From Nitrospirota bacterium (GTDB lineage: Bacteria > Nitrospirota > Thermodesulfovibrionia > Thermodesulfovibrionales > SM23-35): a DNA stretch of 64,000 bases. The notes beneath the pieces were generated by a model. That model had not been told where the DNA came from and did not search any database. It saw only the letters and a program-made list of their open reading frames with translations. The DNA is taken from positions 1,759-65,758 of the forward strand of contig JACUUX010000005.1 of assembly GCA_014859105.1 (NCBI GenBank), read 5' to 3'. The translations under genes and the position numbers were made by a program. This document shows positions 1 through 64,000 of this stretch, piece by piece. The stretch's first letter is position 1. Every line of letters starts with the position of its first letter.

Positions 1-167
1 ACATAAGCTGAGAACAGATGGAAGAACTAAATGCTGGATATGCCTACTATTCGGGGATTATGTTGTTTAAGTAGTGATGGAGGGTGGGCAAGATCTCAAT
101 CAATAAACGCATCCTTTAAAAGCTTACTTTGCCTTTCGAATGCCTGTCTTGGATTCCGAGGGTAAAA

Positions 168-1337
168 TCATGGGATGATCGCATATTTTATTCCTTCGCC
201 TTTTGACAGCTTATCGAATGCCTTTTGTATATTTTTTAGTGAATATCTCTCTGAAATAAGCTTCGAAACCTTAAGTTTTTTTGTTCGGAGAAGATCGTAA
301 GCCTTCTGCACATCTGATGGTGTATAATGGAAAACGCATCTCAGCGTTATCTCATTATAGTGGAGCCTACCTGCATCATAGGTTACTTTTGTGCCTGATT
401 TGCAACCGCCAAATAAGATAACTGTTCCGCCTCTTCTTACATAATTTATAGACGACTCCCATACCTCGGGCATTCCGGTGCATTCAAAGACGTAATCAAA
501 TCCAATGTTATTGGTGAATTTATTTAACTTAATATCCCCCTCACCCTTACCCTCTCCCACGAGGGGAGAGGGAATATATTCTTTGAAAAGTGACGATGAT
601 ACCCTATCGGATATTATTTCGTTTCTCAGCCATGTGTGTCCTGATAAACTCCCCTCCCTCGATGGGAGGGGTGTAGGGGAGGGTGAATCAGTAATTTTAG
701 AATTTATTACAAAATCCGCTCCAAGTTTTCTTGCAACATTAAGTTTCTTGCGATGTTTATCTGTTATAGTTACCCGCGCTCCCTTTTGTTTTAAAAGTAA
801 TAGATGTAGAAGTCCGATAGGTCCCGCACCTATAACAAGTGTGTTGTTATTTTTCTGAATATTGAGAGACTCTATGCCGTGAACTACACACGATAAGGGC
901 TCGAGAAAAGCAGCTTCTTCAAAAGTTATATTTTTAGGTTTATGAAATACATTTTGTTTTAGAATATGTGAAGGTAAAACCATATATTCTGCAAAAGCAC
1001 CGAGTATCTTTGTCTCCATTATCTTTTCACAGAGATTAGATGCCTTTTTTTTACAAAAGGCACACTTAAGACATGGAGCGCTATGAACTGACATTATCTC
1101 ATCACCTTCTTTGAATCTTCTCACTCCCCTGCCAACACCAGCAACTATCCCGGAAAATTCATGTCCGAAAACCCCAGGCATAGGGATCACAGGGTGGCCA
1201 CGTTTATAGGCTTTGAGATCAGTCCCACATGTCAGTGCTGCTTTGATCTTTACAAGTATTTCCCCGTGAAATGGTTTCGGAGTATTGATTTCCCGGAGTT
1301 CTATCTTACCCGGTTGAATAATGAAGCATGCCAGCAA
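168..1337 (-). CDS. Zn-dependent alcohol/polyol dehydrogenase (MDR family) with an in-frame repeat insertion
   Basis: Track ORF 168..1478 shows GHEFSG, the structural-Zn Cys cluster CLKCAFCKK and Rossmann GAGPIGL. Start moved to TTG 1337 (GGAG 8 nt upstream), directly after the stop of the upstream small ORF. Confidence 0.8.
   Translation of the reverse strand: MLACFIIQPGKIELREINTPKPFHGEILVKIKAALTCGTDLKAYKRGHPVIPMPGVFGHEFSGIVAGVGRGVRRFKEGDEIMSVHSAPCLKCAFCKKKASNLCEKIMETKILGAFAEYMVLPSHILKQNVFHKPKNITFEEAAFLEPLSCVVHGIESLNIQKNNNTLVIGAGPIGLLHLLLLKQKGARVTITDKHRKKLNVARKLGADFVINSKITDSPSPTPLPSREGSLSGHTWLRNEIISDRVSSSLFKEYIPSPLVGEGKGEGDIKLNKFTNNIGFDYVFECTGMPEVWESSINYVRRGGTVILFGGCKSGTKVTYDAGRLHYNEITLRCVFHYTPSDVQKAYDLLRTKKLKVSKLISERYSLKNIQKAFDKLSKGEGIKYAIIP
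536..688. repeat. ~153-nt palindromic-ended element inside the ADH coding frame
   Basis: Left end is CCCCTCACCCTTACCCTCTCCCACGAGGGGAGAGGG. Right end is CCCCTCCCTCGATGGGAGGGGTGTAGGGGAGGGTGA. The ends are inverted relative to each other and each is a hairpin. The element adds about 51 aa (DSPSPTPLPSREGS...PSPLVGEGKGEGD) in a surface loop of the Rossmann domain. Confidence 0.7.
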
Positions 1338-1339
1338 CT

Positions 1340-1588
1340 TCAGAGCTCCAGCTTTCCGCCAAGTATCTGTCCGATAATAGCAGCAAATGCAAAGAGGGGT
1401 ATAAATTTTATGTCTATATTGGAGATGGTCCTTGCGAGAAGTATAAAGGGTATAGGGATATGTATATATAAGAACCATCGCAGAGAATATCTTCTTGTTT
1501 TTGCGCGTGCATATCCGAATATAAGATTAAGTAAAAGTGCGAATGCTAGGATTGTAAAAACAGCATAAAATTTATTATAAAAATCCAT
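1340..1588 (-). CDS. small hydrophobic membrane protein (82 aa)
   Basis: ATG at 1588 within track ORF 1340..1666. Two or three hydrophobic segments. The stop lies 2 nt before the ADH TTG start. Confidence 0.4.
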   Translation of the reverse strand: MDFYNKFYAVFTILAFALLLNLIFGYARAKTRRYSLRWFLYIHIPIPFILLARTISNIDIKFIPLFAFAAIIGQILGGKLEL

Positions 1589-1730
1589 AGTGAAAAATAC
1601 CTTAAAGATATTATATAAGTCAATTCTGTGGCAAATGTAGAGAATTTTGATATATTTATAATACAATTTATAGAATACTAACTCATTTTATTCATAGCGA
1701 ACTCTGTTCCAATGATTGATACGTTAAGCC

Positions 1731-1790
1731 GTCATTCCCGCTTGCCGGGAATCTTTCTTCAAAGAAGGATGCCGGACAAGCCGGCATGAC
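1731..1790. repeat. intergenic palindromic repeat, family GTCAT...ATGAC (copy 1)
   Basis: GTCAT-TCCCGCTTGCCGGGA-ATCTTTCTTCAAAGAAGGAT-GCCGGACAAGCCGGC-ATGAC: two 5-bp arm hairpins plus a central hairpin. Confidence 0.85.
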
Positions 1791-1974
1791 AAAAAACAAC
1801 CATATTAAATAACTTTTACGATCTTTGGAGATTTATAACATAACAGTATGTATATTAATCATAAAGAGGCAAAATCCATCGGAGGTCGAAGACCGAGAAT
1901 GAGCGAAAATACTATGTCGTGTCTTAATAAATAATCTGGGCTAATTATAAAGTAAGGATATCGAAGACAAAACG

Positions 1975-2181
1975 TTGGAAAACACTGAAGAAAAGATCAA
2001 GGAAATTCTTGAGAGCTTGCAATGTATTTTAACTGCTCATGAGAGTTGTGCAGAATTATTAGAGTTGAAAGATAACAAGGCGGTTATATATTGCGGAGGT
2101 CCATGTAAACAATGTGACAACAGATGTATCGAAGGGGCAATTAAAGAGCAATTACCCTACATCGAGGTTATTATACAATAA
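1975..2181 (+). CDS. NifU C-terminal-like (Nfu-type) small Fe-S protein
   Basis: 68 aa with a TTG start and a CGGPCKQC motif in the usual NifU_C context. Confidence 0.55.
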   Translation: MENTEEKIKEILESLQCILTAHESCAELLELKDNKAVIYCGGPCKQCDNRCIEGAIKEQLPYIEVIIQ

Positions 2182-2195
2182 AATAGGGAGGAATT

Positions 2196-2765
2196 ATGAA
2201 TACGGTATTAAAGGCGATTGCTGAAAGAAGGGCTGTAAGAACTTATGAATCAAAGCCGGTTCACAGGAACATGATTAACAAGATTATAGAAGCAGCAAAT
2301 CAGGCACCGTCTGCCATGAACAGCCAGCCGTGGAGGTTTGTTGTGGTTGAAGACAAAGAATTCCATAAAAAACTCACTGAAGCAGCAATCCCTCAGAGCC
2401 GGAAACGGCTTGAGTCTTTCAAGAATGCTAATCCGGAAAGATATGAGGCTATCATGAAAAGATACGATGAACTTGAGGATCCGATTTACTATTCATCTCC
2501 TGTGATAATATTCGTCATCGGGTCGGGCCCTTTTGCAGATCTTTCATGCCCGCTTGCATGTCAGAATATAATGTTAGCTGCATATTCACTGGGACTTGGA
2601 AGCTGCTGGGTACATTTTGGCTCTCTGGTTACAGATAATGAAGAAATAAGGAAAGAACTTGAATTCAAGGAAGACGAGAAGATATACGGGCCTATAATTA
2701 TTGGTCATACTCAGAAATTCCCTGAACCACCGCCGAAAAAAGAGGCACATGTAAAGTGGATATAG
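2196..2765 (+). CDS. nitroreductase family protein
   Basis: N-terminal RRAVRTY...P motif, SAMNSQPWRFVVV, GGAGG RBS upstream. Confidence 0.8.
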   Translation: MNTVLKAIAERRAVRTYESKPVHRNMINKIIEAANQAPSAMNSQPWRFVVVEDKEFHKKLTEAAIPQSRKRLESFKNANPERYEAIMKRYDELEDPIYYSSPVIIFVIGSGPFADLSCPLACQNIMLAAYSLGLGSCWVHFGSLVTDNEEIRKELEFKEDEKIYGPIIIGHTQKFPEPPPKKEAHVKWI

Positions 2766-2773
2766 TGATTTAT

Positions 2774-5146
2774 TTATTTTAACATTATTAAAGTTATACC
2801 ATTACCTCCTTCTTCGAAAGTTCCGCTCCTGAAGGATTTTACAAGAGGGTGCCCGTTCAAATGTTCATGTATAGCTTTCATTAGCAGTCCCTTGCCGATA
2901 CCATGAATAATTATTCCCTCACGCAATTCAGCTAAAGCAGCATGGTTAAGGAATTTTTCAAGTCTTGATAGTGCCTCATCCACTCTTAAGCCAACGAGAT
3001 TTATTCTCGATGAAACAGTCTCTTCTTTTTCTTTATCGACCTGAAAAGTGCCCTCTTTTACAGGTATAGCTTTATCTTTCTTGAAACGTATCTCTGATAA
3101 CGGGACTTCAATCTCCATATTTTTAGCCAATATTTTTAGCCGGTTATTTTTCCTGTTAATGTCTATGACTGATGCATCGTATCCAAGAGGTATGACAAAT
3201 ACCACGTCTCCCTCTTTTATCTCATCTATTAAAGGAATGGCATGGTCTTCTGTTTCATATTTCATACGTTTTTTCTCGATCTCTACTTTATTGGATTCGT
3301 GTTGCTTGAGAATCTTACGGCTTTCTTCCTTTCCTTTTTTCTTCATTTCTTCAAGCAAGGCATTCATCTGCCTTCGTGTTTCTGAAACGATATCTGAAGC
3401 CTCTTTATAAGCATTTGCGAGTATTTCTTTTTGTCTTTTTTCCAATTCGGATACCCTTTGTCTGAGCAGTCTGTTTTTTTCTTCTATTTCTGCTTTCTGT
3501 TGTTTAAGTTCATTAAGCATTTTTTCGTATTGCAATCTTTTTTCGTTAAGATCAGCTATCAGATTGTCAAATTCAGATTTCATCGTCCCTAATAGACCTT
3601 TTGCTTCATTGATTACATTATCCGGCATGCCATATCTTCTCGCTATCTCAATGGCGTGGGATTGTCCTGGCTCGCCAATCCTTAATCTGTATAAAGGGGT
3701 AAGGGTTTTTAAATCAAATTCCATTGAGGCATTGATCATACTTTCTGTCCTGTGAACAAACCCCTTTATCTCTGACAGATGCGTAGTCGCAAAAACAAGT
3801 GCTTTTCTTTTTCTTAATTCTTTTAAAATCGCACACGATATTGCCGCACCTTCTTCAGGGTCGGTTCCTGTGCCGAGTTCATCTATGAGAATGACTGATT
3901 TAGTATCTTTGTTCTTCAGGATTTCAGATATATTTGATATATGTGCAGAAAATGTGGAAAGGTTTTTTTCTATCGACTGTTCATCTCCTATATCTACTAA
4001 TAGATTCTGGACAAGCGGTATGCTTGATGAAGAGTCAGCAGGTATGGGCATGCCGGATAATGCCATGATAATGAGAAGTCCGATAGTCTTGATCGCCACC
4101 GTTTTTCCTCCTGCATTTGCACCTGTTATGACCATTACAGTATTTCCATTTCCCAAATGGATATCGAGGGGTTCTATACGCTGACCACTGCTTATTTTTT
4201 TTAGGGAGAGTTCAAGAAGAGGATGTCTTGCCTTTTCGAGCTTGATTATATCTGAAGAATTTACTTGAGCAGATTCCATCCGGAGGAAATCAGCAAACCT
4301 TGAAATACAATTAAGGACATCGATGTAGAGGATAGTTTTAAATTCTGCTTCTATTTCGTTTATTACTTTTCTTATCATCGAACAGATATTCCTTAAAATT
4401 CGGATCTCCTCCGCCTTTTGCTCGGCGATAAGATTTTCGAGTTCATTAGAGAGATTTATAATAGATAGAGGTTCAATAAATGCAGTTTCCCCGGATTTTG
4501 AAACATCATGAACAACACCTGGCACCATTCCCTTGGAGTCCATCCTGACGGGTATTACCCATCTTCCAGATCTTGTTGTGATAAAATCATCCTGCAGAAA
4601 AACAGAAATTTTTCCGTCTCTCACAATATCTTCGAGTTTTTTACGTATTCTTGCTTCGAGTTTTCTTACCCGGGCTCTCAAATCAGAAAGAAGAAATGAG
4701 GCGCTGTCAAGGATATTCCCCTCACTGTCAATGGATTTTTTGAGAATATTAAATATATCAGGGAATCCGGTAAGATTATTTGTAATTTTTTTTAAAAACG
4801 GCAGATCAAATCTGTCTTTTAGCTGTTCTGATATATCACAGGCGATGCTCAGTACCGGTATAAATTCAGAAAGCTCCTTTGCTTCAAGAACTGCCCCTTC
4901 GGGTTTTATCTTTACAATGTGCTGAGATATATCCGAAAAAAAAGACAGCTTAAGCGGGCTGCCATCGTGGGATGTTTTCCGTATCTCTGAGACCTGCTTA
5001 AGCCTATTTTCGATATCTTCTTTATTATTAAGAGGATAGATTTCTAAAACAGATTTTTTTGAAGCCTCACTGTTCGAATAATCAGCAATAAGCCTTAAAA
5101 GTTTATCGAATTCAAGGAGTTCCATGGAATTTATAGGAACCATCAT
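2774..5146 (-). CDS. mutS2: endonuclease MutS2 (MutS domain V ATPase plus C-terminal Smr)
   Basis: 790 aa, Walker A GANAGGKTV, DELGTGTDP, coiled-coil linker, and a Smr domain at the C-terminus (LRVDEAL...IIHGIGKGLL). Confidence 0.9.
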   Translation of the reverse strand: MMVPINSMELLEFDKLLRLIADYSNSEASKKSVLEIYPLNNKEDIENRLKQVSEIRKTSHDGSPLKLSFFSDISQHIVKIKPEGAVLEAKELSEFIPVLSIACDISEQLKDRFDLPFLKKITNNLTGFPDIFNILKKSIDSEGNILDSASFLLSDLRARVRKLEARIRKKLEDIVRDGKISVFLQDDFITTRSGRWVIPVRMDSKGMVPGVVHDVSKSGETAFIEPLSIINLSNELENLIAEQKAEEIRILRNICSMIRKVINEIEAEFKTILYIDVLNCISRFADFLRMESAQVNSSDIIKLEKARHPLLELSLKKISSGQRIEPLDIHLGNGNTVMVITGANAGGKTVAIKTIGLLIIMALSGMPIPADSSSSIPLVQNLLVDIGDEQSIEKNLSTFSAHISNISEILKNKDTKSVILIDELGTGTDPEEGAAISCAILKELRKRKALVFATTHLSEIKGFVHRTESMINASMEFDLKTLTPLYRLRIGEPGQSHAIEIARRYGMPDNVINEAKGLLGTMKSEFDNLIADLNEKRLQYEKMLNELKQQKAEIEEKNRLLRQRVSELEKRQKEILANAYKEASDIVSETRRQMNALLEEMKKKGKEESRKILKQHESNKVEIEKKRMKYETEDHAIPLIDEIKEGDVVFVIPLGYDASVIDINRKNNRLKILAKNMEIEVPLSEIRFKKDKAIPVKEGTFQVDKEKEETVSSRINLVGLRVDEALSRLEKFLNHAALAELREGIIIHGIGKGLLMKAIHEHLNGHPLVKSFRSGTFEEGGNGITLIMLK

Positions 5147-5199
5147 GAATAATACCTACTTACAAGTGTCATTGACCCGAAAATGTATCCGCCAGTTTT

Positions 5200-5300
5200 A
5201 TCATGCCGGCTTGTCCGGCATCTTTCTTCAAATCGCTAAATAAGGATTCCCGACAAGCCCTGTTAGAAATGAACTTTCTAACAGGGCAAGCGGGAATGAC
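5200..5300. repeat. GTCAT...ATGAC family copy 2, carrying a nested small palindrome
   Basis: ATCATGCCGGCTTGTCCGGCATCTTTCTTCAAA...GGATTCCCGACAAG[CCCTGTTAGAAATGAACTTTCTAACAGGG]CAAGCGGGAATGAC. Confidence 0.8.
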
Positions 5301-5349
5301 AGCTGGTATAGCATGTGTAAATATTGTTTGGGACATTTTAATATTCCTT

Positions 5350-5438
5350 TGTGCCGACTGGTCGGCATGTCGATTCCTGCGAAAGCAGAAATACAGAAAA
5401 ATAGAAGTATCTGAATTCCGGGTCAAGCCCGGAATGAC
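5350..5438. repeat. diverged GTCAT...ATGAC-family copy 3
   Basis: TGTGCCGACTGGTCGGCATGTCGATTCCTGCGAAAGCAG...ATTCCGGGTCAAGCCCGGAATGAC. Same architecture with different stems. Confidence 0.6.
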
Positions 5439-5464
5439 AGACTGATTATTATTTATTAAATGAG

Positions 5465-6706
5465 TCAAGGATTATAATACTTTTTTTTCTTTTTCAGATA
5501 CTCCTGTTCAACATTTCCACCGAAATCATGAGGATATTTGTATCCGGTTCCGTGTCCCAGTTTCTTAGCACCGGGATAATGGCTGTCTTTCAGATGATCC
5601 GGGACTTCCATTGTTTCTTCAGTTGAAATATCTTTCAAAGCAGCTTCGATTGCTTTATAACAGGCATTGCTTTTGGGAGCTTTTGCGATGTAAATAGTTG
5701 CCTGTGCAAGAGGTATCCTCGCCTCAGGCATGCCGATAAACTCTACGGCCCTCAGTGCAGCTGTGGCTATGATCAATGCCATGGGGTCTGCATTGCCTAC
5801 ATCTTCAGAGGCACATATGACAATGCGCCTTGCAATGAATCGAGGGTCTTCACCTGCATAAATCATTTTTGCGAGGTAATAAATGGCAGCATCCGGATCC
5901 GATCCTCGCATACTCTTTATGAAAGCAGAGATTGTATCATAATGCTGGTCGCCTTTTTTGTCATAGACAACTACTTTTTTCTGAATCGATTCTTCTGCTG
6001 TTTGAAAATTTATTTTTATCTTTCCCTGTTCATCAGGCGCACTTGTTAGTGCGGCTATTTCCAATGCTGAAAGAGCCTTTCTCGCATCTCCGTCAGACAT
6101 TTTAGCTATGTGTTTCAACGCTTCTTCATGAATTGTGATATCCATATTGCCCAGTCCCCGCTCTTTATCCTGTAGTGCGTAATTCAAGACTTTTAAGATA
6201 TCTTCTTCAGATAAAGGCTTTAATTCAAATACCTGGCTTCTTGAGAGGAGAGCTGAATTGACATAGAAGAACGGATTTTCTACTGTTGCGGCTATAAGTG
6301 TGATATTACCTTCCTCAACATCAGGGAGGAGAGCGTCCTGCTGGAGTTTATTGAACCTGTGTATCTCATCAAGGAAGACGATGGTATTTATCCCTTTAGA
6401 CTTTCTTGCCCTGGCATCCTTTATAACTTTCCTGATTTCGTCAAGCCCGATTGTAGCCGCATTGAGCCATCCGAAATGGGATTTTGTCTTTTCAGCAATC
6501 ACACGTGCAAGGGCTGTTTTGCCTGTTCCGGGAGGTCCATACAGGATAACCGATGAAATCCTGTCCGCCTCTATAGCCCTTCTCAGTAATTTGCCCCGAC
6601 CGAGGATGTGTTCCTGCCCGACGTATTCTTCGAAGGTTCTGGGACACATTCGAAAAGCAAGAGGCAGTGAAGAAGGAGAAAAGGCTTTCTCTTCAAATAG
6701 TGCCAT
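5465..6706 (-). CDS. rarA: replication-associated recombination protein A (AAA+ ATPase)
   Basis: GPPGTGKT Walker A, FLDEIHRFNK, and a MgsA C-terminal domain (PDAAIYYLAKMI, EDVGNADP). Confidence 0.9.
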   Translation of the reverse strand: MALFEEKAFSPSSLPLAFRMCPRTFEEYVGQEHILGRGKLLRRAIEADRISSVILYGPPGTGKTALARVIAEKTKSHFGWLNAATIGLDEIRKVIKDARARKSKGINTIVFLDEIHRFNKLQQDALLPDVEEGNITLIAATVENPFFYVNSALLSRSQVFELKPLSEEDILKVLNYALQDKERGLGNMDITIHEEALKHIAKMSDGDARKALSALEIAALTSAPDEQGKIKINFQTAEESIQKKVVVYDKKGDQHYDTISAFIKSMRGSDPDAAIYYLAKMIYAGEDPRFIARRIVICASEDVGNADPMALIIATAALRAVEFIGMPEARIPLAQATIYIAKAPKSNACYKAIEAALKDISTEETMEVPDHLKDSHYPGAKKLGHGTGYKYPHDFGGNVEQEYLKKKKKYYNP

Positions 6707-6919
6707 GAATTATGTTTGCTTATATGGGAGAAAATTTTCAAGCTATAGAAGGCGTGATAGGAATGTTCAGGACAATATTTCCCAACATTGCAATAAAATT
6801 GTATTATTTCTAATAAAAGGCGAAACACAAATATTCAGAATAATACTTTATAGCTAATGTAATGTCTCTCAATTAAGTGGAGTAATCAAGGAGATGATTA
6901 GTAAAGCTGTTCTTACTCT

Positions 6920-6992
6920 GTCATTCAGGCTCGTCCGGAATCTTTCTTCCGTTTCAGAAGGATTCCCGACGCCCTTCGCTTGCGGGAATGAC
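6920..6992. repeat. GTCAT...ATGAC family copy 4
   Basis: GTCATTCAGGCTCGTCCGGAATCTTTCTTCCGTTTCAGAAGGATTCCCGACGCCCTTCGCTTGCGGGAATGAC. Confidence 0.8.
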
Positions 6993-7090
6993 ACTCGTGA
7001 GCTATTACTTATGACACATGAATAACTCCAGTCGTTTGTGAGACACTACACTAATCATATGCTGCGTATTTGATTTTAAAAGGTTAGAAA

Positions 7091-8134
7091 ATGAAAAAAA
7101 TATTGCTATTTTTCTTGCTTTTTTTATCTTCTGTAGCCTTTGCCCGGGAATTCTTAGATGTAACACCTGAATATAGAATAAAACTTCCTGAAGATTTTTA
7201 TTTCAAAAAAGAGTACAGAGTCCAGTGGTGGTATTTTACAGGACATCTGTTTGACAAAAATGGCAGGGAATTCGGATATGAGCTTACATTTTTTGTTGTG
7301 AATGTCCACAAAACAAATTATAAATCTCAATTCGGGGTAAACACTATATATATCTCACATTTTGCGATCTCAGATGTGAACGGAAACAAATTTTATTTCA
7401 GTGATAAGGCAGATGCAGGTGCATTCGGCTTTGCAGGTGCAAAAAAAGATCAGCTTGAGGTGTGGGTAGGGAAAAACGTCCTGAAAGGTAACATCGATAA
7501 AATGAATCTCAAGGCTTCAGATGATAAGAATATGATTGATCTAAAGTTGATGCCTGCAAAGCCCGTTGTCCTTAACGGTGAAAACGGATATTCAAGGAAG
7601 TCGGAAGAATCACCGTTGATTTCTTCGATATACTTTTCTTATACGAACATGAAAACCGAAGGAACATTAAAGACAGGTAATCAAACGTTTAATGTGAAAG
7701 GAAAGAGCTGGTTTGACAGGGAAATCTCATCAAGGGGTCTGTCGGAGAATCAGGAAGGATGGGACTGGTTTGCGATACAGCTTGATGATGGAAGGGAAAT
7801 AATGCTCTATATACTGAGAAATAAGGATGGCTCAATTGACAGGTATTCTTCAGGAACTTTTGTTTGTACTGATGGAAAATACCGGCTTCTTTCAATAGAT
7901 GACTTTAATGTAAAAGTCTTAGCTTCCTATAAATCTAAAAAAACAAAGGCAAGATATCCTTCTAAGTGGGATATCCGGATTCCATCCGAAAATCTTGTCC
8001 TTCTCGTCACACCTCTCATCGAAGATCAGGAAATACTTGCTTACGGCACAACAGGTAATTATTACTGGGAAGGGGCATGTAAGGTTGAAGGGACAGCAAA
8101 GGGCAGGGCATATGTGGAGATGACAGGATACTGA
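7091..8134 (+). CDS. secreted AttH/CrtC-like lipocalin-fold protein
   Basis: Signal peptide, then WWYFTGHL and GYELTFF motifs typical of the AttH / hydroxyneurosporene-synthase-like family. It sits upstream of an ABC ATPase and FtsX permease, as in the att-type cluster. Confidence 0.65.
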   Translation: MKKILLFFLLFLSSVAFAREFLDVTPEYRIKLPEDFYFKKEYRVQWWYFTGHLFDKNGREFGYELTFFVVNVHKTNYKSQFGVNTIYISHFAISDVNGNKFYFSDKADAGAFGFAGAKKDQLEVWVGKNVLKGNIDKMNLKASDDKNMIDLKLMPAKPVVLNGENGYSRKSEESPLISSIYFSYTNMKTEGTLKTGNQTFNVKGKSWFDREISSRGLSENQEGWDWFAIQLDDGREIMLYILRNKDGSIDRYSSGTFVCTDGKYRLLSIDDFNVKVLASYKSKKTKARYPSKWDIRIPSENLVLLVTPLIEDQEILAYGTTGNYYWEGACKVEGTAKGRAYVEMTGY

Positions 8135-8148
8135 TATGTTCAATGATA

Positions 8149-8266
8149 ATAAAAGCAGGATATGGTATTTTCGCTCATTCTCGACCCTTATAAAATCGGG
8201 GTCTGCGAGGCAAATTCTTTCTTCGAAAGAATTTAAATCCGCTCAAATACCATATCCTGCTTTTAT
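8149..8266. repeat. 118-bp element with perfect 22-bp terminal inverted repeats
   Basis: ATAAAAGCAGGATATGGTATTT (8149..8170) is the exact reverse complement of 8245..8266. The interior holds the hairpin AAATTCTTTCTTCGAAAGAATTT. Confidence 0.8.
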
Positions 8267-8316
8267 GGATTACAAAATTAGGGGACAGGAATGTCCCGTC
8301 ACAGGAAAAATGGAGA

Positions 8317-8961
8317 ATGATAAAACTCGAAGATGTAGAAAAATATTACGGTAATAACAGGGTTCTCAAGGGAATAAACCTGGAAGTAAGAAGGGGTGAT
8401 TTTGTCTCTGTTATGGGTAGTTCGGGATCAGGAAAATCCACATTGTTAAACCTTATAGGTGGAATGGACAGGCCGGAAAAGGGAAGAATCTTTGTCGATG
8501 GTTCGGAGATTTCGGCATATAATGACGAGCAGCTTACGCTCTACAGACGGGAAAAGGTTGGCTTTATATTCCAGTTTTTCAACCTTTTGCCGAACATCAC
8601 AGTTTTTGAAAATATCGCAATGCCTCTGCTTTTAAATGGATCTGACGACGAAAAGAAAGTTTTTGAGTTTATAAAAAGGGTTGGCCTGGAGGGAAAAGAA
8701 AACGAATATCCTTATAAGGTTTCAGGCGGTGAACAGCAGAGGGTCGCTATCGCAAGGGCATTGATACATGAACCCGAAATCATTCTTGCAGACGAGCCGA
8801 CAGGAAGTCTGGACAGTGAGACGGGCAAGATGATAATGGATCTGATTACACAACTCGCAGAAGAAAAAGGAAAAACGGTTATCCTGGTTACCCATGAATC
8901 ATATATTGCAGAATACGCACAGAGGATAGTCAGGATAAAGGATGGGATAATTCTAAAATGA
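8317..8961 (+). CDS. ABC transporter ATP-binding protein (MacB/LolD-like)
   Basis: Walker [10 protein letters not shown], signature SGGEQQR, Walker B ILADEPT. Confidence 0.9.
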
Positions 8962-11498
8962 ACAAAAACTTTTTAAAACTGATAAAACTCCTTGTACTAA
9001 AAAACATCAGGCAGGAGAAATTCCTTACCTTTCTGTCCATAATCGGCATAGCTCTCGGCATAGGACTTTTTGTCGGCGTCAAGGTTGCTTCTGACCGTGC
9101 TATTTCTTCCTTCGAGGCGGATATCAAAGGCATGAGTCCGCATGCCAATTACGAGGTTTTTGATATTTCAGGGATAGATTTCAGTGAACATATATATAGA
9201 AACATACGGGAACTAAAAGAAGAAAGCTTCCCTGTATTGAAAACTTTTGCTTATCTTCCCGCGTTAAAAGAGACTGTTGACATAAACGGTATTTATTCTG
9301 TGAAAGCTTTCCGTTTTCTAAATCTGAATCCTGATAAAAAGATTGATATCGAGAACTTTTACAGAAAGCTGAACGGTATTATCCTCACCAAAAAATTTGC
9401 TGAGAGATATTCACTGAAAAAAGGTGATATATTAAAACCCCTTGTTTATAACAGGGAATACACCCTGAATGTAGTCGACATCATTGATTCCGATTCCATC
9501 CTTGCAAATACGGTGATAATGGACATCGGTAACTTTCAGGAGTATTTTGATAAGACAGGTTATCTTACGAGGATTGACATTGCAACAGACGAGAAGACAG
9601 CCAATGAGATAAAAAGAATACTTCCTTTTAATCTCAGGATTGAAAAGAAGGAAGAAATATTTAAAAACCAGAAATCCATGATAGCATCTTTCCGTTATAA
9701 CCTGCAGTTCATAAGTCTGGTTGCAATCCTTGTCGGAATATTTCTGCTCTACAATACCGTATTCATTTCAGTAGTAAAAAGGAGGACGGAGATAGGAATT
9801 TTAAGGGGCATTGGTGCAGATAAAACAACGATAATCATGCTCTTTATTATTCAGGGCATGGTATTGGGCTTTATCGGTTCATTAATCGGTGTCACGTTGG
9901 GGCAGTTAGCAGCCTATTTTTCCGTAATCGCAGTAGAAAAGACCATATCAACAATGTACAGCACAATATCCATTGCTGATTATCTTATAACAAAAAATGA
10001 TGCTTTCATGGCGTTGCTCTTAGGTATGTTAGTATCACTCATAGCCTCGGCAATCCCGGCTTATGAAGCCTCGAAAATAAGACCTAACGAGACATCGAGA
10101 GAAGGTTCGTTCGAGGGCAAGTATAAGGGTTATCAGAAAATTTTTTTAGTTGCCGGAATCTTTTTTATACTATCAGGACTGATTTTATCTTATATTGATT
10201 ATATTTATACTCCGTTTGATTTTCCTATTTTTTCATATCTTGGAATACTTTTTATCATTGCAGGTTTTACATTTATCTCCCCCTTTTATCTGTCCATCAT
10301 TCTAAGAGCCATAAAAAACCCGTTAGAGAAAATATTCAGATCAACTGGGAAGATAACCCTTGGAGATATGAGAGGAAATAGTTACAGATTTTCTGTTGCC
10401 CTGATGAGTGTTGCCATCAGCAGCGCATTGATTATCGCACTTTTAACATTAATCTTTTCCTTGAGAGTGTCTCTGAAAGGGTGGATAAACCAGTACATAG
10501 TGGCGGACGTCTATATAAAGCCTGCCTCGTGCAAATCCAATTACTGTTTTTATCCGGTTTCAGAGGAAGTCTTTGAGACAGTGAAAAGGTTTCCTGAAGT
10601 AGCAGGAGTTGACAAATTCAGGGCTTTGCATCTGAATCTGTACGGAAAGAAAGTTATATCGGGTTTTGCTGATGTCGAAGTTAAAAGAAAATATTCAAGG
10701 AAAATATATTTTGAAAAGGAATATGAGGAAATTCTGAAGGAGATGGAGAGTAATGAGATGGTAGCAGGGATTTCAGATTACCTGAGCATTAAGTACGGGC
10801 TTAAAAAAGGGGACTTTATCGAGCTTGACACTCCGAGTGGGAAGGCGGCATTTCGAATAAATGATGTGTCCTCAAGCTATTCCACAACTTCAGGCTTTAT
10901 ATATATTGACCGGAAATGGTTAAAGAAGTTCTGGGGAATTGATGATGCGACACAATTCAGTATTTACCTGAAAGATGCTGTAGATATTGACAATTTCATT
11001 CAGAAATTGAAAGAAAAACTGTTGCCGTATTATTCTCTTGAAATAATGAACAACCAGGAACTGCGCCGGAAGATCATGGACATATTCAACAAGAGTTTTG
11101 CGATCACATATGCAATAGAACTCATATCAATCATCGTTTCTTTGATAGGAGTGATAAACACTTTGCTCGCACTCGTTTTTGAAAGGAAAAGGGAGATAAG
11201 CATTATCAGGTACCTCGGAGGCAGATGGAAGCAGATACGGAATACACTTGTCCTTTCTGCGGGAATAGTAGGGATTACAGGGATATTCTTAGGTACCATC
11301 CTCGGCCCCCTTATGAGTACAATATTTATTCATGTAGTAAATAAGATTTCCTTCGGATGGGAAATACACTTCCAGATACCATTCCTCTACCTTTCAGTCG
11401 TAATCTTTATTTTATTTCTCACGACACTATTTGCAGGATTTTTGCCTTCTAAAGTTGCTCAAAAAATTGATCCGAAGAGGTTTATTAGTTTTGAGTGA
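8958..11498 (+). CDS. ABC transporter permease with two FtsX domains
   Basis: 846 aa with two blocks of four TM helices separated by large periplasmic regions. Overlaps the ATPase stop by 4 nt. Confidence 0.85.
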
Positions 11499-11557
11499 GG
11501 ACAGGTTTCCATATACCCTAAACCTAAAAATACCTCGCAAGTCTTCTTATGGCATCC

Positions 11558-12751
11558 CTACAGCCTTCTCCTGAACATTGCAAAGAACTTTTCCTTTACC
11601 TTTTCGAAAAATGGACGTTTTATCCACTTATCAAGAGTTATTTCTTCTGAATGTTTCAGGTCTTCATCAAAAACTTCTATCATATTTCTGGCAAAATTTT
11701 CATCAATAATTCCGACATTCCCTTCATCATTTCTTCTGAGTGACTGAAAATCAAGGTTCGCTGAACCTATTATACTCCACATTCCGTCAAACACAGCGGT
11801 CTTTGCATGGAGTATTTCGCCTTGATAATTGTATATCTTCACGCCAGATTTAAGCAGCTTGGTATAAAACGCCCTGCCCGCATAATGAGCTGCCAGGATG
11901 TCCGATTCCCCGGGCAGCAGAAGTTTCACATTCAAACCCCTTATAACCGCATTTTCGAGTATCTGAAGCATCCTCCTGCTCGGTGTGAAGTATGCAGTAG
12001 TCAAATAGATACTTTTTCGAGCCTCATTAATGCTGTAATACAGCAGTCTTCTCATTTTCCTGCGCCCCTTTGCAGAGCTTGCAAATATCGGCAAAACAGG
12101 CAGGCCATCTTGAAAAGGTTCGACATTTTTATCAAAGATTATCGGTTCGCCTTTCCATAAATTCCAGCTTTTTCTGAATATATTTAAAAGTATCAGGGCC
12201 ACAGGACCCTTAAGAAATATACCGGTATCCCTCCAGCCTTCTCTTCTTCTAAATCTGTAGTATCCCCTGTACTCGTCAGCAATATTCAGACCGCCTGTAA
12301 AAGCCTTGAAGCCGTCAACGATAATGAGCTTTTTATGATCCCTGTAAACATAGTTAAAAGGTGAAGTCCACTTAAAAGGCCGGGATGCCTTCACATGAAC
12401 TCCTGCCCGTTTTAAATCTTTCCAGAATTTTCCTGAAGTACCGAATGAACCGAAATGGTCATAAAGAACATAGACATTTACTCCTCCTGAAGCCTTATGT
12501 TTTAATATTTCCGCAAGCTCTTTGCCAGTTTCGTCATTCCGGAATATATAGAATTCAAGGCAGATCAGCTCCTTTGCAGTTCTTACTGCATCGAAGATAG
12601 CCTGAAATGTTTCATTTCCCTTCCATAAAAGTCTGACTATATTGCCTTCAATAAAAGGGATTCCATATCCATAGATCTTATGCAGTTTTTTTTCTGTGAA
12701 ATAAGGATTTATCTCGTTTGGCATAATAACATCATTACCGAAACAGATCAT
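11558..12751 (-). CDS. phospholipase D family protein / cardiolipin synthase-like
   Basis: Two HKD motifs (RDHKKLIIVDG and LHAKTAVFDG...GSANLD). Confidence 0.8.
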   Translation of the reverse strand: MICFGNDVIMPNEINPYFTEKKLHKIYGYGIPFIEGNIVRLLWKGNETFQAIFDAVRTAKELICLEFYIFRNDETGKELAEILKHKASGGVNVYVLYDHFGSFGTSGKFWKDLKRAGVHVKASRPFKWTSPFNYVYRDHKKLIIVDGFKAFTGGLNIADEYRGYYRFRRREGWRDTGIFLKGPVALILLNIFRKSWNLWKGEPIIFDKNVEPFQDGLPVLPIFASSAKGRRKMRRLLYYSINEARKSIYLTTAYFTPSRRMLQILENAVIRGLNVKLLLPGESDILAAHYAGRAFYTKLLKSGVKIYNYQGEILHAKTAVFDGMWSIIGSANLDFQSLRRNDEGNVGIIDENFARNMIEVFDEDLKHSEEITLDKWIKRPFFEKVKEKFFAMFRRRL

Positions 12752-12846
12752 TCTGTCAATTAGAATTATCCGGACGAATCTTGTTCTGTTAATAGATATT
12801 TTTCTGAAAAATAAGTTACAATCAAAAAGTGTAATTTTAGAAAATA

Positions 12847-14298
12847 ATGAATATTTATATAAAGAACATTACCGAGGTGAACTGTGTATGCGATGCCCTG
12901 ATTCTGCCTTTTACAGAAGGAGATTCGGGGCTTTATGATCATCTTGATTCAAATATATCAGGGCTTGTTAAAAAATTATTTTCAAAAGAGTTCAGGGGCA
13001 AACAGAATGACCTTATCTTGATTCCTGCTCCTGAAAACATTAAGCCTGAACGGCTTCTGCTCGTCGGCCTCGGGAAGAAAGAGGAGCTTTCGAACGAACA
13101 TATAAGGCAGGCTGCTGGTAAGGCAGTTGTCTATCTCCGGGACAGGGGTATGAAGAATATTGCACTTTCTTCACATGTTATATCGTCTTATAACTTATCT
13201 CCCATAGACTTCATCGAAGGAGCATTGCTCGGAGTTTATACTTTTGAAAAATATTTAACAGAAAAAAATAATAATAAAATTGACCGCTTGACTTTACTGT
13301 CTGGAGATGTAAAAAAACTTAAAGATGACCTTCATTGGACTGAAACGATAGCCACTTCTGTATGCCTTGCAAGAGATTTAATAAATACACCTTCTAATGA
13401 TATGACACCTGCACAGCTCGCTAGTACGGCTTTATCTCTTAGAAATAATAATTTAAAAGTAAAAGTCCTCGAAAAAAAAGATATGCAGAAACTCGGCATG
13501 GGAGCTCTCTTATCTGTTGCAAAAGGGTCTCATGAACCTCCAAAATTCATAGTGCTCGAATACAAGGATGCTAAGGATTCTCCGGTCGTTATTATAGGGA
13601 AATCTGTAACTTTTGACAGCGGTGGCTTATCTTTAAAGCCTGCTGATGGCATGGAGAGGATGAAGGATGACATGTCAGGTGGTGCGGCAGTTCTTGGTAT
13701 TATGAAAGCGGTTTCTGAAATGAAGATGCCAGTGTATCTTATTGGAATCTTACCTGCAACAGAAAACCTTCCCGGAGGCTCTGCTACAAAACCGGGTGAT
13801 GTAGTGAAGTCAATAGACGGAAAGACCATAGAGATTATTAATACTGATGCGGAAGGACGGCTAATCCTTGCAGATGCTATAGGATATGCTAAACGTTTCA
13901 ACCCGAAGGCAATTATTGACATAGCCACACTTACAGGAGCCTGTTCAATAGCTCTCGGAAACGAGGCAATAGCAATGATGGGAAATCAGAGGGAACTTAT
14001 GGATAAAATAAAAAAGGCTGCCGATAAGACATACGAACGGGTATGGGAGATGCCCCTTTTTAAGGAGTACAAAGAATATCTGAAGAGTGATATTGCTGAT
14101 TTAAAAAATAACAGCGGAAAAAGTGGTGCTCTTGTTACTTCAGCCTATTTTTTATATGAATTTGCAGGTAATATTCCGTGGGTTCACCTCGATATTGCGG
14201 GGACAGCATGGACAGAGAAAGACAGACCTTATATACCCAAGGGTGCTTCAGGTATAGGAGTGAGGCTTATTTTAAACTTAATAAAGGAGTTAAAATGA
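12847..14298 (+). CDS. pepA: leucyl aminopeptidase (M17)
   Basis: VTFDSGGLSLKP and NTDAEGRLILADA motifs. Confidence 0.9.
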   Translation: MNIYIKNITEVNCVCDALILPFTEGDSGLYDHLDSNISGLVKKLFSKEFRGKQNDLILIPAPENIKPERLLLVGLGKKEELSNEHIRQAAGKAVVYLRDRGMKNIALSSHVISSYNLSPIDFIEGALLGVYTFEKYLTEKNNNKIDRLTLLSGDVKKLKDDLHWTETIATSVCLARDLINTPSNDMTPAQLASTALSLRNNNLKVKVLEKKDMQKLGMGALLSVAKGSHEPPKFIVLEYKDAKDSPVVIIGKSVTFDSGGLSLKPADGMERMKDDMSGGAAVLGIMKAVSEMKMPVYLIGILPATENLPGGSATKPGDVVKSIDGKTIEIINTDAEGRLILADAIGYAKRFNPKAIIDIATLTGACSIALGNEAIAMMGNQRELMDKIKKAADKTYERVWEMPLFKEYKEYLKSDIADLKNNSGKSGALVTSAYFLYEFAGNIPWVHLDIAGTAWTEKDRPYIPKGASGIGVRLILNLIKELK

Positions 14299-15119
14299 AA
14301 GTATTTAAGGTATTGATAATTCTTTCTTTTTTATTATTGCCATCTGCAGCATTTGCATGGGGACCACTCACACATATATATCTTGGGAATGAACTGTATT
14401 CCATGGGGGCATTACTCCCTGCAGGTCTGTATGAGATTATCAGGCGGCATAAAAAAGATTTCATTTATGGAAACCTGATGGCCGACATAGTTGTCGGCAA
14501 GAAATATCTGCCTGAAAACAAAAACTCTCATAGCTGGGATGTGGCCTTTGAACTTCTGAGAGCGTCAAGAACAAAACAACAGAAAGCTTTTGTATACGGA
14601 TATCTGAGCCACCTGGCAGCAGATACAGTTGCTCATAACATTTACATAGTTAACAAGAAAAATCTTGGACATTCGATATTGGAGATGAAAGCGGATAGCA
14701 TCATCGATAAAAAATACTGGTATCAGGCTGTAACAATCGATAAGAAAACGCAGGTAAGAAATGATATCTTCCTCGAAAAAGCCCTTGATAGATTTATATT
14801 TTCTTTTAAAACAAATAAAAGGATTTTTAAAAGTATGGTTTTTCTGACAGTTCTCTACCAGGAAAAGATAAATGATTTTATTGATAAAAATCTTATAACA
14901 TCACTCCCCTTAAGAGAAACGATAGAGAAACTTCATGAAGAGTCGATCGATAAGATTGTTGACCTTTTCCAGAACTGGGAAAACTCTGAGGTCGTTAAGG
15001 TACATCCAGCTGGCAACGGATATAAAAAAAAGGAGCCCTTAATATGGAATTTATACATTCCTTTTTCAGATTATCTAAAACAAATAGGTTATGATTTTTT
15101 CACTTTAAGAAGAAAATAG
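14295..15119 (+). CDS. secreted zinc-dependent phospholipase C-like protein
   Basis: ATG 14295 follows a GGAG RBS. The signal peptide ends AFA|WGPLTH, giving a mature N-terminal Trp typical of Zn-PLC, followed by HLAADTVAHN. Confidence 0.6.
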   Translation: MKVFKVLIILSFLLLPSAAFAWGPLTHIYLGNELYSMGALLPAGLYEIIRRHKKDFIYGNLMADIVVGKKYLPENKNSHSWDVAFELLRASRTKQQKAFVYGYLSHLAADTVAHNIYIVNKKNLGHSILEMKADSIIDKKYWYQAVTIDKKTQVRNDIFLEKALDRFIFSFKTNKRIFKSMVFLTVLYQEKINDFIDKNLITSLPLRETIEKLHEESIDKIVDLFQNWENSEVVKVHPAGNGYKKKEPLIWNLYIPFSDYLKQIGYDFFTLRRK

Positions 15120-15133
15120 AAATGTCCGAAAAT

Positions 15134-16312
15134 CTATTTTACCTTCCGGCTTAGTTTATCCCTTCCAAAAGGTGAAAGTAGCCTGAGTTCTTTTATTATC
15201 CCCGGTATAATCTCAATGACTTTGTCTATCTCTTCTTCTGTATTGTATCTGCTCAAAGAAAATCTTATGGAACCGTGGATTGCCGTAAAAGGCACACCCA
15301 TTGCCCTTAATACATGAGAAGGCTCCAGAGAGCCGGATGAGCATGCAGAGCCTGATGATGCACATATTCCATATTCATTGAGTCTCAGAAGTATAGCCTC
15401 GCCCTCAACATATTCAAAACTAAGACTCGTGGTATTTGGAAGCCTGCTGTTTACGTCGCCATTAATTCTGACATCAGTACATAATTTCAAAAGTGAAGTC
15501 TCAAGCTTATCCCTCAATCTTTTAAGATAAACGATTTCTTCATCAAGATTGTTCCTTGCCAGCTCGCAAGCTTTGCCGAGTCCTATAATAGAAGCCACAT
15601 TTTCTGTCCCCGCCCTTCTCCCTTTTTCCTGATGGCCGCCTATTATATAAGGATAGAACCTTGTGCCTTTTCTCACATACAGCGCCCCCACTCCTTTAGG
15701 GGCATGCAGTTTATGGCCTGATAAGGAAAGCATATCTACAGGGAGTTTCTTTAAATCTACAGGGATCTTTCCAACTGCCTGAACCGCATCTGTATGAAAT
15801 AGTATTCGTCTTTCCTTGAGTATTTCTGAAATCTCCTCGAGTGGAAAAATATTGCCCACCTCGTTATTTGCATACATTATTGTTACAAGTAAAGTATCAC
15901 CCTCTATGGCTTTTAATAAATCGTTTATATCCAATTGGCCGTGATTATTTACAGAAAGAAAGGTTATTCTGAAACCTTTTCTCGCAAGATGTTTACAGAA
16001 ATTCCTTACTGCCGGATGTTCAACCCTCGTGGTAATGATATGTCTTTTATTTGGAAATGACTCAACAGCACTCATGATTGCAGTATTATCGCTTTCTGTA
16101 CCGCAGCTGGCGAAAATTATTTCTTCTGGTTCTGCACGAAGGAGTTCAGCTGTTCTTTCTCTCGCTTCTTCTATCTTTTTGTAAAGCTGCCCCCCGAAGG
16201 TATGCATGCTTGAAGGGTTACCGTAAAATTCCTTCAGGTAGGGAAGCATCTCTTCAATTACTTCGGGTGCAATTCTCGTTGTTGCATTGTTGTCAAGATA
16301 TATTGTGTTCAT
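15134..16312 (-). CDS. nifS: cysteine desulfurase NifS
   Basis: PLP Lys context SLSGHKLHAPKG and catalytic loop SSGSACSS. Adjacent to nifU. Confidence 0.9.
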   Translation of the reverse strand: MNTIYLDNNATTRIAPEVIEEMLPYLKEFYGNPSSMHTFGGQLYKKIEEARERTAELLRAEPEEIIFASCGTESDNTAIMSAVESFPNKRHIITTRVEHPAVRNFCKHLARKGFRITFLSVNNHGQLDINDLLKAIEGDTLLVTIMYANNEVGNIFPLEEISEILKERRILFHTDAVQAVGKIPVDLKKLPVDMLSLSGHKLHAPKGVGALYVRKGTRFYPYIIGGHQEKGRRAGTENVASIIGLGKACELARNNLDEEIVYLKRLRDKLETSLLKLCTDVRINGDVNSRLPNTTSLSFEYVEGEAILLRLNEYGICASSGSACSSGSLEPSHVLRAMGVPFTAIHGSIRFSLSRYNTEEEIDKVIEIIPGIIKELRLLSPFGRDKLSRKVK

Positions 16313-17139
16313 TGTTCTTCTACGATTACTTCTCCGCTGACCAGCTCCCTGAGTTTATCCTGGATGCCACTTAGTGTTACACCTGACATGATACATCCTG
16401 TACACATACCACGAAGCGCAACGATTACCCTGTCGCCGTCAATATCAATAATTTCTATGTCACCGCCGTCAGCCTGCAACCCGGGCCTTATCTCTCTTTC
16501 TATAATCTCCTGTATAAGGGCAATCTTCTGCAGGTTTGTGAGCTTTTTAGTTTTTACAGGTTTTACAGGTTTTTTTAGAGACCAGATATCGCTTAGAATT
16601 GCTCCGATTTCCTCCCTGCATTCGCCGCATCCTCCACCAGCTTTTGTATAATTGGTAACCTCATCCACTGTTGTGAGATGGTTTTCTATTGCCACCTTTC
16701 TTATTTTTTCTTCCGTCACGCTAAAACACTCGCAGACAACCCTGCCCTCTTCTTCAACAACCCCTGGAATACCTTTATAATTGGCAACAGCAGCCTCGAG
16801 CGCCTCTCTTCCCATTACTGAGCAGTGCATTTTCTCCTTTGGTAGTCCACCAAGAAATTCTGCCAAGTCCTGATTTGTTATCTGCAAAGCCTCATCTACT
16901 GTTTTTCCCTTTATACGTTCAGTGAGGGCAGATGAACTTGCTATAGCGCTCGCACAGCCGAATGTCTGAAATTTTGCATCTATAATTTTATGTGTTTCCC
17001 TGTCGATTTTAAGGGTTAATTTTAAAGCGTCACCGCATATGATGCTCCCGACTTCTCCAACCGCATCAGGATTTTCTATCTCCCCGATATTTTTAGGATT
17101 TAAAAAATATTCTCTTACTTTTTCCGTATATTCCCACAT
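16309..17139 (-). CDS. nifU: Fe-S cluster assembly scaffold NifU (three-domain)
   Basis: IscU-like N-terminus (GDALKL...FGCASAIASS), a central Cys-rich domain, and a C-terminal NifU domain (GMCTGC). Confidence 0.9.
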   Translation of the reverse strand: MWEYTEKVREYFLNPKNIGEIENPDAVGEVGSIICGDALKLTLKIDRETHKIIDAKFQTFGCASAIASSSALTERIKGKTVDEALQITNQDLAEFLGGLPKEKMHCSVMGREALEAAVANYKGIPGVVEEEGRVVCECFSVTEEKIRKVAIENHLTTVDEVTNYTKAGGGCGECREEIGAILSDIWSLKKPVKPVKTKKLTNLQKIALIQEIIEREIRPGLQADGGDIEIIDIDGDRVIVALRGMCTGCIMSGVTLSGIQDKLRELVSGEVIVEEQ

Positions 17140-17273
17140 ACCTAATTAATTTAATCAAAGCCCCTAAAGAATTGTCAATTTCATATAGCAATAAAAAACA
17201 TGATAGCTATTAAGTCTATATCTTTGTAAAATATATTTCAAATTCTTTATCCCTGAAGAGGAAGGAGGCAAAC

Positions 17274-17558
17274 ATGGCTTATTATGTAGTGTTAAGCACA
17301 CTCACTGATGAGGGAAGAAAAACAATCAAAGAAAACCCCCAGAGAATTCTTGAGGTGAACAAGGAACTCGAAAAAATGGGTGTCACAGTAAAAGAACAGT
17401 TCGCAGTCCTCGGTCCTTATGATTTTGTTAATATCGTCGAGGCACCGGATAATACTACCATCATGAAAATGTCTGTAGAAATCGGGGCAAGGGGATCTGT
17501 ACAGCTTCTGACACTCCCAGCTATACCAGTTGAGGATTTCATAAAGAAGATAAAATAA
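17274..17558 (+). CDS. GYD domain protein
   Basis: 94 aa, GPYDFV motif, GGAGG RBS. Confidence 0.7.
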   Translation: MAYYVVLSTLTDEGRKTIKENPQRILEVNKELEKMGVTVKEQFAVLGPYDFVNIVEAPDNTTIMKMSVEIGARGSVQLLTLPAIPVEDFIKKIK

Positions 17559-17686
17559 GAAGGGGCTATTTAAAAAAATTAATCAAGTTTAGAGTTTATA
17601 AACCCGTGCCTATTGAGGGGAGGAATATCCTTTTTTTAGAGTTACTAAAAAGAAAATAGATAATATCACATTCCTGTACCTATTTT

Positions 17687-17745
17687 GTCATGCTGCCTTG
17701 TCCGGCATCTTTCTTGAAGAAGGATTCCAGACAAGCTGGAATGAC
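17687..17745. repeat. GTCAT...ATGAC family copy 5
   Basis: GTCATGCTGCCTTGTCCGGCATCTTTCTTGAAGAAGGATTCCAGACAAGCTGGAATGAC. Confidence 0.8.
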
Positions 17746-17801
17746 AGGCGATGTAGTATTACTTATAAAATCCTTAGTTAGACTCAATTTAGGAGATATT
17801 C

Positions 17802-18089
17802 ATGAAAACCTGTGCCTTGTGTTGTAAACAAATCGAAATCGATAAATATTTTTCAAGAAAGTCAACCTGTCCAGAATGTGGTGGTGACCTTCATATATGC
17901 CTTAATTGTAAGTTCTATTCTGAAACAAGTCACAATAAATGCATCGAGCCAAAGGCCGAATTCCAGAGATCAAGGGAAAAAGCCAACTTCTGTGATTATT
18001 TTGTTTTCAGGGAAGGTCTTCATTCCTCTGAAAATGAAAAAGGAAAGACAAGAAGAATGTTAGATGAATTATTCAAAAAACCCTCTTGA
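17802..18089 (+). CDS. Cys-rich zinc-ribbon protein, unknown function
   Basis: 95 aa with CxxC...CxxC...CxxC spacing and a GGAG RBS. Confidence 0.55.
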   Translation: MKTCALCCKQIEIDKYFSRKSTCPECGGDLHICLNCKFYSETSHNKCIEPKAEFQRSREKANFCDYFVFREGLHSSENEKGKTRRMLDELFKKPS

Positions 18090-18095
18090 CATTTT

Positions 18096-18287
18096 CTAAA
18101 TCCCCTTCTTTTCCTTGTAAGCCCTTACAATTGCTTTTAAAATTTCGGGGTTAGCAATCCGGTAATATAAATTAACTATTTTCTCTTCACCATAAAAAAG
18201 GTGAACAAAATCCTCGTCTTCCATTAAATAAAATCCTGGCGGCAGTTCCACTAATAAATTTTTGTCTGGCACTCTCCACATCATCAT
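18096..18287 (-). CDS. hypothetical small protein (63 aa)
   Basis: ORF only; no recognisable motif. Confidence 0.3.
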   Translation of the reverse strand: MMMWRVPDKNLLVELPPGFYLMEDEDFVHLFYGEEKIVNLYYRIANPEILKAIVRAYKEKKGI

Positions 18288-18568
18288 ATTAATTGTATGA
18301 TTTTTCTAACCTATTTATTAAAAGACAACCGCCTATAAGTCTGTATAGTTATATTTTTCACTCGAAAAATACCCTTTCCGACAGGCGAAACGCCTGTTCT
18401 ACTTATATAAGTTTATCGCCCCCAAAGTGGTAGAATAGCTGTCTCGGCTGTCTTATGTTCAATTTTTATCCCCCATTGTGTCCGCTTGCCAGAATTCACA
18501 TTTTATGTTCTAAAGCACATTTGTGTCCCGGTGTTATGTTGTTAGAGATATCTTACATACAATCCCAT

Positions 18569-18598
18569 TTGATGTCAATAAAAAATGTAAGATATAAT
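18569..18598 (+). promoter_or_regulatory. candidate sigma-70 promoter giving a leaderless transcript, bracketed by an 11-bp inverted repeat
   Basis: TTGATG, 18-nt spacer, TATAAT (18593..18598), with the ATG 7 nt downstream and no SD. The inverted repeat is ATATCTTACAT (18548..18558) / ATGTAAGATAT (18585..18595). Confidence 0.45.
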
Positions 18599-18604
18599 CA
18601 ACAT

Positions 18605-19231
18605 ATGACTATCGGAAGATACTTCAAGGCAAAAAGAAAAGAGCAAAGATTATCTCTACGTAACGCATCTAAATTGTCCGGGATATCCCATGTCCATGTA
18701 AGAGACATTGAAAATGACAGAATTAAACCTGCATTTGAAAAGGTTATAAAACTTCTCAAGGCGTACAATGCAGACATACAGGACTTTCTCTCAAAAACAG
18801 GTTCTATCTCTCCACGGGATATTGAAACTGTTGAATCTGAAAAACTATACAAAATACCTGTTTTTTCATCGGTTGTAGCAGAAAAATCAGGAACGGCTTA
18901 TGGTTCATCAAAACAGGATAAAGTTTCTGAATGGATTGGAAGCGGCATAGAAGATCATCGTGTCTTTGCACTGAGGGTCAGAGACGACTCTATGGTCCCC
19001 GAGTTTCATGAAGGCGAAATTATTATAGTAAATCCTCATATAAAGCCGGAGCATAACGATTATGTTATTGTTAAAAACGATCAAGGTGAGATTGCTTTCA
19101 AGCAGCTAAAAAAGTATGGCAAAACAACTGTTTTTCATCCTTTAAATCCTAAATATCCGGACATACAGTTATCAGCCAGACAGAAATACACGATTATTGG
19201 TAAGGTTGTGAAAAAAGAGAAGATATATTAA
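18605..19231 (+). CDS. XRE-HTH / S24 peptidase repressor (CI/LexA-like)
   Basis: N-terminal HTH (LSLRNASKLSGISHVHVRDIE). C-terminal S24 domain with Ser (RDDSMVPEF) and Lys (AFKQLKK). Start at MTIGRYF fits the usual HTH domain start. Confidence 0.75.
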   Translation: MTIGRYFKAKRKEQRLSLRNASKLSGISHVHVRDIENDRIKPAFEKVIKLLKAYNADIQDFLSKTGSISPRDIETVESEKLYKIPVFSSVVAEKSGTAYGSSKQDKVSEWIGSGIEDHRVFALRVRDDSMVPEFHEGEIIIVNPHIKPEHNDYVIVKNDQGEIAFKQLKKYGKTTVFHPLNPKYPDIQLSARQKYTIIGKVVKKEKIY

Positions 19232-19297
19232 AAATCCTCTTATTTTTGTCTGAAATTGAAATATAATCTTAGATGTGCTATATTTGTGGCTGGAAAT

Positions 19298-19651
19298 ATG
19301 AGAAACAAGCGTCGGCATAAGCGGGTTCTAATGTCAGGAATTGCCACACTTAAATTCAAAGAGAAAGGCGAGAGCCACTTAATTCAAGCCGTGATAGCTA
19401 ATATTTCTTTACAGGGAACCGGATTGTATTCCTATGATTCAATAAAAGTTAGAAAATGTGTTTCAATTACTATTAATTTCATATCTCTAAATGGCGAAAT
19501 AAGAACTGATTCTGTTGAAGGTCGTGTTATATTTAAGAAAAAAATAGGTAAAACTTATTTTATAGGGATCCAATTTCATGAAGAAATAAACGCTAAAAAT
19601 CAGCCCTCGTTGTTCGACCACATCCAGGGAACCATTACATGGGACGTATAA
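19298..19651 (+). CDS. PilZ domain protein
   Basis: RRHKR motif near the N-terminus and a D/NxSxxG-like ANISLQGTG. Confidence 0.6.
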   Translation: MRNKRRHKRVLMSGIATLKFKEKGESHLIQAVIANISLQGTGLYSYDSIKVRKCVSITINFISLNGEIRTDSVEGRVIFKKKIGKTYFIGIQFHEEINAKNQPSLFDHIQGTITWDV

Positions 19652-19818
19652 TGATAGTTGTTACAAAGTGATTAACTGCCAATTCTGTTTTTACAAATGC
19701 AATAATTTCTATGTATATGACTCGGCATCACAATAAATTCATCTAATCCCGCATTCTCAAACAAAACAGGCAATTTATTCCACAGTACAAAGGCATAAGA
19801 CAACTCTCAAGAAATCCC

Positions 19819-19917
19819 ATGAGATCATTTAAGGAAATTAAGGACAATTATAATTTTACTTCTGATGAAGAACGCAGACTCATGAGGCTGAAACCAACCG
19901 TTTTTTGCCGGGCTTGA
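19819..19917 (+). pseudogene. 32-codon remnant resembling the N-terminus of a globin-coupled (protoglobin) sensor
   Basis: MRSFKEIKDNYNFTSDEERRLMRLKP matches the usual L..YGFTeeDe.lLr.l.P opening of such sensors, then stops. Confidence 0.3.
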
Positions 19918-19942
19918 CAAATAAGAATTAATACTATATAGT
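19914..19942 (+). promoter_or_regulatory. strong sigma-70 promoter for perR
   Basis: TTGACA (19914..19919), 17-nt spacer, TATAGT (19937..19942), 7 nt before the ORF start. Confidence 0.6.
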
Positions 19943-19949
19943 TACAACT

Positions 19950-20393
19950 ATGTATAAGCGGGTAGCGAAAAATGAAATGATGGATGTCTTCTATCAACGT
20001 TCCAAAGAACATGGTCTTAAAATAACACCTCAGCGTACTGCCATTTATCAGGAACTGCTCAAGTCAAAGGATCACCCTTCTGCAGATATAATTTATAAAA
20101 GAATTGTAAAAAAGATCCCGAATATTTCGTTTGATACAGTAAACAGGACTCTCTTGACATTTACCAGGATCGGTATTATACATATTGTTGAGGGCTATGG
20201 ACAAGCCAAACGATATGATCCTGACATTGATATACATCATCATTTCAGATGCATTCAATGTAACAACATAATAGACTTTCACAACAAGAGTTATGACAAC
20301 ATAGCCGTTCCTGAAGAGATAAATAAACAATTCACGGTGATACACAAGAAGGTTGTTCTCGAGGGTCTTTGCAATAAGTGCAGAAGACCGTAA
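19950..20393 (+). CDS. perR: Fur-family regulator, PerR-like
   Basis: Winged helix followed by a HHHFRCxxC...CxxC zinc site. Lies immediately upstream of catalase and peroxiredoxin. The start could instead be an internal Met. Confidence 0.7.
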   Translation: MYKRVAKNEMMDVFYQRSKEHGLKITPQRTAIYQELLKSKDHPSADIIYKRIVKKIPNISFDTVNRTLLTFTRIGIIHIVEGYGQAKRYDPDIDIHHHFRCIQCNNIIDFHNKSYDNIAVPEEINKQFTVIHKKVVLEGLCNKCRRP

Positions 20394-20412
20394 TAATTTT
20401 TTTTCCATTTAA

Positions 20413-20427
20413 TAGTAATTATTACTA
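20413..20427. promoter_or_regulatory. 7-1-7 palindrome, candidate PerR/Fur box upstream of catalase
   Basis: TAGTAAT-T-ATTACTA is a perfect palindrome with the TAAT-N-ATTA core shared with Fur/PerR boxes. Confidence 0.5.
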
Positions 20428-20532
20428 TGTAATATGAATTGGCAATCTTAAGGAGGTGACAGTATGTTCTAAGATAATACTTTCCCAGGATTTAAATATT
20501 AAATAAATAACCGGAATAAAAAGGAGATTGCA

Positions 20533-22047
20533 ATGGCAAAGAAAAAGACACTGACTAACAATTTTGGCATGCCAGTTGCCGACGATCAGAACACCCTGAC
20601 AGCAGGCAACCCGGGGCCCGCTCTTATGCAGGATGTGCACCTTCTCGAAAAACTGGCACATTTTGATCGTGAGCGCATTCCAGAGCGCGTAGTACATGCC
20701 AAAGGGGCTGGCGCTTACGGTTACTTTGAGGTTACAAAAGACGTAACACAATGGACTAAGGCTAAGTTTCTCTCTAAAGTGGGGAAACGCACTGATTTAT
20801 TTATAAGATTTTCCACCGTTGGTGGTGAGAAAGGCTCCGCAGATGCTGAACGTGATCCCCGAGGATTCGCTATAAAGTTCTATACTGAGGAAGGAAACTA
20901 TGATATGGTGGGGAACAATACACCTGTTTTCTTCATCAGGGACCCCCTTAAGTTCGCTGACTTTATCCATACCCAAAAACGTAATCCGGCAACGAACTGT
21001 AAAGACCCTGATATGTTTTGGGATTTCCTCTCATTGACACCAGAATCCATCCACCAGGTTACTATCCTGTTTTCTGACCGTGGGACCCCCAAAACTTACA
21101 GGAACATGCACGGTTACAGCAGCCATACCTATAAATGGTATAACGATAAGGGTAAGTATTTCTGGGTAAAGTACCACTTCAAAAGCGAACAGGGCATCCA
21201 GAACCTTACCCGGGAAGAGGCGGAGATTATGAAAGGGAAAGACCCGGATCATGCCACCCGTGATCTCTATAACGCTATCGAACGTGGAGAATACCCCTCC
21301 TGGAGACTGGAGATGCAGATTATGACGCCTGAGCAGGCAGCAGATTATCGGTTTGACCCATTCGATGTTACAAAAGTATGGCCTCATGGAGACTATCCCC
21401 CTATAACGATAGGCCGTATGGTTCTGAACCGCAACCCTGAAAACTATTTTGCAGAGGTTGAGCAGGCTGCTTTCTCTCCTGGCAATTTTGTCCCGGGGAT
21501 AGGATCTTCTCTGGACAAAATGCTCCAAGGACGTCTCTTCAGCTACCACGACACCCATCGCCATCGACTCGGACCGAATTACCATCTCATTCCAGTGAAC
21601 TCTGCGAAGGGCTGCCCTATGAATAATTACCAGCGCGATGGTTTCATGCGTGTTGACGATAACGGGGGAGGCGCTCCGAACTATTACCCCAACAGTTTTG
21701 GTGGACCAGAACCAAATCCTAAAACAGGTGAACCGCCCTTTGAGGTTTCCGGTATAGCTGCACGCCATCGGTATACTCATCCCAATGATGATTTTGTGCA
21801 GCCCGGAGCATTGTATAACAAAGTAATGACTGATACTGATCGGGAACATCTTATCGGTAACATAGTTTCTCATCTGGGAGGAGCACAGAAGCGCATTCAG
21901 TTGCGCCAGACAGCCCTCTTCTATAAGGCTGCACCGGATTATGGCAATCGTGTGGCTAAAGGGCTCAATCTGGATGTGAAGGATGTTAAGCGTCTGGCTG
22001 AGATGTCTCATGAAGAAAGGGCACAAGCTACAATGTCAGAAGTCTAA
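20533..22047 (+). CDS. katA: monofunctional heme catalase (small-subunit type)
   Basis: [23 protein letters not shown], and the proximal Tyr region [14 protein letters not shown]. Confidence 0.95.
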
Positions 22048-22072
22048 AAACGATTAAATTCTCTAAGTGAAT

Positions 22073-22114
22073 AAGCTGTGGCACGAAGTATATTGCATAC
22101 GAGTGCCACAGCTT
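22073..22114 (+). terminator. 12-bp stem hairpin after catalase
   Basis: AAGCTGTGGCAC, 18-nt loop, GTGCCACAGCTT. There is no clear T-tract. Confidence 0.4.
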
Positions 22115-22252
22115 GAATGAAAGGAGGACAATATGCCACAGGAGTTTAAACCTGGTTGCGCACGACCTACCACCGGGGGAGTTGTAGGAGGTGAAAAGAC
22201 ACAGAAAGAAACTTTACAAACTGAGCAGGCAATAAAAAAGGAGGAAAAGACC

Positions 22253-22861
22253 ATGCTTCTAATCGGTCGAAAAGCACCGGATTTCACAGCTCCGGCCTAT
22301 CATAAGGGGAAATTCGTTAATTTACAATTATCAGAATATTTCGGGAAATGGATTTTACTTTGTTTTTATCCTGGTGATTTTACATTCGTTTGAGCAACAG
22401 AGCTTTCAGCAGTTGCTGAAAAGTATCCGGAATTTAAAAAGCTAGGGGTAGAAATATTTTCCATGAGTATTGACAGTGTCTTTGTACACAAGATGTGGAA
22501 CGACCATGAGCTGTCAAAAATGGTGAGAGGCGGGGTACCTTTTCCTATGTTGTCTGATACCGGTGGGAAGGTAGGAAGTATTTATGGTATTTACGATGAG
22601 AATGCAGGCGTTGAGACCAGGGGGAGATTCATCATTGATCCGGACGGAATAATTCAGGGATATGAGGTATTAACACCACCGGTGGGACGAAATGTCAGTG
22701 AATCTCTCAGGCAGGTACAGGCATTCCAGTTGGTGCGGAAGAGCAAAGGGACAGAGGCGATTCCTTCAGGGTGGAGACCTGGAAAGATGACATTGAAACC
22801 AGGCCCGGAACTTGTCGGAAATGTCTGGAAGGTATGGAAGACGAAGATGGCATTTGACTGA
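22253..22861 (+). CDS. peroxiredoxin (AhpC/Prx1-like) with in-frame TGA at the peroxidatic Cys position; candidate selenoprotein
   Basis: Track ORFs 22133..22393 and 22463..22861 share one frame. Reading through TGA 22391..22393 gives FYPGDFTFV-U-ATELSAV...SIDSVFVHKMW. ATG 22253 follows an AGGAGG RBS. Confidence 0.7.
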
Positions 22862-22866
22862 TTACC

Positions 22867-22982
22867 TTAACCCGGAAAATGCATTTAGTCCTGTAAAGCC
22901 ATACAAGTATATGAGATGCTGAAATACCCTGAACTTGATTCACGGATTGTTTCAGAATACCTACCGGCATTTTTCGGGTTAA
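22867..22982. repeat. ~116-bp element bounded by inverted TTAACCCGGAAAATGC motifs
   Basis: TTAACCCGGAAAATGCA (22867..22883) versus GCATTTTTCGGGTTAA (22967..22982). Related single motifs lie near 5172, 25914 and 37248. Confidence 0.6.
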
Positions 22983-22990
22983 CCAATAAA

Positions 22991-23024
22991 CCCCGTTAGA
23001 AGACCTTTCGCCCTTCTAACGGGG
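22991..23024. terminator. 12-bp stem hairpin between the convergent prx and ATPase genes
   Basis: CCCCGTTAGAAG, 10-nt loop, CTTCTAACGGGG. Related to the nested palindrome at 5258..5286. Confidence 0.5.
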
Positions 23025-23144
23025 TGAAGGATAGAAAATAAACTGATACGGATGTCTTATGAAACTGCCCGAGTATGTGACTCTGCATCGGAGGTCAATT
23101 TAGGTTCACTCTGGGGTCTATAATCTTTGAAGATGATAAATATT

Positions 23145-25871
23145 TTATCTCCGAATGCTTCTCCTCTTCCACCACTTTTCAATCTCAACAGCGAAGAAAA
23201 CAACTGAAGACAGTCCAAAACACAACAATAACTCGGACAACGTAAGGGGGTTTGTTTTGAATATCGGGTTCAGATAAGGCACATATATTGTTGCCAGTTG
23301 AAGCAAGACAGTCAGTATAAATGCACCAATCAATGGCTTGTTAGATAATATCCCCTGTGAATAAAGAGATTCTTTCTCTGACCTGACTGCAAGGACATTG
23401 CCCATCTGACTAAGGCATAATACTGTAAACACCATAGTCTGCCAGTGCGTATTACCTGCATTGATTGCCATCGCCTGAGTAAATATAGAGACAGCACCCA
23501 TAAGAAGACCGACCCAGATTATTTGAATCCACATACCTGTAAATATATTTTCCTGGGGGTCCCTCGGTGGCCTTTTCATAATATCTTTCTCTGCCGGTTC
23601 TGCCGCAAGTGCCAGACCGGGAAGTCCATCTGTAACAAGATTAATCCATAAAATATGGATTGGCAGAAGCGGAAGAGGGAGTCCGAGGAAAGGTGCAAGG
23701 AATATCGTCCATATCTCTCCTGAATTGCTTGTCATAGTATATCTTATAAATTTACGTATATTATCAAATATCCGTCTGCCTTCCCTGACAGCTTTAACAA
23801 TAGTAGCGAAGTTGTCATCCAGTAATATCATGTGTGCTGCTTCTTTTGCCACATCAGTACCTGTAATACCCATCGCCACTCCTATATCCGCCCTTTTCAA
23901 TGCAGGCGCATCATTGACACCGTCTCCTGTCATTGCAACAAACTGCTTCCTGTCCTGAAGTGCCTTGATTATCTTCAACTTCTGTTCAGGTGCTACACGT
24001 GCATAAACTCTTATATCTTCAACCTGTTCCTCGAATTCTTCTAATGGTAATTTCTCAAGCTCCATCCCTGTGATTAGCGCTTTTGAATCATCCTCAATGA
24101 TACTGAGCCTCTTAGCAATTACCCTTGCTGTAATTGGATGATCACCTGTAATCATCACGGGTTTTATCCCCGCAGTTTTACATAATGCTACTGCCTCTTT
24201 AGCTTCTTCTCTTGGAGGGTCCATCATGCCTATAAGCCCTAAGAGGGTAAGCTCTGATTCAATATTTTCAGGTGACATATCATCTGGCAATGCATTCCAG
24301 GTTCTCATTGCAATACACAAAACCCTTAATCCATCAGCAGCCATTCTTTCACCTGCCTGTATTATTTCCAATGGATTGACAGGTTTTATTCCCTCTGCTG
24401 TAAAGATGCCCATTGATCTTTCAATAAGCACATCAATCGCACCCTTTGTGAAGGAAACAAATCCCCCCCTGCCCCCCTTTTCTAAAGGGGGGTGAGGGGG
24501 GATTACATGAAACGTGGTCATACACTTCCTGTCTGAATCAAAGGGTATTTCACTGACCCTTACAAATTTCCTTTCAAGCACTTTTTTATGAAAACCGTTA
24601 TCTTTCGCAATATTATAAAGGGCAATTTCTGTGGGGTCGCCGATGACATTGCCCTGGGCGTCCATATGTGCATCGTTGCTTAAGGCAAGAGCAGTCATCA
24701 GTAAATCATGCGGTGATTGAAATAAGGATGCATGATGCATGATACCAGATGCATTATTTCCTGTATCCTGAGGCTTATATCCGGAATCCTGCACCGTGCA
24801 TCTTAACTCCTGTACCTTGATCATCTTTCCATCCACCCGCAACTCTTCCACCGCCATCTTGTTCAATGTAAGTGTTCCAGTCTTGTCAGAGCATACGTAT
24901 GTGACGGATCCGAGGGTCTCCACCGCAGGGAGTTTTCTTATGAGAGCATTCTGTTTGACCATCTTTTTAGCACCAATTGCAAGAGAAATGGTTACAACCG
25001 CAGGCAGTGCCTCAGGTATTGCTGCAACAGCAAGGGATACGGCTGTGAGAAGCATCAAAAGAGGGGGTTCTCCTCTAAATATTCCTATGCTGAAAACAAT
25101 AGCGCATATGCCCAAAACTGCAATAGCGAGTTTCTGACCAAACCTGGCAAGCCTCTTCTGGAGAGGTGTCTTTACCTCTTTTTCTTCCTGAAGCAAGGTT
25201 GCAATCCTGCCCAGTTCTGTCTCCATACCGGTCATTGCAACAATACCTGTTCCCCGACCATATGTAGCGAATGTTCCCTTATACGCCATGTTTTTCCTGT
25301 CACCGATTGGTAAAAGCTCACCATGCAGTGGCTTAGTATGTTTTTCTATCGGTATGGATTCCCCTGTCAATGCTGCCTCTTCAATTTTTAGCTGAACAGC
25401 CTCCGTAAGCCTCATATCGGCAGGAACAATCTTTCCTGCTTCAAGGATTACAATATCACCCGGAACGACTTGAGATGCAGGGATATTTAAAAGCATCCCA
25501 TCCCTCATTACTGTTGCAATGGGCGCTGCCATTTTTTTAAGGGCGGCCATTGCCTTCTCAGCCCTGTATTCCTGAACAAATCCTATTACGGCGTTTATGA
25601 TGATAATCACCAATATTGCTATGGTATCTGCAAGCTCTCCGATTATTCCTGAGACTATTGCAGCAATCATAAGGACAATAATCATGAAGTCACTGAATTG
25701 ATCAAGGAACATTATGAGAGGGTTTTTCTTCTTTTTTTCTTTTAATATGTTTAGACCATAATGCCCGAGTCTCCTCCTGGCTTCATCACTGGAAAGTCCG
25801 TCCGGCGAAGTTTTTAACTCGCTAAAAATGCTGTCTATATCTTTTTGGTGCCAATGCATATTATTTTTCAT
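23145..25871 (-). CDS. cation-transporting P-type ATPase (P2, Ca2+/Mg2+-type) with two in-frame repeat insertions
   Basis: DKTGTLT, TGES, PEALPAV (TM4), [11 protein letters not shown]. Confidence 0.9.
24470..24514. repeat. 45-nt G6/C6 palindrome inside the ATPase frame
   Basis: AATCCCCCCCTGCCCCCCTTTTCTAAAGGGGGGTGAGGGGGGATT; encodes [15 protein letters not shown]. Confidence 0.85.
24726..24793. repeat. ~70-nt CAGGAT/ATGCATC-rich element inside the ATPase frame
   Basis: Encodes [24 protein letters not shown] related element is present in tgt. Confidence 0.65.
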
Positions 25872-26039
25872 ACCTTAAAAATAGAAAGAAAGGGCATATG
25901 CCTTATATCAATTGCATTTTTCGGGTTATTATTTTCGCAGAAGATTATTCAGCCACATGCTTATACATGGAAACGAAAATTTGAGAGACAGGGATGCCAC
26001 GCCTATCGATAGACGGGATTTTCTAATCCCGTGATGGAT

Positions 26040-28091
26040 CTACATTTTTTCAAGAACAAAGAGCAGTTGTCCTTCAATGACAAAGTCATTCAATTTTACA
26101 CAGATTTCAGCAATTTGACCATCAAAAGGAGAAATAATTGCATTCTCCATCTTCATTGCCTCAAGATTGGCAATCTCCTCCCCCTTATGCACAATGTCAC
26201 CTACCTTTAATGCACCTCTTTCAGGATTACCAATCCTCCATATATTCCCGTTAATGGGGGCTCCGATTTGGCCAATACCTTTAGCCATCCTTATCTCGGT
26301 CTTCTTGGCCCTTGGTGTTTCAACGGTATAAACTCTCGTTTTATTATTAACACGCATAACAACATGAATAATTCCTTCGTGTTCGGCACCAATTGACACA
26401 AGTTCAATACTGTAAGGTTTTCCCCAGAGTTCGAAATCTACTCTGTCACCTTGTTTTTTCAGACCTTCTCTCCAAACAGGAGTTGGTAATACAAGTGGCG
26501 ATTCTCCGTATTGTTCTCTGAACTCAATCATCTCCAGGGCATCTTTCGGATGCATGAGGAAAAGGATAAACTCATCTTCTGTCGGCATTCTGCCGATATA
26601 ATCAGACAGCTCTTTTCGAAGTTTTTCAAGGTCGTCATCCTCCAATGAATCGAGCGGTGAAAGTTCTATCCTTTCTTTAATTTTACGTTCCCACTCATCC
26701 CCGAAAGTGCTCTTGTATACCCACTCCGGAGGCCAGCCCATGGGAAGCTTGCCATAATGACCGAGAATGAGGTTTTTAAAGTCTCCCGGGGCATTTCTGA
26801 AAAGCCCCAAAAGTTCTTCCTGTTCTTCTTTTTCCATAGCTTCAAAATTCAATGATTTTTCATCAATAAATTTTGCAAGAAGCATAAGAAGGTATTTGAC
26901 GCCTGCCTCACCTTTAGCCTTTGCATACTTGTTTACAATTCCGCTACATGTTACCCAGGTAATCTGCGAACCGGGAGTAACATCGAAATAGTGAATAATC
27001 CTGTTATACAGAGACATTACCTTTAATATGGCCGGCATCAGGTGAAGGAATCCTCCTTTATCTGCCTGTTCAAACGAACTCGGGAATGCCCCGCCTGGCA
27101 TCTTATGATAAGTTACTGTATGATCAAACCCTTTAAACGGCGATTCAGCCCATTCATAGTAGCCTATCCATTCCCGCACTTTCCGTACAGCAGCCTCTGC
27201 CTCTTTCCTGTGCAGATTTACAGGGATACCTGATTCTTCAAAATAGGCTTGAACTCCCAGTATCGGTGAATGTCCGTAAAACCGGGCAAGAGAATCTTCC
27301 TCTACATCAAAAATCCTGGCTCCAGCCTGCGCTGCTGCAAGAAGTGCTGGTATTGCAAGTCCATCGGTTATATGTCTGTGATACTGGATGACAAGATCTG
27401 GATATTTCTGTTTAATGGAATCAATAAGACTGCTGATACTCTTTATATTTCCAACACCGGCCATGTCTTTAATGCATAGTATTATCTCATCAGTGCCTGA
27501 ACAAAGATCTATGATTTCTTCAATCCCTTTAAGGTAGTAATCATTAGAAGCCCAGTCAGCAACAGTAAAAGAAATAGCGGGTTCAAAAAGCCGTCCCCTC
27601 TTCATTACGACTTCTGCAACAGTACGCATATTCCTTACATCATTTAAGAAAGAAAAACATCTCCATACATCAATATCAACCCTCGAAACAACATACTCTA
27701 TAACATTCCTGGGATATGGTCTGTATCCCCATAGATTTGTCTCTCTCACAAGCGTCTGGAGAAGGACATCTGGCATAAGTTCCCTTAATATATTAATTTC
27801 TTCAAATGGGCTCTCTCTTCTGTTCATCACCCCGACATGCCATCTTGCACCTCCATGACATTCAGCGCTGAATAATCCCATGTTATTGTAATATGGCGCA
27901 AGGGTTGATAGGTCGTATATGCGATGGCGGTTTTTATAATCGGACTGCCCTGCATCACGCATACCAACTGAAGTAAAACAAACCCCTTTAAGACCGCGGA
28001 CAGCCTTTATTATTTCCCCTGGCGACATGCCTGGTTTTACAAAAATATAATTATTTTCCATTTTTACAAAGATACTTTCCTTTACATCCAT
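26040..28091 (-). CDS. carboxyltransferase plus biotinyl-carrier subunit (pyruvate carboxylase B / oxaloacetate decarboxylase alpha-like; possibly a 2-oxoacid carboxylase large subunit)
   Basis: KDMAG, HRH metal site, and C-terminal biotinylation motif EAMKMEN. The N-terminal motif reads MRDAGQS rather than the usual LRDGHQS/RDAHQS. Confidence 0.75.
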   Translation of the reverse strand: MDVKESIFVKMENNYIFVKPGMSPGEIIKAVRGLKGVCFTSVGMRDAGQSDYKNRHRIYDLSTLAPYYNNMGLFSAECHGGARWHVGVMNRRESPFEEINILRELMPDVLLQTLVRETNLWGYRPYPRNVIEYVVSRVDIDVWRCFSFLNDVRNMRTVAEVVMKRGRLFEPAISFTVADWASNDYYLKGIEEIIDLCSGTDEIILCIKDMAGVGNIKSISSLIDSIKQKYPDLVIQYHRHITDGLAIPALLAAAQAGARIFDVEEDSLARFYGHSPILGVQAYFEESGIPVNLHRKEAEAAVRKVREWIGYYEWAESPFKGFDHTVTYHKMPGGAFPSSFEQADKGGFLHLMPAILKVMSLYNRIIHYFDVTPGSQITWVTCSGIVNKYAKAKGEAGVKYLLMLLAKFIDEKSLNFEAMEKEEQEELLGLFRNAPGDFKNLILGHYGKLPMGWPPEWVYKSTFGDEWERKIKERIELSPLDSLEDDDLEKLRKELSDYIGRMPTEDEFILFLMHPKDALEMIEFREQYGESPLVLPTPVWREGLKKQGDRVDFELWGKPYSIELVSIGAEHEGIIHVVMRVNNKTRVYTVETPRAKKTEIRMAKGIGQIGAPINGNIWRIGNPERGALKVGDIVHKGEEIANLEAMKMENAIISPFDGQIAEICVKLNDFVIEGQLLFVLEKM

Positions 28092-29539
28092 TTCTGAGGA
28101 CCGAGCGCGGATATTTCTGCAACATACTTTGCAATCTTTAATACCTCATCCTCGCTGTTTTTCTCCTTGAACATTGAGATAAGTTCGTCCATACGTTCTT
28201 CTATGAAACGGGTTGAGAACTCTCCGGCTATAAATTTAGGGTGTCTGATTATACTTAGAAGAAGCGGTGCAAGCGTTTTCACCCCCTCAACCCGCAGATT
28301 TCTGCTGAGTGATCGATCCATAACCCTTATAGCATCTGCCCTGTCAGCACCTGCTGCAATTACTAACATGAAAAGTGAATCATAATACGGAGGTATATCT
28401 GCACCTTCATAAACACCTGTTGCTATCCTGACACCTGGTCCCTGTGGCACCTGAAGACGTGTTATTTTCCCGAAAGAAGGACTGAAAGTTTTTGGGTCTT
28501 CTGCATTTAACCTTCCCTCGAGTGCCCACCTGTTAGGCAAAATATCAGACTGTTTGAATGGTAGTTTATTGCCCATTGCGATATCGATCATTATGCCGAC
28601 AATATCAAGTCCCGTAATTAGTTCTGTTATACCGTGTTCTACCTGTAATCGGGTGTTGACCTCCAGAAAATAGAAATTCTGTGAGGACGTATCATAAAGA
28701 AATTCTACAGTCCCCGCTGATGTGTAACCTATTTCACGCATAAGGCGTGTTGCTGTAAAACATATTTCCTGACGGAGAGCATCGTCAAGACTTGGGGAAG
28801 GAGCTTCCTCAATGATCTTCTGATTGCGCCTTTGAATAGTACATTCCCTTTCAAAAAGATGCGCAACATTTCCGTATTCATCTGCAACAACCTGCACCTC
28901 TATATGCCTGCCACGTTCTATGTATTTTTCTACCAGTACCCTGTTATCCCCAAAGGCCTTCATTGCTTCCGAACGGGCCTGTTCAAAAGCCTGGGGTAAT
29001 TCATTCTTGCTTCCCACCTTAACCATCCCTTTTCCACCACCACCCGAAACCGCTTTAATCATTATTGGAAAACTGACATGCTGCTCTTTCATCCATTTTT
29101 TTATATGATCAATGTTGGTAACATCGATAATCCCCGGTATGGTTGGAACATTGGCCTTCTGTGCAAGCCTTTTTGCCTGAATTTTATCTCCAAGGGCACT
29201 GATGACTTCCGGAGACGGCCCGATCCATATAAGGCCAGCATCTATTACCATCTGTGCAAATTTAGCGTTCTCTGCAAGGAAACCCCATCCCGGATGTATT
29301 GCGTTCGATTTACTTTTAATTGCAGCATTTATCATTTTTTCCATGTTCAGGTAGGATTCTGCTGGCGGAGCTTCACCGATATGCACAGCAGTATCAGCCA
29401 TGAATACGTGATGGGCAAGACGGTCCGGAGTACTATAAACAGCAGTAGTAGGTATCTTCCTGTCCCTGCATGTATGCATTATCCTGACAGCTGTTACCCC
29501 TCTATTTGCAATTAATATCTTTTTAATTTTTCGGCTCAT
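28082..29539 (-). CDS. biotin carboxylase subunit (PycA/AccC-like)
   Basis: ILIANRG, ATP-grasp GGGGKGM, and EVNTRLQVEH. Start taken at ATG 29539 (MSRKIKKILIANRG). Confidence 0.9.
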   Translation of the reverse strand: MSRKIKKILIANRGVTAVRIMHTCRDRKIPTTAVYSTPDRLAHHVFMADTAVHIGEAPPAESYLNMEKMINAAIKSKSNAIHPGWGFLAENAKFAQMVIDAGLIWIGPSPEVISALGDKIQAKRLAQKANVPTIPGIIDVTNIDHIKKWMKEQHVSFPIMIKAVSGGGGKGMVKVGSKNELPQAFEQARSEAMKAFGDNRVLVEKYIERGRHIEVQVVADEYGNVAHLFERECTIQRRNQKIIEEAPSPSLDDALRQEICFTATRLMREIGYTSAGTVEFLYDTSSQNFYFLEVNTRLQVEHGITELITGLDIVGIMIDIAMGNKLPFKQSDILPNRWALEGRLNAEDPKTFSPSFGKITRLQVPQGPGVRIATGVYEGADIPPYYDSLFMLVIAAGADRADAIRVMDRSLSRNLRVEGVKTLAPLLLSIIRHPKFIAGEFSTRFIEERMDELISMFKEKNSEDEVLKIAKYVAEISALGPQKWM

Positions 29540-29655
29540 AAAATAACTTGAATAAATTCGTAACATTAATTTTAACATAAAAAAGTGGAAGATGTAGCTG
29601 TGAATATTCTACTCCATGTATAATAATTAGAATCGAATCTCCTTCGGGAGGAAAT

Positions 29656-30915
29656 ATGACAATTACTGAAAAAATTCTTGCTGTACATTGTGGCAAGAAA
29701 AAGGTTTTCCCTGGAGAACTGATAAATGCAAAGGTTGACCTTATTCTTGCCAATGATATAACTGCTCCGATTGCAATTTCAGAGTTCAAAAGGATCGGGG
29801 CAAAAAATGTCTTTGATAGAGACCGTATAGCTTTTATCCCCGATCATTTCGCCCCCCAGAAAGATATCAAGGCAGCAGAGCAGTGCAAAATTTTAAAAGA
29901 ATTTTCAAGAGAATATAAGCTCGGTCTTTATTTTGAAGTTGGAAGGATGGGGATCGAACATGCACTTCTCCCCGAAGAAGGTCTTGTTGTGCCGGGAGAT
30001 CTCATTATCGGCGCCGACAGCCATACATGCACATATGGCGCACTCGGTGCATTCTCAACAGGCGTTGGTTCAACGGATGTGGCAACAGCCATGGCAACAG
30101 GTGAATGCTGGTTTAAGGTGCCTGAATCGATGAAATTCGTATATTACGGGAAACTCAATAAATGGGTTGGCGGGAAAGACCTGATACTCCATACAATTGG
30201 AGATATAGGTGTTGATGGTGCGATTTACAGAGCAATGGAATTTCAGGGAGAAGTTATAAGAAACCTTCCGATGTATGGAAGGTTAACTATGTGTAATATG
30301 GCGATAGAAGCAGGGGGAAAAAACGGGATTATTGTTCCCGATAGAATAACAAAATTGTATGTGACAAAAAGGGCCAAAAGACCTCCTGTATTTTATAATT
30401 CAAATAAAAATGTAAAGTACATTGAGGTTCGCGAATATGATTGTTCAAAGATCCCTCTAACGGTCTCCTGTCCACATCTTCCATCAAATGCAAGACCCGC
30501 AGCTGAATTGTTCGAAGTTGCCATTGATCAGGTTGTCATAGGCTCCTGTACAAACGGCCGTCTCGAAGATTTAAGGGAGGCTGCGGCGGTCATAAGGGGC
30601 AGAAAAGTGAATCCGAATGTAAGGATGATAGTGATACCCGCTACGCAGAAGATATACCGGCGGGCTATGAAGGAGGGGTTACTTGATATTTTCATAGAAG
30701 CCGAGGCAGTGGTATCAACACCAACCTGTGGCCCATGCCTTGGAGGTCATATGGGTGTACTCGCAAAAGGTGAAAGGGCTATTGCAACGACAAACAGGAA
30801 TTTTATTGGCAGGATGGGACATCCTGAGAGTGAGGTATATCTCTCCAATCCGGCAGTTGCGGCAGTATCAGCAGTACTCGGGAGAATCGGGACACCGGAG
30901 GAATTAGGATTATAA
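29656..30915 (+). CDS. leuC: aconitase-family dehydratase large subunit (3-isopropylmalate / homoaconitate dehydratase type)
   Basis: 419 aa with DSHT, the Cys ligands GSCTNGR, and CGPCLG. No small subunit is adjacent. Confidence 0.8.
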   Translation: MTITEKILAVHCGKKKVFPGELINAKVDLILANDITAPIAISEFKRIGAKNVFDRDRIAFIPDHFAPQKDIKAAEQCKILKEFSREYKLGLYFEVGRMGIEHALLPEEGLVVPGDLIIGADSHTCTYGALGAFSTGVGSTDVATAMATGECWFKVPESMKFVYYGKLNKWVGGKDLILHTIGDIGVDGAIYRAMEFQGEVIRNLPMYGRLTMCNMAIEAGGKNGIIVPDRITKLYVTKRAKRPPVFYNSNKNVKYIEVREYDCSKIPLTVSCPHLPSNARPAAELFEVAIDQVVIGSCTNGRLEDLREAAAVIRGRKVNPNVRMIVIPATQKIYRRAMKEGLLDIFIEAEAVVSTPTCGPCLGGHMGVLAKGERAIATTNRNFIGRMGHPESEVYLSNPAVAAVSAVLGRIGTPEELGL

Positions 30916-30964
30916 AGTTTAAATAAGTATAAAATTATAATAACCGATTATTAGGAGTAACAGA

Positions 30965-31423
30965 ATGTCCCCCGAAGAAAAACTCAAAGAACTTGGCATT
31001 GAATTCCCTGAGGCACCTTCGCCTCTCGGCTGTTATATTCCTTTTGTCAGAACAGGAAACCTTGTTTTCCTCAGTGGAATATTGCCCTTGATAGAAGGCA
31101 AACTTTTAAGGCAAGGAAAAGTTGGTGAGAATATAAAAATTGATGAGGCAAGGGAAGATGCAAGGATTGCCACAATTAATGCTCTGTCAATATTGAAATC
31201 GAACCTTGGCAGTCTTAGCAACGTCAAAAAATGCATTAAGATTACAGGTTATGTTGCATCGGCACCTGATTTTATAGACCAACCGGAGGTCTTGAATGCA
31301 GCATCTGATTTGCTTTTTGAAGTTTTCGGTGAAGGCGGCAGGCATGTACGGTCAGCTGTAGGGGTAAACGTGCTCCCTCTTAATTCTCCGGTGGAGATTA
31401 AGTTTATCTTCCAAATTATATGA
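30965..31423 (+). CDS. RidA/YjgF family protein
   Basis: 152 aa with the family C-terminal pattern R.AVGV..LP....VEI. Confidence 0.75.
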   Translation: MSPEEKLKELGIEFPEAPSPLGCYIPFVRTGNLVFLSGILPLIEGKLLRQGKVGENIKIDEAREDARIATINALSILKSNLGSLSNVKKCIKITGYVASAPDFIDQPEVLNAASDLLFEVFGEGGRHVRSAVGVNVLPLNSPVEIKFIFQII

Positions 31424-31457
31424 TTACTAAGGCGGCTATAAGTAAAGCTACATTGAT

Positions 31458-31522
31458 GTCATTCCCGCTTGTCGGGAATCTTTCTGAAAAAACCAGAAGG
31501 ATTGCGGACAAGCCGCAATGAC
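31458..31522. repeat. GTCAT...ATGAC family copy 6
   Basis: GTCATTCCCGCTTGTCGGGAATCTTTCTGAAAAAACCAGAAGGATTGCGGACAAGCCGCAATGAC. Confidence 0.85.
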
Positions 31523-31586
31523 AGAAAGTGATATGAATGTCGCCTTACTAATGACCGCATTAGTAATTAACAGATATAAAAAGAGA

Positions 31587-32135
31587 ATGAACCATCTTTC
31601 AACTTACAATGTAAAACTTGGCTATCTCACAAGCAATCTAAAAAAGCGCGATCAGGCAACATATAACCAGGCAATTCAGTATTTAGAGGATATTTTTAAG
31701 AATCACGGTCAAAAACTGCAAGAGGTTAAAGAGCTTGCCTGGAAGATAAAAGAAGGTTTTGAAAAGATAAGCCCTCTCATTCAAAAATTCACCGGGGAAA
31801 TTTGTCCTACCTGTAAAGATGTATGTTGTATAAATAAACATGGTTTTTATAATTTTGAAGACCTTATCTATCTGCATTCTCTCGGATTAAGTCCGCCTGA
31901 TTATAAATTTCAAGGAGATGAGCTGGACCCCTGTCAGTTCCTCTCCTCAAGGGGATGCATTCTTGAACGTCAATTTCGTCCTTCCGGATGTAACTGGTAC
32001 TTCTGCGATCCCCTGCTTGAACATATGGAGAAAATTCCGGAATATGAGGAATTTGATGGTTCCCTGACAGCGCTGGCCGAACTCTGGATAGAATTAATTG
32101 ATCAATTCAGCAATGCTATTATGAAAATAGATTAA
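31587..32135 (+). CDS. YkgJ-family CxxCxxCC cysteine-cluster protein
   Basis: CPTCKDVCC plus downstream Cys pairs. The start is uncertain: the track ORF begins at 31518 inside the repeat. Confidence 0.5.
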   Translation: MNHLSTYNVKLGYLTSNLKKRDQATYNQAIQYLEDIFKNHGQKLQEVKELAWKIKEGFEKISPLIQKFTGEICPTCKDVCCINKHGFYNFEDLIYLHSLGLSPPDYKFQGDELDPCQFLSSRGCILERQFRPSGCNWYFCDPLLEHMEKIPEYEEFDGSLTALAELWIELIDQFSNAIMKID

Positions 32136-32222
32136 AATCAGATAACCTGTGATAAAAATTATTTGATACTCTATAATTATTCATAGTCTTTAAATAACAG
32201 ATGGTTAATATGGAGGTTTATA

Positions 32223-32411
32223 ATGAGTATTCAACCTAAGGGTGAAGATCTGAGAAAAGCTGTCAGATGGATATCTGATGAACTTCAATCCGGAACAGAT
32301 GTTAAACTTTCCAGTTTAATTGAAGAAGCATGTATCAAGTTTAATATATCACCTGCGGATTCAGAATTTCTCTTTAACTTTTTTAGTGAAAAGGACAAAA
32401 AGGAAAGCTAA
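32223..32411 (+). CDS. hypothetical small acidic protein (62 aa)
   Basis: ORF with GGAGG-like RBS; no motif recognised. Confidence 0.35.
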   Translation: MSIQPKGEDLRKAVRWISDELQSGTDVKLSSLIEEACIKFNISPADSEFLFNFFSEKDKKES

Positions 32412-32460
32412 TCCACTTATTTCTTTCTCCTTAAAACTAAATTTAACCTTAATGGTCAAT

Positions 32461-32583
32461 TAATACAAACGCATTAAGTAAAATGTCATTGCGAGGAGCG
32501 CTAGCGATGTGGCAATCCCAAAAACGAGATTGCTTCGCTTCGCTCGCAATGACAATGTAAAGATATTAAGTGCGTTTGTATTA
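32461..32583. repeat. ~123-bp element: CATTGCGAGG...GCAATGAC core flanked by 13-17-bp inverted repeats
   Basis: Core is GTCATTGCGAGGAGCGCTAGCGATGTGGCAATCC...GAGATTGCTTCGCTTCGCTCGCAATGAC. Outer inverted repeat is TAATACAAACGCA / TGCGTTTGTATTA. Confidence 0.75.
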
Positions 32584-32611
32584 GTTGTAAAAATATTCAA
32601 AAATAATTTTT

Positions 32612-33943
32612 ATGGCGAAACCAATTGTCGTTATAGTAGGCAGGCAAAATGTTGGCAAGTCCACGTTGTTTAACAGGATGACCCGGACATATAGTGCTAT
32701 TGTAGAGTCTATCCCCGGTGTCACAAGGGACAGAAACTATCTTGATGCCGAATGGGAAGGCAAAAAATTTATCGTAGTTGATACCGGCGGTTTCTATGCA
32801 GAACCTCCCGGGGATATCTTTTCTCAGATTAAAGAACATGCAATGTTTGCGATTGATGAAGGTGATGTAATAATCCACCTGTTCGATGGAAAAGACGGTC
32901 TTACACCTTCTGATGTGGAACTTTCATGGTTGCTCAGGTCATCCGGTAAAAAAATACTCTGGGTTGTTAATAAAATTGACTCGCCAAAGCATGAAGAAAG
33001 GCTCTATAACTTCTATAAAATAGGTGCGGAGGAGTTATGGCCGGTTTCTGCCCTTACCGGATATGGATATGATGATTTTATGGATAAACTTGTTTCTTTA
33101 TTGCCAGCCTGTGTCGAGGAAAAAATCGATTATCCGAAAATTGCAGTTGTAGGAAGACCAAATGTTGGAAAATCAACTCTGATAAATACTCTGATCGGGA
33201 AAAAAAGGATGATCGTGAGTCCTGTTCCCGGAACAACGAGAGATTCTGTCGACAGCATCTGCACATATTATGGCAGGAGTTATATGTTAATAGACACAGC
33301 GGGAATCAGAAAAAAGAACAGGGCTGGCTATTCAATCGAGAGATTCTCGGTTGCAAGGGCAATAAGGAGCATAAATAGATGCGACGTTGCTTTAATTGTT
33401 TTAGATGCAACGGAGGGTATTGTAGAACAGGATCAAAGAATAGCAGGCATTGTTGAAAATTATGGCAAGGGAGCAATATTTCTCCTGAACAAATGGGACA
33501 TTATTGATACTCATGAAGACTCGTATAAGAAATTGACTGAAGAAATAAAAAGGAAGATGTGGTTCATGTATTATGTGCCGGTTCTAACCGTATCAGCTCT
33601 GGAGAAAAAACGAGTTGCAAAGATTTTTCCAATAATTGATGAGATAATTAAAGAACGAAAAACGAGAATACCAACTGCTGATTTAAACAGTTACTTCAGG
33701 GAAATTATAACCAAAATGTCTCTGCCTTTATATAAGGGTAAGCCAGTAAAGCTTTATTATATAACACAGGTCAAGACAGAGCCTCCTGCTTTTGTATTGT
33801 TTACAAACTATCCTGCTGCGATCAAGGAGTCGTATATGCGGTATATGGAAAAGGTCTTAAGGGATCATTTTCAATTTAAAGGAACACCTGTGAGAATATT
33901 TATAAAAGCAAGAGGACGGAAAATTCGTGAAAAAAAAGATTAA
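32612..33943 (+). CDS. der: ribosome-associated GTPase Der/EngA
   Basis: Two G domains (GRQNVGKST, GRPNVGKST) and a KH-like C-terminus. Confidence 0.95.
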   Translation: MAKPIVVIVGRQNVGKSTLFNRMTRTYSAIVESIPGVTRDRNYLDAEWEGKKFIVVDTGGFYAEPPGDIFSQIKEHAMFAIDEGDVIIHLFDGKDGLTPSDVELSWLLRSSGKKILWVVNKIDSPKHEERLYNFYKIGAEELWPVSALTGYGYDDFMDKLVSLLPACVEEKIDYPKIAVVGRPNVGKSTLINTLIGKKRMIVSPVPGTTRDSVDSICTYYGRSYMLIDTAGIRKKNRAGYSIERFSVARAIRSINRCDVALIVLDATEGIVEQDQRIAGIVENYGKGAIFLLNKWDIIDTHEDSYKKLTEEIKRKMWFMYYVPVLTVSALEKKRVAKIFPIIDEIIKERKTRIPTADLNSYFREIITKMSLPLYKGKPVKLYYITQVKTEPPAFVLFTNYPAAIKESYMRYMEKVLRDHFQFKGTPVRIFIKARGRKIREKKD

Positions 33944-33955
33944 GCAGTTTATTTG

Positions 33956-34768
33956 ATGAGATATTTTAAGCTCCTCATAAAAAGTTTTATGGATTTTTTT
34001 AGAGATGGCGGGATGATACTCGCAGGTTCTATCTCGTATTTTTTTATGATGGCTTTCCTTCCTCTTTGTATTTTTCTAATAACTATATTCGGATATATCC
34101 TCGGATATTACCATGGATTCTATGAATTCTTTTCTAACAGGCTTATAAATCTTTTTCCTGAAATTACATCAGAAATTACCGATGAACTGAGGAAACTTAT
34201 AATATTCAGGGGTATCGGGACACTCAGCATAATTTTATATGGGATCCTTTCATATCAGGTTTTTGCCTCACTCGAAAATGCAATGAATACTATTTTCAAA
34301 GTGGGAAAAAAGAGGTCTTTTTTGTGGTCAATCATCGTTTCCCTGTCCATTGTAACACTCATTATCCTGATACTTATTATTTCGTTTATGGCAACATCTC
34401 TCATACCCTTTTTAAAAACTTTAAGGCATATTTTCCCTGAATTAAGGATGGGCATTATTACAGCATTTCTCATACGGTATGTGGTTCCTTTTTTAATGGT
34501 CTTATTCACCTTTTCTGTGGTTTATATCTTTTTCCCAAAAACCAAAATCAAAATTTCACATGCACTCACAGGTGCCCTTTTTACTACTGTTTTCCTCGAG
34601 ATTGCAAAACATATTTTCACATGGTATGTGGGAAATATTGTACAATTTGGAACAATTTACGGGCCTTTGAGTGCATTTGTTATTTTTTTACTCTGGGTCT
34701 ATTACTCTTCCTGTATCCTTTTAATAGGTGCGGAAATAGTACATAACCTTTCTGTTAATAAAAAATAG
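33956..34768 (+). CDS. YihY/BrkB family membrane protein
   Basis: Six hydrophobic segments and the C-terminal LLWVYYSSCILLIGAE pattern. Confidence 0.75.
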   Translation: MRYFKLLIKSFMDFFRDGGMILAGSISYFFMMAFLPLCIFLITIFGYILGYYHGFYEFFSNRLINLFPEITSEITDELRKLIIFRGIGTLSIILYGILSYQVFASLENAMNTIFKVGKKRSFLWSIIVSLSIVTLIILILIISFMATSLIPFLKTLRHIFPELRMGIITAFLIRYVVPFLMVLFTFSVVYIFFPKTKIKISHALTGALFTTVFLEIAKHIFTWYVGNIVQFGTIYGPLSAFVIFLLWVYYSSCILLIGAEIVHNLSVNKK

Positions 34769-34802
34769 TTTCTACCAAAACAATAAAGCGGTATAATACT
34801 AA

Positions 34803-35139
34803 ATGATCAAACTCAGGGAAGCCTCAGTTAAAGGAGCACTTATAACAAGGCAGCAATTGAATCAGGCCGTGGAGAGGCAGGTAATATTATGTGATAACAG
34901 AATTAAGGCTATTACATGCACTCGAAAGATATTACAGTATAAAACGTGACTTACGCTATGCAGGCTTAACCGATAGATTCAATCCTGAAACAAAAGTTGA
35001 AGAAAGCTTTATTGATAAAATCAAATTTGCATTTACAGAGGTTAAGGATACTGAAGAAATTGCAGGTATTCTGGTAAATGATGCGTATAAATTAGCTTCG
35101 AGAGCAGCGATCAGATTGAAGATACAAGGCACAAAATAA
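34803..35139 (+). pseudogene. possible frameshifted small gene with T2SSE_N/MshEN-like repeats
   Basis: A 48-codon ORF (34803..34949, ...GALITRQQLNQAVERQVIL) overlaps the +1-frame ORF 34891..35139 (VITELRLLHALERYY...). Joined, they read as one domain. Confidence 0.3.
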
Positions 35140-35175
35140 TTGAGATTGCAGAGATGAAGGTTTAAGAAAATCAAA

Positions 35176-35868
35176 ATGGCTGTCCTGATAATTAAGAACA
35201 TAGAAACAGAGGGGCCCGGAACAATAGAGGATTATCTCAGGAGAGAAGATGTATCTTTCAGTATAATAGAACTCGGTTCAGGCGAAACACCCCCTTCTTT
35301 AGAGGAATTCGACACATTAGTTATTTTGGGTGGACCTATGGGAGTATACGAGATGGATGAATATCCGCATCTGATGGCGGAGTCACGTCTTATAAGGGAA
35401 GCTATAAACAGGGAATTAAAGGTGCTTGGCATATGCCTCGGTTCACAGATGATCGCCTACTGTCTCGGCGCTGAAATTTATCCTGCTCCCAAAAAAGAGA
35501 CCGGCTGGTACCATATAGAACTCACAGGGGAAGGATTAAAAGATCCCCTTATGAGACAGCTTGCTATCCATCCGGGAGTAGGCGATTTCTGGAGGCGATT
35601 CAAGGTTTTCCACTGGCACGGTGATACCTTTGATCTTCCATCCGGTGCTTTTTTGTTGGCCAGTTCTATCCTTTATAAAAATCAGGCATTCAGATACGGA
35701 AATAAAGTATATGGCTTTCAGTTTCATCTGGAGGCCACAACAGATATGATCCTTTACTGGTCTAAAGGCTTGCCGGATATAGATAAGATGTCAAAAGAAA
35801 CAGAAAAGATATATGAAGAATATTCAGGAAGGGCTTTAAGATTTTATAAGGCCTTTTTCGGAAAATGA
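35176..35868 (+). CDS. class I glutamine amidotransferase-like protein
   Basis: Nucleophile elbow GICLGSQ, later HWH. Confidence 0.7.
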   Translation: MAVLIIKNIETEGPGTIEDYLRREDVSFSIIELGSGETPPSLEEFDTLVILGGPMGVYEMDEYPHLMAESRLIREAINRELKVLGICLGSQMIAYCLGAEIYPAPKKETGWYHIELTGEGLKDPLMRQLAIHPGVGDFWRRFKVFHWHGDTFDLPSGAFLLASSILYKNQAFRYGNKVYGFQFHLEATTDMILYWSKGLPDIDKMSKETEKIYEEYSGRALRFYKAFFGK

Positions 35869-35895
35869 TGCATTAGAAAATCAGGAGGTAGGAAA

Positions 35896-37251
35896 ATGCC
35901 CAGAAAGAAAAACAAAAACAATTTACAAAAATCAAGGGACAAGAAAGATGTAATGGAACTGATAAAAAAACATGATGTCAAGTTTATAAGACTATGGTTC
36001 GCAGACATTCATGGTCAACTCAAAAGCTTCGCAATACCCGTGGATGAACTAGAATTTGCCTTTAATGAAGGCATGGGGTTTGACGGTTCTTCAATAAAGG
36101 GTTTTGCAAGGATTGACGAGAGTGATATGATTGCGAGGCCAGACCCCACAACATGTGTAATACTTCCATGGCGGCCTAAAGAGAAGGCGGTCGCAAGAAT
36201 GTTTTGCGATATCTATGAACCCGATGGATCACCTTACAAAGGTGATCCAAGATATATCCTCAAGCTAAATCTTGATAAGGCAAAACAGGAAGGTTATACA
36301 TTTTATGTTGGACCTGAACTTGAATACTTCTATTTTAAATCAGATAAAAGCACAGAGCCACTCGATGAGGGCGGTTATTTCGATTATCCTACAGATGCAG
36401 CAGAAGACCTCAGAAGGGATACAATTCTTGCTCTGGAATCAATGGGGATAAAGGTTGAATATTCACACCATGAGGTAGCCCATTCCCAGCATGAAATAGA
36501 TTTAAGATATGAAGATGCTCTTAAAATGGCTGATATAGTAATGACTTACAGGGTAATCGTAAAGGAAATAGCCAAACAGTATAATGTTTATGCCACATTC
36601 ATGCCCAAGCCAATATATGGACAGAACGGAAGCGGTATGCATACGCACCAGTCCCTTTTTAAAGACGGCCAGAATGCATTTTTTGATCCGAAGGATCAGT
36701 ATTTCCTATCGGACACAGCAAAGAAATACATTGCAGGACTCCTTACTCACGTAAAAGAGATTACGCTTGCTTTGAATCAATGGATTAACTCTTATAAGAG
36801 ACTGGTCCCTGGTTATGAAGCCCCCGTTTACATATGCTGGGCAAGGCGTAACAGGTCAACCCTTGTCAGGGTTCCGCTTTACAAGCCTGGCAAGGAAAAA
36901 GCAACAAGGGTTGAACTGAGGTCACCGGATCCTGCCTGTAATCCTTATCTCGCCTTCGCCTGTATGTTGAATGCCGGGTTAAAGGGCATAGAAAGAAATT
37001 ATCATCTTCCTGAACCAGTTGAAATGGATGTTTATCATCTTTCAGAAGAAGAAAGGGCAAAGTACAATATAGATTGCCTGCCGGGAAGTCTTAACAGGGC
37101 AATAGAATATGCAGAAAACAGTGAACTTCTGAGAGAGACCCTCGGCGACCATATTTTTGAGCAGTTAATAATCAGTAAGAAGGTTGAATGGGATGACTAC
37201 CGAATAAGGATTTTTCCATACGAAATAAAGCGGTATCTGCCCATTCTTTAA
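35896..37251 (+). CDS. glnA: glutamine synthetase type I
   Basis: FDGSSI, GSGMHTHQS, NPYL, and an AGGAGG RBS. Confidence 0.95.
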   Translation: MPRKKNKNNLQKSRDKKDVMELIKKHDVKFIRLWFADIHGQLKSFAIPVDELEFAFNEGMGFDGSSIKGFARIDESDMIARPDPTTCVILPWRPKEKAVARMFCDIYEPDGSPYKGDPRYILKLNLDKAKQEGYTFYVGPELEYFYFKSDKSTEPLDEGGYFDYPTDAAEDLRRDTILALESMGIKVEYSHHEVAHSQHEIDLRYEDALKMADIVMTYRVIVKEIAKQYNVYATFMPKPIYGQNGSGMHTHQSLFKDGQNAFFDPKDQYFLSDTAKKYIAGLLTHVKEITLALNQWINSYKRLVPGYEAPVYICWARRNRSTLVRVPLYKPGKEKATRVELRSPDPACNPYLAFACMLNAGLKGIERNYHLPEPVEMDVYHLSEEERAKYNIDCLPGSLNRAIEYAENSELLRETLGDHIFEQLIISKKVEWDDYRIRIFPYEIKRYLPIL

Positions 37252-37290
37252 CCCAGAAAATGCAACTTTCAGGTTAAGAAATAGTTTTCA

Positions 37291-39483
<2,193 letters not shown>

Positions 39484-39532
39484 AAAATTGCAGTCAAGAT
39501 AGGACATTCTTTTGCAGGTTTCAATAAATATA

Positions 39533-40666
39533 TTATATGCGGATTTTATATTCTCTTATCTTCGACCTTAAGGTATTACGGTTTATCCCGAGCGTCCTTG
39601 CAGTCTTAAGCTGGTTAAACCCGGTTTCTTTAAGGACTATTGCGATCAGTGATCTTTCAACCTCTGAAAGTACAGTATTATAAAGATTACAGTTTTCGAG
39701 TTTTGTCATTTCTTTAATATATCGTCTAAGTTTTTCTTCGAGAAAATCTTTTATAGAGTATGAACTGATATCCTCTATCAGGAGGTCTTTCTTGGTTATA
39801 ACAGGGCCGTTGGATAGAATCGCTGCTTTCTTCAGAGTATTTTCAAGTTCCCGTATGTTACCGGGCCAGTCGTATTTTTCAAGGAAGTCTATTGCATCTT
39901 TTGAAAGTTCTTTCTCTCCTGTATCGAATTTTTTAACCGCTTCTTTCAGAAGATATTTTGCAATGGGCAAAATATCTTCTTTCCTCTCTCTCAGATGCGG
40001 CATCTTAATATGCGCTGTATTGAAAATTTTATAAAGGTCCTCTCTGAATTGACCTTTATAAGTGAGTTCTTTTAGGTTTTTACTGGTTGAACCGATCACC
40101 CTGACATCCGAATTTAAACTCTCACCGGTGCCGGTATGATCAATCGCTCCTTCCCTCATAAAACGGCAAAGCTTTTCCTGGAGGTCAATATCCAGTTCTG
40201 ATATCTCATCAATGAACAATGTTCCCCGGTTTGCCTCTTCTATCTTACTGTATCTCTTTTCGGCAGCTTTCGAAAATGCCCCTTTTTCATATCCAAACAA
40301 TTCTAATCCGACTATCTCAATTGGAACGGATACCAGGCTGACTGCAATAAAAGGACCTTTTGATCGCAGGCTGTTATAGTGAATTGCCCTTGCTGCAAGT
40401 TCCTTATAAGTTCCATTTTCGCCTGTTATGAGAACTGTAACGTCTTTTCGTGATATTTTTTTAATCTCTCTGAAGACCTTAAGTATCTTTTTACTCTTGC
40501 CCATTATCTGTGGAGGTTGAACAAAAACATCCATGTCTAAACAGAACTCCGTTTGAATATCTCTATTAAAATTTACAAGAGGGAAAAATGCTTTATCGAA
40601 GGAACTACAAGTTCCTGTATACCCCAAAACTATGATGACTTTATCATAAGAAGGCAAATTTTGCAA
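39533..40666 (-). CDS. sigma-54 enhancer-binding-protein-like regulator (AAA+ plus Fis HTH) with degenerate catalytic motifs
   Basis: GENGTYKE replaces GESGTGKE and GAFSKA replaces GAFTGA. Walker B is GTLFIDEI. C-terminal HTH is TARTLGINRNTLRSKI. TTG start and no receiver domain. Confidence 0.7.
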   Translation of the reverse strand: MQNLPSYDKVIIVLGYTGTCSSFDKAFFPLVNFNRDIQTEFCLDMDVFVQPPQIMGKSKKILKVFREIKKISRKDVTVLITGENGTYKELAARAIHYNSLRSKGPFIAVSLVSVPIEIVGLELFGYEKGAFSKAAEKRYSKIEEANRGTLFIDEISELDIDLQEKLCRFMREGAIDHTGTGESLNSDVRVIGSTSKNLKELTYKGQFREDLYKIFNTAHIKMPHLRERKEDILPIAKYLLKEAVKKFDTGEKELSKDAIDFLEKYDWPGNIRELENTLKKAAILSNGPVITKKDLLIEDISSYSIKDFLEEKLRRYIKEMTKLENCNLYNTVLSEVERSLIAIVLKETGFNQLKTARTLGINRNTLRSKIREYKIRI

Positions 40667-40675
40667 GAAGTTACA

Positions 40676-40705
40676 TTGACATGGAATTTATTAAACTGGT
40701 AAAAT
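40676..40705 (+). promoter_or_regulatory. candidate sigma-70 promoter of the rpsU operon
   Basis: TTGACA (40676..40681), 18-nt spacer, TAAAAT (40700..40705). Confidence 0.4.
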
Positions 40706-40742
40706 TACCATTGACTTTTTAACAGAGAGGAGGGGTATATGG

Positions 40743-40940
40743 ATGCCCTATGTAAGGGTTCGTCAGGGTGATTCTTTCGAAAATGCACTGAAAAAGTTCA
40801 AAAAACAGTGCGAAAAAGAAGGAATACTTTCCGAGATAAAGAAGAGAGAGCATTATGAAAAGCCAAGCGTAAAAAAGAAAAAAAAGGCGATTGCTGCTCG
40901 TAAAAAGGCTGTTAAAAAAGTCAGAATGGCGGTCAGGTAA
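40743..40940 (+). CDS. rpsU: 30S ribosomal protein S21
   Basis: [31 protein letters not shown]...HYEKPS. Confidence 0.95.
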
Positions 40941-41107
40941 TGCCCCTTCTTCAAACATTTGACGACGATCTTAAGTCTGCACTGAAAACATCGGACAACC
41001 TGAAGGTTTCTGTTCTAAGAATGCTTAAAGCAGCCCTGAAGAATAAACAGATAGATAAAAGGGGTGAATTGTCCGATGATGACATAATCTCTGTTAGAAA
41101 TTCTTGA
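40940..41107 (+). pseudogene. GatB/YqeY-domain gene remnant (internal deletion)
   Basis: A 55-codon ORF ([52 protein letters not shown]...) matches only the YqeY N-terminus. An out-of-frame ...DLVEILKIE* tail follows. Full-length YqeY proteins are roughly 150 aa. Confidence 0.6.
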
Positions 41108-41154
41108 ATATTGCGGCTTCAGAAGATTTAGTCGAAATTCTTAAAATAGAATGA

Positions 41155-42840
41155 ATGAAAACTGACAGGCTACTCGATGAAATAAAGTCAAAAGTTGACA
41201 TCGTAGAATTTATATCCGATTACGTCCCTTTAAAAAAATCTGGCCAGAACTATAAAGGACTCTGCCCTTTCCACTCTGAAAAAACTCCATCATTTATGGT
41301 CAGCCAGTCCAAACAGATCTTCCACTGTTTCGGATGCGGAGCAGGTGGCGATTTGATAAGTTTCTTAATGAAACATGATAATCTGACATTTGGTGAAGCA
41401 ATACGGTATATCGCAAAAAAGGCCGGGATAAATTTAAAAGACTTTAAGTTCGATAAAAATAATACTTCTGAAAAGCGTGAAAAACTAATACAGGCAAATG
41501 AGGAGGCAATAAAGTTTTATTCAAGAAACCTTGCTGATTCAGAGACAGCTAAAACATATCTCAAAAAAAGAGGTATTGCGGAAGAATCTATTCTCAGCTT
41601 TCGGATAGGTTATGCAAACGATGAGAGAGACGGCCTTTTCAGACATATGAAGAAGATGGGATACAGCGACTCTTTGATAAAAGACGCAGGGCTCATTGTA
41701 GCAGATGGCAGAGGATACAGGGATTTATTCAGGAAACGTATCATTTTCCCGATATATAATCTGCAGAATGATGCAATCGCATTCGGAGGCAGGGTTACGG
41801 ACGATTCTCTTCCCAAATACATTAACTCACCCGAAACCGGGGTGTTTAAAAAGAGCGAATCCCTTTTCGCGATAAGCCTTTCTAAGGAGGCTATCAGAAA
41901 GAAAGGTCTTGCCATTATTGTCGAGGGATATCTTGATGCTATTATATGTCACCAATATGGTTTTAAAAATACAGTTGCACCTCTCGGAACAGCTCTCACT
42001 CCGATGCACTTGCGCAGGCTAAAATTAGTTGCCAGAAAAGTCATTTTGATTTTCGATGCTGATGAAGCAGGCATTGCTGCTGCAAGAAGGTCACTGTCAA
42101 CACTTGCTGAACTTGACTTCAGATCTAAGGTCATGTTATTGCCCCGAGGTGAAGACCCCGACAGCTTCCTCAGAAAACATGGCAACAAGACATTTAAGAA
42201 AATGCTTGCTGAGGCAATGTCGATGGTGGAATTTCTGCTTAAGACATCAAAAGGAGATAAAATTGACAATGTAAGAGAGACACTTGGTATTATTTCAGCT
42301 ATGCAAGACCTGATTATAGCGGATGAGATGTTAAATGAACTTTCTGACAGATCAAAAATCAACGAGGCTGTTCTCAGAGAGGAACTTAAAAAGATAAAAA
42401 AGAATTTAAAGTTAAGTAGCCATGCAATAGAGATGAAACCAGTCGGGACACAAATTAACAGGGAAGAATGTATTCTGCTAAGCGCTATCATCTCCTTTCC
42501 GGAAAAGGCTGATGATGTACTTTCAAGACTGGTTATTGAAGATCTGACGGATGCAAATATCAGATCGATATTAAGAAAAATTGAAGCGGTTAAAGATAAT
42601 TTAAACATAAGTACATTGCTTGAGAAGGCTGACGAGAAAGAAAGGGCACTGATTACAGAGCTTTCATTTAACCCGGGCTTTGATCCTGAACATGTTGAGA
42701 AAAATATTAATGATTGTCTGAATATCCTGAGACAACGAAAATTCGAGGAGAAAAGAAAAATCGCCGAGGAATACGGGGATATCTCACTACTTGATTCATT
42801 ATTAAAAGAAAAACGGAGGCTTATTAAGAAGGAGCGATAA
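41155..42840 (+). CDS. dnaG: DNA primase
   Basis: Zn finger [11 protein letters not shown]...CFGCG and a TOPRIM domain (EGYLD, DADEAG). Confidence 0.95.
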
Positions 42841-44399
42841 TGAAGTATAATTCTGATTACTTTGATTATTTTGAATACTACAATAAGGAAAGAGACGATC
42901 TTGATTTTGAGGCAGAAGCTGAGGATGTCGAATTAGACGAAGAAATAAAACCCTCTTTTATTGAAAGTGAAAAAGACCCGGTCCGTATTTATTTAAGGGA
43001 GATGAGTACCGTACCTTTACTAACAAGAGAAGGTGAAATCGAAATTGCTAAAAGAATAGAAAAGGGAAGAGAAAAAGTCTACAGGGTAATATTTTCAATG
43101 CCCTTCGTGCTTAAAAAACTGATTATGATGGGAAAGCTGTTCAAGAGCGGGGAAGCACCGGTTACAGATATAATTCAGGTCAGCGAAGATGACACCGAAG
43201 AAGAGCTGCTCTCGTACAGAAAGAGATTTTTTGAGATTACAAAGGAAATAGACTATTTAAATAAAAAAAGAAGATTCTACCTGAAAAGATTTAAAGAAAT
43301 TACATCCCTTATAAACTCAAAAGAAACTTCCAAAAATAAAATTACTAGGGAAAATATCAACATATATCAAAAATATATTACGATTCTCGAGGAAAACAGA
43401 AAACAGATATTAGAAAAAATCAGGGAGTTAAGATTAAAAGAGGATGTTATAACAGCATTTTCGGAAGAATTGAAGCGGACAGTTTCAGAATTGGACTCTA
43501 TTCAGAAAAAAATCTCAAATTTAAATAAAAAATGTAAAATTGTTAAATTTGATAAAGAGAGAGAACTCCAGCAGTGCCTCAAGAAGATTAAGAAAAAGGA
43601 AATTGTATTTGGCATGAAGGCTTCCGAGATCAAAAAAGCATTGAAGGTTCTTCTGGAAGGAGAAAAAAAAGTATTCGAAGCGAGAAAAGCCATGATAGAG
43701 GCAAATCTGAGGCTCGTAATAAGTATAGCAAAACGCTATTTGGGAAGAGGGCTAAGCTTTTCTGATCTTATTCAGGAAGGTAATAGCGGGCTTATGAGAG
43801 CTGTTGATAAGTTTGAATATAAACGTGGATACAAATTCAGCACTTATGCAACCTGGTGGATCAGACAGGCAATCAGCAGGGCACTTGCGGACCAATCAAG
43901 AACTATAAGGATACCGGTACACATGGTTGAAACCATTAATAAAATCACAAAAGTGTCAAGGGAGCTTGTACAGGAACTTGGCAGAGAACCGGCACCCAGG
44001 GAGATTGCCGAAAAACTGAAAATGCCTGTTGAAAAGGTAATGGCAATTTTAAAGATATCAAAAGAGCCTATTTCTCTTGAAACTCCTATAGGCGAGGAAG
44101 ACAGTCACTTAGTGGACTTCATAGAGGATAAAGCAATATTATCTCCGCTCGATTTTGCAATACAGGATGACATGAGAGAAAAAATCAATAAAATTTTATG
44201 CTCACTTCCTCCAAAAGAAGAAAAAATCATCAGAAAGAGATTTGGTATAGGCGTTGATCTGCCGCATACACTTGAGGAGGTCGGACAGGAATTCGACGTG
44301 ACCCGTGAAAGAATAAGACAGATTGAGGTAAAAGCAATAAGAAAATTGAGACACCCATCAAGAAGCAAATGGCTCAGGGAATTTATTGAAAAGCCTTGA
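42840..44399 (+). CDS. rpoD: RNA polymerase sigma factor RpoD (primary)
   Basis: Regions 1.2-4.2, [25 protein letters not shown], in the MMS operon context. Confidence 0.95.
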
Positions 44400-44472
44400 C
44401 CAGATAATTAAAATATTTTTATATTATTATTTATGCATTATCGTTTGTAATTCTTATTTTGAGCTTTTTACA

Positions 44473-44548
44473 GGGCCCATAGCTCAGCTGGAAGAGCTAC
44501 CGGCTCATAACCGGTTGGTCCCAGGTTCGAGTCCTGGTGGGCCCACCA
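44473..44548 (+). tRNA. tRNA with CAU anticodon (elongator Met or lysidine-modified Ile2)
   Basis: Cloverleaf: acceptor GGGCCCA/TGGGCCC, D stem GCTC/GAGC, anticodon stem ACCGG/CCGGT with loop CTCATAA, T arm CCAGG-TTCGAGT-CCTGG, encoded CCA. Confidence 0.9.
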
Positions 44549-44595
44549 TTAACAGGTCATAGATAGAGAATAGAGTTTATGGAATATAATTAAAA

Positions 44596-45312
44596 ATGAC
44601 AGTTAAGCACCAACTTAAAAGTTTAATAGAACTACAGCAAATTGACTCAAAAATCTTTGATACAAAGAGAATATTAGATAAGATTCCATTAAAAATATCT
44701 GAAGCAGAAAAACCATTTAAAGACTCAGAGGCTGCTCTTGATATCATCAAACAAAAGCTTTCCTCCCTTGAAAAGAAAAAACGTGGCAAAGAAAGGCAAC
44801 TGGACGATATAAATGAGAAGATTAATAAGCTGAAAGTCCGCGTTTCAGAAATAAAAACAAATAAAGAATATCAGGCCCATCTTAAAGAGATAGAATCCGT
44901 AGAAAAGGAAAGGTATTCAATGGAAGACGAGATACTCATTATCATGGAAGAAATTGATAATACTTCCAGACAGACGGAATCAGAAGAGGCAAATCTTAAA
45001 AAACAAAAGGATAAAATCGAAGTTTTAAAAAAGAAACTCCAGGAAGAAAAGTCAAAGGTAGAGAAAGAACTGATGACCGTCAAAGAAATGCGAACGAAGA
45101 TTGTAGAGACATTAGATGAGGATTTGTATAATCAATATATTAACCTTATTGAATCATGTAATGGGCTGGCAGTTGTAGAAGCAGAGAATGAAATCTGCCA
45201 GGGATGCAACATGAACATACCGCCGCAACTTTTTGTAGAATTAAAAAAGAATGATGAAATCATTAACTGCCCTCAATGCCGAAGAATACTTTATTACAAA
45301 AATAATAAATAA
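44596..45312 (+). CDS. coiled-coil protein with C-terminal C4 zinc ribbon (COG1579/DUF164-like)
   Basis: Long heptad-rich region, then CQGC...CPQC. Confidence 0.7.
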   Translation: MTVKHQLKSLIELQQIDSKIFDTKRILDKIPLKISEAEKPFKDSEAALDIIKQKLSSLEKKKRGKERQLDDINEKINKLKVRVSEIKTNKEYQAHLKEIESVEKERYSMEDEILIIMEEIDNTSRQTESEEANLKKQKDKIEVLKKKLQEEKSKVEKELMTVKEMRTKIVETLDEDLYNQYINLIESCNGLAVVEAENEICQGCNMNIPPQLFVELKKNDEIINCPQCRRILYYKNNK

Positions 45313-45404
45313 CACGTTTTTATAATACCTTTAAAGAATTTTTATAAAAATTCGTCCTCTTTTAAAAATTAAATAGTTATTATATAATAATAAAACTTTA
45401 TTAT

Positions 45405-45801
45405 AAGTCAGAGCAGGGAAGTGGTCGCTCGGCTTTGATTTTTAATCATAGCCGAGAGGAAAGTCCGAACTCCGCAGGGCAAGGCGCTCCGTAATACGGA
45501 GTGGGGGAAACCCTAAGGAAAGTGCCACAGAAAGGGAAACCGTCCCGACTTTGTCGGAATAAGGGTGAAAAGGTGAGGTAAGAGCTCACCAGTTGGGGTG
45601 GTAACACCTCAAGCTTGGTAAACCCCGCCTGGAGCAAGGTCAAATAGGTTCCGCCTTGAGAAGGGCCCCTTCGAATCCTGACCTGCATAATGGAATCAGG
45701 GAGGCGGAACGGGTAAGGACTGCAAGAGTCTGATGGCAACATAAGACCTTAGATGAATGACCACACATATACAGAACTCGGCTTACAGCCTGCTCTGACT
45801 T
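45405..45801 (+). ncRNA. rnpB: RNase P RNA, bacterial type A
   Basis: P1 pairing AAGTCAGAGCAGG / CCTGCTCTGACTT. Conserved GAGGAAAGTCCG, ACAGAAA, GGTAAGAGCTCACC, GGTAAACCCC and ACAGAACTCGGCTTACAG. Confidence 0.95.
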
Positions 45802-45851
45802 ACAAAGTTACTGAGGAGTTCATATTTCAATTCAGTTTTGGGAGGGTATGA

Positions 45852-46760
45852 ATGGAAGATCACAAGCTGAAAGTCTTCTGCACAGTAGCAGAAACAAAAA
45901 GTTTCTCCAAGACCTCTGAAATTATCCATCTCACACAACCTGCTGTAAGCCTTCAGATTCAGGCCCTTGAAGAGAAATACGAAACAAAATTATTTGACAG
46001 ATCCTCCAGCACCGTTACACTGACTCCTACAGGCGAGATTCTGTATAAATACGCAAAAGAAATCCTTGCTTTATATGCGTCCGCTGAAAAGACTATAGGA
46101 AAACAAACAGGACTCGTCAAGGGAAGTTTAACAATTGGTGCAGGTTCGAATATTGGTAATTATATCCTTCCAAGTGTAATTACAGAGTTCAGGGCTACAC
46201 ATCCTAAGATAAAAATATATCTTATTGTTGGTAACACAAAAAGGGTTGTTGAATTACTGAATGCCGGCAATATAGACGTAGGCCTTGTTGAGGGTGATGT
46301 CTCGCGGCAAAAAATGATTGTTAAAAAACTTCTTTCTGACGAACTCATCTTGATAGTACCACCAAATCATCCATGGGCAAAGAAAAAGGAAGTTTCTATA
46401 TCAGAATTAGTCAAAGAACCCTTTATCTTCAGAGAAGCCGGATCAGGAACAAGGCAGATCATTGAAAAATTTTTAGCCAGGCACGGCATTACACCTCACG
46501 ACATGAAGATATCAGCTGTTCTTGGAAGTACAGAAGCGATTAAAGATGCTGTCGAGAATGGCCTGGCAATCTCAATAATATCACGCTGGGCAGCGAGAAA
46601 GGAAAGCAAATACGGTACATTACGGCTCCTCGGGTTAAAAGAGGAGAAGATGATGAGAGATTTTTCAGTCATTTTTAATAAAAATGCGGTTTCATCAAAT
46701 GCCCTCGACGAGTTTTTAGCATTCCTGAAATCGTATCCCTTTGATAAGCTGTTACCTTAA
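45852..46760 (+). CDS. LysR family transcriptional regulator
   Basis: N-terminal wHTH (FSKTSEIIHLTQPAVSLQIQALE) and a substrate-binding domain. Confidence 0.85.
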   Translation: MEDHKLKVFCTVAETKSFSKTSEIIHLTQPAVSLQIQALEEKYETKLFDRSSSTVTLTPTGEILYKYAKEILALYASAEKTIGKQTGLVKGSLTIGAGSNIGNYILPSVITEFRATHPKIKIYLIVGNTKRVVELLNAGNIDVGLVEGDVSRQKMIVKKLLSDELILIVPPNHPWAKKKEVSISELVKEPFIFREAGSGTRQIIEKFLARHGITPHDMKISAVLGSTEAIKDAVENGLAISIISRWAARKESKYGTLRLLGLKEEKMMRDFSVIFNKNAVSSNALDEFLAFLKSYPFDKLLP

Positions 46761-46768
46761 GTTTCTGT

Positions 46769-48376
46769 TTAATCATCATTTTCACTTTTAAAATACCTAT
46801 AATCGATTTTCTGGAATATATTATCTATGTCTTCTATCTCTTTGAGCTTTTCTCTTGAAATATTCCCTGTTATAATTGAGTGATAAAGATAATTGAATCT
46901 GCCTATATGTTCCGCAAAACGTTTTCTTGCGTATTCTGAAGTGTTGCCGGTCCTTATCATAAATGTCCAGTCACTCTGCTGTGATAAAAGAAGTTCCCTC
47001 GCAGCCTGGTTGAGCGTCCTTTTCTGAATATTATCTGCCTCAAAAAATTTATCTGCAAGATATATCATCCTTTCTGTAGCCTTCAATATGTGCGGATAAA
47101 CATAGTCATTAGATTCATTCAACCAGACTTCACTGTAACCCTTATAGCCCCAGCTCGACATTGATGGCTGACAGGCTTGTAAATATTCAGTTTGATGCGT
47201 GTTCAGATGCAGATACTCTGATGGTGTTACGGTTTTAAAATTCCTGCGTGTCCGGGATATACCTCTAAAAAGAAAATAAAGCCATTCAGGCCCTTCAAAC
47301 CACCAGTGACCGAAAAGCTCTGTATCATAAGTAGCAGTGATTACCGGTTTGATTTTTAGGGTTTGTGAGAGAAAATCAATCTGTAGTTCTCTGTTTTGAA
47401 TAAAATTATTTGCGTGTTCAGAAGCTTTCTCTTTTGCCTGCTCAATTACATAAGGTTCTTTATGATCTGTCTTCCCGGTTATTCTGTAATACTTGAGCCC
47501 GGTGTAGGTTTTTGTTCCGAATTGATTAATAAAAGCTTTTATATGCCCGCATTCAAGATCATACCCTATATCCCTGTAAAAATCCCTGTAATCAAAGTCC
47601 CCGGGATAACCAAAAATAGAAGACCAGACCTGTTGAGAAGATTCAACATCCCGCCCAAAAGCAAAAACACCTGAAGGACAGACTACCGGGGCATAAACAT
47701 TAAACCCCGGTGATGGATTTCCACAGGTTATTCCATGTGTTTCAAGGAAAAAAAACTTTATATCCTCCTCTTTCAGATAATTGTCAAAGCCCGGTTCATA
47801 GCCGCATTCAGGAAGCCAGATACCTTCAGGTTCCTTTCTGAAAAATTTTCTGTACAAAGCTGAGCCTATCTTTATTTGCGCTCTCACTGCCTGGGGATAT
47901 TTCGATAATGTGGGAAGAAATGCATGGGTAGCAGCAGAGGTTATAATTTCTATTTTTCCTGTTTGCTCCAACGCCTTAAAGGCAGCAACAATATCTCTAT
48001 GATACAGGTCCTCAAACAAATATCTTATTCTCCTGAACCTCTCATTATACATCCTTGTAACAGGCTCAAAATTGATATCCCCTCTTGTCCTGTAAACTTC
48101 TTTGTCTGATAGATCTATTAAATTCTCAATATGCCTTTTATATCTGTTGCGCAAAAGCCTGTCATTTAACATCTCAATAAGGGTTGGGCTAAGGGAAATT
48201 GTTATACGGAAATCTATTCCTTCATTTAAAAGTCTTATGAATACATCAAGGAGTGGTATATAAGTTTCTGTTATTGCCTCAAAAAGCCAGTTTTCCTCAA
48301 GGAAATATTCATATTCAGGATGTCTGATAAAGGGTAAATGGGCATGAAGAACAATGCAAAGATAGCCCTTATGCAT
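46769..48376 (-). CDS. GH57 family alpha-glucan branching enzyme-like protein
   Basis: LHAHLPF(I/V)RHPE opening, internal ELFGHWW, about 535 aa. Confidence 0.8.
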   Translation of the reverse strand: MHKGYLCIVLHAHLPFIRHPEYEYFLEENWLFEAITETYIPLLDVFIRLLNEGIDFRITISLSPTLIEMLNDRLLRNRYKRHIENLIDLSDKEVYRTRGDINFEPVTRMYNERFRRIRYLFEDLYHRDIVAAFKALEQTGKIEIITSAATHAFLPTLSKYPQAVRAQIKIGSALYRKFFRKEPEGIWLPECGYEPGFDNYLKEEDIKFFFLETHGITCGNPSPGFNVYAPVVCPSGVFAFGRDVESSQQVWSSIFGYPGDFDYRDFYRDIGYDLECGHIKAFINQFGTKTYTGLKYYRITGKTDHKEPYVIEQAKEKASEHANNFIQNRELQIDFLSQTLKIKPVITATYDTELFGHWWFEGPEWLYFLFRGISRTRRNFKTVTPSEYLHLNTHQTEYLQACQPSMSSWGYKGYSEVWLNESNDYVYPHILKATERMIYLADKFFEADNIQKRTLNQAARELLLSQQSDWTFMIRTGNTSEYARKRFAEHIGRFNYLYHSIITGNISREKLKEIEDIDNIFQKIDYRYFKSENDD

Positions 48377-48563
48377 TTACTATTATTTTCCCTGAACCTC
48401 TTTCAATCCTGCCAATAATATAAAAAATTCCACCACTGTTAAGATCCGACGGACCTAATTTCCCGGCTCAAACTGCTTTTTTAACTTTTTCTGTCATCTT
48501 GTATTTCAAAGTGTATTCTTGTTTTAATTAATGTTAACACATATCCTTTTACCTTATAGTACT

Positions 48564-49643
48564 TTATTCCGGAATTCTTTTGAACAGATAAATGGCAATT
48601 ATTCCAAATATTACCGGCATAATCCACGCAGCAAGTAGTGGCGGGAAAATTCCGGCATAGCCCATCGAAAGCATCAGTGTATATCCAAGCCAGTATAAAA
48701 AACTTATAAAAAGGCCGAGGCCCGCTGCGAACAGACTAACCCCTACCCTGCCACTTACTGACAGAGATATACCAAGTAAGAGCATAAATAAATTCGTAAA
48801 AGGATACGAGACCTTTGAGTTCATATCTACTTTCAGTTTTGAATCTTTAATACCCATAGTTTTTAATTTTTCTGTGTATCTGTAAAGCTCAAAAATACCC
48901 ATTTCTTCGGGCTTTTTAATCCTTTCTCCGAAGAACTCTGGCGATTCAAGATATGGATATCTCATCTCCGCCAGGCTTTTCACTGTCCCTTTTTCTATAT
49001 CGTATACATTTACATTTTTCAATATCCATGTGTTTTGAGACCCGTTGCCATCTACCCACTCTGCTTCCTCCGCCTCTATTCTCTTTTTGAGCATCGAGTG
49101 TTTGATTGTAAATAGACTAATTTTTTTAGCAATTTTCTTTTCTGGTAAATATAATTCAATATTAACAAGGGCGCCTTCTTTGGCCCTCATCCATAACGTT
49201 CCTTCTTTAAATTTAAATTCCTCCTGCTTTTTTTTAAGAGAATTTTTTAACTCACGAGCCCTTTCTGAAAAGTCAGGCACAACAACTTCCCCTATAAAAA
49301 AGCCGAAGAAACTGAACAGCATACCTAAAAAAACAAATGGATAAAAAAGTTTCTTCAGTCTTCCACCTATCGCTTTCAATGCTATGAGTTCTTTGTTCCT
49401 TGAAGCCTGACTGAATACGAACAAGCTACAAATAAGTAAAGCCATTGGCAGAAGGTAATAGAGATATTTGGGAAGGTTAAAAAATATATACAAAGAGAAA
49501 TTAATAATCGAGGGATTGCCCGCCATAAATTCATCTATTTTGTCTATTAAATCCAAAATGCTGAATATAAGTGCGAGTCCAAGGGCTATAATCCCGAGGA
49601 TCTTGAGAAATTCCTTTATATAATAAGCCTGTATTATTCTCAT
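48564..49643 (-). CDS. lptG: LPS export ABC permease LptG
   Basis: YjgP/YjgQ topology. ATG 49643 (MRIIQAYYIKEF) overlaps the lptF stop by 4 nt. Confidence 0.8.
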   Translation of the reverse strand: MRIIQAYYIKEFLKILGIIALGLALIFSILDLIDKIDEFMAGNPSIINFSLYIFFNLPKYLYYLLPMALLICSLFVFSQASRNKELIALKAIGGRLKKLFYPFVFLGMLFSFFGFFIGEVVVPDFSERARELKNSLKKKQEEFKFKEGTLWMRAKEGALVNIELYLPEKKIAKKISLFTIKHSMLKKRIEAEEAEWVDGNGSQNTWILKNVNVYDIEKGTVKSLAEMRYPYLESPEFFGERIKKPEEMGIFELYRYTEKLKTMGIKDSKLKVDMNSKVSYPFTNLFMLLLGISLSVSGRVGVSLFAAGLGLFISFLYWLGYTLMLSMGYAGIFPPLLAAWIMPVIFGIIAIYLFKRIPE

Positions 49644-50707
49644 TTCGAATATTCTTTTTTGAATATCAGAAAGGCAAGTACACCAAGTATAACAGATGGG
49701 CTCCAGGCACCGATATAATGTATTATCTTGCCCGCCTTTACGAGGTTCTCGCCATATAGTAAAAGCATGTAATAGAGAGTAAAGACTGCCAATCCCAGTG
49801 TTAATCCCCCAAGCCTGCCCGATTTTCCTGCTATCAACGCCAGAGGTGGTCCGAAAAATATAAGGATTATGCATAACAAAGGCAGTGAAACCCTTCTGTG
49901 AAGCTCAAGGTATAAACTTAGAGCATTACGTATATCCTCTTTTTTTATCTTCTGTATTATTTCAAAGGGAGTGAGTTCTGCTTTTTTTCCTGAAAAACTA
50001 TCAGATTCGAGCCTTAATACCATATTATATTTTTTAAAAAATAATTCTGTTGTTCTGTTCCCCTTTACAATATTAATGTAACCGTCCTTGAGATAAAAGT
50101 TTATGTCAAAATCTTTCTCTGTGTATATTTCTCCTTCTTTTGCTATCAAAACCCTCGGTTCTTTTTTATCCCGATTATCATATATAAAAATCCCCCGTAC
50201 GGTTTTATCAGAAACCCTTTCTTTTATATAAATTGTTGTGTCTTTGAATGATGAATTGAACCTTCCCTCTTCAATAGCAAGCGGAGTTCGAGCCTTTATA
50301 ATATTTGTTATCTCTTCCCTCAGTTTTATGCTACTTTTAGGCCCTAAGTAAAAACTAACCGCCATATTCAAAAAAAAACATAAAGTGCCAAGTAAAACAA
50401 CAGCCCTCGAAATATCTAAAAAATTCATACCACTGTTTCTGAGGATGATAATTTCATTATCGAAATTGAGACGGCCATAAACAAGAAGCGTAGACAACAG
50501 GAGGGCCATTGGAATGGTGAGCAAGAACAGCTGAGGCTGTATGTAAAAGATTATTCTGACCATATCCAATATAGATGTGCCAATGCCGGAAAGTAACCTG
50601 CTAAGCTTGAGCAGTTTCTCCATCATCAGAATAAAATTCAAAGAAGCAAGACTTAGGATAAATGTAAAGATTAATTCTTTTAATATCGATTTATGTATTA
50701 TTTTCAT
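49640..50707 (-). CDS. lptF: LPS export ABC permease LptF
   Basis: YjgP/YjgQ family. Start at ATG 50707 (MKIIHKSILKEL). Confidence 0.8.
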   Translation of the reverse strand: MKIIHKSILKELIFTFILSLASLNFILMMEKLLKLSRLLSGIGTSILDMVRIIFYIQPQLFLLTIPMALLLSTLLVYGRLNFDNEIIILRNSGMNFLDISRAVVLLGTLCFFLNMAVSFYLGPKSSIKLREEITNIIKARTPLAIEEGRFNSSFKDTTIYIKERVSDKTVRGIFIYDNRDKKEPRVLIAKEGEIYTEKDFDINFYLKDGYINIVKGNRTTELFFKKYNMVLRLESDSFSGKKAELTPFEIIQKIKKEDIRNALSLYLELHRRVSLPLLCIILIFFGPPLALIAGKSGRLGGLTLGLAVFTLYYMLLLYGENLVKAGKIIHYIGAWSPSVILGVLAFLIFKKEYSK

Positions 50708-50914
50708 GGATTGATAAGAATATAATATTTTATCATAATCATTCACTGTCCATTTATAAACTGAAAATCAGTCCGCAGGATGAAAGAAGAAAATTGTTTT
50801 ATATGTGCATTCTGATATTTTCTGTCACGTTTTGGTCACGGTAAAAAAAGGTAAAAATATGGATAACACTAATGTATAACAAGAAAAAAAAGGTGTTGGA
50901 TCAGACACATTTAG

Positions 50915-51051
50915 CAGCAATTCTCGGTGAAATTGAAAACCCTTGAGATTGCTTCGCTTCGCTCGCAATGACAAAACAATATTTCGTAAACAGTCATTGC
51001 GAGGGGCCTTATCCTGAAGCAATCTCCTAACTTTTTCGCCGAGAATTGCTG
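50915..51051. mobile_element. 137-bp MITE-like element with 13-14-bp TIRs and a flanking direct repeat
   Basis: TIRs are CAGCAATTCTCGG (50915..50927) and CCGAGAATTGCTG (51039..51051). Flanks are CACATTTA (50906..50913) and CACATTTA (51052..59). The interior holds two inverted CATTGCGAGG/GCAATC modules. Confidence 0.75.
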
Positions 51052-51175
51052 CACATTTATTTTCTTGTTAGTTTAAAGCTATGAAAATATGGTATTGTAT
51101 GCTAAACATTAAAGTTAGAGAAACCTCAAAGCTTTAAGGGCTTTGAAATTCTTATTCAATCAAGCGAGGGTAAAT

Positions 51176-51514
51176 ATGGGCAAAAAACTGTATGTAGGAA
51201 GTATCTCTTTCAATGCAACTGAGGAATCTCTCCGGGAACTCTTCTCAGGCATTGGAGAGGTTGAATCGGTGAAATTAATAACCGACAGGGACACGGGGCT
51301 TTCTAAAGGTTTTGGCTTTGTTGAAATGTCATCTGATGAGGATGCTAAAAAAGCTATAGAACAATTAAACGGCAAAACATTTATGGAACGTGCTTTGATC
51401 GTTAACGAGGCCAGGCCGCAGCAGCAAAGGGAGAGACGGGATTTCGGAGGAAGAGGAGGAGGAGGCGGTTTTGGACAAGGAAGGGGAACAGGTTATGGAA
51501 GAGGCAGGAGATAA
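51176..51514 (+). CDS. RRM-type RNA-binding protein with a Gly/Arg-rich tail
   Basis: RNP2 LYVGSI, RNP1 KGFGFVEM, and a C-terminal GGRGGGGGFGQGRG tail. Confidence 0.9.
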   Translation: MGKKLYVGSISFNATEESLRELFSGIGEVESVKLITDRDTGLSKGFGFVEMSSDEDAKKAIEQLNGKTFMERALIVNEARPQQQRERRDFGGRGGGGGFGQGRGTGYGRGRR

Positions 51515-51517
51515 ATT

Positions 51518-51712
51518 ATTATAGAGATAAAAGTAGTCGGCAATGATATAGAAAAAGCCATTAAAACTCTGAAACGCAAAGTTCAGATTGAAGGTCTTCT
51601 AAAGGAGCTCAAGACGAGAAGTTCCTATGAAAAGCCTTCAGTAAAAGAAAAACGGAAACGAGCAGAGGCACGCGAGAAAAGGGCGAAGGCTCAGAAACAC
51701 AGAAGGTTTTGA
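51518..51712 (+). CDS. ribosomal protein S21 paralog lacking any canonical start codon (proposed ATT start)
   Basis: The open frame 51515..51712 reads IIIEIKVVGNDIEKAIKTLKRKVQIEGLLKELKTRSSYEKPSVKEKRKRAEAREKRAKAQKHRRF. There is no in-frame ATG/GTG/TTG. AGGAG (51506..51510) lies 7 nt before ATT 51518. Confidence 0.6.
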   Translation: MIEIKVVGNDIEKAIKTLKRKVQIEGLLKELKTRSSYEKPSVKEKRKRAEAREKRAKAQKHRRF

Positions 51713-51864
51713 TAAGATTCTAAAAAGACATATCGATTTTGATACATAATCTTTTCCTGTTAACATCTGATATTGCTGCGGATATTATCGCCTTCATGGT
51801 TTGCTGCATGGGCAGTTCGGGGCGCTGACCCGCAAAGAATACCGAGCAAAAGGAGAAACAAGCA

Positions 51865-52410
51865 ATAGCTAATCGAAGACGAGTATTGCCCGGTAGGGTT
51901 GTCGATCGGACTCGCGTAAACGACCAGATCCGGATGATTAAAGCCAAGAAAATACGGGTCGTTGCCGATGAAGGGCAGATTGGCATCATAGATATTGAGT
52001 CAGCACTGAAGTTGGCCGGGGAACGAGATCTGGATCTTGTAGAAATCAGCGCCGATGCCGATCCGCCGGTCTGTAAGATCATGGACTACCAGAAGTTCAA
52101 GTTCAATAAGGGCAAGAAACTTCAGAAGTCAAGAAAAAAACAGGCGACGCTAACCCTCAAAGAAATCAGGATGCGCCCGTTGATTGGCACCCATGATTAC
52201 GAGTTCAAGAAGCTTAATGCGAGGAAGTTTATCGGGCATGGGGACAAGGTTAAAGTGACAATCCGTTTTAGAGGGCGAGAATTGAATCGCCAGGAACTGG
52301 GGGAGAAGGTTCTGAACAGGTTAGCTTCAGAACTAAAAGATATTGCAAAAGTGGAATTACCGCCGAAGATGGAAGGCCGCCAGATGGTGATGATTCTCAT
52401 GGCCTTGTAA
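51865..52410 (+). CDS. infC: translation initiation factor IF-3 (start ambiguous: ATA 51865 or TTG 51886)
   Basis: RVNDQIR...VRVV.DEG, DLDLVEIS..ADPPVCKIMDY, LKEIRMRP, ITIRFRGRE. AGGAG lies 9 nt before ATA 51865. No SD precedes TTG 51886. Confidence 0.85.
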   Translation: MANRRRVLPGRVVDRTRVNDQIRMIKAKKIRVVADEGQIGIIDIESALKLAGERDLDLVEISADADPPVCKIMDYQKFKFNKGKKLQKSRKKQATLTLKEIRMRPLIGTHDYEFKKLNARKFIGHGDKVKVTIRFRGRELNRQELGEKVLNRLASELKDIAKVELPPKMEGRQMVMILMAL

Positions 52411-52510
52411 GTCCCTTGATAGGTTTTTTGGATTCGCTCACTCTATGATAATAGATTAGCATCAGGTTCTTTCGTGCTATATCAAATATGCTTATTTTAA
52501 GGAGAATGCT

Positions 52511-53941
52511 TTGAAAGAAAGGGATATTTTTGAAGAGATTATAGAAATAGGCAAAAGGCGCGGAAAACTTACTTATGATGAGATAAACGATGCTGTTCCC
52601 CCGGAATATTTTTCCCCGGAAGAGTTAGAAGAACTTATGGACCTTCTGCACGATATGGGCATTGAAGTTGTAGATGAACAGGAGACTGAAAATGCTGAAG
52701 AAGTCTTAGCTTCTGAGGATGAAGAGGAATATGCTGAAACTGAGGATATTGTTCAAACATATTTCCATTCGATGTGGAATATTAAAATACTTACAAGGAA
52801 TGAAGAAATAGAGCTTGCGAAAAAATTAGAGGAAGGAAAAGAGATTATTAAAGGGATAGTTACGGCGCTGCCTTTATACAAGCAAGTCGAAGTAAGTTTA
52901 AATGGTAAAGACGAAGAAGATTCGGACTATTCAGAGGAAGAAAAAGCCGATGAAGCTCTGGAAATGAGCTTGAAAGTGCTTGACAATCTTCTGTTGAAAG
53001 TAGAAATTGCAGAAAGAAAGATTGCAAGATATGGGACTTTAAAAGATTTAAAAAAAATAATAAATCAAAAAAAGAAACAAGATATCAATTCCATACAACT
53101 TAATACCATTGCAAAAGAAGTTCAGGATGAGTATAAGCGGGTTGCATCAGAGGTTGGGATCAAGATTGATGAATTGAAAACGAAGTGGGAGAGAATAACC
53201 AGGGCAAGAACCCTTATTAGTGAAGCAAAGAATGAATTGGTAACCCGGAATCTGAGATTAGTAGTCAATCTTGCCAAGCATTATATTGGAAGAGGTCTTT
53301 CCTTTCTTGACCTCATTCAGGAAGGCAATATCGGTCTTATGAAATCTATAGATAAGTTCGACTATAAAATGGGATTCAAATTCAGCACCTATGCAACATG
53401 GTGGATAAGACAAGGAATAACGAGGGCATTAATTGATCAGGCAAAGACTATCAGAGTTCCTGTACACATGATGGAATTTTATAACAAAGTTACCAAGGCT
53501 TCCAGAGAACTTATATCGTATCTTGGAAGACAACCGAGCAAGGATGAAATTGCCAAAAAATTGGAAGTATCAAATAGAAAAATCGAGGAAGTATGCAGGG
53601 CAATACAGGATACAATAGCTCTTCAAACTCCGGTAGGAGATGATGGTTCAACAATTGAGGAGTTTATTAGTGACAAAGAAAGTCCTTCTCCATACTCTAA
53701 TGCAGAACAAAATGATATCACTGAGAAGATGTTAGAGATTTTGCAGACCCTAACCCCAAGGGAGGAGCAGATAATAAGGATGAGATTTGGTATTGGGGTT
53801 GATAGAGGCCAAACCCTTGAAGAAGTGGGAAGACATTTTTCCATCACACGAGAAAGGGTAAGGCAGATAGAAGCGAAAGCCATGAGGAAACTCAAACATC
53901 CAAGTAGGCTCAGAGCACTAAGGGCCTTAAATACCGCTTAA
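52511..53941 (+). CDS. second RpoD-like (group 1/2) sigma-70 factor
   Basis: Acidic N-terminus, [26 protein letters not shown], region 4.2 RERVRQIEAKAMRKLKHP. TTG start follows GGAG. Confidence 0.85.
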   Translation: MKERDIFEEIIEIGKRRGKLTYDEINDAVPPEYFSPEELEELMDLLHDMGIEVVDEQETENAEEVLASEDEEEYAETEDIVQTYFHSMWNIKILTRNEEIELAKKLEEGKEIIKGIVTALPLYKQVEVSLNGKDEEDSDYSEEEKADEALEMSLKVLDNLLLKVEIAERKIARYGTLKDLKKIINQKKKQDINSIQLNTIAKEVQDEYKRVASEVGIKIDELKTKWERITRARTLISEAKNELVTRNLRLVVNLAKHYIGRGLSFLDLIQEGNIGLMKSIDKFDYKMGFKFSTYATWWIRQGITRALIDQAKTIRVPVHMMEFYNKVTKASRELISYLGRQPSKDEIAKKLEVSNRKIEEVCRAIQDTIALQTPVGDDGSTIEEFISDKESPSPYSNAEQNDITEKMLEILQTLTPREEQIIRMRFGIGVDRGQTLEEVGRHFSITRERVRQIEAKAMRKLKHPSRLRALRALNTA

Positions 53942-53978
53942 TTATATATTTTATACAATAAAATTCCTTGATTTATGT

Positions 53979-54179
53979 ATGGAAATAGGTAAACATATGT
54001 TGATTCTCCTGACCATTAGCATAACTTTTCTTGCTTGCAGTTCTGAAGTCAAGAAAGGGTTACCTCCTCTAAAGGTTGTTACTTTCGTTTATCTAAACCG
54101 GTACGCTGGAACATGGCATGAGATCTCCCGCTATCCAAACCGCTTTCAAAAAGGATGCGTTGGAGAACCCAGGTGTTGA
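53979..54179 (+). pseudogene. truncated bacterial lipocalin (Blc-like) N-terminal fragment
   Basis: Lipobox FLAC, then YLNRYAGTWHEISRYPNRFQKGC (the Blc signature), stopping after 66 aa. Full-length Blc-type lipocalins are much longer than 66 aa. Confidence 0.55.
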
Positions 54180-54285
54180 CAGAAATAATAAACCTCACCT
54201 GTAAGTGAGGCTATATGAACTGGGAAATAACGCACTAAAAGACGCACATGCAATAAAAAAATTTATGAGATAACAGATAGTGTAA

Positions 54286-55233
54286 ATGCAAAAGATTAAA
54301 ATCGGAATAAGTACTTGTCTTCTCGGCGAAAAAGTCCGGTATGACGGGGAACACAAGCTTGATAGGTACATAACGGATACACTCGGTCATTATTTTGAAT
54401 GGGTTCCGGTATGTCCAGAAGTAGAATATGGTCTTCCTGTGCCGAGAGAATCAATGCATTTAATCGGTGATCCCGCCTCACCTCGTATTGTAACGGTAAA
54501 AACTGGCGTTGACCATACCGAGGGCATGAAAGAATGGGCTGGAGATAAATTAAGACAGCTTGAAAGAGAGGATCTCTGCGGTTTTATTTTCAAGAGTAAG
54601 TCGCCAAGTTCCGGGCTAAGCGGTATAAAAGTCTATACTCCTTCAGGGATGCTAAGAAACAGGGGAACAGGCATATTTGGTGGAGCATTCATGCGTTATT
54701 TTCCACTCATCCCGGTTATAGATAATGGAAGGCTACATAATCCGACCCTGAGAGAAAACTTCATAGAACAGGTCTTTCTATATAAACGATGGAAAGAATT
54801 TCTGAAGAATGGCATCAAAATCAGGGATCTAATTGCATTTCATACTAATCTCAAACTTTTAATATTATCTCATAGCCCAAAACATTACAGTACCCTCGGA
54901 AAACTTGTTGCTCAAGCAAAAAAATATCGGCCTGATGTGCTCTATTCTGAATACATAAGGATATTGATGGAGGGGGTGCGTATTCTTGCCACGATCAAAA
55001 AGAATACAAATGTGTTACTGCATATAGCTGGATATTTCAAAAAACAGCTAACGTTGGAGGACAAAAGGGAATTGCTTGAAGTTATCGAGCAATATCACAA
55101 AGGGTATATACCTTTAATAGTCCCGATAGTCCTTATTAATCACTATTTGAGAAAATTAGATGAATCCTACCTAAAGAATCAATTCTATCTGAATCCTCAT
55201 CCCGTAGAATTAATGCTTAGAAACCATGTTTAA
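54286..55233 (+). CDS. YbgA-like protein (DUF523 plus DUF1722)
   Basis: N-terminal IGISTCLLGEKVRYDG...CPE, with a helical C-terminal half. Confidence 0.7.
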   Translation: MQKIKIGISTCLLGEKVRYDGEHKLDRYITDTLGHYFEWVPVCPEVEYGLPVPRESMHLIGDPASPRIVTVKTGVDHTEGMKEWAGDKLRQLEREDLCGFIFKSKSPSSGLSGIKVYTPSGMLRNRGTGIFGGAFMRYFPLIPVIDNGRLHNPTLRENFIEQVFLYKRWKEFLKNGIKIRDLIAFHTNLKLLILSHSPKHYSTLGKLVAQAKKYRPDVLYSEYIRILMEGVRILATIKKNTNVLLHIAGYFKKQLTLEDKRELLEVIEQYHKGYIPLIVPIVLINHYLRKLDESYLKNQFYLNPHPVELMLRNHV

Positions 55234-55953
55234 GAAAAAATACCGCTCCTAACCCGATGCTAAAGCCAGCAATGAAAAGAAAAAGTCCAACGATATCAAT
55301 CCGGGAAAAAACTTTATTGTTCCAAATGCCTGAGTAAGCAAATAACTGTTCCATATTTCAGATAAAATTATATCAAGTAATAGCCAAATGAGCCAGCGTT
55401 TTGAGCTAACAGGGTTGTTAGTAGAAACTTAGTTTATCTGAAGTTCCTCGATTCTTCACAATATAAGATTATAGCTTCGTATCGCACAGCCGAGGAAATC
55501 CCAAAAGATATTCAGAATAACCGTCTTATCTAAAAACAGGTCGATCTTCTTAATCCAGTAAGCGCAGGGAACTTTTTACAAGGTCCTTAAATATGATTTA
55601 TCTCATACATTCTTTAGGAGCAAAGAATTGTGAACAGCTCGATATAAAGCTTCCAAAATTCTGCGGGCAATGCTGCCAGGCAAGTCGGCATTAAAAAGAT
55701 CCTATACCTTGGTGGTATCGTTCCTGACAGCCGGAATGCATCTTCTCGGAATGAAAAATCTTATAATCCGAATTCCTCTTTTTGCCGAATATCTATCCGC
55801 CCTATGGATACAATTGATAACCGGTTTGATCAGCGAGAATAAAAAGCTGAGCTTCTAGTAATTCTTTGGTTAAATTTACAGGCAAATAGAATAATGTAAT
55901 ACTTTAAATAGTCAGTATAATATATTGATTTTATGTAATTTAATTACTTGATC

Positions 55954-55988
55954 ATAGATATGGCCGGCATTATGCCGGCCATATCTAT
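55954..55988. terminator. perfect 17-1-17 palindrome just 3' of the lipoprotein gene
   Basis: ATAGATATGGCCGGCAT-T-ATGCCGGCCATATCTAT. Confidence 0.5.
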
Positions 55989-56001
55989 ATGCTTGAGTGG
56001 A

Positions 56002-56616
56002 CTATTGTATCTGGAAGGATGTTTCCCTGGAGTCGCTTAATGTAGGCCCTTGAACAGTCATGATGACACTATATTTGCCTTTTTTTGCATCCATAGGCAA
56101 CGTTAGAGGAATGCTCGAGGAATAGGTACCGTCGCTGCGTGAAACACTGATCTGAGGTTTGCCGTACATTTCGCCCTCGTATCTGATTTCGCGGGTTTCT
56201 GAGATCTCCAATTCCTTGCCAGGCGCAACACCCAACACCGCATAGGTCATCTTCATCTCTACCTTATCTCCTGGTTTGGCCACAGAAGGGCTGACGGAAA
56301 CGTCTTCGATTCTGATCAGCGTCCCCTCTGATGGCTTGTAGTCATATTGTTGCGCTGTTTCCTCTTTGGTCTTTTTCTTATCATAAGCATAGTGTCCGAT
56401 TGCCCCTCCTGCAAGTGCCCCGAGAAGGCCACCTACCACTGCCATCTCTGTCTTGGCCCCTTCTGAGCCCAATAATGCCCCGGCTACTGCTCCTGTTGCT
56501 GCACCGATTCCAGCTCCGGTTGTTGCGCCCTTGTGTTCTTCAGGAATGGACGCACAGCCAAAAACCCCGATAAGAAACGTCAGAATAACCGCCACGGAAA
56601 TAATTTTTCGATACAT
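56002..56616 (-). CDS. glycine-zipper lipoprotein
   Basis: Lipobox VFGC and Gly-zipper TGAGIGAATGAVAGALLG...GGLLGALAGGAIG. Visibly GC-richer than its surroundings. Confidence 0.7.
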   Translation of the reverse strand: MYRKIISVAVILTFLIGVFGCASIPEEHKGATTGAGIGAATGAVAGALLGSEGAKTEMAVVGGLLGALAGGAIGHYAYDKKKTKEETAQQYDYKPSEGTLIRIEDVSVSPSVAKPGDKVEMKMTYAVLGVAPGKELEISETREIRYEGEMYGKPQISVSRSDGTYSSSIPLTLPMDAKKGKYSVIMTVQGPTLSDSRETSFQIQ

Positions 56617-56651
56617 AATTCATCCTCCTTTCATGATTTTAAGGTTTATTC

Positions 56652-56727
<76 letters not shown>

Positions 56728-56898
56728 AAGTCTTATTAAAATAGCACATTTTTATATTCCATTGTCAATGTTATTAAAAATGGCTGGAACCCCTGAAATG
56801 AACTACCCCGCATCTGAGCTTCGATGAATTTTTTGATTAAATCCAGGTCACAGAGCTTGCATCGACAACAAAATAAAGTTTATGATTACCAGACTTAC

Positions 56899-57273
56899 AT
56901 GATTTATGGTATTGGCATAGACATCGTTAGAATTCAGAGGATAAAAGATGTAGTGGAGAAATGGGGAGAGAGTTTTCTTAAGCGGGTATTTACAGAAAAC
57001 GAGATTCGTTATTGTTACATGAAGAAAAATCCCTATCTCTCGCTTGCAGTCCGATTTGCAGCAAAAGAGGCCCTTATTAAGGCAATAGGTTCTGACATCC
57101 CGGTTTCTTTTACTGAAATTGAAATTATAAACAGAGATAAAGGAATCCCTTCAGTAGAAATTCATGGAAGACTCGGAGATTTTCTGCAAGAGAAAGCAGT
57201 TAAAAAGATACATCTAAGTCTAAGTCATGAACATGATTATGGTGTTGCCTGTGTGGTTCTTGAGCACTATTAA
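56899..57273 (+). CDS. acpS: holo-ACP synthase
   Basis: MIYGIGIDIV..RI opening, FAAKEA, SLSHE. Confidence 0.9.
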   Translation: MIYGIGIDIVRIQRIKDVVEKWGESFLKRVFTENEIRYCYMKKNPYLSLAVRFAAKEALIKAIGSDIPVSFTEIEIINRDKGIPSVEIHGRLGDFLQEKAVKKIHLSLSHEHDYGVACVVLEHY

Positions 57274-57306
57274 CTCAGTTTATTCTAAAATATTAACAAA
57301 AACCGT

Positions 57307-58185
57307 TTATATTTTGATCTCCGAGCCAATGCCTTCTCTTGTGAATATTTCGAGGAGCAAAGAGTGATGGACTCTCCCATCAACAATATGAGTTTTTGCA
57401 ACCCCGCCTTCTAATGCCTTCAAACAAGCCTGGACTTTGGGAAGCATACCACCTGAAATCGTCCCGTCATCTATGAGCTTCTTTATCTTATTTTTTCTGA
57501 GTGAAGGAATTATTTTATTATTTTTACCCATGATACCTGAAACATCCGTAAGGAGTATTAACTTTTCGGCTTTCAATGCTGATGCTATTGATGCAGCGAC
57601 ATAATCAGCATTAATATTAAGTGTCTCTCCTTTTGGACCTACTCCTATAGGTGATATAACAGGGATAAAACCATCTTTTTTTAAAGAAACCAATATATGA
57701 GGGTCAACATGTGTTACTTCTCCTACAAGACCTATATCGATTATCTCATTAATGCCCGTCTCAGCAGATTTTTTTATTACTTTCTTCTTCGCTTTTATCA
57801 GTCCTCCGTCTTTTCCACTAAGACCTACTGCTTTTCCACCGAGGTTGTTTATCATAGAGACAATCTCTTTGTTGACAAGGCCACCGAGAACCATTTCTAC
57901 TATATCCATTGTCTCCTTATCGGTAACACGCTGGCCCTGAATAAAGGTAGCTTTTTTGCCCATCTTCTCCATTGTGGCGGAAATCTTAGGCCCCCCGCCA
58001 TGAACAATTGCAGTTCTTATACCTATGAAATTAAACAAGACTATATCCTTGGCAAAAGACTCCTTAAGTTCATCCTTTACCTGTGCCGAACCCCCGTATT
58101 TAATAACAAATGTTTTACCAAAAAAATTCTTAATATAAGGCAAAGCCTCTATCAATATCTCTGCTTTAGTAATGATATCTTTCAT
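57307..58185 (-). CDS. argB: acetylglutamate kinase
   Basis: VIKYGGSA, VHGGGP, NINAD. Start at ATG 58185. Confidence 0.9.
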   Translation of the reverse strand: MKDIITKAEILIEALPYIKNFFGKTFVIKYGGSAQVKDELKESFAKDIVLFNFIGIRTAIVHGGGPKISATMEKMGKKATFIQGQRVTDKETMDIVEMVLGGLVNKEIVSMINNLGGKAVGLSGKDGGLIKAKKKVIKKSAETGINEIIDIGLVGEVTHVDPHILVSLKKDGFIPVISPIGVGPKGETLNINADYVAASIASALKAEKLILLTDVSGIMGKNNKIIPSLRKNKIKKLIDDGTISGGMLPKVQACLKALEGGVAKTHIVDGRVHHSLLLEIFTREGIGSEIKI

Positions 58186-58207
58186 TTCATGCTCCACTAA
58201 TTTCCCC

Positions 58208-58789
58208 TTACCCCTTCTCGAAACACGGAATGCACACAATATTCCCGTTTTTCACCCTTGCCTTTGGCTCCATCATTTTTTCATTGCAAATAGTACATCT
58301 AAGACTCGGATAAATTCTTGCCTCTTCGGGCAGACTCATTTTGCCTCTTGTTATCTTACAAAGTTCCTCATCCTTTATATTAAGTATAGCCTGAATCTTC
58401 TTTGCTTTTCTGTTATGGACAGCCCGGACAACTTTCTGAGAACGGTCTCCTTTCATATACCTGTCCCACATGTTCTTTTCTTCATCCGTCTCTTCAGGGG
58501 GATTCCAATCAACAGAAATCCTTATCCCTTCACCTGAAGGTCTTTTCATAAATGTATAGACCTGCTTTCCGTAATCTTTAAAAATCAGATTTCCCTTGCC
58601 GAAGGTACATCCTGTAACTACCTGGACTGCATCGACCGCACATGAATTGTTTTCAACAATCGCAACGAGTTCTTCATCAGATGCCCTCTTCCCGATTTCC
58701 TTCAGGGCAAGTATAGCTACCCTGTAGCCGAGTGCAAGTCCGGGGCATGTATGGCCGTGAAAATCAACAACGTCCTTGAAAGTTTTCAT
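58208..58789 (-). CDS. FmdE/FwdE-family protein with a C-terminal zinc ribbon
   Basis: FHGHTCPGLALGYR and a C-terminal CxxC...CxxC. Confidence 0.75.
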   Translation of the reverse strand: MKTFKDVVDFHGHTCPGLALGYRVAILALKEIGKRASDEELVAIVENNSCAVDAVQVVTGCTFGKGNLIFKDYGKQVYTFMKRPSGEGIRISVDWNPPEETDEEKNMWDRYMKGDRSQKVVRAVHNRKAKKIQAILNIKDEELCKITRGKMSLPEEARIYPSLRCTICNEKMMEPKARVKNGNIVCIPCFEKG

Positions 58790-59236
58790 CAGAGATGATT
58801 TTAACTCAAAATAAGGAAATTTTGTAAATCAATTTAAACATATAAAGTTTCAGCCCAGATTATGCATAAATTTTCCGTCGTTTATTAATATTTTGTGAAT
58901 TAACTGGGTTAGCAATAAAGGTGGATCGAAAAATAAAGAATATCCTGATAACAAATCAGCCTGAATAGGCAAAACAGCATCAGGCTATGTTAGTGTTAGC
59001 AATAGAATATTATGATCAGAGAAGATGGATGAAGCAGCCGGACCCGATCATAAGATGCTGCCCTTGGCCCGAATTGAGCGGTTCTTTTCACAAATCAATA
59101 ACAGCAAAGAGGGCTGTCCTACTCAAAAGGTGAGAGCTTCAAGCCCGCAGGACGGGCGTCTAGCCTGTCTCTGTGGCATTATATAAGGTAATAAATCGCT
59201 CAATTTAATATAATAAGTGTTATAATCAATCAAGCA

Positions 59237-61147
59237 ATGTTCAAGAAGGCAATTTGGATAGTCGTATCGATTATCGCAGCTGTTGCTCTCTCAGTGGTCG
59301 CAGGAATTATTACCCCCTCCGAAAAGATAAATGCATTGTGGCTTGTTACTGCTGCAGGATGTTTTTATATCATCACCTATAGATTTTATTCGTCTTTCAT
59401 TGCTGCAAAAATCCTTGTTATTGATGAACAACGGACTACCCCTGCAACAAAACTTTATGACGGGATTGACTATTATCCTACAAACCGGTGGGTGCTATTC
59501 GGCCATCATTTTGCCGCTATAGCAGGCGCAGGGCCATTAATAGGCCCTATGCTGGCTGCCCAATTCGGCTATCTGCCCGGATTCCTCTGGATTCTGGTAG
59601 GTGCAGCTCTCGGGGGTGCTGTACATGACATGGTCATACTCTTCGCCTCTGTGAGAAGAAATGGCCATTCGCTCGCACAGATAGCAAGAGAAGAAATCGG
59701 TCCTGTAGGAGGCATTGCTGCAGCACTGGCAATACTTTTCATAATAATCGTTGCCCTTGCAGGTCTCGGGCTTGCTGTAGTTAATGCCCTGTCAAAAAGC
59801 CCGTGGGGGACATTCACTATTGCACTTACAATCCCTATAGCATTATTCATGGGAATATACCTGTATCGTTTAAGACCCGGGAAAATTGCGGAGGTAAGTG
59901 TAATAGGCGTTACCCTTCTCCTTTTAGCTGTTTTCACAGGCCATTATATCCCCGGTTCTTTTCTTGATCCTGTCTTTAACCTCACCAGAAATAATCTCAT
60001 ACTTTCAATCGTTATTTATGGCTTTGTGGCCTCCGTACTCCCGGTCTGGATGCTCCTCGCTCCAAGAGATTATCTGTCAACATATATGAAGATAGGCACA
60101 ATTTTACTCTTAGCCATTGGAGTGATTATAATATCACCCGATATACAGATGCCCGCAGTTACAAGATTTGCTGAGGGCGGGGGGCCTATCATACCGGGGA
60201 AATTGTTCCCTTTTATGTTCATTACGATTGCATGCGGTGCTATATCGGGTTTCCATGCCTTAATCTCATCGGGGACTACCCCGAAGATGATCATGAATGA
60301 GAGAGACATACGATTTATAGGATATGGTGCAATGCTCATGGAAGGATTTGTAGCCGTCATGGCTCTTATTGCTGCAACGATACTGATACCTGGTGATTAT
60401 TTTGCTATAAATACCAAATTGCCTGCAGATGCCATATCGGCTCTGGGATTTCCTGTAGAGAGGATTAACGAACTTTCAAAACTTGTTGAAACGGATGTCT
60501 CAGGGAGACCCGGCGGAGCAGTTTCACTCGCCGTTGGGATGGCTTCAATTTTTTCAAGTATTCCCGGTATGAAGGGCATGATGCCTTACTGGTATAATTT
60601 TGCATTGATGTTTGAAGCACTTTTTATCCTGACGACAGTAGATGCAGGGACAAGGGTTGCAAGATTCCTCCTTCAGGAACTCGGAAGCCATGTATATAAA
60701 CCTTTATCAAAAACGGGCTGGCTTCCGGGAAATATCTTTACAAGCCTTCTTGTTGTCATGTCATGGGGTTATTTAATATATTCAGGAAGTATTTCTACAA
60801 TCTGGCCGATGTTCGGTCTTGCAAACCAGCTCCTGGCAGCAATCGCTTTCGGGGTAGGCACTATGGTTATCGTAAAATCCGGGAAAATAAAATATGCCTT
60901 GGTAACTTTCATCCCCATGCTATTTATGTTTTCAACAACACTCACAGCCTCATGGCAATTAACGGTAATGTTCAGAGAAAAGGCAACATGTGCCTTATCA
61001 CAGGCAGAATCGCTCACTTTCAAGATAGACGCCTTCCTTGTTGTTTTGATGGCAGCACTGGCAATCACTGTATTATTAGATTTTCTCTATAAGCTTTACC
61101 TGAATCTTTCAGGAAGGGCCGAAGCAGTCAAAAACTACAGGCGTTAA
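59237..61147 (+). CDS. cstA: carbon starvation protein A family transporter
   Basis: 636 aa, polytopic, [22 protein letters not shown]. Confidence 0.9.
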
Positions 61148-61747
61148 TTATTCCTTCTCTTTTTTTAATTCTTTTTTTTCATATTCCCTGATTTTTGCCT
61201 TTAAATCTTCTGCATTTTTTCTTTCCTGTTCTAAATGTAACTTTAATTTATCCCTTTCTTCCATCGCCTCTTTTAAAGTCTTCTCCTGCATCTCTATCTT
61301 CTTCTTAAGTTCTTCAATCCGGATTTTAAAGGCATCATTTGTTTCTGCAGTTTCACTTATTTCAGGTTCTTTATGTGTTTCGATATGAAACTTCTTTATC
61401 TTCTCCAATTCCTCATCAACAAACGGAAGGAACGGACTTTCAGGAAACTGCTTTTTCATATAAGAGAAGATTTCTTTGGCCTCCACAAAAGATTTCGTCT
61501 GAATCAAAGATTTAGCAAGCCAGAACATTGCAGCGTCCTTAGCAGAACTGTCAGTAAATTCAGCGAGGAATGTTTTGAAGTCTTTTATTGCCTCTTCAGG
61601 CCTGTAAGAGATATAGTTTTCGTAAGCCTTATCAAAAAGCTCCAATTCACTGAAGGAAGCATCAATGTCTGTTAAAGAAAATAATAAAACGTAAAACAGT
61701 AAAATTAATATTAATCCTTTTGTATCTTTACAGAAGCCTTTTCCCAT
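61148..61747 (-). CDS. membrane-anchored TPR-like / coiled-coil protein
   Basis: N-terminal TM segment, a YbgF-like helical repeat region, and a K/E-rich coiled-coil tail. Confidence 0.5.
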   Translation of the reverse strand: MGKGFCKDTKGLILILLFYVLLFSLTDIDASFSELELFDKAYENYISYRPEEAIKDFKTFLAEFTDSSAKDAAMFWLAKSLIQTKSFVEAKEIFSYMKKQFPESPFLPFVDEELEKIKKFHIETHKEPEISETAETNDAFKIRIEELKKKIEMQEKTLKEAMEERDKLKLHLEQERKNAEDLKAKIREYEKKELKKEKE

Positions 61748-62673
61748 AATACCTCAATCCAGTTATTGAATAATTTTTCTCTTTTCTGCTCGAATAGATA
61801 ATAATATATTTCCCTCTCTACTTCTTCAATCGGTTTATGAAGCCCGGTTTTTCGGTCAATTAGATGCAAGATGTAAACACCGTCACTAACCCATACCGGA
61901 TCGCTTATCTCTCCTTTCTCCATAGAGAATACCTTTGTATCCAGGGGAGGTATCAACTCGCCTTTTGTAAATTCTCCCAATATTCCCTCCTGACTTTTTA
62001 GGGGCTCATCAGAATATTCATATACAAGCCTGTCAAAACTTTCTCCTTTTTTCAGCAAAGAAGCTATCTTCAGAGATCTGCGTTTCAATTCTGTAATTTC
62101 CGTAACAGAAGCGTCTTTTTCCACTCTGAGAAAAATTGCTCCTGCTACCACTGACACCGGAATTTTTATATAATTTTTTTTATTTTCACTGTAAAAAGCT
62201 TCAATTTCATCATCATTTATTACAACTTTTGAATCCATGTAAATATTGATAAGTTTTAAAGATATTATTTTATCTCTTGTAAGCCTCATGTAATCATTTA
62301 GATCCATTCCTTCTTCCCTGAGAAATTCTTCAAACTCCTCCTGAGACACTCCGTTTTCTTTTATGAACGCCCTCATCCATTCATCCACATCTTCATCGCT
62401 TACCTCTATCCCTTTACTTTTCGCCTCCTGAAGAATGATCCTTTCTTCTATCAGTCTTTTTAACAATGTCTCATCAACAACATCTTTATTTTCCATTTTT
62501 CCTGTATCTTCTATATTACCATCCATGCTTTTAACAAACTGTTTATAATCTGTCAGAGTTATCACATCATTGCCAACTGTGGCAATAACCCTGTCCACGG
62601 TGATAGCATAAGAAGGACATACTGCCAATGAATTTATCAAGAACATAAGGAACAGCGTAATATTGCGTATCAT
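61711..62673 (-). CDS. SurA/PpiD-like periplasmic chaperone-PPIase
   Basis: Signal peptide, SurA_N-like region (VDRVIATVGNDVITLTDY), and a parvulin-like segment. Start at ATG 62673. Confidence 0.65.
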   Translation of the reverse strand: MIRNITLFLMFLINSLAVCPSYAITVDRVIATVGNDVITLTDYKQFVKSMDGNIEDTGKMENKDVVDETLLKRLIEERIILQEAKSKGIEVSDEDVDEWMRAFIKENGVSQEEFEEFLREEGMDLNDYMRLTRDKIISLKLINIYMDSKVVINDDEIEAFYSENKKNYIKIPVSVVAGAIFLRVEKDASVTEITELKRRSLKIASLLKKGESFDRLVYEYSDEPLKSQEGILGEFTKGELIPPLDTKVFSMEKGEISDPVWVSDGVYILHLIDRKTGLHKPIEEVEREIYYYLFEQKREKLFNNWIEVLWEKASVKIQKD

Positions 62674-62687
62674 GTAACTTTTACTTT

Positions 62688-63416
62688 TCAAGCTGAACTT
62701 CTTAATTTCTCCAGAACCTTCTGTGCATCCTCCCAGGTCCGCCATTTATCTTTTGGGTTCCTGATTAAATAGGCAGGGTGAAATGTCGGCATCAAGAGAA
62801 TACCCTTGTAATCGAAAAATTTGCCACGTATTGATGTTATTTTTAACTTGGGATTTCCTGTAAGGGTTAGTGCTGCTATCCTGCCCAGGGCCATAATTAT
62901 TTTCGGCCTTATTATTTCTATCTGCCTTTCAAGAAAACTCCTGCATTTTTCTATCTCATCTGCTTCAGGCTCCCGATTCATAGGAGGTCTGCATTTAACT
63001 ATGTTTGCAATATATACATCCTCCCTCATGAATCCCATTTTTTCTATGAGCCTAGTGAGCAACATGCCTGCGTCTCCTACAAATGGTTTTGCCTGTAGGT
63101 CCTCTTGCTTACCGGGTGCCTCACCAATAAACATAAGATTTGCATCGGGATTGCCTTCTCCGAAAACTATATTTGTTCTTTGGATTGAAAGCTTGCACCT
63201 CCTGCAATCATTAATCTCTTCTCTCAGTGCTTTCAAGGCTGCCTCTTTAATCCCCCCACACCCCCCTTTAGAAAAGGGGGGTAAGGGGGGATTTTGGTTC
63301 AGAGATTTGACATCTGTAATTTGACTTTTGATTTTTAATTTTATCGGTAGATGTTCAAATCCTAATGCCTGATAAAATTCGAGAATGTTTTTTATTTGCT
63401 CAACAATACTTGCCAT
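62688..63416 (-). CDS. uracil-DNA glycosylase family 4 with an in-frame 45-nt palindrome
   Basis: CRRCKL, GEAPG, FHPAYLIRNP. Start at ATG 63416. Confidence 0.85.
   Translation of the reverse strand: MASIVEQIKNILEFYQALGFEHLPIKLKIKSQITDVKSLNQNPPLPPFSKGGCGGIKEAALKALREEINDCRRCKLSIQRTNIVFGEGNPDANLMFIGEAPGKQEDLQAKPFVGDAGMLLTRLIEKMGFMREDVYIANIVKCRPPMNREPEADEIEKCRSFLERQIEIIRPKIIMALGRIAALTLTGNPKLKITSIRGKFFDYKGILLMPTFHPAYLIRNPKDKWRTWEDAQKVLEKLRSSA
63249..63293. repeat. 45-nt G6/C6 palindrome inside the UDG frame
   Basis: AATCCCCCCACACCCCCCTTTAGAAAAGGGGGGTAAGGGGGGATT; encodes [15 protein letters not shown]. Confidence 0.85.
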
Positions 63417-63464
63417 TCTTAATTTTGAATTTTGAGTTTGAATTTTGAATTTCAAATTTTTTTA

Positions 63465-64000
63465 TTATCGTTCCCCCCACTTTAATTTTGTTCTGAGAAT
63501 TTTGAAATAATCTCTCTCGCAAGGAACGAAAAGTTTTGTTTTGAATTTGGATTTCTTTACTTCAACAACATCATCCTGTTTTAAAGAAAAACCGACCTGC
63601 CCGTCGAGTGTAAGAAAAACATCTTCATTATGTGACTTCAGGATTATTTCTACCAATATGTTGTCAGGCATTATTATTGGCCTGTTTGTCAGGGTATGGG
63701 GACAGATTGGTGCTATTCCTATACTGTTGAGCGTTGGGTAGAGAATGGGACCTCCTGCAGAGAGGGCATAAGCCGTCGAACCTGTTGGAGTTGAAACTAT
63801 AAGCCCGTCAGCTTTAAATGTAGCGACATAAATATGGTTTATATAAGTCTCAAGGTCAATTATCCTTGCAAGTGCCCCTTTATTTACTACAACATCATTC
63901 ATTACAACAAATTCAGCAATACATTCACTATGTCTGAAAACACATGCTGTAAGCATAATCCGTTCTTCAATAGAACATTCACCGGCAAGCACTTTTTCAA
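63465..64000 (-). CDS. nadK: NAD kinase (partial; N-terminus lies beyond the window)
   Basis: NDVVV.KG, ADGLIVSTPTGSTAY, PICPH. The frame is open to the window edge. Confidence 0.85.
   Translation of the reverse strand, partial: EKVLAGECSIEERIMLTACVFRHSECIAEFVVMNDVVVNKGALARIIDLETYINHIYVATFKADGLIVSTPTGSTAYALSAGGPILYPTLNSIGIAPICPHTLTNRPIIMPDNILVEIILKSHNEDVFLTLDGQVGFSLKQDDVVEVKKSKFKTKLFVPCERDYFKILRTKLKWGER

Follow-up and report, generated by a model that had tools for sequence, protein, structure and literature searches.

In the 64,000-nt stretch of Nitrospirota DNA analysed here (the window), four genes follow each other on the same strand: rbp, encoding an RNA-binding protein; an alternative gene for the ribosomal protein bS21 (called S21p below); infC, encoding initiation factor IF3; and a gene for a second sigma-70-family factor (Table 1). 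Translation of the frame 51515..51712 gives IIIEIKVVGNDIEKAIKTLKRKVQIEGLLKELKTRSSYEKPSVKEKRKRAEAREKRAKAQKHRRF followed by a stop, a small basic protein which comprises 63–64 aa depending on the start. The original prediction had taken this frame for a convincing S21 and the next gene 3′ of it for infC, and both assignments hold: the product matches Pfam Ribosomal_S21 (PF01165; E 7.6e-15, 54.8 bits, cut-off 27) and NCBIfam TIGR00030 (51.8 bits, cut-off 28.95) above the cut-offs, and its downstream neighbour contains the IF3_N and IF3_C domains. The bS21 core with the YEKPS motif is present, YEKPSVKEKRKR is invariant, and S21p and the canonical rpsU product of the window (40743..40940) are 49% identical over 35 aligned residues. 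The claim that the frame lacks a canonical start is likewise correct, as none of its 66 in-frame codons is ATG, GTG or TTG. Left unmentioned at that time was that S21p shares its reading frame with rbp, from which it is separated by a single TAA; the codons after this stop read ATT ATT ATA GAG ATA AAA GTA and continue to the TGA at 51710-51712, the candidate starts of S21p lying 3–6 nt 3′ of the TAA.

Table 1. Features of the rbp-S21p-infC-sigma70 region and the canonical rpsU of the same window
Feature	Position	Strand	Remarks
Canonical rpsU, ATG start, in rpsU-yqeY-dnaG-rpoD	40743..40940	+	75.7 bits; comparison copy
Promoter-like extended -10 (TGGTATTGT) upstream of rbp	51090..51098	+	Conserved; putative promoter function
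Stem-loop in the rbp 5′ leader	51126..51146	+	9 pairs; flagged by terminator-pattern scan
rbp, RRM-domain RNA-binding protein with Gly/Arg-rich tail	51176..51514	+	Pfam RRM_1, E 2.6e-24
Shine-Dalgarno AGGAGA for S21p, in the last rbp codons	51506..51511	+	Putative, read from the sequence; conserved
rbp stop TAA, in frame with S21p	51512..51514	+	TAA in 23 of 28 genomic ATH-clade sequences
S21p, alternative bS21 CDS (63 or 64 aa)	51518..51712	+	Pfam and NCBIfam matches; stop TGA 51710-51712
ATT, candidate start (-2 to Glu)	51518..51520	+	Always ATH in the ATH clade; PGAP start in GCA_031082155.1
ATA, candidate start (-1 to Glu)	51521..51523	+	Positional homologue of the relatives' TTG/GTG/ATG
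Promoter-like element in the S21p-infC spacer	51760..51788	+	TTAACA-17-TATTAT, 10/12 matches; putative function
Shine-Dalgarno AAGGAG of infC	51850..51855	+	Conserved, 9 nt before ATA
infC (IF3), start ATA 51865	51865..52410	+	IF3_N and IF3_C; TIGR00168, 204.9 bits
Second sigma-70-family factor, 3′ of infC	52511..53941	+	RpoD model NF004208, 456 bits, below cut-off 555

Relatives of S21p were collected by a scan of GTDB species genomes, which yielded 80 loci, all from Nitrospirota and mostly from Thermodesulfovibrionia, and by a metagenome scan, which yielded 80 further loci; the alignment of all loci was anchored at the conserved Glu codon (window position 51524). Sequences with at most 73% identity to the window have a canonical start before this Glu, while those with at least 75% have ATA or ATC. 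The latter constitute what is here called the ATH clade (ATT, ATC or ATA), consisting of 28 distinct genomic sequences (window included) and 12 metagenomic loci, 40 members in all. In a neighbour-joining tree this clade is monophyletic and nested within the TTG family, with the three ATC sequences in one subclade, which points to about one switch from TTG to ATA and one change from ATA to ATC. In a protein search 21 close homologues were obtained, and every one of them comes from a metagenome-assembled genome (MAG) of Nitrospirota/Thermodesulfovibrionales. Two or more S21 genes of the S21p family occur in the same MAG in several cases (L007/L082, L019/L072, L021/L032, L029/L041, L014/L027), either as an ATA-start copy together with a TTG-start copy (rbp-linked in L072 and L041) or as two ATH-start copies; counting the canonical rpsU expected elsewhere, there are probably Thermodesulfovibrionia with three or more bS21 genes.

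That S21p might be a decaying pseudogene, or that an assembly error destroyed its start codon, could be suspected from the way it is treated by gene callers limited to ATG, GTG and TTG, which skip or shorten it (P0008, P0010-P0012, P0016, P0019-P0021), and from the JGI annotation, in which no S21p gene is called on L001-L005. Decay should have left accumulating frameshifts or stops in relatives, as the original prediction had pointed out, and there are none among about 160 loci, every copy being intact with a length of 61–72 aa. The pairwise medians within the ATH clade are dN 0.076, dS 0.82 (synonymous sites are near saturation) and dN/dS 0.085; of 59 third codon positions 58 are variable, of 59 second positions only 17; moreover, the AUH pair described below recurs in 40 independent assemblies. 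Intactness, dN/dS and third-position variation together rule out pseudogene and assembly error for practical purposes, and the residual likelihood we grant them is close to nil. Judged by these substitution patterns S21p is under purifying selection and is a functional, selected bS21 paralog gene, the product of which would be incorporated into ribosomes as part of the 30S subunit.

In the window as well as in most of the 80 genomic loci, rbp lies directly upstream of the S21 gene on the same strand; the identical rbp protein, with unchanged neighbours, is among the calls on 5 contigs. The gap of 3–6 nt between rbp and S21p leaves no room for a promoter or terminator, and a terminator-pattern scan found no terminators between rbp, S21p and infC. 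A -10-like motif is shared upstream: a sequence resembling TGGTATTGT precedes the rbp ATG by 85–95 nt in most ATH-clade loci, and the motif TGGTATA(C/G)T occurs about 111–122 nt upstream of S21p in three loci where the gene stands alone (L008, L012, L013). With this arrangement rbp and S21p may well be co-transcribed. The stem-loop 51126..51146 follows the promoter-like site and precedes the rbp ATG, a location that suggests a hairpin in the leader. When 50600-52600 was scanned with Rfam under permissive cut-offs, no relevant known RNA element came up, the sole match being a chance one to an lncRNA (E 2.3). Just upstream of the rbp promoter-like site, at 50880-51067, lies a nested imperfect palindrome of about 190 nt with four inverted-repeat pairs and arms of up to 19 nt; its core CGCTCGCAATGAC recurs at 32541-32553 (3 matches vs 0.02 expected), and the whole looks like a REP- or MITE-like element.

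Downstream of S21p, homology to IF3 reaches upstream to ATA 51865, so that the open reading frame list, which starts infC at TTG 51886, begins it late, as do the calls by JGI, with 158 or 174 aa. Thus a canonical start is missing at the conserved N-terminus of infC, too, which the original prediction did not mention. Among 24 infC loci, which include five copies of the window's own locus (window, L001-L003, L005), the start is ATA in 23 and ATC in one; in four relatives a stop in the same frame precedes the ATA/ATC by 6 nt, and the downstream TTG is not conserved. The direct downstream neighbour of S21p is infC in 18 of the 28 genomic members of the clade and in all 12 metagenomic ones; it lies within the flank in only one of the 53 genomic loci with TTG, GTG or ATG (L043, at 1.4 kb distance). 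The association of S21p with infC is real but essentially one evolutionary event. The promoter-like element TTAACA...GATATT of the S21p-infC spacer is conserved in relatives (TTAACA...GCGGATATT), and infC thus probably has a promoter of its own. An exception is L007, where the spacer (2696-2710) measures 15 nt (TAGGAGAAACAGGCA then ATA) vs 105–162 nt in the other clade members; there the promoter-like element is deleted and infC is tightly coupled to S21p. In the TTG-start relative L043, the rbp-S21 pair is separated from infC by a gene for a DEAD-box RNA helicase (2723-4150; LDEADRMFDMG motif), and the set of RRM protein, S21, DEAD-box helicase and IF3 resembles a cold-shock translation module.

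Where translation of S21p begins can be narrowed down to two codons. Glu-Ile-Lys/Arg-Val is conserved with synonymous changes, which indicates that translation covers 51524 onward, and since upstream the rbp TAA ends the open frame and the codon at -3 is unconstrained, the start is restricted to ATT 51518 or ATA 51521. At -3 ten forms occur in the clade (ATT, GTT, ACT, ACC, GCT, GCG, TCT, TCA, GGT, GTC), while among the 28 genomic sequences the codon at -2 is ATC in 15, ATT in 12 and ATA in one, and that at -1 is ATA in 25 and ATC in three; all 12 metagenomic members have an ATH-ATA pair. As the original prediction had suggested checking, relatives do share such codons: a tandem ATH-ATH precedes Glu in all 40 clade members, a canonical start in none, although with TTG-to-ATA being a single event these are not 40 independent observations. 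The 53 more distant genomic relatives have TTG (48), GTG (3) or ATG (2) at -1. The start is thus treated as ATT 51518 or ATA 51521, a candidate tandem AUH pair of which one or both codons would initiate. Two further options were rejected, namely ATT 51515, a position occupied by GCG, TCA, GGT and others in relatives, and internal near-cognate codons (ATA 51527 and later), as the residues from Glu 51524 on are conserved with synonymous changes.

Between the two codons the evidence is divided. The Shine-Dalgarno sequence that had been noticed in the tail of rbp is indeed there, AGGAG at 51506-51510 being spaced 7 nt from ATT 51518 and 10 nt from ATA 51521 (the rbp 3′ end reads ...AGA GGC AGG AGA TAA); GGAGATAA at the end of rbp is conserved across the family and retained in the stand-alone S21p copies. 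ATA 51521 occupies exactly the position at which relatives have their TTG/GTG/ATG start, and its 10-nt spacing from GGAG equals that of many TTG relatives (10 nt or 7 nt in the TTG relatives as a whole, 9 nt in infC). In favour of ATT 51518, ATH is found there in every clade member, whereas the nearest TTG outgroups L030, L038 and L049 have AGT, TGC and AAC at -2, which suggests that ATH at -2 was fixed together with the loss of TTG. Further, another S21 lineage (L156, L162, L163, L165, L166) starts ATG-ATA/ATT-GAA, that is, M-I-E-V..., and by HMM register a start at 51518 gives an N-terminus as long as that of the canonical S21 (rpsU, 40743), which agrees with what had been proposed. The earlier choice of ATT 51518 stands in so far as it is one of only two possible codons; against it as the only start, ATA 51521 is the start position of the relatives and PGAP uses either. 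A codon-usage comparison found no difference between the variation in the -1 and -2 columns and that of ordinary internal Ile codons, so that codon patterns pick neither start nor exclude that both codons are read as Ile. As for a masking hairpin or thermosensor at the start, folding of 51461-51580 revealed no more structure than in shuffled controls (z -0.5). In an S21 gene of yet another lineage (L136, around 952), the codon directly before Glu is CTG and an in-frame TAA lies two codons upstream, an apparent further non-canonical start in the S21 family.

S21p is already annotated by PGAP as S21 with a non-canonical start, although its placement is inconsistent. Close homologues carry the NCBI name "30S ribosomal protein S21" and N-termini of the form MEIKVV... 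or MIEIKV..., from which it follows that PGAP starts them on the ATA or the preceding ATT/ATC; P0001, P0002, P0004, P0005 and P0007 begin at the ATA position, while in GCA_031082155.1, the one case checked against the DNA, the annotated start is the ATT two codons before Glu. Shortened entries of 42–59 aa come from JGI, ENA, Logan and three NCBI MAG records (59 aa for P0008 and P0010-P0012, 54 aa for P0016, 42–47 aa for P0019-P0021), and in P0010 and P0012, both from JGI, the first residue is printed as V. Five contigs (L001-L005), one of them a 197-kb contig from JGI and the others shorter, carry the identical locus; the JGI calls there comprise rbp, infC and the sigma gene, and S21p is uncalled on these JGI and Logan contigs. 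In practical terms, gene callers limited to ATG/GTG/TTG miss or shorten S21p. A paper discussing an AUH-start S21p gene was not found in the literature searched.

The reading we regard as likely is that S21p is a functional alternative bS21 gene, co-transcribed with rbp, whose translation is initiated at AUU 51518 or AUA 51521 under the direction of its Shine-Dalgarno sequence. S21p would be transcribed together with the upstream RRM-protein gene, the AGGAGA in the last rbp codons would hold 30S subunits, and initiator tRNA would start on the tandem near-cognate AUU or AUA, probably assisted by ribosomes arriving from rbp. Such assistance might also be the whole story: ribosomes ending rbp at the UAA 51512 and held by the Shine-Dalgarno sequence would restart at the AUU/AUA 3–6 nt on, so that S21p would be made at a fixed low ratio to the RRM protein and not via free 30S binding. 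The conservation of the 3–6 nt stop-start distance and of the Shine-Dalgarno sequence inside rbp in all rbp-linked clade members is in line with this, as are the classic stop/start overlap (TTGGAGATAA) seen in some relatives and the short distance of infC from the S21p stop in L007. On the other hand, seven clade copies stand alone without an rbp ORF (L008, L011, L012, L013, L014, L015, L022) and still retain a remnant of the last rbp codons, the Shine-Dalgarno sequence and the ATH pair. They are under purifying selection, with dN/dS vs the window of 0.02–0.11 for the six that are measurable, L022 having saturated synonymous sites. In L011 and L015 an in-frame stop is found four codons before Glu (followed in L011 by an adjacent second stop); between the preceding in-frame stop and this one there is no in-frame canonical start, and no in-frame upstream ORF. 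In these copies, keeping as they do Shine-Dalgarno sequence and AUH codons without rbp, initiation at AUH would occur de novo, and their persistence under selection means that coupling is not obligatory. Reinitiation as the sole route thus appears rather unlikely, but it may well add to Shine-Dalgarno-directed initiation instead of replacing it.

The stand-alone copies bear equally on the idea that the rbp UAA is read through to give an RRM-S21 fusion, without separate initiation, for which we see very little chance. It would account for S21p being in frame with rbp in all rbp-linked clade members, always with three codons following the TAA, and for the Ile-like behaviour of both codons before Glu. 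However, many TTG-start relatives are also in frame with rbp, which makes this layout ancestral and not tied to the missing start, and other relatives are in frames 1 and 2 or overlap (TTGGAGATAA); no constraint is seen on the codon that follows the stop, UAA leaks less than the other stop codons in bacteria, and among the 160 loci there is no RRM-S21 fusion ORF lacking the stop. Programmed readthrough is marked by constant frame, dependence and a constrained spacer, a set of features the S21p family does not show. Concerning the rbp-S21 junction itself, GAGATAAA occurs there twice, at 51508-51515 at the end of rbp (GGAGATAAA) and at 51524-51531 as S21p codons 2-4 (GAG ATA AAA). In relatives such as L071, L072, L076, L083 and L084, rbp ends on the second GAGATAAA copy so that its stop overlaps the S21 start region (TTGGAGATAA), which suggests slippage between the two copies during evolution.

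Given initiation at the AUH pair under Shine-Dalgarno direction, the question arises what such a start is for. AUH is the codon class rejected by IF3, so S21p output would be low and would rise as IF3 activity falls, and the same logic would apply to infC with its AUA start 150 nt downstream of S21p. IF3 discrimination against AUH codons is described in PMC9723500 and PMC5499595, and some IF3 dependence of S21p would follow from it if the start assignment is right; the latter source also reports that AUA is efficient as a start in good context in vitro, so low output of S21p is not guaranteed. IF3-sensitive expression of S21p, as put forward in the original prediction, is plausible, the direct proximity of infC, itself with a conserved ATA start, being circumstantial evidence for it. 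It could be that the AUH start merely keeps a minor paralog at a low, constitutive level, without IF3 regulation and with the adjacency of infC being accidental, an explanation to which we give somewhat less than an even chance. Weak starts are common across the family (TTG or GTG in 51 of the 53 relatives), the switch to ATA and the linkage to infC each amount to about one event, and adjacent infC is missing in 10 of the 28 clade sequences. Yet reversion from ATA to ATG, a single transition, is unseen over a dS of about 0.8 although TTG relatives do shift between TTG, GTG and ATG, and, with discrimination by IF3 against AUH being general in bacteria, some IF3 dependence would be present regardless of selection. 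The stronger claim, that the AUH start was selected to subject an alternative bS21 to the IF3 gating that also acts on infC, both being made when IF3 is limiting relative to ribosomes, is a speculation we consider unlikely. If true, it would imply a changed composition of the 30S platform and changed initiation behaviour; with the RRM protein and the second sigma-70 included, the genes would make up a variant of the macromolecular-synthesis operon for stress, possibly cold. Conserved non-canonical starts in bacteria are few, and the best understood one, that of infC, is a regulatory device; with its position beside an infC that starts at AUA, S21p would offer a simple natural setting in which to ask whether the IF3 level reprograms ribosome composition, and would link start-codon fidelity control to ribosome heterogeneity.

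The non-canonical infC start is the textbook device of IF3 autoregulation, the E. coli gene starting with AUU. Like infC, S21p has a conserved AUH start, a good Shine-Dalgarno sequence and no canonical alternative, and the infC of the window (ATA 51865) conforms to this as well; unlike infC, the product of S21p is a ribosomal protein paralog, and any IF3 dependence would be cross-regulation, not autoregulation. An ATA start of infC has been shown by mutagenesis in Flavobacterium johnsoniae (PMC7797042). The statement in the original prediction that an rbp-rpsU pair is known from cyanobacteria proved accurate: Anabaena variabilis M3 has a cold-regulated rbpA1-rpsU cluster (Sato 1994 Plant Mol Biol 24:819; Sato et al. 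1997 J Bacteriol 179:7063; both as cited in PMC12232666 and PMC4424878). As far as these citing papers describe it, the two systems share a glycine-rich RRM gene directly upstream of S21 on the same strand and other S21 copies in the genome, but the locus in the window belongs to Nitrospirota (Thermodesulfovibrionia), has a non-canonical start and is followed by infC and a second sigma-70. Francisella tularensis has three bS21 paralogs, studied in connection with ribosome heterogeneity (PMC9578407, PMC12262407). There, too, an extra bS21 exists beside the rpsU of rpsU-(yqeY)-dnaG-rpoD and the paralogs are under selection; in contrast to S21p, regulation is via the 5′ UTR and transcript abundance, not the start codon. 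Nitrospirota are not among the phyla with extra bS21 genes listed in PMC9976891. While rbp-rpsU operons, bS21 paralogs and non-canonical infC starts were already known separately, what is new is their combination, that is, a clade-conserved AUH-start bS21 paralog between an RRM-protein gene and an AUA-started infC, with a second sigma-70 after them.

The macromolecular synthesis operon of E. coli is rpsU-dnaG-rpoD. The window contains the classical form, rpsU-yqeY-dnaG-rpoD (40743..44399), and in parallel the cluster rbp-S21p-infC-sigma70 (51176-53941), where S21 and sigma70 are again linked (51518..53941); it differs from the E. coli operon in having rbp in front, infC in place of dnaG and a sigma factor below the RpoD equivalog cut-off. 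The sigma factor encoded at 42840..44399 passes that model (NF004208; 574 bits vs cut-off 555), and the two sigma factors are 51% identical over 294 aligned residues. In L052, L057 and L078 a sigma gene directly follows S21p. The second cluster thus looks like a shadow macromolecular-synthesis operon. In the classical cluster, the ORF between rpsU and dnaG (40940-41107) encodes 55 aa and is named yqeY by position only; YqeY/GatB-like proteins comprise about 150 aa, and this ORF may be truncated or frameshifted.

Follow-up and report, generated by a model that had tools for sequence, protein, structure and literature searches.

A 45-nt G6/C6 palindrome translated within a Nitrospirota uracil-DNA glycosylase belongs to a dispersed, probably selfish repeat family

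The family-4 uracil-DNA glycosylase (UDG) gene in the 64-kb stretch of Nitrospirota DNA analyzed here (the window) carries in frame one copy of a dispersed 45-nt palindromic repeat family, whose members occupy intragenic and intergenic locations in several phyla. This family is probably a selfish element of the REP/RPE-like kind, its UDG copy being tolerated as a translated proline/glycine linker. The UDG site and a second site in a P-type ATPase gene have been occupied either for a long time or recurrently, with decay, duplication of arms, and nesting of copies. The G6/C6 palindrome seems to be an ordinary kind of selfish DNA, the sequence family of which is apparently undescribed: in the literature on its DNA, on its peptide, and on in-frame palindromic repeats, we found nothing specific to the G6/C6 sequence.

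The palindrome that the first-pass annotation had reported in the UDG gene is real, and both its plus-strand sequence, AATCCCCCCACACCCCCCTTTAGAAAAGGGGGGTAAGGGGGGATT, and its position, 63249-63293, are exact. On the plus strand, it is composed of AAT-C6 (63249-63257), spacer ACA (63258-63260), C6-TTT (63261-63269), loop AGA (63270-63272), AAA-G6 (63273-63281), spacer TAA (63282-63284), and G6-ATT (63285-63293). The reverse complement, AAT-C6-TTA-C6-TTT-TCT-AAA-G6-TGT-G6-ATT, is read in frame on the minus strand and yields 15 amino acids, residues 42-56 of the UDG. The corresponding DNA hairpin has a dG of about -21 kcal/mol (z = -4.7 to -4.9), and the copy scores 57 bits against the nhmmer profile of the family. 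The pattern C6N3C6..G6N3G6 has two matches in the 64-kb window vs. 0.00 expected from 100 shuffles, and the UDG and ATPase copies are the top two inverted repeats of the window, in which the family profile detected no degenerate copies besides these two. All four proline codons of the UDG copy are CCC and all four glycine codons are GGG, whereas CCC and GGG account for 20% of proline and 19% of glycine codons in the window; this choice of eight out of eight (P ~ 2e-6) demonstrates conservation at the nucleotide level. Thus, the palindrome is conserved as nucleotides and not as a peptide. A search of Rfam with the palindrome gave no family match, only sub-threshold miRNA-like noise. An intrinsic terminator at the UDG copy was rejected, as no terminator-like site was called in 62600-63600; the tail that follows the hairpin, ATTTTGG, is present on the plus strand only.

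The host gene (62688-63416, minus strand), which encodes 242 aa and whose reading frame is open through the palindrome, was assigned to family-4 UDGs by TIGR00758 (211 bits, cut-off 125), by the Pfam UDG family (1.7e-38), and by comparison with 1UI0 (E = 1.4e-53). Its product matches an annotated protein of a Nitrospirae MAG at 100% identity, and the gene order NAD kinase-UDG-SurA is kept in UDG orthologs. The catalytic core (residues 58-242; 62691-63245, minus strand) includes the CRRC Fe-S cysteines C71 and C74, which are invariant in 46 orthologs, and the palindrome lies outside this core. Its placement just before the CRRCKL Fe-S motif was borne out, 14 residues separating the two. The palindrome is housed in a hypervariable linker (residues 24-57; 63246-63347, minus strand) that connects the N-terminal helix to the UDG core; residues 24-53 have AlphaFold2 pLDDT values below 50 and are devoid of secondary structure, nothing equivalent to the linker is present in the solved structures of family-4 UDGs (the 1UI0 alignment starts at residue 61), and linker content is wholly different from ortholog to ortholog. 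The palindrome is therefore predicted to sit in a disordered linker ahead of the catalytic core. A segment of 15 codons cannot hold an intein or intron splicing domain, and the fact that decayed copies are still in frame argues for the palindrome being read through into the product.

The second copy (24460-24504), which has the opposite orientation, lies within the gene for a cation-transporting P-type ATPase of 908 aa (23145-25871, minus strand), where it is translated in frame, corresponding to frame +1 of the element, in a loop of the nucleotide-binding (Cation_ATPase) domain between MTTFHV and FVSFTKGA. The close likeness of the two copies noted earlier holds, with 42 of the 45 positions identical once one copy is flipped; the inverted orientation had been missed. 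The loops of the UDG and ATPase copies are reverse complements (AGA vs. TCT), so the copies are inverted relative to each other and relative to their genes, both of which are on the minus strand, and because of this inversion they give different peptides. Most ATPase orthologs are free of the palindrome, and some have an intact or decayed copy in the same loop. The ATPase site of locus L245 reads IPGGGI, which may represent either an empty site or a remnant of a deletion.

The metagenome scan used a pattern that left the flanks unspecified, and it matched at least 120 contigs or loci, which are ascertained by that pattern for intact arms. The family unit of 45 nt, AAT-C6-N3-C6-TTT-N3-AAA-G6-N3-G6-ATT, is made of two 9-bp stems with a 3x3 spacer between them and a 3-nt loop as a cap. 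At the open flanks, A, A, and T were found in 122, 117, and 116 of 125 copies among the matches listed, respectively, with the mirrored bases on the other side, giving approximately 95% AAT/ATT; these flanks hold in contigs of 35% to 69% GC. The recurrence of the unspecified AAT/ATT ends in at least 120 metagenome contigs, and of the unit in MAGs of several phyla, gives good support to the first half of an earlier proposal, that the copies represent one mobile family and not convergent low complexity. The same unit is present in MAGs named Nitrospirota, Nitrospira or Thermodesulfovibrionia, Syntrophaceae, Deltaproteobacteria, Dehalococcoidia, and Pseudomonadota, and close variants were identified in Geomonas (L107), Nitrospinota, and cyanobacteria. 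A scan of genome contigs with a loose pattern yielded about 25 useful loci, the remainder being poly-C/poly-G from high-GC genomes. In addition to 133 canonical copies, the nhmmer profile revealed 132 imperfect ones in approximately 0.8 Mb of loci, with up to nine in 5 kb of intergenic spacers. Among the matches listed, 47 of 127 copies (~37%) are deep inside ORFs that span 150 codons or more; by frame, they number 28 (frame 0), 17 (frame 1), and two (frame 2). Their hosts are unrelated housekeeping genes, for instance those for a TatD-radical SAM protein, a molybdopterin oxidoreductase, an EPSP synthase, and a methionine-synthase-like protein. The remaining ~63% are not deep in long ORFs; they are intergenic, often within mosaic repeats, and many are located at gene ends. 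Many contigs end at the palindrome.

The variable positions of the unit constitute 9-nt haplotypes, 120 of which are different among the 133 copies in the matches listed; therefore, the copies are not recent clones of one master element. Complementarity between the spacers is all-or-none, and the spacer bases adjoining the stems form five and one Watson-Crick pairs vs. 35 and 29 expected. Only six matches were obtained in 2.9 million viral contigs, and thus phages are no obvious vector.

The history of the UDG site was traced through its orthologs. About 25% of UDG orthologs in the same Nitrospirota clade have the palindrome at the same linker position, where it is intact, duplicated, nested or decayed. 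For instance, the copy of the closest ortholog (84% aa identity) is decayed and occupies the same codons, that of the L123 ortholog is perfect, that of the L248 ortholog has its right arm duplicated, and the L250 ortholog has approximately three nested or adjacent copies. Two UDG alleles (P0006 and P0017) are ~98% identical outside the linker and have the whole linker swapped. Among unrelated taxa, for which the first-pass annotation had expected no conservation of the segment, the Thermus and Thermotoga UDGs are without the whole N-terminal extension. When a concatenated motif of 45 aa was used as the protein query, eight candidates were returned; a search of this kind seems to favor proteins of similar length, as it did with the ATPase fragment. 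Given the occupancy of ~25% of clade orthologs and the decayed copy in the closest relative, the UDG copy is old, or its site is a recurrent hot spot, and it is not a fresh private insertion. Orthologs that are just 68-75% identical hold perfect copies at one and the same UDG site, which is not predicted by simple neutral selfish DNA unless re-insertion, conversion or selection has been at work.

The second half of the proposal, mobility, we infer from the dispersal of copies into unrelated genes and intergenic spacers, from the nested or duplicated copies, and from the presence or absence of the palindrome among the ~98%-identical UDG alleles. Flank-to-flank BLAST among the loci gave no clean pair of filled and empty sites, only filled or decayed orthologous sites, and no target-site duplication of the palindrome was found in the loci compared. 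All-against-all clustering of 2286 ORFs from 128 loci (0.77 Mb) detected no recurrent transposase-like or other gene family beside the copies, and the ORFs between close pairs of copies are ordinary genes, with no transposase. DUF559/Vsr-like nucleases adjoin copies in three loci.

We propose that copies accumulate between genes, often as a module of mosaic repeats, and that they may also build up where protein loops and linkers are permissive. A genic copy would survive because the unit length is a multiple of three, because stop codons are absent from two of the three frames on either strand, and because these open frames give the flexible proline/glycine peptides NPPxPPFxKGGxGGI or IPPxPPLxKGGxGG. 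The UDG copy would be merely translated within the disordered N-terminal linker and would have no catalytic role. By analogy with the HUH/Y1 RAYT transposases that act on REPs, a sequence-specific enzyme acting on the hairpin may spread the family or renew its copies by conversion, and existing copies or hairpins may attract new ones. Counted against the REP-like reading are the all-or-none complementarity of the spacers, the lack of a clean empty site and of a transposase in the loci, the many haplotypes among the copies, the perfect copies in diverged orthologs, and the presence of only two copies in the window.

Several known systems resemble the G6/C6 family. Like REP/REPIN sequences, the unit is a short, GC-rich, imperfect palindrome with many dispersed copies and an internal stem mismatch, and its copies lie between genes, at times in genes, and often in mosaic (BIME-like) arrays. 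In REPs, one palindrome end bears a defining tetranucleotide, GTAG or CGTC, and there is precedent for REPs inside genes (PMC3733652). In contrast, the G6/C6 unit has no GTAG/CGTC tag, its ends being (A)AAT and ATT(T) in ~95% of 125 copies among the matches listed; it is slightly longer (45 nt vs. 20-40 bp); and one and the same sequence recurs in different phyla, REPs being as a rule confined to a species or genus. REPs are predominantly extragenic; of the G6/C6 copies, ~63% are not deep in long ORFs, and the ~37% that are exceed the usual REP share. A RAYT (HUH-Y1) gene is typically flanked by its REPs; none was seen near copies in the 128 loci. Rickettsia palindromic elements (RPE; Ogata et al., 2000, cited in PMC3733652) are reportedly selfish DNA residing in protein-coding genes. 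The two families are alike in being found both between genes and in frame in functional genes, where their translation adds to the protein a surface or linker peptide compatible with the fold; however, RPEs are ~100-150 bp long, AT-rich, and confined to Rickettsia, whereas the 45-nt G6/C6 unit is found in free-living Nitrospirota, Desulfobacterota, Chloroflexota, and others. Yeast mitochondrial GC clusters are GC-rich palindromic modules in an AT-rich genome. The coding palindromes of Nematomorpha mitochondria (PMC6649704) are similar modules. Both resemble the G6/C6 unit in having entered coding regions, which tolerate their presence; in contrast to it, they are organellar and unrelated in sequence, and some are bypassed by ribosomes, whereas the G6/C6 unit is apparently read through in frame.

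Closer in ecology (subsurface anaerobes) and in phylogenetic neighborhood are the multicopy nucleotide sequences of Geobacter described by Aklujkar et al., palindromic families that fill many intergenic regions (PMC2996986, PMC2700814) and are also inserted into genes without a frameshift (PMC2996986); a Geomonas variant of the G6/C6 unit adds to this likeness. The Geobacter consensus, RGGGGACTGGCTCCGCMAGGTGCCTGTCCCCCTT, differs from the G6/C6 unit, which was not found in the Geobacter supplementary files examined. The small dispersed repeats (SDR) of cyanobacteria (Elhai et al., 2008) are reported to be 21-27 nt long and limited to Nostocaceae (PMC4390886, PMC5861425). As described there, they share with the G6/C6 unit the very small size (<50 nt), the hairpin form, apparent mobility, and nesting, and they target the palindrome HIP1; the cyanobacterial cousins of the G6/C6 unit, flanked by GAT..ATC (L003, L010, L062, L082, and L119), may be comparable to SDRs as so described. 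A MITE, which has terminal inverted repeats and a direct target-site duplication and derives from an IS, was ruled out, since the whole unit is palindromic and the orientation of its AAT/ATT flanks is inverted rather than direct. Beyond position -4 of the copies, neither covariation nor duplication was detected, and no parent IS was present in the loci.

Other explanations account for parts of these data. One that we consider unlikely is a "homing palindrome" that renews itself and is common to bacterial phyla. In this reading of the G6/C6 unit, a candidate enzyme would recognize the two 9-bp stems and the unpaired 3x3 internal loop and would copy or re-install the unit at existing copies and permissive sites; DUF559/Vsr-like nucleases are a weak lead for such an enzyme. 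If true, this would explain the perfect arms at the same UDG and ATPase codons despite randomized free triplets, as well as the all-or-none complementarity of spacers and the nesting of copies.

It is comparably doubtful that the hairpin is a cis element beneficial to the host, with a DNA or RNA structure to which a conserved host factor would bind, for instance a gyrase or IHF binding site as in REPs, an mRNA stabilizer or pause site, or a cause of PPxPP ribosome stalling, the arms of which are kept by selection. Hosts of 35% to 69% GC indeed keep the constant positions, the AT-rich AAT/TTT/AAA/ATT among them, although the conservation of arms is partly due to ascertainment by the search pattern; diverged UDG orthologs have perfect copies at the same site, the avoidance of pairing by stem-adjacent spacer bases suggests a defined internal loop, and many intergenic copies are at the ends of genes. 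However, copies occur in both orientations and two frames within unrelated genes, the closest UDG ortholog shows free decay, most orthologs are without the palindrome, and the UDG copy has neither a terminator-like site nor an Rfam family. Moreover, the sense strand shows no enrichment of G.U-type pairs (21 vs. 39), which rules out an RNA hairpin as the function of intragenic copies.

We judge similarly improbable a single ancient insertion in the ancestor of the UDG clade, and likewise for the ATPase, followed by vertical inheritance of a now inactive element, with decay, deletion, and allelic recombination causing the patchiness. This scenario fits the decayed copy at identical codons in the closest ortholog, the same composite of a full unit and an extra right arm (FEKGGxGG) in many orthologs, their common right border ATT-AAR-GAR, and the mere two copies in the window; it is at odds with the scatter of palindrome-bearing orthologs over ~10 separate places in the UDG tree among palindrome-free ones, with the essentially randomized variable triplets next to perfect arms in orthologous copies, with the approximately three nested or adjacent units in L250, and with the many lineage-specific intergenic copies in other genomes.

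Selection for the peptide PPxPP-F/L-x-K-GGxGG as a linker or interaction motif, with the palindromic DNA as its by-product, is very improbable: the ORF is open in every intragenic copy analyzed and the motif is located in linkers or loops, yet the CCC and GGG codons are invariable at ~20% usage each, with no synonymous recoding in natural orthologs, one DNA sequence codes for two distinct peptides according to its orientation and frame, ~60% of copies are outside long ORFs, and orthologs show unrestrained decay of the motif at the protein level. The least credible explanation is chance low-complexity sequence or an assembly artifact, since, although library or assembly errors can create GC-rich homopolymer palindromes and many contigs end there, the pattern had no occurrences in 100 shuffles, it recurs in independent NCBI, JGI, ENA, and Logan assemblies, it is in frame in conserved genes whose relatives hold decayed in-frame versions, and contig ends are expected of a multi-copy repeat.

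For annotation, the REP/RPE-like reading means that a repeat, and not a motif, is the source of PPxPP(F/L)xKGGxGG peptides and of small "hypothetical" ORFs in Nitrospirota, Desulfobacterota, and Chloroflexota MAGs, and that this repeat breaks contigs and fragments genes in assemblies. How selfish DNA makes and remodels protein linkers can be studied in this family, which is a tractable case. As one 45-nt sequence is common to phyla and GC contents, a conserved recognition machinery is implied; such machinery, if found, would take the REP-RAYT paradigm beyond Proteobacteria.

Two copies of a 45-nt palindromic element with the architecture AAT-C6-N3-C6-TTT-N3-AAA-G6-N3-G6-ATT constitute the best two inverted repeats of the window. 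The first copy (63249-63293; plus-strand reading AATCCCCCCACACCCCCCTTTAGAAAAGGGGGGTAAGGGGGGATT; reverse complement AAT CCC CCC TTA CCC CCC TTT TCT AAA GGG GGG TGT GGG GGG ATT) is located in frame within the minus-strand ORF 62688-63416, which encodes a family-4 uracil-DNA glycosylase (UDG); both its sequence and its reading frame match the in-frame palindrome described in the first-pass annotation. The second copy (24460-24504) lies inside the gene for a 908-aa P-type ATPase. The underlying C6-N3-C6...G6-N3-G6 pattern occurs twice in the window versus 0.00 times in 100 shuffles, and on either strand the copies are predicted to fold into two 9-11-bp stems with a small internal loop (dG ~ -20 to -21 kcal/mol, z ~ -4.8). 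After flipping, the two copies are identical at 42 of 45 positions. The annotation correctly limited the differences to the two spacers and the loop; it overlooked that the loops (AGA versus TCT) are reverse complements, so that the copies have opposite orientations, both with respect to one another and within their host genes, which are both on the minus strand, and consequently encode two different peptides. Every Pro is encoded by CCC and every Gly by GGG (P ~2e-6), although these codons account for 20% of Pro and 19% of Gly codons, respectively, in the long ORFs of the window; thus, the element is conserved at the level of DNA rather than of the peptide.

The 242-aa host protein matches the Pfam UDG family (1.7e-38), TIGR00758 (211 bits, cut-off 125), and the Thermus UDGA 1UI0 (1.4e-53), and is 100% identical to an annotated protein of a Nitrospirae MAG. 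The element corresponds to residues 42-56. An AlphaFold2 model based on an alignment of 46 orthologs contains an N-terminal helix (residues 2-18), a stretch with pLDDT <50 and no secondary structure (residues 24-53), and a helix at residues 54-69 that opens the normal UDG core. Since the alignment with solved family-4 UDGs begins no earlier than residue 58-61, and the CRRC cysteines (C71, C74) and the remaining core are invariant across UDG orthologs, the element is predicted to sit in a disordered linker that would tolerate almost any insertion.

We compared 120 close UDG orthologs (66-84% identical), which are hypervariable between 'E.LPI' and 'KEAALKALREEIGDC'; NAD kinase-UDG synteny was observed in every ortholog locus checked, followed downstream by SurA or HIT. 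The peptide pattern PPxPP[FL]xKGGxGG is full in 9, partial in 21, and missing in 90 of these orthologs. In the closest ortholog (P0002, 84%), the very same codons are occupied by a decayed copy (AAACCTTCCTTACATACCTTTACTAAAGTAGGGAAGGGTGGGATT), with flanks 87.5% and 88.9% identical to those in the window, which argues that the window's copy is not a recent private insertion. Other orthologs present diverse states of the linker. P0011 (locus L123) has a perfect palindrome with the triplets CTG/ACT/CAG directly after 'LPI' and shares the right border ATT-AAG-GAA with the window; P0017 (L248) has a copy with a doubled right arm (KGGRGFEIKGLRGI), whereas P0006, ~98% identical to it outside the linker and with near-identical flanking DNA, has 72 unrelated bases instead; P0118 (L250) contains approximately three nested or adjacent units; and P0044 and P0087 have lost the loop (NPPSPPGGQGG). 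Perfect arms in loci found by pattern partly reflect ascertainment. The unbiased picture comes from the copies found via protein homology, namely decayed (L121), perfect (L123), partly decayed (L248), and composite (L250), and it is a mixture. Repeats of more than one family have landed in the UDG linker, as that of P0113 (L249) carries a different palindromic repeat of heptamers, (AGTCATT)n...(CCAATGA)n. This repeat (L249:1083-1147) consists of (AGTCATT/AGTCAAT)x4, 14 nt, and (CCAGTGA/CCAATGG/CCAATGA)x4, has 25-nt arms that are 76% complementary, and is translated as SLVNSHQSLL..TSDQWPMTND; similar peptides are found in P0057, P0064, and P0101.

On a neighbour-joining tree of the UDG core, which is not robust, carriers are interspersed with non-carriers in about ten separate places. 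Triplets differ between orthologous copies at about half of the positions, the behavior expected of unconstrained sites, and the flanks are 75-93% identical. Conservation of the element in UDG orthologs of unrelated taxa, which the first-pass annotation would have held against its reading, was not seen; those of Thermus and Thermotoga are without the whole extension. Judging from these alignments, the UDG copy is old or recurrent rather than new: either an old insertion has since decayed, been duplicated, and undergone allelic replacement, or one permissive, self-attracting site has been hit repeatedly. ATPase orthologs mostly have a short loop at the corresponding site (e.g., KWADGF), and several have intact or decayed element-like peptides in exactly that loop. 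One ATPase ortholog (L245) encodes IPGGGI there (ATC CCT GGT GGG GGT ATT), a sequence that may have been left by a deletion or may only look like an empty site; this ortholog (L245:543-2055) is split into short ORFs of 103, 110, and 184 aa and is a pseudogene or poorly assembled.

A scan of GTDB genomes with an over-loose pattern, which mainly returned poly-C/poly-G junk from high-GC genomes, detected the element architecture in MAGs named as Nitrospirota, Nitrospira, and Thermodesulfovibrionia (L043, L079, L081, L102), Syntrophaceae (L037), Deltaproteobacteria (L061), Dehalococcoidia (L067), and Pseudomonadota (L019, L051). Close variants occur in a second Deltaproteobacteria MAG (L105), Geomonas, Nitrospinota, and, flanked by GAT..ATC, cyanobacteria. 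The cyanobacterial cousins (L003, L010, L047, L062, L082, L085, L119) have TTA/TAA-type centers (e.g., GATCCCCCCTAACCCCCCTTAAGAAGGGGGGGAAAGGGGGG), and the flanks in L062 look like a split HIP1 (GCGAT|..|ATCGC); these cousins may be equivalent to the SDRs (small dispersed repeats) of Elhai et al. 2008. Metagenomes scanned with CCCCCCNNNCCCCCCTTTNNNAAAGGGGGGNNNGGGGGG, a pattern that left three outer bases on each side unspecified, yielded at least 120 loci carrying the element. Among the 125 de-duplicated copies in the matches listed, the left outer bases are A/A/T in 122/117/116 and the right side is mirrored; the fourth outer base is A (93) or T (84), beyond which the flanks carry no signal. 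The conservation of these unspecified bases defines the unit as the 45-mer, which is kept in contigs spanning 35% to 69% GC. The recurrence of one architecture, unspecified flanks included, across metagenome loci and named MAGs upholds the earlier assignment of the copies to one family. The copies are not clones, since 120 different 9-nt triplet combinations are present among 133 copies. Six of 2.9 million viral contigs contain the element.

A profile made from the metagenome copies revealed 132 additional imperfect copies in the same loci, including forms with 2-4 nt spacers or three of the four runs, G5/C5 relatives, and longer composite palindromes. One composite (L212:3061-3137; AAT-C6-TTC-C7-TTTAGTAAA-G6-ATAATAATT-C6-TTTACTAAA-G7-AA-G6-ATT) looks like two fused units or one unit grown from the center. 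Copies can be dense, as in L213 (9 per 5 kb, in almost every spacer between small genes) and in L173 and L234 (4 each). Intergenic copies often form one module of a bigger, BIME-like mosaic, CACCCGCGAACCATGAAAAT-[palindrome]-ATTTGAAAGTTATTTTCTAAC, or lie between inverted ATGAAAAT arms. Such flanks were noted in L138, L156, L175, L182, L204, L223, L231, L154, L176, L196, and L205, the inverted arms being ATGAAAAT/ATTTTCAT or CCAGAAAT/ATTTCTGG in some cases. In the Nitrospira locus L102, a gene with an in-frame copy (at 2249) has one copy on either side; this intergenic pair (L102:1925-1970 and 3378-3423) shares the same extended flanks (GGACCAATAAT..ATTAGAATCGGG) and differs in the central loop base (AGT versus ACT). 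In many cases (L137, L165, L193, L201, L037, L043, L147, L176, and others), the element lies within a few bases of a contig end, as expected of an assembly-breaking repeat; the element breaks short-read assemblies and fragments gene calls. The database 'proteins' P0158 and P0159 are among those whose start falls inside its translation. Two other repeats were seen in the window: an inverted repeat at 32479-32559 (TAAAATGTCATTGCGAG / CTCGCAATGACAATGTA, 47 nt between arms), whose GTCATTGCGAG motif is similar to a further repeat that is widely dispersed in the genomes of anaerobes, and a C-rich stretch near the window start (536-560, ATCCCCCTCACCCTTACCCTCTCCCAC), which may be a different short repeat type.

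Of 127 copies, 47 are embedded to a depth of 15 or more codons in ORFs of 150 codons or longer: 28 in frame 0 (NPPxPPFxKGGxGGI), 17 in frame 1 (IPPxPPLxKGGxGG), and 2 in frame 2, where the common loops (AGT/ACT, TCT/AGA, AGC/GCT) create stops. Because the length is divisible by 3 and two of three frames are open on both strands, most insertions into a tolerant loop do not disrupt the gene. Copies are hosted by housekeeping proteins unrelated to one another (TatD-radical SAM, molybdopterin oxidoreductase, EPSP synthase, and a pterin/B12-binding methionine-synthase-like protein); by reading only, glutamate synthase, a SNF2-type helicase, and a NagA-like deacetylase are further hosts.

The spacer triplets are complementary in an all-or-none manner: 30 of 134 copies are complementary at all three positions, and not one at two of the three (~26 expected). 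In the 104 non-perfect copies, Watson-Crick pairs at the stem-adjoining spacer bases number 5 at outer positions (35 expected) and 1 at inner positions (29 expected), the most frequent juxtaposition being C.A, which is T.G on the opposite strand. Imperfect hairpins are recognized by protein at IS200/IS605 ends, REPs, and attC sites; by analogy, a protein may recognize the element in part through a defined 3x3 internal loop. Alternatively, the perfect-spacer copies may have arisen by hairpin-templated (quasipalindrome) correction. A selected RNA hairpin fails to explain the pattern, since the sense strand of intragenic copies shows no enrichment of G.U-type pairs (21 versus 39).

The first-pass annotation further regarded the family as mobile, which is plausible only: neither a clean filled/empty site pair with intact flanks among the loci and orthologs compared, nor a direct target duplication in the flanks (which are inverted) of the 125 copies listed, nor a transposase or other recurrent gene beside copies in 0.77 Mb of loci was found. 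Small DUF559 genes (Vsr-like PD-(D/E)XK, PF04480) are present in three loci (L213:7989-8336, L225:9863-10405, L161:1563-1763), in all of which copies lie 5-100 nt from the gene ends; as these regions are repeat-rich anyway, the adjacency is not evidence of partnership, and DUF559 is a weak lead to a partner enzyme or a coincidence. Among known systems, MITEs are excluded by the missing TIR/TSD and parent IS, RPEs by length and host, and the GTAG/CGTC REP super-families by the absence of these tags at the element ends. We found no matching Rfam family, no terminator-like site at the UDG copy, and no account in the searchable literature of the element or of the peptides it encodes. The element resembles REP or RPE sequences in being a short, GC-rich, multi-copy palindrome that apparently lies mostly between genes and is sometimes genic, in frame, and presumably read through. 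REP/RPE-type palindromes are sometimes found in frame inside genes and translated through (PMC3733652), and Geobacter genomes display the same phenomenon for a different palindromic consensus (PMC2996986). Thus, we consider as the likeliest mechanism, with somewhat better than even confidence, a selfish REP-like palindrome that would be spread or renewed by a putative hairpin-specific enzyme, its genic copies presumably being tolerated as translated Pro/Gly linkers. Of its features, the cross-phylum conservation and the all-or-none spacers are those worth following.
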